IMG/VR virus record: IMGVR_UViG_2880378312_000001
Strand: one strand, 5' to 3'
From: a virus
Lineage: Duplodnaviria; Heunggongvirae; Uroviricota; Caudoviricetes
Length of the DNA stretch: 20,976 nucleotides
Shown: piece after piece, positions 1 to 20,976 of the stretch
How positions within the stretch are numbered: position 1 is the stretch's first letter
How the letters are laid out: each line of letters starts with the position of its first letter
Translations under genes and position numbers: made by a program
Notes under the pieces: generated by a model
Told to the model about the DNA's origin: nothing
The model's database searches: none
What the model saw: the letters and a program-made list of their open reading frames with translations, nothing else

Positions 1-1314
1 ATGGAAAACAAATGTATTGAAAGTGAGCAAATCTTTTTTGCTAAGATGAACAGGTATAGTTTCAAACTGTCAGATAAGAAATGGCAACTGGATAAAGAAA
101 ACTGCGTATACCCTCATAAAGTTGTAGATAGAATGCCTACAAAAATGAAACTTAGCTACTTAAAAACATTGGCTTACTATGCGTCTGAATATAGTTCTTT
201 TTATATTCAAAGTATTAACAATCTATTTTATGAGTGGTTTGGTGCGATGACTATCGATACTATTGATGACAAAGCAATATATCAATTGAATGTTTATTTA
301 GGTTCAGAAAGAAACTACAAACTAAACTTAATTAAGGCTTTCATCATTAAATGGAAAAATCTCAATTACCCTGGGGTAGAAGCGACTGCCATTAGAATGC
401 TGGAGAAAATAAAAATCATTCCAAACCAAACAGGAGATGCAGTTAAAAGACGAGATCCAAATAAAGGACCTTTAACTGAAGCGGAATTCAATAACATCAT
501 TAACGCCGTTGGAAAATTTTATCATGAGAAGAAAATTCAATGCTTTTTGTATTGTTATATCCTTTTGCTGGCAATAACAGGAAGAAGGCCATTACAATTA
601 ATATCTCTAAAAGCTAAAGATCTCATTAAAAATGAGAGAGGGTGCTTTTTGAATGTACCAAAAGTAAAACAAAGAAAATGTTTCAGAAAAGAATTTAACA
701 TGGTTATGATAGAGCCGTTCTTATATGACAGCTTATCAATGCTAATTAATCAAAATCAGGCGTTTGTTGAAGATAAATTCAGTGTTGGGATTAGTAACTA
801 TAGAGGCGAATTACCAATCTTCATGAATTTAGATAAGATTACGGAAACAAAAAGGATTGAGGATTTTTTATATGATTTAACAACAGATTTTTTCCATATG
901 AAAAATTCAGTTATGTCAAAACTATTAAAACACTTTCCGTCAAAATTCGATGTTAGGTCAGAAAGGACTAACAGCTATATAGAACTTAATGCTAGAAGAT
1001 TCAGATATACGTTAGGAAGTCGACTGGCTAATGAAGGAGCCTCAATTGAGGTGATTGCTAAAGCGTTAGATCATAAATCAGTAAACTCTTCTATAATATA
1101 TATAAAAAATAATCCTGACAACGTTTATGACATCGATAAGAGACTAAGTGCGTTTTTTAACCCCTTATCTAATATACTTATGGGCATAGAGATTGAAGAA
1201 AACAAGAACTTTTTTATCAAGTTTGTTTCAGATGCATTTTTCTTATTGGAAGATACGAAAGAGGATTTGAAATGTTTAACGTGTAAAAAATTCAATCCCT
1301 GGAGAGCATTATGA
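1..1314 (+). CDS. Tyrosine-recombinase-fold protein A (Tn554 TnpA-like position); the window starts at its ATG so the true start may lie upstream
   Basis: Box I-like ITGRRPLQLISLKAKDL and Box II-like RRFRYTLGSRLANEGASIEVIAKALDHKSVNSSIIYI align gap-free to XerD [39 protein letters not shown] (from memory), with Arg, His and Tyr at catalytic positions. Stop overlaps next start (ATGA at 1311-1314). Strongly AT-rich. Confidence 0.6.
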   Translation: MENKCIESEQIFFAKMNRYSFKLSDKKWQLDKENCVYPHKVVDRMPTKMKLSYLKTLAYYASEYSSFYIQSINNLFYEWFGAMTIDTIDDKAIYQLNVYLGSERNYKLNLIKAFIIKWKNLNYPGVEATAIRMLEKIKIIPNQTGDAVKRRDPNKGPLTEAEFNNIINAVGKFYHEKKIQCFLYCYILLLAITGRRPLQLISLKAKDLIKNERGCFLNVPKVKQRKCFRKEFNMVMIEPFLYDSLSMLINQNQAFVEDKFSVGISNYRGELPIFMNLDKITETKRIEDFLYDLTTDFFHMKNSVMSKLLKHFPSKFDVRSERTNSYIELNARRFRYTLGSRLANEGASIEVIAKALDHKSVNSSIIYIKNNPDNVYDIDKRLSAFFNPLSNILMGIEIEENKNFFIKFVSDAFFLLEDTKEDLKCLTCKKFNPWRAL

Positions 1315-2956
1315 ACAATATATTTATTTTTGAACCAAGCAATAAAAACAACCCTCTCGATAATGTTATTAAGTTTATCGAGTTTTGTAAGAGTACTATT
1401 TCTAATAATAATTTAACAACTTCATGGGAAAGCAATAAATGGAAAGGTTTATATAGGTTTACTAAGTTTAACTCAAAAAACAACCTAAACAGCAAGGAGT
1501 GCTTAGATGATAGCTTTATTAATTTTGCTAAAGCATATATGTTGCATGTGCATTCATTCAATAAATCTAAGACGAAACACTCAACATTATCAATGTTGAA
1601 GATTGTCGAATTCGTTTTACTTAAAATCAATATGGAAGCTAATGTAAACTATTGCAACAATTCAATCTATGATGAATGCATAAGGATAGCCTCTGAAAAG
1701 TATTCTAAAGCACATGCATTTGCTATTGGGAAAGAACTTGAGAATTTGAGTTCATTTTTAAATGATAATAGGATGACTAACTCATTTTATTTATTTTGGG
1801 TAAATCCAATTAGGTATAGGATTACTCAGTCTTGGACTGGTTATGATTCTTCACTGGAAGGCCATTCTAGATTGCCTGATATCAAATCAGTTATTGCGAT
1901 TGCTGAGATTTTTTCAAAGCGGGATGAACAATTATCGTCAAGAGATATATTTACTACATCTGTGCTTGCTTTACTTATGTGTGCACCGAGTAGGATATCG
2001 GAAATTTTAGCTTTGCCAGCGGATTGTGAAATCACAGAATGTGATGGAAAGGGCATTCAAAGATACGGTTTAAGATTTTTTTCAGCAAAAGGGTATGAAG
2101 GCAATATAAAATGGATTCCAACTTTAATGATACCTGTAGCTAAAAAGGCTATTAGCAGATTAAAAGAATTATCAAGTCAAGCGAGGTTATTGGCTGCTGA
2201 AATTCAAAAGAATTACTCTAATTCAACGAAGGGAACCCTTAAAGAAAATATACCTCCTGATCTCTTTTGGTATGATAGAGAGAAGAAAATCAAATATTCT
2301 AATGCGCTTTGCTTGTTAACTGAAGGACAGTTAAATCAAAATAAAAAGGAAATGTCAGATAAATTATTCAGACCTACAACGAATTTTTTTAAAACTGATA
2401 TCATTGATTCTGATTATATAAAAGGGTATTTTAATGTTTTTAAAAGACATGGTTATATAAATGAAGATGGTAGCCCATATTTGCTAAGAACACATCAACT
2501 AAGGCATCTTCTCAACACATTTGCTCAAATAAATGGTATGGATGAAATGGTATGGATGAATTTAGTATTGCTCGCTGGTCTGGACGTAAGCTTATTTCTC
2601 AAAATGTTTCTTATGACCACAGATCGCATCTTCAAATGTCTAAAGCAATAAGAGAAAAAAAGTTATCAGTATGTGTTAATGAGCACAGAATAAAGGATAT
2701 TCCAGTAGTGGATCTTAATGAGTTTGACTCACTTAGTAGTGGTGCAGTACTTGTATCAAAACATGGCTACTGCAAGCACTCATATGCGTTTAAGCCGTGT
2801 GATAATTATCCAATTAAGAACTCTGGTTTAGATAACGAAACGATTTCAAATATCCACGATAAAATTTTAAAAAGAACACTGTATGATAAAAATGATGGGA
2901 ACATAAATGCTGATAAATGGTATGAATTCCATAAAAAAATAAAAAAAGGAGAATAA
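1311..2956 (+). pseudogene. Tyrosine-recombinase-fold protein B (Tn554 TnpB-like position), frameshifted by a 14-bp tandem duplication; repaired length about 543 aa
   Basis: ORFs 1311..2651 and 2552..2956 join into one frame if one copy of atggtatggatgaa (2533-2546 / 2547-2560) is removed. The repaired junction reads HQLRHLLNTFAQINGMDEFSIARWSGRKLISQNVSYDH, matching the HxLRH...G...Y..H catalytic spacing of tyrosine recombinases without gaps. Box I-like APSRISEILAL lies upstream. Confidence 0.6.
2533..2560 (+). repeat. Exact 14-bp tandem duplication (atggtatggatgaa x2) inside recombinase B
   Basis: Direct reading of the sequence; 14 is not a multiple of 3, so the frame shifts between Box II and the catalytic Tyr. 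Confidence 0.9.
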
Positions 2957-3355
2957 ATGGCTAAGCATATAAATGGTTATCATGAGAAGAAGATTGTAGA
3001 TGTTATTAACACATGGTCTATAGATGAAAAACTAACCTGGAATGCTTTGTGCGATAGGTTAGTCAGGGTTATTGGGAAAAGACCATCAAGACAATCCTTA
3101 AGTAGTCATGTAAGGATTGCGGAAAGCTTCAATGTGAAAAAAACCACAATCAAATCTGGTGTAATACACACTGTAAAACCTGCTAATTTAAAAGTGGCTT
3201 CTCAACGAATTAAAAGACTTGAAGCAGAAAATGAAGCTTTGAAGGCATTAAATGAACGCTATTTAGAGCAGTTCAAAGTATGGCTTTATAATGCTCACCT
3301 TAAACAAATAACGATTGAAGAACTTAATAATCCGTTACCTGCAAAATACCTTTAA
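2957..3355 (+). CDS. Small coiled-coil protein (132 aa), third gene of the recombinase operon (TnpC-like position)
   Basis: ATG sits directly after the stop of the upstream gene with AAAAAAGGAG RBS. Heptad-like segment IKRLEAENEALKALNERYLEQ. No recognisable catalytic motif. Confidence 0.5.
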   Translation: MAKHINGYHEKKIVDVINTWSIDEKLTWNALCDRLVRVIGKRPSRQSLSSHVRIAESFNVKKTTIKSGVIHTVKPANLKVASQRIKRLEAENEALKALNERYLEQFKVWLYNAHLKQITIEELNNPLPAKYL

Positions 3356-3452
3356 TAAAATTGATAGGTTTTAGCTATTGACATGGTGAAATATTATGTT
3401 ATTTATTTTCTTGTCAGGACGACAAAATTTCACTATTGCAAGGATGCATATT

Positions 3453-3866
3453 ATGGACAAAACAAATATTAACTTAATGGAAAGGTATCTTCTTCTGCTT
3501 GATCGATTCGTTGATAAACTCGCTGAATCAGGTTTCTCAGAGCAACGAATTATCGAACAATCATATCTTTTTTGTGCAGGATTTTATATCAAATACCAGA
3601 GTGGTATAGAAAAAATGACCTTCTCCAACAGGGAGGTTGTTTTAACCTTTCTGCTACTTTCATATTATAGTCATATAAATAAACTGGATGATGATTTGAT
3701 CAACAAAGAGCGTATGAAGCATGTATGTTCTTCATTGATTAACTTTATAGTCAGTAATGGTAGCCGAACAGAGAAAGTCTATGCTAATGAGAAAAGGAAA
3801 TATGAGGCTTCAACTCTAAAAAGAGAATTATCGAAAAAGGATAAAAGGAAAAGATATAGGTTGTAG
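3453..3866 (+). CDS. Hypothetical protein (137 aa) with a highly basic C-terminal tail; alternative upstream starts at 3396 and 3444
   Basis: Long ORF in the AT-rich block with AAGGA 11 nt upstream of ATG 3453. C-terminus KKDKRKRYRL suggests nucleic-acid binding. No recognised family. Confidence 0.4.
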   Translation: MDKTNINLMERYLLLLDRFVDKLAESGFSEQRIIEQSYLFCAGFYIKYQSGIEKMTFSNREVVLTFLLLSYYSHINKLDDDLINKERMKHVCSSLINFIVSNGSRTEKVYANEKRKYEASTLKRELSKKDKRKRYRL

Positions 3867-4261
3867 TGTTTGTATGATTTTCATTAGACTTACTTAATCT
3901 ATAGTCTAAATTTTAATATTAGATTCGTAAATCTATAATTCCATGAATCTAATTAATGCTTAAAAGCATCCTCTAAGATGCTTTTACTGTTACCATGCAT
4001 ACATACCCAGAACCTTTAACAAACGATAATAGAGGGGAGTTGTGTATAACAACTCCCTGACCTTACTAAGGTTAGCGATGTTATTCAGCATCATTCTGTC
4101 AAAGATTTAATTTCTTTGAAAAATACTAATTCTACCCCTTAAGTTAATAACTTCTGCTTGATCGTGTATTTTGGTAAGTTGGAGTACAATTTTTTGATTG
4201 GATCGTCAATAAGAAAAAGCTAGAATCCTTAGAAGGACATAGATTTTCATAGGGTTAAGAT

Positions 4262-5500
<1,239 letters not shown>

Positions 5501-5514
5501 TTTATGTTTCTGTA

Positions 5515-5548
5515 AAAAGCCCGTAGGTATCAACTGCGGGCTAAATTT
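5515..5548. terminator. Hairpin between convergent genes; probable intrinsic terminator, better U-tract on the minus strand
   Basis: Stem agcccgtag / ctgcgggct (9 bp with one G-U) around a 7-nt loop; on the minus strand it is followed by TTTTTAC. Confidence 0.4.
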
Positions 5549-5575
5549 TCCCTTGATGCTGGTTTTGTCTTTTAT

Positions 5576-5971
5576 CTAAAAAATGCCAGTCTTCACGTTG
5601 CTTGTTCCAGCATTAAAGATGTATGTGCTGACTTTTTCGCCTTTGAAAGAAACTGTCAGAGATTTAGTTTGTGAGTCTGCGCCACCTGCAAGCAGTCCCA
5701 CAACGGGGATGAAAGAGGTTGCTTTGGACTGGCTGTTATACATAGTGTATGACCATTGTTCTTCACCATCGATCAAAGAACGGCTGTCAGGTTCACCGAA
5801 CGATGCTAACACGTCCTGTTTTGTAGTTTTGCCTTTAACAATTTTGGTTTTCACACTTTCCTGCGTCTCATTTTTCAATGACTGGTTGCCTACTGAAGAA
5901 CAACCTGCCAAGGTCAGAAAAACGAATCTATATGAGAGTTTTTTGTACCTGAGACTAAATCGCCCTCCCAA
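5576..5971 (-). CDS. Putative lipoprotein whose native 5' end is replaced by IS30-derived sequence; ORF-track start at 5971 is a TTG inside the IS30 remnant
   Basis: Lipobox FLTLAGC-SS then a hydrophilic mature region. Sequence above about 5927 belongs to IS30, so the first ~14 codons of the ORF are IS30-derived. Confidence 0.4.
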   Translation of the reverse strand: MGGRFSLRYKKLSYRFVFLTLAGCSSVGNQSLKNETQESVKTKIVKGKTTKQDVLASFGEPDSRSLIDGEEQWSYTMYNSQSKATSFIPVVGLLAGGADSQTKSLTVSFKGEKVSTYIFNAGTSNVKTGIF

Positions 5972-6669
5972 TGCCCTAGAGAGCGTCTGTTATCGATATT
6001 TCGGGAACGTTCGTGAATTGGTGTTCCGTTCACTATGTTAATCGTACCTCTTTCGCCTTTGCGGGTATGACGCCTGCCATGGCGAAGGCTATGCGACCGT
6101 CGCAGATGCTGTATATTCAGGTGGTGTAGCGCTTCACGGCTACGAAAGTACAGCGTTTTATAAATTGTCTCAGGTGATATTCGCAGCGTTTTTTGACGTG
6201 GTTTTGTTCGCCTTAACCATCCTGATATTTGCTCTGGAGACCATTTCATCTCCAGCTTTTCCAGAACAAGCTTTCGCAATGGTAAATTTTGATCCAGTAA
6301 GCACGGTTTTGGCCTTTTCGCCATTCTGTTGGCTCGGTTATTAGCATCAACAGCTTTGTAATAGCGTCTGCCCCGATTACGCTGAACTTCACGTGAGATC
6401 GTCGAAGGACTGCGATTCAGCGCAGTAGCTATCGCACGAATGCTCATTTTGGCTGACAAACCAGCTCGTATCTCCTCGCGCTCAGACAGTGTCAGGTGAG
6501 CTACAGCCCGCTTACGCTCATGGGGTTTTATGCCGCCAGTATCCCTTAACATAGTGAAGATCGTTCCGGGTTTTGAACCCAGGATATTCGCTATTTCACT
6601 GAAGCCTGTTCCGTTCTTCCATAGTTCAAAAACAGAGGCTTTTTCCTCTGCTGTAAATGTTCGTCTCAT
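5914..6669 (-). pseudogene. insI: IS30 transposase, C-terminally truncated (about 247 of 383 aa retained)
   Basis: N-terminal HTH region and start of the DDE domain recognised from memory; premature stop after junction-derived residues DSFF. Confidence 0.8.
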
Positions 6670-6731
6670 TCAAAAAACCTCCGCAACCCCATGTTTTCAC
6701 ATAACTGTTGCGTTGACCAATTGAATCTACA
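5927..6731 (-). mobile_element. IS30 remnant: left inverted repeat plus about the first 247 codons of the transposase; 3' third missing
   Basis: Reverse complement of 6717-6731 is TGTAGATTCAATTGG, the IS30 terminus as I recall it. Transposase ORF matches IS30 InsI from MRRTFTAEEKASVFELWKNG through DLVSGTKNSHI, then diverges (DSFF-stop). Confidence 0.8.
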
Positions 6732-6745
6732 GTGGTCTGTTTTAA

Positions 6746-6804
6746 TATTTCTATTTCTATTTCTATTTCTATTTCTATTTCTATTTCTATTTCTATTTCT
6801 ATTT
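6746..6804. repeat. Hexanucleotide microsatellite (TATTTC)x9 plus a partial unit
   Basis: Nine perfect units at 6746-6799 then tattt; begins 15 bp outside the IS30 terminus. The overlapping ORF 6691..6939 (poly-LF) is an artefact. Confidence 0.95.
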
Positions 6805-6998
6805 GTTGTGATTTTTTCTTTAGTTCATGTATTTCGATTTGTTTCTGAATTATCGGGGGTAGTGTCTTCCCTTTTCCCTGAGGCTTATCATGCAGTTATT
6901 TTCGCCATCTTGGTATTGTGGAAATACCGACATCCATAGCTTTGGTGAGCTCTGTTCAGGTGGCCAAATTCAGAAAACCATTACGGAGGAAGAAGGCG

Positions 6999-7565
6999 AT
7001 GGCTAAACCAGCGCGAAGACGATGTAACCGTAAAAGAGAAGATTTAACTGTTAAAAGGATATTTGAGTTACTAAGTTTCGATAAATCTACCGGGGTATTT
7101 AGATGGAAAGTTCCCACTCAGGGAAGGATAGCATTAAATAGTGTTGCTGGAGCTTTTGATTCCAACGGTTATTCAATGATCATGATAGATGGGCGTAGAT
7201 ATAAAACTCACGTCTTAGTTTTTTACATAACTCATAATCGTTGGCCTGCTGGTCAAATTGACCACGTTAATGGAATTAGGACCGACAATAGGCCAGAAAA
7301 TTTAAGAGAATGCCTGCCAATAGAAAATTCAAGAAATATAAGGATCCGAAAGAATAGCAAATCAGGTTGCAGAGGGGTTACTTGGCACAAACGACAGAAA
7401 AAATGGAATGTTAGGCTAGGATTCCATGGCAAGAGTAAACACTTCGGATGCTTTGATGATCTGGAGTTAGCGGTACTAGTTGCTGAAGAAGCCCGAGATA
7501 AGTATTACGGTGATTTTTCCGGCAACGAAAGGAGCACTTATGCGAATCTATCGAAGGAAATGTAA
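6999..7565 (+). CDS. HNH endonuclease with AP2-type DNA-binding domain (homing-endonuclease-like); start taken at MAKPARRRC
   Basis: HNH motif [18 protein letters not shown]2-like segment [48 protein letters not shown] before ATG 6999. First nine residues match the N-terminus of lambda NinG as I recall it. Confidence 0.65.
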
Positions 7566-8151
7566 ATGTTGCAATGAATGGTTTATACCAAAATATCAAA
7601 ATCAATATTGGTGTAATGAGATTTGTGGAACCAAGATAGCACTCGAACGACGAAGTAAAGAACGCGAAAAAGCGGAAAAGGCAGAAAAGGCAGCAGAGAA
7701 GAAACGACGACGAGAGGAGCAGAAACAGAAAGATAAACTTAAGATTCAAAAACTCGCCTTAAAGCCCCGCAGTTACTGGATTAAACAAGCCCAACAAGCC
7801 GTACACGCCTTCATCAGAGAAAGAGACCGCGACTTACCATGTATCTCGTGCGGAACGCTCACGTCTGCTCAGTGGGATGCCGGACATTACCGGACAACTG
7901 CTGCGGCACCTCAACTCCGATTTGATGAACGCAATATTCACAAGCAATGCGTGGTGTGCAACCAGCACAAAAGCGGAAATCTCGTTCCGTATCGCGTCGA
8001 ACTGATTAGCCGCATCGGGCAGGAAGCAGTAGAGGAAATCGAATCAAACCATAACCGCTATCGCTGGACTGTCGAAGAGTGCAGGGCCATCAAGGCGGAG
8101 TATCAACAGAAACTTAAAAAACTGCGAAACAGCAGAAGTGAGGTTGCATGA
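7540..8151 (+). CDS. ninG: NinG/Rap-like recombination protein
   Basis: Cys-rich N-terminus, [23 protein letters not shown] basic stretch and C-terminal region match lambda NinG from memory. AAAGGAG RBS before ATG 7540. Overlaps the upstream HNH gene by 26 bp. Confidence 0.7.
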
Positions 8152-8813
8152 ATATCTACGAAAGAATTGATGGCAGCAAATACCGAAATATTTGGGTAGT
8201 TGGCGATCTGCACGGATGCTACACGAACCTGATGAAAAAACTGGAGACGATAGGATTCGACACCAAAAAAGACCTGCTTATCTCGGTGGGCGATTTGGTT
8301 GATCGCGGTACAGAGAACGTAGAATGCCTGGAATTAATCACATTCCCCTGGTTCAGAGCTGTACGTGGAAACCATGAGCAAATGATGATTGATGGCTTAT
8401 CAGAGCGTGGAAACGTCAATCACTGGCTGCTTAATGGCGGTGGCTGGTTCTTTAATCTCGATTACGACAAAGAAATTCTGGCTAAAGCTCTTGCCCATAA
8501 AGCAGATGAACTTCCGTTAATCATCGAACTGGTGAGTAAAGGAAAAAAATATGTCATCTGCCACGCCGATTATCCTTGTGATAAATACGAGTTTGGAAAG
8601 CCAGTTGATCATCAGCAGGTAATCTGGAACCGCGAACGAATCAGCAACTCACAAGACGGGATCGTGAAAGAAATCAAAGGCGCGGACACGTTCATCTTTG
8701 GTCATACGCCAGCAGTGAAACCACTCAAATTTGCCAACCAGATGTATATCGATACTGGCGCAGTGTTCTGCGGAAACCTCACATTGATTCAGGTACAGGG
8801 AGAAGGCGCATGA
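8148..8813 (+). CDS. PPP-family Ser/Thr protein phosphatase (lambda NinI/ORF221-like)
   Basis: Signature motifs GDLHG, GDLVDRG and GNHE in canonical order; ATGA overlap with ninG stop. Confidence 0.85.
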
Positions 8814-9433
8814 GACTCGAAAGCGTAGCTAAATTTCATTCGCCAAAAAGCCCGATGATGAGCGACTCACCACGGGCCACGGCTTCTGACTCTCTTTCCG
8901 GTACTGATGTGATGGCTGCTATGGGGATGGCGCAATCACAAGCCGGATTCGGAATGGCTGTATTCTGTGGTAAGCACGAACTCAGCCAGAACGACAAACA
9001 AAAGGCTATCAACTATCTGATGCAATTTGCACACAAGGTATCGGGGAAATACCGTGGCGTGGCAAAGCTTGAAGGAAATACTAAGGCAAAGGTACTGCAA
9101 GTGCTCGCAACATTCGCTTATGCGGATTATTGCCGTAGTGCCGCTACGCCGGGCGCAAGATGCAGAGATTGCCACGGTACAGGCCGTGCGGTTGATATAG
9201 CCAAAACAGAGCAGTGGGGGATAGTTGCTGAGAAAGAGTGCGGAAGATGTAAAGGCGTCGGTTATTCAAGAATGCCAGCAAGCGCCGCATATCGCGCTGT
9301 GACGATGCTAATCCCAAACCTTACCCAACCCACCTGGTCACGCACTGTTAAGCCGCTGTATGACGCTCTGGTTGTGCAATGCCACAAGGAAGAGTCAATC
9401 GCAGACAACATTTTGAATGCGATCACACGTTAG
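8810..9433 (+). CDS. Q: Late-gene antiterminator Q, lambda type
   Basis: 207 aa; matches lambda Q from memory ([28 protein letters not shown]..., zinc-binding CRDCHGTG...CGRCKG). Followed by a lambda-like late promoter. Confidence 0.75.
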
Positions 9434-9475
9434 CGCCATGATTGCCACGGATGGCAACATATTAACGGCATAATA

Positions 9476-9520
9476 TTGACTTTTTGAATAACTTTGGGGA
9501 AACTTGACACCAATAATGGG
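9476..9520 (+). promoter_or_regulatory. Late promoter with Q-utilisation site (lambda pR-prime / qut type)
   Basis: ATATTGACTTTTTGAATAACTTTGGGGAAACTTGACACCAATAATGGGCG parallels the lambda pR-prime/qut region as I recall it (TTGACT -35, conserved downstream block); sits 43 bp after Q. Confidence 0.6.
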
Positions 9521-9712
9521 CGTTTTTTACATGTCATTGATGAGTCTCAATAACCTGCCGCCGAGTAGTTTTTATGCTCTGAATTGTATTTGTGTAGTAA
9601 ACATGCTGACTGCAATGTAATAGAGTTTTTTTAGCCTGTAACCTCTTGACGGCATTGAATTGCTTTTGTTATGAGTTGTAAGCCAATGTTATCATCTTGT
9701 ATTGGGGTGGTT

Positions 9713-10429
9713 ATGAAGGATGGTGCGCTGCTCAGGAGTTCTTCACTTTTTATTGCCTACATGGGATGCCTTGGATGGGGGAGTGCTTATTTCTATGGAT
9801 GGGGTACTTCTTTTTACTACGGCTTCCCATGGTGGATTGTAGGTGCAGGTGTTGATGATGTTGCCAGAAGTTTATTTTTTGCAGTTATCGTCATTGCTAT
9901 ATTTCTTATCGGTTGGGGTATTGGTGTTGTATTCTTTTTCGCAGTGAAAAGAAAACATTCTATGCAAGAGCTAAATGTATTTCGCCTTTATTTTGCTGTG
10001 GAATTATTGTTTGTGCCGGCAATTATTGAGTTTTCTATATTGAGACAGAAGATTCAGGTACCTCTTTTGCTACTGTCAGCAGCGATTGCGCTGGCGGTCA
10101 CAATTTCGATAAGATCTTATGGGCGATTTTTATCGGTATCATGCTTCTATGATAAGCCATTTATAAAAAAACATTTTTTTGAGATTGTGATGATTGCTTT
10201 TGTGGCATATTTCTGGCTTTTTTCATTTCTGACAGGATATTACAAACCGCAGTTTAAGAAAGAATATGAAATGATTAATTATAATGATGGTTGGTATTAT
10301 GTTCTTGCTCGTTATGATAATTGTCTGGTTTTGTCTACTTCTTTCAATGCAGGTAGTAAAAGGTTTGTGATTTATCAATCAGCACAAGATAAGAATCTTC
10401 AGGTTGATATTGTAAGGACCAGAATTTAA
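9713..10429 (+). CDS. Multi-pass membrane protein of unknown function (moron downstream of the late promoter); ORF-track start 9671, ATG 9713 preferred
   Basis: Several hydrophobic segments rich in W/Y/G/F (GWGSAYFYGWGTSFYYGFPWWIVGAG; VIVIAIFLIGWGIGVVFFFAV; LLLLSAAIALAVTISI). Lower GC than flanking phage genes. Confidence 0.5.
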   Translation: MKDGALLRSSSLFIAYMGCLGWGSAYFYGWGTSFYYGFPWWIVGAGVDDVARSLFFAVIVIAIFLIGWGIGVVFFFAVKRKHSMQELNVFRLYFAVELLFVPAIIEFSILRQKIQVPLLLLSAAIALAVTISIRSYGRFLSVSCFYDKPFIKKHFFEIVMIAFVAYFWLFSFLTGYYKPQFKKEYEMINYNDGWYYVLARYDNCLVLSTSFNAGSKRFVIYQSAQDKNLQVDIVRTRI

Positions 10430-10847
10430 TTGGCTGCATAAATAATATTTTAAGTTGCAAGTTGGCTATTCGTAGGAATAGAACCTTAGGCATGCTGAAT
10501 GCGTTTTCTGAACATTGTTTTATAAACTGTGTCTGCTTGCTGTTGTGATCCTGCTTTTAGTGATGGTGATGATGGATTTCACCAGCAGGATAATGTTGGT
10601 ACTGACTGATGGCGCTCTGGTCTGCGGCATTGTGGTATTGCTGTGGCCGGTGATAAAAAGAAACAGCCTGCATAATGCTTGATTTTTTTGTTTACTGTTT
10701 ATTAAAAATACTACTGCATGGTGAATCCCCCTGTGCGGAGGGGCAATCAGCAACCAGGTATATGTGATAATCGCGGATTCAGGTGCTGATACTGAATTCA
10801 CCGGGAGGCACCCGGCACCATGCAAGAAAAAGAATGTGCATGCAAAC

Positions 10848-10876
10848 ATGCCCCTCTCCGGAGGGGCATTTTTTAT
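10848..10876. terminator. Strong intrinsic terminator hairpin
   Basis: Perfect stem atgcccctc / gaggggcat around loop tccg, followed by TTTTTT on the plus strand. Confidence 0.65.
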
Positions 10877-11000
10877 GGGTAAAAAATGCCCGAATGGGTT
10901 CGGGCAATAGCATGAGATACTGATATTGTTGTGTTGTTATCGTGTGGATTTTAACCAGGGTTTATCAGGCTGCGCAACTGCGTGGCCTTTTTTCATTTCT

Positions 11001-20976: not shown

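Follow-up and report, generated by a model that had tools for sequence, protein, structure and literature searches.

The transposon Tn554 of Staphylococcus (genes tnpA, tnpB and tnpC) encodes two tyrosine recombinases and, after them, a protein of ~125 aa required for transposition; its TnpB is long, at 630 aa. By description, the gin operon resembles this arrangement in that a long tyrosine recombinase is followed by a small protein, but it comprises three recombinases instead of the two of Tn554. The ginABCD operon defines the GInts, “genomic islands with three integrases” (PMC5385486), and that paper reports that each of the four gin genes is individually essential for excision and integration in Pseudomonas and that GinD has low but significant identity to TnpC. 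Another group of elements, the SEs (PMC10214605), likewise possesses a four-gene recombination module that includes one atypical protein of the tyrosine-recombinase fold and a small auxiliary protein, the atypical protein being encoded second in the SEs and third in the gin operon. In the same study, Tfp/Srap and GinC/GinD were assigned to separate clusters, and O157:H7 genomes were found to be GInt-positive and SE-negative (PMC10214605). A PSI-BLAST survey seeded with GinC and GinD of P. stutzeri names O157:H7 gene pairs as ginC-ginD, these being ECs_3510/ECs_3509 in Sakai and WP_001059531/WP_001052051 in EC4115 (PMC10214605 Additional file 10); a literature search with the locus tags ECs3509-3512 returned nothing in main texts. 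The element type is already described, and the ginC frameshift considered below is already flagged in RefSeq.

The DNA analyzed here is a stretch of 20,976 nucleotides deposited as IMG/VR record IMGVR_UViG_2880378312_000001 (the window, in whose coordinates all positions are given). It belongs to the chromosome of E. coli O157:H7 and lies there between the genes ypjA and ssrA, corresponding in strain F8092B to the region between ileY/ypjA and ssrA. The first 4.2 kb of the window matches 388 complete E. coli chromosomes, with O157:H7 and O157:H7-like isolates from cattle heading the list at 100% identity. The left portion of a GInt-type island lies in the window, and all the evidence considered together makes it highly probable that a single 14-bp duplication broke ginC in a cattle-associated O157:H7 clade, within a GInt remnant that was already truncated. 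The genes of the island and its end in O157:H7 are as follows.

Ending 1 base upstream of the window, plus strand: ginA, tyrosine recombinase of 401 aa (PGAP WP_000540864.1)
1..1314, plus strand: ginB, second tyrosine recombinase, 437 aa, intact (PGAP WP_000428092.1)
1311..2956, plus strand: third operon gene, ginC, present as a pseudogene (PGAP “DNA-binding protein, frameshifted”)
2957..3355, plus strand: ginD, small fourth gene, 132 aa, intact (WP_001052051.1)
3453..3866, plus strand: conserved gene of 137 aa after ginD (PGAP WP_000361847.1), with a homologue in 29/71 loci
4262..5500, plus strand: Pro-Glu repeat protein, island cargo common to O55:H7 and NWU_1
5576..5971, minus strand: BamE-domain lipoprotein gene, island cargo common to O55:H7 and NWU_1
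5994..5995: island truncation point in the examined O157:H7 genomes, homology to O55:H7/NWU_1 stopping at 5994

The original prediction had placed the break in a second recombinase. With a 401-aa ginA just upstream of the window, the gene order ginA-ginB-ginC-ginD instead identifies the broken gene as ginC, the third recombinase-like gene, and the second recombinase, ginB, is intact and readily recognized (Pfam PF00589, E=2.9e-11; NCBIfam integrase_1, 320 bits). The intact ginC allele is 1632 nt long and encodes 543 aa (WP_001059531.1; Sakai ECs_3510); EC4115, Sakai and O55:H7 all carry the gene in intact form. The NCBIfam “gamma-mobile-trio” recombinase models yield marginal matches to ginA and ginB, far below the cut-off.

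As in the Pseudomonas GInts described in PMC5385486, where three tyrosine-recombinase-like genes and a small fourth gene lie at the end of an island with variable cargo, the locus contains three consecutive tyrosine-recombinase-like genes and a small fourth gene on the same strand. Homology of its GinC and GinD to the Pseudomonas prototypes is indicated both by the published survey and by our own profile scan. A search with a profile of GinC homologues among contigs representing one genome per species produced 79 loci, 71 of which could be analyzed for gene order; the order ginA-ginB-ginC-ginD was found in 71/71 of these, Pseudomonas viridiflava and other Pseudomonas, the genus on which the definition of GInts rests, included, with a ginD homologue downstream of ginC in every case (71/71). 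The Pseudomonas operons retrieved by the profile show 30-31% identity in GinC and 37-41% in GinD. Compared with the Pseudomonas GInts, the window differs in that its ginC is frameshifted, so that the four gin genes are not all intact, and in that the island is cut by an IS30 remnant after ~2.6 kb of cargo: of the tripartite layout, the operon and this cargo are present, and the cut lies at 5994 relative to O55:H7. The att repeats, which in GInts are imperfect direct repeats of 10-11 nt, and the short AT-rich right end were also sought in the window island, and none was recognized.

In other E. coli, the same or a related gin cassette is embedded in a conserved backbone, in the order DUF6387, HTH, ginABCD, the 137-aa gene, a hypothetical gene and a relaxase, followed by defense cargo, in tRNA/tmRNA-linked islands; the available part of PMC5385486 makes no mention of this arrangement. 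In every context, the conserved block has its left edge at TTTGTAAAGTTT, ~280 bp upstream of ginA. This left-end motif has no consistent downstream partner, L006 being the one locus with a partner repeat and O157:H7 having none, and a search across family members for a conserved right end, attR or AT-rich end recognized none. H163 was considered as a candidate “empty site” and was rejected, as it carries a divergent gin cassette.

The duplication in ginC and the two reading frames that it creates are the following.

2533..2546, plus strand: first of the two 14-bp copies, ATGGTATGGATGAA; the ancestral sequence contains a single copy
2547..2560, plus strand: second copy of the unit, ATGGTATGGATGAA, with the frame shifting after ginC codon 411
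1311..2651, plus strand: 5' frame of the broken ginC, 446 aa, composed of 411 native residues and a 35-residue out-of-frame tail (P0123)
2552..2956, plus strand: 3' frame of the broken ginC, 134 aa, with its ATG inside the second repeat copy

That ATGGTATGGATGAA occurs twice in tandem at 2533..2560 was confirmed by direct reading, by Tandem Repeats Finder, which reports the same array (period 14, 2.1 copies, 100% matches), and by a shuffle control, in which 50 shuffles of the window contained zero exact tandem duplications with a unit of 12-30 bases (mean 0.0). Because AA stands on both sides of the unit, the period-14 register spans 2531..2560, that is, 2 bases further to the left. The two open reading frames, of 446 and 134 aa, exist as originally described, and deletion of one copy of ATGGTATGGATGAA restores the single 543-aa frame that had been proposed, with the junction ...QINGMDEFSIARWSGRK...SYDH.

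Mis-assembly can in principle generate short tandem duplications, and an artefact of assembly or sequencing would mean that the strain truly carries a single copy; the probability of this is negligible. A 46-nt query that spans the junction, and does not seed on single-copy DNA, matches at 100% identity in exactly 49 of 5426 complete E. coli genomes, which were produced by several laboratories, on different platforms, and originate from the USA and Japan. The junction recurs in further draft and Logan assemblies, and the duplication co-segregates with independent core SNPs. Since the query seeds only where both copies are present and is matched perfectly in 49 independent complete genomes, the duplication is real and not an artefact of assembly.

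The 446-aa 5' frame retains R228, K260/K267 and H395-x-x-R398-H399 and lacks W418, R421, Y430 and the Cys/His-rich C-terminal domain, all of which are carried by the 134-aa 3' frame. As the shift follows codon 411, the HxxR box is parted from the Tyr, which is where the original prediction had located the break. Given that all four gin genes are required in Pseudomonas, loss of GinC function should follow from the duplication, and gin-mediated recombination would be expected to cease. Homologues that end at the first stop, the case named against the original prediction, were looked for, and those from other genera are all full length. It is accordingly scarcely conceivable that the short form is a natural product whose homologues end near the first stop: all 120 non-partial homologues among the matches listed are 539-668 aa long, the 72 homologues extracted from genomes keep W418, R421, Y430, C483 and C492 past the break, and nothing was found in favor of such a form.

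The expectation that automated pipelines would call two genes holds for some pipelines only. PGAP annotates one frameshifted pseudogene in 6/6 carriers, whereas other pipelines split the gene: the exact 134-aa fragment is found on 83 further public contigs, deposited separately as “hypothetical protein” (EFL1483301.1, GAB5110858.1 and others), and the exact 446-aa fragment is found on 23 further public contigs and is present in Logan gene calls.

Among complete E. coli genomes, 347 possess the gene, and the 49 genomes with the duplication, out of ~330 complete genomes of the O157:H7 type, are without exception (49/49) O157:H7 or O157:H7-like, mostly from cattle or beef; one carrier, FRIK2533, has been classed in the bovine-biased lineage II (PMC6408774). 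Most O157:H7 genomes match ginC over 1632 bp, not 1646 bp, and therefore hold one copy of the unit. A single copy is found in Sakai (1632 nt), EC4115, UK strain 472, AUSMDU00002545 and O55:H7 TB182A, and also, at 93-98% identity, in non-O157 strains including 1283 and NWU_1; the alignment with homologous elements that the original prediction had proposed as a check thus finds Sakai, EC4115, O55:H7 and the non-O157 relatives all single-copy. The relationships of the carriers were assessed from five carriers for the local region and from two for the core flank. In the neighboring core genome (45.6 kb), the carriers FRIK944 and F8092B have four derived SNPs in common, for which the ancestral state is found in 472, EC4115, Sakai and O55:H7, the outgroup, with zero conflicting sites. 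Within a 40-kb region, derived alleles are common to four of the five carriers, FRIK944 being basal. The compared carriers form one clade, and the duplication therefore arose once. The description of the break as a recent and clean mutation is borne out in this form, as one recent, microhomology-flanked duplication confined to one O157:H7 clade. A co-segregating frameshift in ypjA was considered as an additional marker of the clade and rejected, as it lies in a G7/G8 homopolymer and O55:H7 also has G7.

A perfect tandem duplication can be removed precisely by slippage, and the downstream fragment is an intact ORF that starts with an ATG in the second copy and carries W418, R421 and Y430. The two states could thus be imagined as a reversible switch of GinC and excision, or the two fragments as cooperating parts of a split recombinase, one of them providing the Tyr in trans. 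For the latter, Flp and some other tyrosine recombinases, which donate their Tyr in trans, offer a precedent. Even jointly, these two possibilities are very improbable. The 14-mer occurs in one or two copies and in no other number, while a pair of hexanucleotide VNTRs in the window, truly slippage-prone tracts, vary among the 11 genomes compared, which argues against a hypermutable switch; the two-copy state follows the clade backed by the four core SNPs; and the element is truncated regardless. Inspection of the sequence upstream of the ATG at 2552 revealed no obvious Shine-Dalgarno-like sequence. A single, clonally inherited inactivation of ginC is the preferred reading.

For the catalytic domain of GinC, the predicted fold is that of tyrosine recombinases, on a structure modelled from the intact homologue P0001, 95% identical, in place of the repaired GinC; confidence in this model is low near residues 400-460. 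Conservation was assessed first in 26 homologues and then in 72, down to ~28% identity, the 72 representing Gamma- and Betaproteobacteria as well as MAGs with an assignment to Myxococcota or Acidobacteriota. Seven residues, R228, K260, R398, H399, W418, R421 and Y430, are invariant in 72/72 homologues, H395 is kept in 70/72, and near-invariance extends to C483, H485 and C492, a Cys/His cluster at the C-terminal end. The codons of the candidate active-site residues that flank the break, or lie upstream of it, are located as follows.

1992..1994, plus strand: codon of R228, the box I Arg, in APSRISEIL, a motif typical of box I; aligns to the box I Arg of GinA with a weak hhalign E-value
2493..2507, plus strand: codons of box II, H395-Q-L-R398-H399, upstream of the duplication; R398 aligns to Arg-II of GinB
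2612..2614, plus strand: codon of Y430, the putative nucleophile, here out of the upstream frame; aligns to the nucleophile Tyr of GinB

These assignments derive from profile-profile alignment with the GinA and GinB families from the same loci, in which R228 corresponds to the box I Arg of GinA at a weak E-value of 0.047, and R398 and Y430 correspond to Arg-II and the nucleophile Tyr of GinB at a weak E-value of 0.006. The hhalign E-values of GinC against GinA and GinB are thus about 0.006-0.05, and the expected register was recovered only with family alignments and not with a single GinB sequence. The distance from R398 to Y430 is 32 residues, equal to the Arg-to-Tyr distance of GinB in the window, and the spacing puts R421, not W418, at the place where a His or Trp is usual, nine residues ahead of the Tyr. 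The ancestral ginC allele thereby offers a residue for each position of the recombinase set (R, K, HxxR, H/W, Y). At the level of sequence, GinC has no match in the PDB, and PF00589 (Phage_integrase) gives no match to the repaired GinC at E<=0.1, short of the curated threshold; only 2/26 members of the GinC family reach E=0.01 with this profile.

The complete invariance of the seven residues across the 72 homologues supports a putative catalytic role. The chances seem to us evenly divided between GinC acting as a catalytically active tyrosine recombinase and the protein being the non-catalytic, DNA-binding subunit of recombinase fold described in the 2023 SE paper. The latter states that GinC is without the RHRY motif (PMC10214605), and the Pseudomonas GInt paper that the first Arg of GinC is missing (PMC5385486). 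The invariant set of residues conflicts with both statements. Should GinC be catalytic, the duplication allele would be a case in which nature has parted the HxxR half of the active site from the tail that bears the Tyr; the catalytic reading concerns the GinC family and not the duplication, and the residue set bears on the workings of three-recombinase elements.

The original prediction also held the element to be probably immobilized by the break. Immobility appears true of the element, but its cause is very likely not the duplication, since the truncation at 5994 is shared by O157:H7 genomes in which ginC is intact. In O55:H7 TB182A, which represents the progenitor lineage, the island occupies the same site and is 99.8-100% identical up to window position 5994, beyond which there follow a hypothetical gene and genes for a MOB relaxase, an ABC-three-component system and Hxs. 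In all examined O157:H7 genomes (Sakai, EC4115, 472, AUSMDU00002545 and the carriers), an IS30 remnant stands at 5994, followed by debris of a lambdoid prophage (Sp17). As every examined O157:H7 genome is truncated in this way, the truncation predates the diversification of O157:H7 and hence the duplication. The Sakai annotation, in which the gin genes form part of the lambdoid prophage Sp17, was considered and rejected: the module occurs in non-phage islands with relaxase and defense genes (O55:H7, 1283, NWU_1, L1PEag1, YZLc23-1 and EcE.ESBL.COL), and in O157:H7 the phage genes start only after the IS30 remnant.

An element that remained mobile until the duplication, the latter being the immobilizing mutation, is an unlikely but arguable alternative. 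Each of the four gin genes is essential in Pseudomonas, as PMC5385486 reports; carriers and non-carriers share identical, intact copies of ginA, ginB and ginD; the conserved block has kept its left junction; and, no right end of the family having been recognized, a short element ending before 5994 could exist. Set against this, the examined O157:H7 genomes are without everything that O55:H7 and the full-length relatives bear to the right of 5994, and the segment 3866..5994 is confined to O157, O55 and NWU_1 and is not matched in three further members of the family, so that no conserved right end is evident there. Moreover, no excision of the Sp17 region was seen in Sakai, where ginC is intact (PMC2669165; restated in PMC5359411), in an assay that addressed the whole of Sp17 and not the gin element. 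The duplication is very likely not the immobilizing event but a change in an island that was already truncated. That the O157:H7 copy was already without a usable right end when the duplication arose is likely rather than certain, since the attR of the GInt family was sought and not recognized.

The history that would best accommodate these observations begins with an O55:H7-type ancestor carrying a full GInt island, which would have moved by means of its ginABCD operon. A truncation associated with IS30, at 5994, would then have removed the right-hand part, including the relaxase and cargo, before O157:H7 diversified. Later, one event of slippage or microhomology-mediated duplication would have doubled the 14 bp in ginC between AA..AA flanks. 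Such a mechanism is probable, as the 2-bp AA microhomology at the flanks of the unit fits slipped-strand or microhomology-mediated tandem duplication. A 14-bp unit with 2 bp of flanking microhomology is within the range for such duplications. The resulting shift after codon 411 would have left the box I Arg, the Lys and HxxR in place and removed W418/R421, Y430 and the Cys/His domain, and the duplicated allele would subsequently have been inherited clonally. The duplication was presumably neutral to selection, because the right-hand part was already gone and the island was unable to excise as a unit.

Other lineage-specific slippage pseudogenes of O157:H7 are likewise clean, microhomology-flanked and clonal frameshifts in decaying mobile elements, and the present case is in no way unusual among them. 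The duplication can be regarded as having come late in the decay of this already disabled island; it reveals no new biology, and its practical value is modest: it is a clean, binary and PCR-typable marker, possibly useful, for one cattle-associated O157:H7 clade. The “integrases” of Sakai Sp17 are ginABC of a truncated GInt island derived from an O55:H7 ancestor, which corrects the reading of this region.

A second frameshift allele of ginC (455 aa, P0124; A7 to A6 at 2655..2661) was considered as a repeated inactivation of the gene and rejected: it is found in draft assemblies only and in 0/344 complete genomes with this stretch, and may therefore be a homopolymer sequencing error. The ginC of the window's own strain group has also acquired the substitution K145N.

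Sequence comparison of GinC, the product of the third gene of the four-gene gin operon, was performed across 72 homologues encoded in 71 gin operons (loci L017-L095), a set that comprises Gamma- and Betaproteobacteria along with metagenome-assembled genomes assigned to Myxococcota and Acidobacteriota. Seven residues, R228, K260, R398, H399, W418, R421 and Y430, are 100% invariant in this set, and the position usually occupied by His or Trp, 9 residues before the Tyr, corresponds to R421 in GinC rather than to W418. The codons for most of these residues map to the window as follows.

1992..1994, ginC R228 codon
2493..2507, ginC H395-R398-H399 codons
2576..2587, ginC W418-R421 codons
2612..2614, ginC Y430 codon

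GinC has been described as a protein without the RHRY motif or the catalytic Tyr (PMC10214605) and as a protein without the first Arg (PMC5385486). The invariance of these residues in 72 of 72 homologues contradicts both descriptions.

In addition to the 14-bp tandem duplication, the ginC gene of the window carries a K145N substitution (AAA to AAT at window 1745, codon 145), which, among the compared genomes, is common only to the strain 113 group; this is an additional change within a gene already broken by the duplication. A 455-aa ginC allele, P0124, in which an A7 run at window 2655..2661 is shortened to A6, was considered as a second natural frameshift. This origin is disfavoured by its confinement to 21 draft contigs (e.g., strain DEC3F) and its absence from all 344 complete genomes, so that a sequencing error in the homopolymer is the probable source of the allele.

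At the same chromosomal site, the strain EcE.ESBL.COL contains a strongly divergent gin cassette that encodes a 628-aa GinC (16158..21431 in its locus, L007, versus 16471..21397 in L001, the locus that includes the off-window flank). The flanks of this cassette are conserved on both sides, with the DUF6387 and HTH genes upstream, and a 137-aa gene, a hypothetical gene and the relaxase gene downstream; thus, the gin operon behaves as a swappable module in a conserved island backbone. On the left, the conserved block starts in every context examined with TTTGTAAAGTTT, located off-window at L001 16515, about 280 bp upstream of ginA, and a near-copy, TTTGTTAAGTTT, lies just ahead of the ginA start in O157:H7 and O55:H7 (L001 16773, about 21 bp upstream). 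Both could be recombinase-binding or promoter elements of the left end.

In the Sakai annotation, the gin module (ECs_3509-3514, within locus L012, NC_002695.2 3476099..3500291) is spanned by "prophage Sp17". Rather than phage integrases, the Sp17 "integrases" ECs_3511 and ECs_3512 are ginB and ginA, respectively, from the remnant of a non-phage island.

The island is truncated in the O157:H7 genomes examined.

5994/5995, truncation point
about 5995..6735, IS30 remnant

Past 5994, the ancestor-like O55:H7 strain TB182A continues with a hypothetical gene and relaxase, ABC-3C and hxs genes; the O157:H7 genomes continue with the IS30 fragment and lambdoid prophage remnants, and at the truncation point the BamE-domain lipoprotein gene has had its native 5' end replaced.

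Two perfect hexanucleotide arrays are present in the window. The (GCCAGA)n array (20.7 copies, 5281..5404), which lies inside the ORF 4262..5500 and encodes a Pro-Glu repeat, varies in length between 41 and 317 nt in a comparison of 11 O157:H7 and O55:H7 genomes and is therefore a hypervariable in-frame VNTR. The (TATTTC)n array (9.8 copies, 6746..6804), between the IS30 remnant and a phage HNH endonuclease gene, measures 54-78 nt and differs between O157:H7 strains.

The ypjA autotransporter gene upstream of the window (L001 10302..14887) contains a poly-G tract (position 12771 of locus L016) that is G7, and frameshifted, in all 5 duplication carriers and O55:H7, and G8, and intact, in Sakai, EC4115, 472 and AUSMDU00002545; either phase variation of the homopolymer or retention of the ancestral state could account for this pattern. 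About 40 kb to the left of the window's locus (L096-L101), norV is 1440 nt long in both carriers, 472, EC4115 and O55:H7, and 1236 nt long in Sakai, the latter length matching a norV deletion known from some O157:H7 strains.

Follow-up and report, generated by a model that had tools for sequence, protein, structure and literature searches.

A hypermutable hexanucleotide repeat beside IS30 in an E. coli O157:H7 prophage remnant is the typing locus TR1/VNTR-9 and lies within a decayed IS911-like pseudogene

A perfect array of the hexamer TATTTC separates a truncated IS30 from an HNH endonuclease gene in a degenerate prophage, and the locus raises the question of what this repeat is, where it came from, and whether its length matters to the genes that follow it. 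The window (the whole stretch of DNA that was analysed, 20,976 nucleotides) covers a prophage that is integrated next to ssrA and also harbors espM2 and espW. Tandem Repeats Finder (TRF) describes the tract as (TATTTC)x9.83, with period 6, 9.8 copies, 100% matches and the consensus TATTTC, and a regular-expression search recovers nine complete units with a trailing TATTT; both agree with the nine copies, and with the exact position, given in the initial annotation. With the base composition of the window, about 1e-27 perfect 59-base period-6 runs would be expected in it by chance. The distances reported earlier were also right: the repeat begins 15 bp from the IS30 end, as the IS30 terminus is at 6731 and 14 bases intervene before the tract starts at the 15th, and the HNH start codon, placed by the RefSeq annotation of EC4115, is found 194 bases past the tract end, which had been given as about 200 bp upstream of the HNH and ninG genes. 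The features of the locus are collected in Table 1.

Table 1. Coordinates of the repeat, its flanking elements and the published primer sites in the window.
Feature	Position	Strand	Basis
Truncated IS30 (left inverted repeat and N-terminal 247 transposase codons)	5929..6731	-	EC4115 annotation; Pfam HTH_38 matches
PulseNet VNTR-9 reverse primer site, within IS30	6489..6519	+	Exact match; primer from PMC3321953 Table A1
Noller TR1 pair, one primer, within IS30	6597..6616	+	Exact match; primer from PMC2246123 Table 2
14-base ancestral spacer gtggtctgttttaa	6732..6745	-	Identical in IS30-free relatives
(TATTTC)x9.83 perfect tandem repeat, MLVA locus TR1 / Vhec4 / O157-9 / VNTR-9	6746..6804	.	TRF, primer identity
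IS911-like (IS3 family) orfA remnant, ~residues 27-76, in-frame stops	6805..6949	-	tblastn, blastn
Noller TR1 pair, other primer, within orfA remnant	6877..6896	-	Exact match
Left-terminal inverted-repeat remnant of IS911-like element	6950..6984	-	Comparison by eye; exact tip approximate
PulseNet VNTR-9 forward primer site, spanning HNH ribosome-binding site and start codon	6988..7014	-	Exact match
HNH endonuclease gene, first downstream	6999..7565	+	EC4115 annotation; Pfam HNH_3 matches

The gene order after HNH is ninG, a Ser/Thr phosphatase and a Q-type antiterminator, according to the EC4115 annotation. The first HNH codons contain an imperfect 20-base tandem duplication (7017-7057; 2.0 copies, 80% matches). 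Further along, positions 16338-18898 hold the type III effector genes espW, DUF1076 (NleG-like) and espM2, again by EC4115 annotation, and the end of the prophage remnant adjoins ssrA just beyond the window. The triplex-forming (H-DNA) potential of the tract was considered and rejected by inspection: the purine-rich strand is broken by T, and the unit has no mirror symmetry.

The tract is a known strain-typing VNTR of E. coli O157:H7. It reportedly received the name TR1 from Noller in 2003, Vhec4 from Lindstedt in 2003, O157-9 from Keys in 2005 and VNTR-9 from PulseNet (Hyytia-Trees, 2006). The identification follows from the exact match of both published primer pairs on the flanks of the tract and from the unit itself, as a run of TATTTC read in another phase gives CTATTT, whose reverse complement, AAATAG, is the unit listed for locus TR1 (PMC2246123 Table 2); the synonymy of the four names is set out in Table 1 of both PMC3321953 and PMC3768571. 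No difference from the published locus was found in primers, unit, 6-base length or polymorphic range. The allele present in the window has 9 units (9.83 copies) and is identical to that of EC4115 over a compared stretch of 601 bases that includes the repeat. The repeat itself is already known and is no discovery; it has served as an MLVA subtyping marker in the tracing of O157:H7 outbreaks for about two decades.

The initial annotation had considered the tract prone to slippage, and had proposed a comparison of copy number among related genomes. Whole-unit differences in copy number were indeed detected among hundreds of complete genomes. With a 601-base query that crosses from IS30 through the repeat into HNH, matches to most of the query were obtained in 277 complete genomes, and the match spans in O157 genomes (601, 637, 643, 649, 655, 673 and 679 bases) differ by multiples of 6. 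Units counted directly in O157 genomes were 4 in ECP19-198, 9 in EC4115 (and in the window) and 22 in Z1831. Around 30 genomes with the IS30 junction, taken at even intervals from the ranked matches of a 211-base query, contain 11 alleles ranging from 6.8 to 21.8 copies. Direct counts in 40 loci ranged from 3 to 22 units, and from 3 to 17 in those that lack IS30; the lowest count is 3 perfect units, and perfect units alone were counted at that locus. The distribution of alleles is broad and continuous over the 3 to 22 range, without clustering on particular lengths.

Published data point in the same direction. For VNTR-9, 15 alleles spanning 6-23 repeats have been reported, at a diversity index of 0.90 (PMC3321953), and the diversity of TR1 is 77% (PMC2246123). 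In serial passage, single units were inserted at the VNTR-9 locus, and its mutation rate was 1.3e-4 per generation (PMC3777172). Proneness to slippage is thus borne out both by whole-unit differences among genomes and by unit insertions in serial passage (PMC3777172), and copy number is anything but invariant across strains; it was invariance that had been named as speaking against a regulatory role. Variable copy number is, however, a sign of instability only and says nothing of function. Some IS30-free lineages (loci L005, L020, L027, L032, L037, L038 and L040) carry interrupted arrays, with the variant units TACTTC, TGTTTC, CATTTC and TAATTC at the array ends; such interruptions could be lineage markers, and they may stabilise the tract.

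A second perfect hexamer array, (GCCAGA)x20.7, was detected by TRF at 5281-5404, 1.3 kb from the TATTTC tract; the initial annotation did not connect the two. The TR2 primers match exactly at 4977-4994 and 5521-5538 and bracket this array, which is the MLVA locus TR2 (also Vhec1 and O157-10). TR2 resembles TR1 in being a perfect hexamer array of the same prophage remnant with exactly matching published primers. In contrast with TR1, it is longer and lies in an open reading frame, where it is read as (Pro-Glu)n. That frame (4262-5500, plus strand) encodes a hypothetical protein of 412 residues, and its length is 1359 bases in EC4115, 1233 in Z1831 and 1239 in the window; the only Pfam match of the protein is sub-threshold and compositional, to a Pro-Glu repeat family (PARP). 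A rate of 1.8e-3 per generation has been published for TR2, the most mutable O157 VNTR and more than 10 times faster than TR1 (PMC3777172).

Where, then, does the TATTTC array lie? By sequence comparison, the repeat and both of its flanks are recognisable as a decayed IS911-like orfA pseudogene on the minus strand. In a tblastn search, residues 24-83 of IS911 OrfA align with the minus strand of the window (E = 7e-19, 55% identity) with stop codons in frame and without a start; by blastn against a phage collection, positions 6782-6945 match the IS911 of phages Sf6 and SfII (73% identity, E = 5e-17), the match running antisense to IS911 orfA. On the minus strand the array is (GAAATA)n and encodes (Glu-Ile)n in the frame of the pseudogene, and the spacer on its other side (TTA AAA CAG ACC AC, L K Q T) prolongs the same frame. 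In relatives without IS30, the tblastn alignment is collinear on either side of the repeat, ...KKKPQQ T(EI)n LKQTTTFLMSYSLNN, and the fuller locus protein aligned to IS911 OrfA reads ...IEIHELKKKPQQ-T(EI)n-LKQTTTFLMSYSLNN. The reconstructed orfA fragment had no Pfam match, and its assignment is based on tblastn and blastn.

The remnant has lost most of what a working element would need. A block of 24 bases, CTGAATTTGGCCACCTGAACAGAG (6950-6973, minus strand), is identical by eye to 24 bases near the left end of IS911, and an internal deletion joins it straight to around orfA codon 27, with loss of the start and about 25 first codons. Of orfB, only a 32-residue N-terminal stub was found by tblastn in IS30-free relatives, and nothing in the window. 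Thus, two marks of the IS3 family can be recognised, namely an IS911-related terminal inverted repeat (the identical 24-base block) and, by tblastn, an orfA homologue with helix-turn-helix and leucine zipper, though with stops and no start; a complete orfB, for the DDE transposase, is missing, as is the second of the terminal repeats, as expected of a remnant and not of a live member. The minus strand from 6732 to 6984 is collinear with the left end and orfA of IS911, with the repeat in place of the IEMENEI codons. Unlike IS911, the element in the window is dead: the orfA start is deleted, stops interrupt the frame, and orfB has been wholly cut away by IS30. The IS911-like element is old as well as dead. 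Its tip lies about 15 bases 5' of the HNH start codon, against the ribosome-binding site (GGAGGAAG, ~6986-6993), and this junction admits two readings: either the IS landed at the 5' edge of HNH or the HNH gene, often mobile, inserted beside the IS.

No clear closer intact parent element emerged from complete E. coli genomes, where the matches looked at were either the locus itself (at least 95% identity, 515 records) or IS911-like copies at 60-80%; a further 43 records fall at 80-90%, and the single one listed spans only 34% of the query. The 60-80% group comprises around 4,400 E. coli records, and those listed are annotated as IS3/IS911-family transposase. A search of GTDB representatives (one genome per species) for exact copies of the 43-base right flank gave no match.

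Comparison of the two DNA sequences suggests how the array may have arisen. IS911 has CAAC GC ATT GAA ATG GAG AAT GAA ATA TTA AAA AAG GCT ACC at this site, and the locus in IS30-free relatives has CAAC AA ATA (GAA ATA)n TTA AAA CAG ACC ACC, the window ending in ...ACC AC. The array occupies the position of ATT GAA ATG GAG AAT GAA ATA, that is, I-E-M-E-N-E-I in the leucine zipper, a segment made of three imperfect GAAATN units; the locus differs from IS911 in having 3-22 perfect ones. Most likely, the array derives from this GAAATN proto-repeat, which would have been homogenised and expanded after the IS died. The expansion step was reconstructed solely from the comparison with IS911, at ~73% nucleotide identity; among the loci counted, none was found to retain the proto-repeat in its unexpanded state. 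An origin of the repeat in IS911 orfA was not found in the papers searched.

Altogether, we put at roughly nine in ten the probability that the tract, the published TR1/VNTR-9 VNTR located in dead IS911-like DNA, is a selectively neutral hypermutable marker and no regulator. During replication, the nascent and template strands would misalign by one or more 6-base units, as general microsatellite knowledge and the published passage data suggest, and whole units would be gained or lost at ~1e-4 per generation. Because the tract sits in dead DNA, its length appears to be under no constraint. The IS911-like element would have decayed beforehand, leaving the deletion joint between terminal repeat and orfA, the stops in orfA and, in relatives only, the orfB stub; the imperfect GAAATN units of the dead orfA would then have been homogenised and expanded. 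Later still, in the O157:H7 lineage, IS30 entered this pseudogene at a distance of 14 bases from the repeat, with replacement of the DNA beyond, as comparison with IS30-free relatives shows.

An alternative is that the tract acts in the manner of a contingency locus, its copy number altering promoter spacing or strength, or read-through, and thereby tuning HNH, ninG and the Q antiterminator. In its favour, the tract is hypermutable and lies 194 bases upstream of the first gene in a same-strand cluster, and intact Stx1 phages hold the same tract between the early region and Q-stx1. However, a consensus scan restricted to sigma-70 sites found no promoter-like hexamer pair on either strand between 6500 and 7100, where shuffled sequences average 1.4, and a terminator scan of the same interval found just two weak terminator-like hairpins (6855-6871). 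Folding of the plus-strand RNA from 6732 to 7000 was no better than that of shuffles (z = +1.0), with the repeat fully unpaired. The ~180 bases between the tract and the HNH ribosome-binding site consist entirely of dead IS911-like remnant oriented away from HNH, and in O157 the DNA upstream is the end of IS30, with its transposase gene pointing away from the repeat. Units of six bases preclude frameshift switching by copy number, and the broad spread of alleles, from 3 to 22 units, shows no favoured lengths. In the literature found, no function has been assigned to the locus.

The comparison with the contingency loci of Haemophilus and Neisseria is instructive. The O157 tract shares with them a hypermutable short tandem repeat and slipped-strand mispairing, but its unit is a multiple of three, and there is neither a live gene nor a linked phenotype; the tract lies neither between -35 and -10 hexamers nor early in a live coding sequence where unit changes would shift the frame, the places expected of a phase-variable repeat. 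Hence, the proposal that the repeat is a spacer altering downstream expression finds no support in the sequence, with no promoter-like site, no structure, no shift of frame and dead DNA in between, and we regard a contingency-type role as very unlikely.

A narrower version of the regulatory idea concerns the RNA. The predicted transcript of the tract has no G, is unstructured and presents a UC dinucleotide every 6 bases, features that could in principle load Rho. In intact prophages the early rightward transcript must cross the tract to reach Q and stx1. A (UAUUUC)n RNA in intact lambdoid or Stx1 prophages might therefore provide a length-dependent site for Rho loading or RNA binding, a speculation to which we give only a slim chance; a weak effect of the tract on read-through would have a probability of a few percent. 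If this speculation were true, slippage would generate heritable cell-to-cell differences in Q read-through and in late-gene and toxin expression.

The repeat might also be protein coding. On the plus strand it is covered by a small ORF of 60-64 residues, MSYHVVEKLFSEYDIRNVVVCFN(IS)nVCCGFFFSSCISICF, which could be a real protein with its length set by the repeat. RefSeq lists a hypothetical protein of this kind in 2014C-3050 and TW05614 (WP_001430471.1 and WP_001428177.1; L002 2921-3103 and L003 2909-3103), with (Ile-Ser)n as its middle part, and a hexamer unit always preserves the frame, so that ORF length changes with copy number. Yet the ORF has no Pfam match, is called in some genomes and not in others with the same DNA, and runs antisense to a recognisable transposase pseudogene, its open frame being explained as a consequence of the repeat. 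Furthermore, IS30 has removed the start and first 18 codons of the ORF in the window, and the repeat still varies among O157 strains. A genuine protein at this place seems highly unlikely, and the small (Ile-Ser)n ORF is probably a spurious gene call.

The relationship between the repeat and IS30 was examined by comparison of 40 loci. The left inverted repeat of IS30 is TGTAGATTCAATTGGTCAACGCAACAG on the minus strand and ends at 6731; the IS30 pseudogene itself covers 5929-6669, and correspondence with the EC4115 RefSeq annotation indicates that its C-terminal third and right end are missing, a truncation that the initial annotation did not note. IS30 sits in the orfA pseudogene, 14 bases off the repeat, and its transposase gene reads away from the repeat. 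In 7 loci, the window included, the junction is ...IS30 end tgaatctaca|gtggtctgttttaa(TATTTC)n, while the 33 loci without IS30 share both the repeat and its 14-base left spacer, ...caggaatgtg|gtggtctgttttaa(TATTTC)n. Repeat and right flank occur together in 515 complete genomes of E. coli, among them O111:H8, O26 and O145 strains, and the IS30 junction in only 277. Inducible Stx1-converting phages SH2026Stx1 and AU6Stx1 also carry the repeat without IS30, and in four IS30-free genomes it lies between an opposite-strand gene of 590 residues and the same HNH gene.

Since 33 IS30-free loci carry both, the spacer and the repeat are ancestral, and IS30 came later, in the O157:H7 lineage. The idea that the repeat is a by-product of IS30, made either by its insertion or by the rearrangement that truncated it, has proximity (14 bases) as its sole support, and is exceedingly improbable in view of the 33 IS30-free loci, of a spacer that runs on into the IS911-like pseudogene, of the 515 genomes with repeat and right flank versus 277 with the junction, and of the continuous pseudogene reading frame of the IS30-free alleles, which argues against precise excision. 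A trace left by the event behind the IS30 junction should be absent from alleles without IS30, and the 33 loci refute that reading. Hence, slippage is what survives of the earlier interpretation: the IS30 footprint falls, and the regulatory role remains unsupported.

Directly next to the IS30 copy is a small gene (5576-5878, minus strand) that encodes a BamE-domain lipoprotein. In IS30-free relatives, the phage DNA to the left of the repeat comprises the 590-residue gene, ninE and a Dam methylase gene, all of which are replaced in the window; the replacing block (1-2651) contains two tyrosine recombinases and a DNA-binding protein, and a third recombinase lies just outside. The 590-residue hypothetical gene (WP_000612805.1; L002 901-2673, minus strand, with equivalents in L004, L005 and L010) is found between ninE or the Dam methylase gene and the repeat, both in IS30-free prophages and in Stx1 phages, in a position and orientation typical of phage accessory cargo. 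In PEC240 the repeat is separated from HNH by an IS3 (L006 1774-2936), and Z1323CEC0014 has an IS2 within ninG (L041 3396-4624). Across strains, four different insertion sequences (IS30, the IS911-like remnant, IS3 and IS2) thus occur within ~1.5 kb.

The position of IS30 has a consequence for typing. One primer of each published pair lies within IS30, so that the VNTR-9 assay amplifies the IS30-prophage junction. Both PulseNet primers are present in all seven IS30-junction loci, with predicted amplicons of 496-604 bases, and the IS30-side primer sites are missing beside the repeat in all 33 IS30-free loci. Strains with the repeat but without IS30 at this site should therefore score as null alleles, as predicted from primer placement; the IS30-free carriers seen were non-O157 EHEC prophages and Stx1 phages. 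Null alleles at VNTR-9 have been reported at 31.7% (PMC3321953), and absence of IS30 may account for part of them. Literature searches for a link of VNTR-9/O157-9 with IS30, Sp17 or null alleles, and for EDL933 Z3935 and Z3936, returned nothing beyond MLVA papers, and in the papers searched no mention was found that one primer of each pair falls within IS30.

The origin in IS911 orfA and the primer inside IS30 are details of minor weight. Nevertheless, the repeat illustrates in a concrete case how a microsatellite may form in a bacterium, starting from an imperfect proto-repeat in coding sequence that is no longer under selection.

Follow-up and report, generated by a model that had tools for sequence, protein, structure and literature searches.

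An HNH-AP2 endonuclease gene stands at the head of ninG in lambdoid prophages and opens with the first nine ninG codons

In a lambdoid prophage of Escherichia coli O157:H7, an endonuclease ORF that begins like the NinG protein of phage lambda precedes and overlaps ninG itself, which raises the question of how the endonuclease came by this beginning and in what form ninG is encoded behind it. The window, i.e., the whole stretch of DNA analyzed (IMG/VR record IMGVR_UViG_2880378312_000001, 20,976 nt), represents an O157:H7 lambdoid prophage, with positions 6900–7700 being 100% identical to many O157:H7 chromosomes. It is collinear with the Sakai prophage Sp17, in which the pair is annotated as ECs_3504 (‘endonuclease’) and ECs_3503 (‘recombination endonuclease’), and RefSeq already labels them ‘HNH endonuclease’ and ‘recombination protein NinG’. 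The initial annotation, made from the sequence of the window, claimed that the endonuclease begins as lambda NinG does, and that the following ninG gene has a different start and overlaps the endonuclease. Both observations were borne out: the lambda Nin204/NinG translation begins (M)MAKPARRRC, with 40 of 42 nt matching at the DNA level, and ninG opens at 7540, sharing 26 nt (7540–7565) with the endonuclease ORF. The endonuclease is read in a different frame from the ninG body, with its stop codon lying between the two. The ninG product matches Pfam NinG (PF05766) at 271.5 bits over profile positions 5–192 of 193 and is chimeric, with a cassette-derived head and a lambda-type body from 7624 on; within ninG, 7624–8151 is 95.3% identical to lambda and 99.7% identical to O55:H7. 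Of 63 endonuclease-positive loci, 58 have a full-length ninG ORF of 200 or 203 aa. The features of the locus are collected in Table 1.

Table 1. Coordinates of the endonuclease cassette, the chimeric ninG gene and their flanks in the window
Feature	Position	Strand	Description
Class A left flank	6746–6985	+	TTTCTA hexamer array and unique sequence; replaces ninF
Relic of the lambda-type ninF-3'/ninG-5' junction	6986–7027	+	42 nt, of which 40 bases equal lambda and O55:H7
HNH-AP2 homing-endonuclease ORF (predicted)	6999–7565	+	188 aa; ATG 6999, TAA 7563–7565; ECs_3504
Captured ninG codons 1–9 (MAKPARRRC), forming the endonuclease N-terminus	6999–7027	+	From alignments to lambda and O55:H7
Endonuclease-specific cassette body	7028–7539	+	39% GC; without counterpart in lambda or O55:H7
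Shine-Dalgarno AAGGAG	7529–7534	+	Inside the 3' end of the endonuclease ORF; 5 nt before the ninG ATG (7540)
Substitute ninG head	7540–7623	+	29% GC; 26-nt overlap with the end of the endonuclease ORF
ninG (Rap Holliday-junction/branched-DNA endonuclease), chimeric	7540–8151	+	203 aa
Right-hand homologous crossover zone, TGTGGAACCAAGATAGCACTCG	7624–7645	+	Lambda identity rises from ~56% to ~100% (alignment, BLAST coordinates)

The origin of the endonuclease N-terminus can be read from the relic of the lambda-type junction (pairwise E about 5e-14 against lambda and O55:H7). The relic comprises the Shine-Dalgarno-like GAGGAAGAAG, the stop of the ninF frame (TAA, 7004–7006) and ninG codons 1–9 plus 2 nt, and because the match includes the ninF-end bases upstream of the ATG, it reflects homology and not chance. 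In the window it forms an island of lambda homology flanked by two non-homologous junctions, and it was present in all 66 endonuclease-positive loci examined, in five near-identical variants. The left junction of the cassette lies at 7027/7028, after CGATGTAA, and is a non-homologous join inside ninG codon 10. As in lambda, ATG 6999 and the ninF-frame stop (ORF 6890–7006) overlap; the endonuclease ORF, opening at this old ninG ATG, thus inherits the ribosome-binding context of ninG. From 7028 to codon 60, which is already inside the folded domain, the endonuclease contains no in-frame ATG, GTG or TTG, so that it can be made only from the captured ninG ATG. In alignments of homologues, the relatives of the endonuclease (at most 44% identity) start ~10 residues later and stop ~11 residues earlier.

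The cassette as a whole (7028–7623, 596 bp) stands in for 64 bp, approximately codons 10–31, of lambda-type ninG. The initial annotation had proposed alignment with lambda and other lambdoid ninG loci as a check, and this alignment placed the boundaries at 7027/7028 and 7624: lambda-type identity stops after CGATGTAA (7027) and restarts at TGTGGAACCAAGATAGC (7624). The substitute head, with a GC content of 29% versus 52% for the lambda-type stretch that it replaces, is 56–61% identical in nucleotides to the heads of lambda, Emek, ES18 and H-19B; it is homologous to known NinG heads and keeps the N-terminal cysteines C8, C10, C11, C25 and C29. Since the cassette brings a Shine-Dalgarno sequence, the ATG at 7540 and this diverged head, the locus still encodes a full-length NinG that includes the N-terminal cysteine cluster. 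The earlier claim that the insertion had split the start of ninG from its body can be refined: nine old codons are indeed stranded on the endonuclease, but ninG is neither headless nor fragmented, because a complete head with translation signals of its own is supplied and only the old codons 1–9 are left behind.

No terminal inverted repeats were found around 7028–7623 and no transposase domain by Pfam, and positions 6500–8300 gave no Rfam match at E ≤ 1, to an intron or to any other family. Two copies of ATGTAA (7022–7027 and 7560–7565) were considered as an insertion duplication and rejected, as they belong to two homologous ninG heads. A candidate alternative right boundary, H51, was also rejected; it corresponds to an IS1203 insertion 11 nt past the endonuclease stop. 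The promoter scan gave a single weak candidate, on the minus strand, which is below the number expected by chance, and a terminator-like stem-loop (6855–6870, plus strand) lies upstream of the endonuclease ORF. Further into ninG, the lysine/glutamate-rich linker of the protein shows a 9-nt in-frame indel at 7675–7683 (GAAAAGGCA, adding EKA), with the insertion shared by the O157 carrier locus and the O55:H7 non-carrier and absent from lambda and from the O103 and O111 carriers.

The initial annotation had made its reading depend on endonuclease-free alleles of the locus, and these proved to be common, as O55:H7 TB182A and the loci with collinear ninE-ninF-ninG-ninH illustrate. TB182A is near-isogenic, agreeing with the window at 99.68% over 7624–8880, and has a lambda-type head behind ninF. 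A virtual non-carrier construct, joining O111 carrier flanks through the lambda-type 64 bp, matched real, collinear chromosomes in one piece at 98.7%. All carriers have identical junctions and non-carriers are collinear on both sides, i.e., the cassette is a presence/absence polymorphism at one site. In strain 27_141091, an endonuclease-free lambda-type ninG resides together with a carrier allele in one chromosome. This coexistence fits repression of the nin region in a lysogen, and it fits equally an enzyme that is inactive or has a different target.

The substitute head, for its part, was not found without the endonuclease in phages or E. coli genomes; the best one-piece match of the E. coli genomes to a virtual excision product was 83%. 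Among IMG/VR contigs with this head, 51 of 52 carry the endonuclease and the remaining one ends at the contig edge, and a metagenome scan for the head alone returned seven contigs, all with the endonuclease. An ancestral or precisely excised allele (MAKPARR(K/R)CKxCNEWFIP) was not found in the metagenome scan, and a protein search with the 40-aa substitute head yielded seven short fragments and no endonuclease-free full-length allele. Several decay variants of the locus were recorded. In P0019, one of the seven fragments, the ninG head is frameshifted and starts out AT-rich but becomes lambda-type within the diverged segment. The others comprise L135 (~3496, minus strand), with an internal ninG deletion, L013 and L014, with the ninG ORF truncated at 35 aa, L068, with a frameshifted endonuclease, and L003 (3677–4990), with IS1203 inserted 11 nt past the endonuclease stop.

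Carriers amount to 533 of 5,426 complete E. coli genomes (about 10%), while full-length matches to the region in the phage collection are limited to the two Stx1 phages SH2026Stx1 and AU6Stx1. In 24 of 66 loci (e.g., O111 11128, PK8217 and 14EC007), which we refer to as class B, the endonuclease immediately follows an intact ninF and takes the position of ninG. The other 42, including the window, have the class A flank, in which an unrelated module replaces ninF up to 13 nt before the ATG. This flank is common to the window, O157, O103 and Stx1 phages (SH2026Stx1) and is absent from lambda; it is a separate mosaic junction outside the endonuclease cassette. A P22-like prophage of Salmonella Infantis carries the 596-bp cassette behind ninF with 5 mismatches. 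The replication and Q modules also vary among carriers.

Profile searches and structural modeling were used to characterize the endonuclease. Residues 68–107 match Pfam HNH_3 (PF13392) at 42.7 bits (cut-off 24.8, E 4.2e-11), and residues 123–171 match AP2 (PF00847) at 22.1 bits (E 1.9e-4), under the cut-off of 33.3; the protein matches phrog_99, ‘HNH endonuclease’, at E 6.6e-71. Residues D88, H89, N101 and N110 are invariant in an alignment of 13 homologues. The AF2 model (mean pLDDT 85) has a confident core, in which the HNH part consists of strands 86–89 and 102–105 followed by helix 107–113 (pLDDT ~90), and the AP2 part of strands 127–130, 135–142 and 145–152 followed by helix 155–173. Using Foldseek, the C-terminal domain was matched to the AP2 domain of AtERF1 (1gcc; rmsd 1.3 Å over 51 columns, TM-target 0.67, probability 1.00) and to the AP2 domain of TEM1 (7et4). 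For the whole model, the top structural match in the PDB was I-HmuI (1U3E) with a probability of 0.99, but with a global E of 4.9e-3 and TM of 0.37; a PDB sequence search returned a marginal AP2 match only. The ends of the model are poorly ordered: residues 1–10 have a mean pLDDT of 60, residues 1–12 lack secondary structure, and residues 178–188 fall below 50. These ends correspond to the captured ninG codons and to the overlap with the new ninG start. Taken together, profiles and model support an HNH_3 endonuclease with an AP2-like fold, for which nuclease activity is predicted.

The nearest relatives of the endonuclease, P0004 and P0006 (44–47% identity), are found in T7-like or unidentified contigs and not in nin regions, and hence identify no donor. 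Among GTDB species representatives, the scan for the endonuclease gave only a 39%-identical planctomycete gene. In the T7-like metagenomic contig, P0004 (44% identity) stands directly after a T7-type endonuclease I (Holliday-junction resolvase) gene (L124:1033–1927), and in phages HK629 and HK97 a small HNH gene is located immediately upstream of rusA. HNH genes adjoining junction-resolvase genes thus recur, which may be a coincidence.

Across 59 carriers, nucleotide diversity is 0–0.011 (mean about 0.004) over the endonuclease and the substitute head and climbs to 0.02–0.10 over the ninG body, where mosaic haplotype blocks switch at varied points. On the left side, a value of about 0.01 for the 42-nt patch gives way to about 0.1 in ninF, within 50–150 nt. 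The variable codons of the endonuclease comprise 12 synonymous and 12 non-synonymous ones (crude dN/dS about 0.27), and a frameshifted allele was found in one of 65 loci. The diversity gradient is compatible with homing and co-conversion, although ordinary lambdoid exchange after a single insertion would produce a similar picture.

Based on these observations, we propose, with a probability of roughly 70%, that a free-standing HNH-AP2 cassette replaced 64 bp of lambda-type ninG and has been spreading by intronless homing. The suggestion of the initial annotation that a free-standing homing endonuclease had invaded the 5' end of ninG is supported by the existence of endonuclease-free alleles, by the position of the endonuclease behind an intact ninF and by its lack of a start of its own. 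During co-infection or induction, the enzyme would nick or cut an endonuclease-free ninG near the insertion site, the target probably lying in the 64 bp missing from carriers. Repair by recombination could then copy the cassette in, with the 42-nt patch on the left and the conserved body of ninG providing homology, and such copying would amount to intronless homing with co-conversion. The diverged substitute head would shield carriers from their own enzyme. The cassette may have come from an unsampled AT-rich donor; a source of this kind is suggested by the low GC of both head and body and by the T7-like context of the nearest relative. We infer cleavage and active homing by the ninG endonuclease from these patterns, and the simple genetics of lambda make the predicted target in lambda ninG codons 10–31 directly checkable.

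An alternative that we regard as rather unlikely treats the cassette as a passive passenger, inserted once, possibly by illegitimate recombination, and spread only through general or Red-mediated recombination at ninF/ninG. The enzyme would then no longer home at ninG, or never have done so, and could have another role such as damaging competing lambdoid phages. Carriers make up only about 10% and non-carrier alleles are many, both kinds can share one genome, any single-origin marker in a recombining region gives a diversity gradient like the one described, and the highly conserved ninG offers ample homology for ordinary exchange. A passenger sits less easily with an ORF that is almost always intact and under purifying selection, with conserved catalytic residues, and with a cassette that is common to Salmonella P22-like, E. 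coli lambda-like and Stx phages at 5 mismatches per 596 nt while their flanks differ far more. In addition, the HNH_3-AP2 proteins of phages are the class to which thousands of phage records assign homing-endonuclease function.

The borrowed codons themselves admit two other accounts. They could be a by-product of inter-allelic recombination instead of the primary insertion scar, if a donor endonuclease with its own start had stood upstream of an AT-rich ninG and a later crossover with a lambda-type head had created the MAKPARRRC fusion. The 3' end of the cassette does contain a homologous, diverged ninG start (ATGCGAATCTATCGAAGGAAATGTAA versus ATGGCTAAACCAGCGCGAAGACGATGTAA), which places two ninG heads of different lineages in tandem, and the substitute head is similar to the RRKCKxC type seen in H-19B and ES18. 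We nevertheless consider such a secondary chimera improbable, because 66 loci, 52 IMG/VR contigs and 7 metagenome contigs contained no native endonuclease start and no other left junction, and the sequences at 7027/7028 have no homology that could mediate a crossover; in practice, it is a variant of the main explanation, with the same illegitimate join as its first step. That MAKPARRRC arose by chance or through ORF calling, with the true start elsewhere, is scarcely credible. The frame does extend upstream to GTG 6918 and one protein cluster uses a 215-aa form, but this extension exists only in the class A flank, the class B loci having ninF there in another frame; moreover, the 40/42 identity to lambda includes non-coding upstream bases, and no internal in-frame start precedes the folded domain. 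The DNA-level match to lambda and the class B loci with ninF refute this account.

The proposed spread by intronless homing has precedents in lytic phages. SegF, SegG and MobE of phage T4 are free-standing homing endonucleases of T-even phages and move by intronless homing. Like them, the ninG endonuclease lies outside any intron or intein and is polymorphic for presence at a fixed position; in both cases, spread is presumed to involve break repair with co-conversion of the flanks, and carriers differ in the adjacent sequence of the target gene. Unlike them, the ninG cassette occurs in temperate lambdoid and P22-like prophages and not in T4-like lytic phages; its endonuclease is not intergenic but startless and fused to the first nine codons of the invaded gene; and the cassette brings a replacement head for its target gene, with cleavage here being predicted. 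In Aeromonas phage Aeh1, mobE is inserted in nrdA. In Felix O1-like phages, nrdD is split by a homing endonuclease (PMC4837284). The ninG locus resembles both of these in that the endonuclease is placed inside a coding sequence and host function is kept by re-initiation past the insert, but in Aeh1 nrdA and Felix O1-like nrdD the host protein becomes two polypeptides that must assemble. NinG remains one full-length polypeptide because no more than nine residues stay behind on the endonuclease and a complete homologous head comes with the cassette.

At the protein level, HNH-AP2 endonucleases of phages were reportedly described by Magnani et al. in 2004. Those of Felix O1/wV8 and RB49 share with the ninG endonuclease the order HNH_3 plus AP2, a length of about 150–190 aa and a core identity of 30–44%; their genes have starts of their own, lack the 10-residue N-terminal and 11-residue C-terminal appendages, and none is located at ninG. 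I-HmuI, a nickase encoded by the group I intron of SPO1, carries a helix-turn-helix at its C-terminus. In the model, the ninG endonuclease resembles I-HmuI in an N-terminal beta-sheet DNA-binding region, an HNH beta-beta-alpha-metal motif and an elongated multi-domain build. It differs in sequence (15% identity, TM 0.37) and in having an AP2 fold as C-terminal DNA-binding module. Given that I-HmuI is a nickase, double-strand cleavage should not be assumed for the ninG endonuclease.

Our literature search found no description of an endonuclease at ninG or of the anatomy of its junction. As both genes are annotated in RefSeq and the class of element is well known, the advance is anatomical rather than conceptual. 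The locus offers a precisely mapped before/after pair in which a free-standing homing endonuclease, as we read it, enters a coding region without killing the gene, and it suggests that selfish nucleases add to the mosaicism of the nin region in lambdoid prophages, Stx1 phages and O157:H7 Sp17 among them. A further idea, which we hold tentatively and at less than even odds, is that the mobile unit is a ‘re-heading’ cassette: lacking translation signals of its own, it would parasitize the start of its target and the ribosome loading coupled to ninF, while the recoded, AT-rich head would both restore the function of the target gene and give immunity to the nuclease of the cassette itself. If so, re-heading would be a compact alternative to introns and inteins for harmless entry into coding sequences, and the ninF/ninG junction could serve as a tractable lambda-based model of homing in temperate phages.

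Other insertions were noted at the same junction. In E. coli 14EC007 a second, different HNH_3 remnant of 50 aa interrupts ninF (L010:2912–3660); it is 44% identical to the endonuclease core and directly precedes the ninG-head endonuclease. In phage ES18, ninF and ninG are separated by gp68, an unrelated gene of 72 aa. On the strength of the 14EC007 remnant and gp68, the ninF/ninG junction seems to be a repeated landing site.

The region to the left of the cassette has a history of its own. In class A loci such as O103 and Stx1 phages, ninF is replaced by a 590-aa gene and the TTTCTA hexamer array, and in intact loci the array forms the spacer between the endonuclease and this divergent gene. 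The 590-aa protein (L006:659–2431, minus strand) belongs to phrog_9230, has no Pfam match and is absent from the window; its gene runs antisense to the early-right operon and has the look of a moron. The Sp17 rearrangement removed this gene together with everything from the integrase cluster to the endonuclease. A perfect TTTCTA array occupies 6746–6806 of the window (also L006:~2740–2830 and L002:~2955–3060), and its copy number varies between O157 Sp17, O103 and the Stx1 phage SH2026Stx1; the array could be a promoter-region tract prone to slippage, or no more than a variable repeat. The class A flank of the window is abutted by a truncated IS30 transposase (5914–6669, minus strand) of which the N-terminal 251 aa only are left, and the gene of a BamE-domain lipoprotein (5576–5971, minus strand) adjoins this remnant. 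Still further to the left, the 412-aa ORF ECs_3507 (4262–5500, plus strand) ends in ~25 Pro-Glu dipeptide repeats, and its sole Pfam match is a sub-threshold one to the trypanosome procyclin repeat, which is compositional.

Follow-up and report, generated by a model that had tools for sequence, protein, structure and literature searches.

The gene at positions 9713-10429 (+ strand) of the window, the whole 20,976 bp stretch of DNA analysed here, encodes a 238 aa protein of the TfpB family (PF27470 / PHROG 1521) that is predicted to reside in the inner membrane. It is best explained, with a probability of about one half, as a moron of this family specifying a lysogenic-conversion envelope protein that is expressed from its own promoter and is neither a lysis protein nor a virion protein. 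Within this reading, confidence is high as to what the gene is and low as to what it does. The gene is not a new entity: RefSeq, the phage 434 record, PHROG and Pfam all list it already.

The sequence of the window recurs with 100% identity in E. coli O157:H7 chromosomes, and its gene order was taken from the annotation of the identical records. It includes a decayed lambdoid prophage that adjoins ssrA, with the tmRNA located at 19917-20279. A low-GC block with tyrosine recombinase genes, a partial IS30, an HNH gene, ninG, a phosphatase gene and the antiterminator gene Q are followed by the gene under study, a DUF3927 gene, a SASA-family esterase gene, a class II holin gene and a YdfR-family gene, and these in turn by an endolysin gene truncated by IS66, tail-fibre fragments, espW, espM2, nleG-like genes, dinI, ssrA and smpB. 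The espW, espM2 and nleG-like genes are T3SS effector genes. In the annotation of the window, no early region is present upstream of the nin genes, where the HNH gene and the partial IS30 are found instead, and no head genes are annotated, the tail-fibre fragments being the only virion genes left. As the early region is missing and the endolysin gene is cut by IS66 after 219 nt, the prophage is a remnant that is not inducible on its own.

Two further features of the left part of the window were observed. The HNH endonuclease gene (6999-7565), the product of which has a weak AP2-domain match, heads the nin region directly after the partial IS30. To the left of the remnant, positions 1-5500 are ~30% GC and carry consecutive tyrosine recombinase genes, a gene annotated as 'DNA-binding protein' and hypothetical genes; in EDL933, two recombinase genes in tandem and then a DNA-binding gene lie at the left of the remnant. 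This block looks like a separate integrative element.

The ORF ends with a stop at 10429 (+ strand), and its longest form, starting at 9671, would encode 252 aa, while the start used in RefSeq is at 9686 (WP_001302581.1, 247 aa). The start at 9713 is preceded by a Shine-Dalgarno-like GGGGTGG run and gives a product of 238 aa, most full-length homologues being 237-238 aa long. A chance ORF was rejected, as judged by dN/dS values of 0.05-0.18 in comparisons with nine homologues (Nei-Gojobori) and by the existence of more than 100 homologous clusters; the ORF is a genuine gene that evolves under purifying selection. About 300 complete genomes and phage 434 carry it in intact form with 100% identity. 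Its GC content is 0.365, as compared with 0.508 for Q and 0.552 for the esterase gene, and its GC3 is 0.31, as compared with 0.50 and 0.60 for the flanking genes. The lower GC content than that of the phage neighbours (36.5% versus 51-55%), pointed out in the initial annotation, was therefore confirmed.

No family had been recognised for the product in that annotation. However, the 252 aa form matches phrog_1521 over residues 31-252 with an E value of 2.1e-154, a full-length family match, and PF27470 'TfpB' is the precomputed label for the identical protein and for all homologues. The product is also 100% identical at the amino acid level to CPT_434_68, annotated as 'putative membrane protein' in phage 434 (OL657226), and a copy in phage 2B8 is 98% identical and lies in the same gene order. 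PHROG 1521 and PF27470 are both catalogued as families of unknown function. No match was obtained in a Pfam scan with a model set that does not include PF27470, nor in an NCBIfam scan; the PADLOC scan gave no family at E <= 1, and a sequence profile search of the PDB returned only noise. Across Pfam, PHROG, PADLOC, PDB and BFVD, no match to known phage lysis or structural proteins was found, in keeping with the original description of the gene as a moron. Literature retrieved for 'TfpB' or PF27470 consisted only of chemistry, anaesthesia and type IV pilus papers, none of them on the family. The Pfam name presumably goes back to tfpB, an ORF of the pilin-inversion region of Moraxella.

The protein had been described as multi-pass and as rich in aromatic and glycine residues. 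Five transmembrane (TM) helices are indeed predicted, and F, Y and W together make up 21.0% of the residues; glycine is not enriched overall (6.7%) and is abundant only within residues 16-45, where 7 glycine and 12 aromatic residues are found among 30 positions. In the structural model of the protein, five TM helices are followed by five strands (pLDDT 73, pTM 0.66). A first AF2 model, built with 22 sequences, had a pLDDT of only 60, and confidence in the predicted fold, and in the predicted location of the C-terminal domain in the periplasm, is for this reason moderate. Mean K+R counts are 3.9 and 3.2 in loops 2 and 4, and 1.0 and 0.9 in loops 1 and 3, and the predicted topology is one of five TM helices with the N-terminus inside.

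Among 22 homologues sharing 39-68% identity, 39 alignment columns are invariant and are clustered in an N-terminal block (SSxFIAYMGCLGWGSAYFYGWGxSFYYGFPWW...DDVARSLF) and a C-terminal block (YKPQFKKEYEMI..WYYVLARYD..LILSKSF..RF), while the middle helices vary. The two most conserved elements of the protein, both predicted to face the periplasm, are the GWGSAYFYGWGxSFYYGFPWW motif at the outer end of TM1 and in loop 1, and the C-terminal beta domain of roughly 55 residues. The signature of the latter, YKPQ..WYYVLARYD..LILSKSF, is present in the protein studied here, as the architecture of the family demands. TM1 also carries a GxxxAxxxG-type motif. No fold relatives were found in the PDB or in BFVD.

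The gene is located between that for a lambda-type antiterminator Q (8810-9433, + strand; PF03589, E 4e-58) and a group of + strand genes comprising one for a DUF3927 / TciB-like small membrane protein (10515-10682; PF13064, E 1.4e-13; phrog_1470), a co-resident cargo gene, one for a NanS-p-like SASA-family esterase with DUF1737, SASA and DUF6645 domains (11090-12943), and one for a P21-type class II holin (13093-13308; PF04971, E 3.5e-32), with which the truncated lysis cassette begins. Stx1a phages encode an esterase that shares 98.9% identity with this one. In an annotated Stx2a phage, the order is NinG, Q, tRNAs, stx2A, stx2B, SASA esterase and holin, and in the window it is Q, the gene under study, tciB, sRNAs, SASA esterase and holin. 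This comparison upholds the earlier proposal that the gene occupies the stx slot, between a lambda-type Q/pR' and the esterase and holin genes. No tRNA genes are present at the slot, and an interpretation as tRNA-linked cargo was thus rejected.

Between Q and S, lambda has only orf-64. An interval that is empty or differently filled in lambda and in the Stx2a phage therefore holds tfpB-tciB in the window and in phage 434, and the base composition of the gene differs from that of its flanks, as would be expected for a moron; a terminator-like structure directly after the gene, a further mark of morons, was not found at 10425-10515 (z -0.1). The pairing with tciB is seen in phage 434, E. albertii and the O157 contig L009 and is absent from the ETEC, Shigella and Salmonella contexts, the DUF3927/TciB gene accompanying the family only in contexts of phage type.

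Like stx and other cargo of the Q-to-S interval, the gene lies in this slot with an AgvB/AsxR-type sRNA locus alongside. However, it is unrelated to stx, specifying a membrane protein instead of a secreted AB5 toxin, and it has no tRNA genes and a candidate promoter of its own. The lambda Bor and Lom proteins are likewise products of prophage cargo, with presumed expression in the lysogen and a presumed action in the envelope, and family members in the iro island and in phage 434 have a bor/iss homologue nearby. Nevertheless, Bor is a lipoprotein and Lom an outer-membrane barrel, whereas the protein studied here is a predicted inner-membrane protein with five TM helices and no sequence or fold similarity to either. 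The closest counterpart is the phage 434 locus, in which a late promoter and terminator, the gene, TciB, SASA esterase and pinholin are found in the same order. In phage 434, they follow a Q82-like antiterminator gene and the upstream terminator is intact, whereas the window has a lambda-type Q/pR' and a decayed terminator.

The segment from 8800 to 9508, which covers Q and pR', shares 96% DNA identity with lambda. A pR'-like late promoter at 9476-9504 (+ strand; TTGACT, 17-nt spacer, GAAACT) can be aligned base for base with lambda pR'; the -35 element, the spacing and the Q-binding region are kept, but the -10 element is weaker than the TAAATT of lambda. It is followed at 9505-9520 (+ strand) by a lambda-like initial transcribed region with a -10-like AATAAT element, a candidate qut/pause site, which we take to be a pause site from what is known of lambda pR'. 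Homology to lambda ends near 9510 and the phage 434 module runs from 9552 onward, the lambda-type Q/pR' thus being joined to the 434 module near 9510-9550.

At 9555-9573 (+ strand) lies a decayed copy of the phage 434 intrinsic terminator, and the terminator scan detected nothing there. In phage 434, the terminator consists of AAACCCGCUGCCGAGUGGGU followed by U8 (-13.3 kcal/mol, z -3.4; positions 4380-4405 of L002, the 434 record), as compared with a 4-bp stem followed by U5 in the window (-5.1 kcal/mol, z -0.43), which is no better than shuffled sequence. The decay is due to two stem substitutions and a 4-nt deletion. This tR'-type terminator is intact in phage 434 and E. albertii. As judged by its sequence, the upstream terminator in phage 434 would make the gene Q-dependent. 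Given its decay in the O157 remnant, any pR' activity there would enter tfpB-tciB without Q.

Downstream of the terminator copy, a candidate sigma-70 promoter of the gene itself was identified at 9646-9675 (+ strand), with TTGACG as the -35 element (9646-9651), an 18-nt spacer that includes a TGn element, and TATGAG as an imperfect -10 element (TGn and TATGAG at 9667-9675). The block CTCTTGACGGCATTGAATTGCTTTTGTTATGAG is kept in phage 434, E. albertii, the ETEC LT plasmid and the iro island and is found in a weaker form in C. rodentium, and DNA homology to the ETEC and iro loci starts just upstream of the -35 element. A consensus promoter scan chose another, less conserved site at 9666-9695. 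The conservation of the block suggests that it is a promoter that moves with the gene.

The initial annotation had further assumed that the gene would be expressed on prophage induction. This is doubtful for the copy in the window, given that the prophage is a remnant, that the upstream terminator is decayed and that the promoter-like block is present, and expression on induction only is also at odds with the transcription of the Salmonella homologue from its own promoter. A second Q/pR' of the same type lies elsewhere in O157 genomes, and trans-activation by another prophage is thus conceivable.

An STnc100-family sRNA is encoded at 10690-10880 (+ strand; Rfam RF02076, 144.7 bits versus a gathering score of 47), and the first strong + strand terminator after the gene, at 10848-10875 (-18.4 kcal/mol), is therefore the end of this sRNA gene. 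The AgvB (anti-GcvB) prophage sRNA is encoded on the opposite strand at 10881-10942 (Rfam RF02702, 96.5 bits versus a gathering score of 56), a site that the AsxR 'anti-stx2' model also matches below its threshold, and a second intrinsic terminator is located at 10967-10994 (+ strand; -14.9 kcal/mol, z -4.2), ahead of the esterase gene. ECs3499 was considered as the Sakai locus tag of the gene and rejected, since it is a minus-strand ORF at 10520-10849 that lies over the sRNA region. A study of SNPs and epithelial adherence in O157 lists two non-synonymous SNPs in ECs3499, L33S and I50T (PMC4613885). Codons 33 (TTG) and 50 (ATA) of the minus-strand ORF fit SNPs at window positions 10701 and 10752; as both lie inside the STnc100-like sRNA, on the opposite strand, the apparent changes in the ECs3499 'protein' may be changes in the sRNA.

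Only 73 representatives of the family were found in an exhaustive profile search. Distant members, with 12-29% identity, retain weak versions of both conserved blocks and occur in Neisseria, Actinobacillus, Gallibacterium, Avibacterium and Pasteurella; no conserved partner gene was found across their contexts. A genome scan with the alignment of the closer homologues revealed six loci, the closer non-phage homologues being 46-68% identical to the protein. In ETEC plasmids, an intact family member is divergent from eltAB (59% identity). In Shigella, an intact member is present among IS elements on 106 invasion plasmids (pINV; 57% identity). Intact members are further found divergent from sseJ in Salmonella (STM1630, 46% identity), next to lpxR at a syntenic site in C. 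rodentium (66% identity), between iroBC and a bor/iss remnant in E. coli (57% identity), and between rpoH and mqo in H. ducreyi. Members of the family have moved between phages, plasmids and chromosomal islets of animal-associated Proteobacteria, in every case as a stand-alone gene.

Several of these loci were noted for their surroundings. In the ETEC plasmids and contigs L005-L008, the gene is at 5001-5714 and eltAB at 2987-4134, about 870 bp separating the gene from eltA, and the family protein of the LT locus is listed in 1285 blocks of the collection. An LT-II-like slot as the source of the eltAB adjacency was rejected, since the toxin genes of LT-II prophages lie after the lysozyme gene and not in the Q-to-lysis slot (PMC3252337). 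In Shigella flexneri pWR501 (L027), the family member at 6001-6717 is followed about 540 bp downstream by a 138-aa ORF (7257-7673), the product of which would be rich in cysteines and begin with a hydrophobic stretch resembling a signal peptide, and for which Pfam gave no match. In C. rodentium (L015), lpxR, split into two ORFs (4863-5823), is immediately divergent from the family member, and in the phage 434 record lpxR, a lipid A deacylase gene (2208-3167), lies about 1.3 kb upstream of the family member. The lpxR-tfpB association may thus be a recurring one.

The only family member with experimental data is STM1630 (SL1560), a 717 bp gene for a 'putative membrane protein' that adjoins sseJ. 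Its size, its sseJ neighbour and a deletion primer that encodes NSSMLLAYLGGLGWG identify it as the Salmonella family member. Like the gene in the window, it encodes a protein of 238 aa with the same motifs and is AT-rich and horizontally acquired; unlike the latter, it is chromosomal and outside a prophage, and differs in its upstream region, in which the promoter lies about 220 nt ahead of the start codon. The S1 Text of PMC6785131 gives the function of STM1630 as unknown and the gene as H-NS bound, and takes the binding of H-NS to explain the apparent 'essentiality' of the gene in transposon screens. According to the same text, a mapped promoter of its own drives expression of STM1630 in SPI-2-inducing medium and in macrophages, two SNPs having inactivated this promoter in ST313, and a clean deletion in strain 4/74 led to an increase, not a decrease, in intramacrophage replication (PMC6785131). 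Transposon mutants were attenuated in calves and chickens (Morgan 2004, as cited in the S1 Text of PMC6785131), which could be due to a polar effect on sseJ or steB. An STM1630 mutant was hypermotile in one screen and was not among the mutants reported as altered in a clean-deletion follow-up. The phenotypes of STM1630 are therefore weak or inconsistent.

Taken as a lysogenic-conversion gene, the ORF would represent TfpB-family cargo encoding a polytopic inner-membrane protein and inserted in the Q-to-lysis interval of lambdoid phages. Transcription would start at its own AT-rich sigma-70 promoter of the H-NS type, and in an intact phage such as 434, read-through from pR', antiterminated by Q, would add expression late in infection. 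The product would serve the lysogen in the cell envelope, and not virion assembly or lysis, a lysis or structural role being argued against by the retention of the family where no lysis genes exist. The periplasmic aromatic face would most likely bind an envelope or periplasmic ligand, and the net effect would be a change of the envelope that depends on host conditions and matters in colonisation, for which STM1630 provides a hint. The co-location with virulence genes may reflect hitch-hiking in AT-rich acquired DNA.

More broadly, and only as a tentative proposal, the TfpB family might form an unrecognised class of phage-spread inner-membrane lysogenic-conversion factors, induced by host signals, that alter the envelope and colonisation via the aromatic periplasmic face. 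Such a role would explain the intact copies beside virulence loci in EHEC, ETEC, Shigella pINV, Salmonella, C. rodentium, the iro islands of ExPEC, Pasteurellaceae and Neisseria.

The main rival explanation is that the protein acts in superinfection exclusion or another form of anti-phage defence, its periplasmic face blocking the entry of phage DNA or the protein triggering abortive infection. A stand-alone prophage membrane protein with conserved elements predicted to face the periplasm would suit this role, as would the spread of the family on phages, plasmids and islets with no partner genes, and the PHROG of the neighbouring tciB is described as 'inhibition of cell division or resistance to colicin'. 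However, no defence match was found in PADLOC, Pfam or PHROG, and purifying selection is strong with the exposed parts most conserved, unlike what is seen in an arms-race protein. The fixed chromosomal positions in Salmonella, Citrobacter and H. ducreyi also speak against defence, as does the expression of the Salmonella homologue in SPI-2-inducing medium and inside macrophages reported in PMC6785131, and we consider this explanation unlikely.

Alternatively, the family may be functional elsewhere and the copy in the O157 remnant may be silent baggage, neither expressed nor selected. The heavily decayed, IS-riddled state of the prophage, the weakened -10 element of pR' and the AT-rich DNA, as in the H-NS-bound Salmonella homologue, are consistent with silence. 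Yet the ORF has remained intact and identical in the about 300 complete genomes and phage 434, the promoter-like block is intact, and the second Q/pR' copy in O157 could act in trans, which makes silence rather improbable.

A function late in the phage cycle, with expression via the Q-antiterminated pR' and a contribution to lysis or to the release of progeny or toxin, is even harder to sustain. The protein might modulate the lysis timing of a pinholin/SAR-endolysin cassette or form a glycine-zipper channel, and the location of the gene downstream of pR' and ahead of the holin gene, the strong terminator between the gene and the late promoter in phage 434, as in Q-dependent genes, and the GxxxAxxxG-type motif in TM1 all fit such an assignment. 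Against it, homologues are intact at loci without lysis genes (pINV, ETEC plasmids, Salmonella sseJ and H. ducreyi), no holin, antiholin or spanin family was matched in Pfam or PHROG, a separate holin gene is present, the promoter-like block travels with the gene, and lambda does without the gene in its Q-S interval. A role as a holin or other lysis protein was hence rejected. Least probable is a dedicated accessory of the adjacent toxins or effectors, for example in periplasmic handling or release of AB5 toxins, whereby the position would be functional and not historical: the gene is immediately divergent from eltAB in ETEC and from sseJ in Salmonella and occupies the stx slot in O157, but the neighbouring virulence gene changes from each context to the next (it is that for LT, for a T3SS effector or for a lipid A deacylase, a siderophore cluster, or none), and neither phage 434 nor the window includes a toxin gene.

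What stands out is that a strongly conserved membrane protein is encoded in the stx slot of 434, a classic laboratory phage, and that at least five enteric pathogens have kept intact copies of the gene within virulence loci that are decayed and full of IS elements. The decayed terminator provides a concrete case in which a Q-dependent late cargo gene could turn Q-independent in a prophage remnant. K-12 lysogens of phage 434 offer an easy genetic system for the family, including STM1630 and the neighbour of the LT operon in ETEC.
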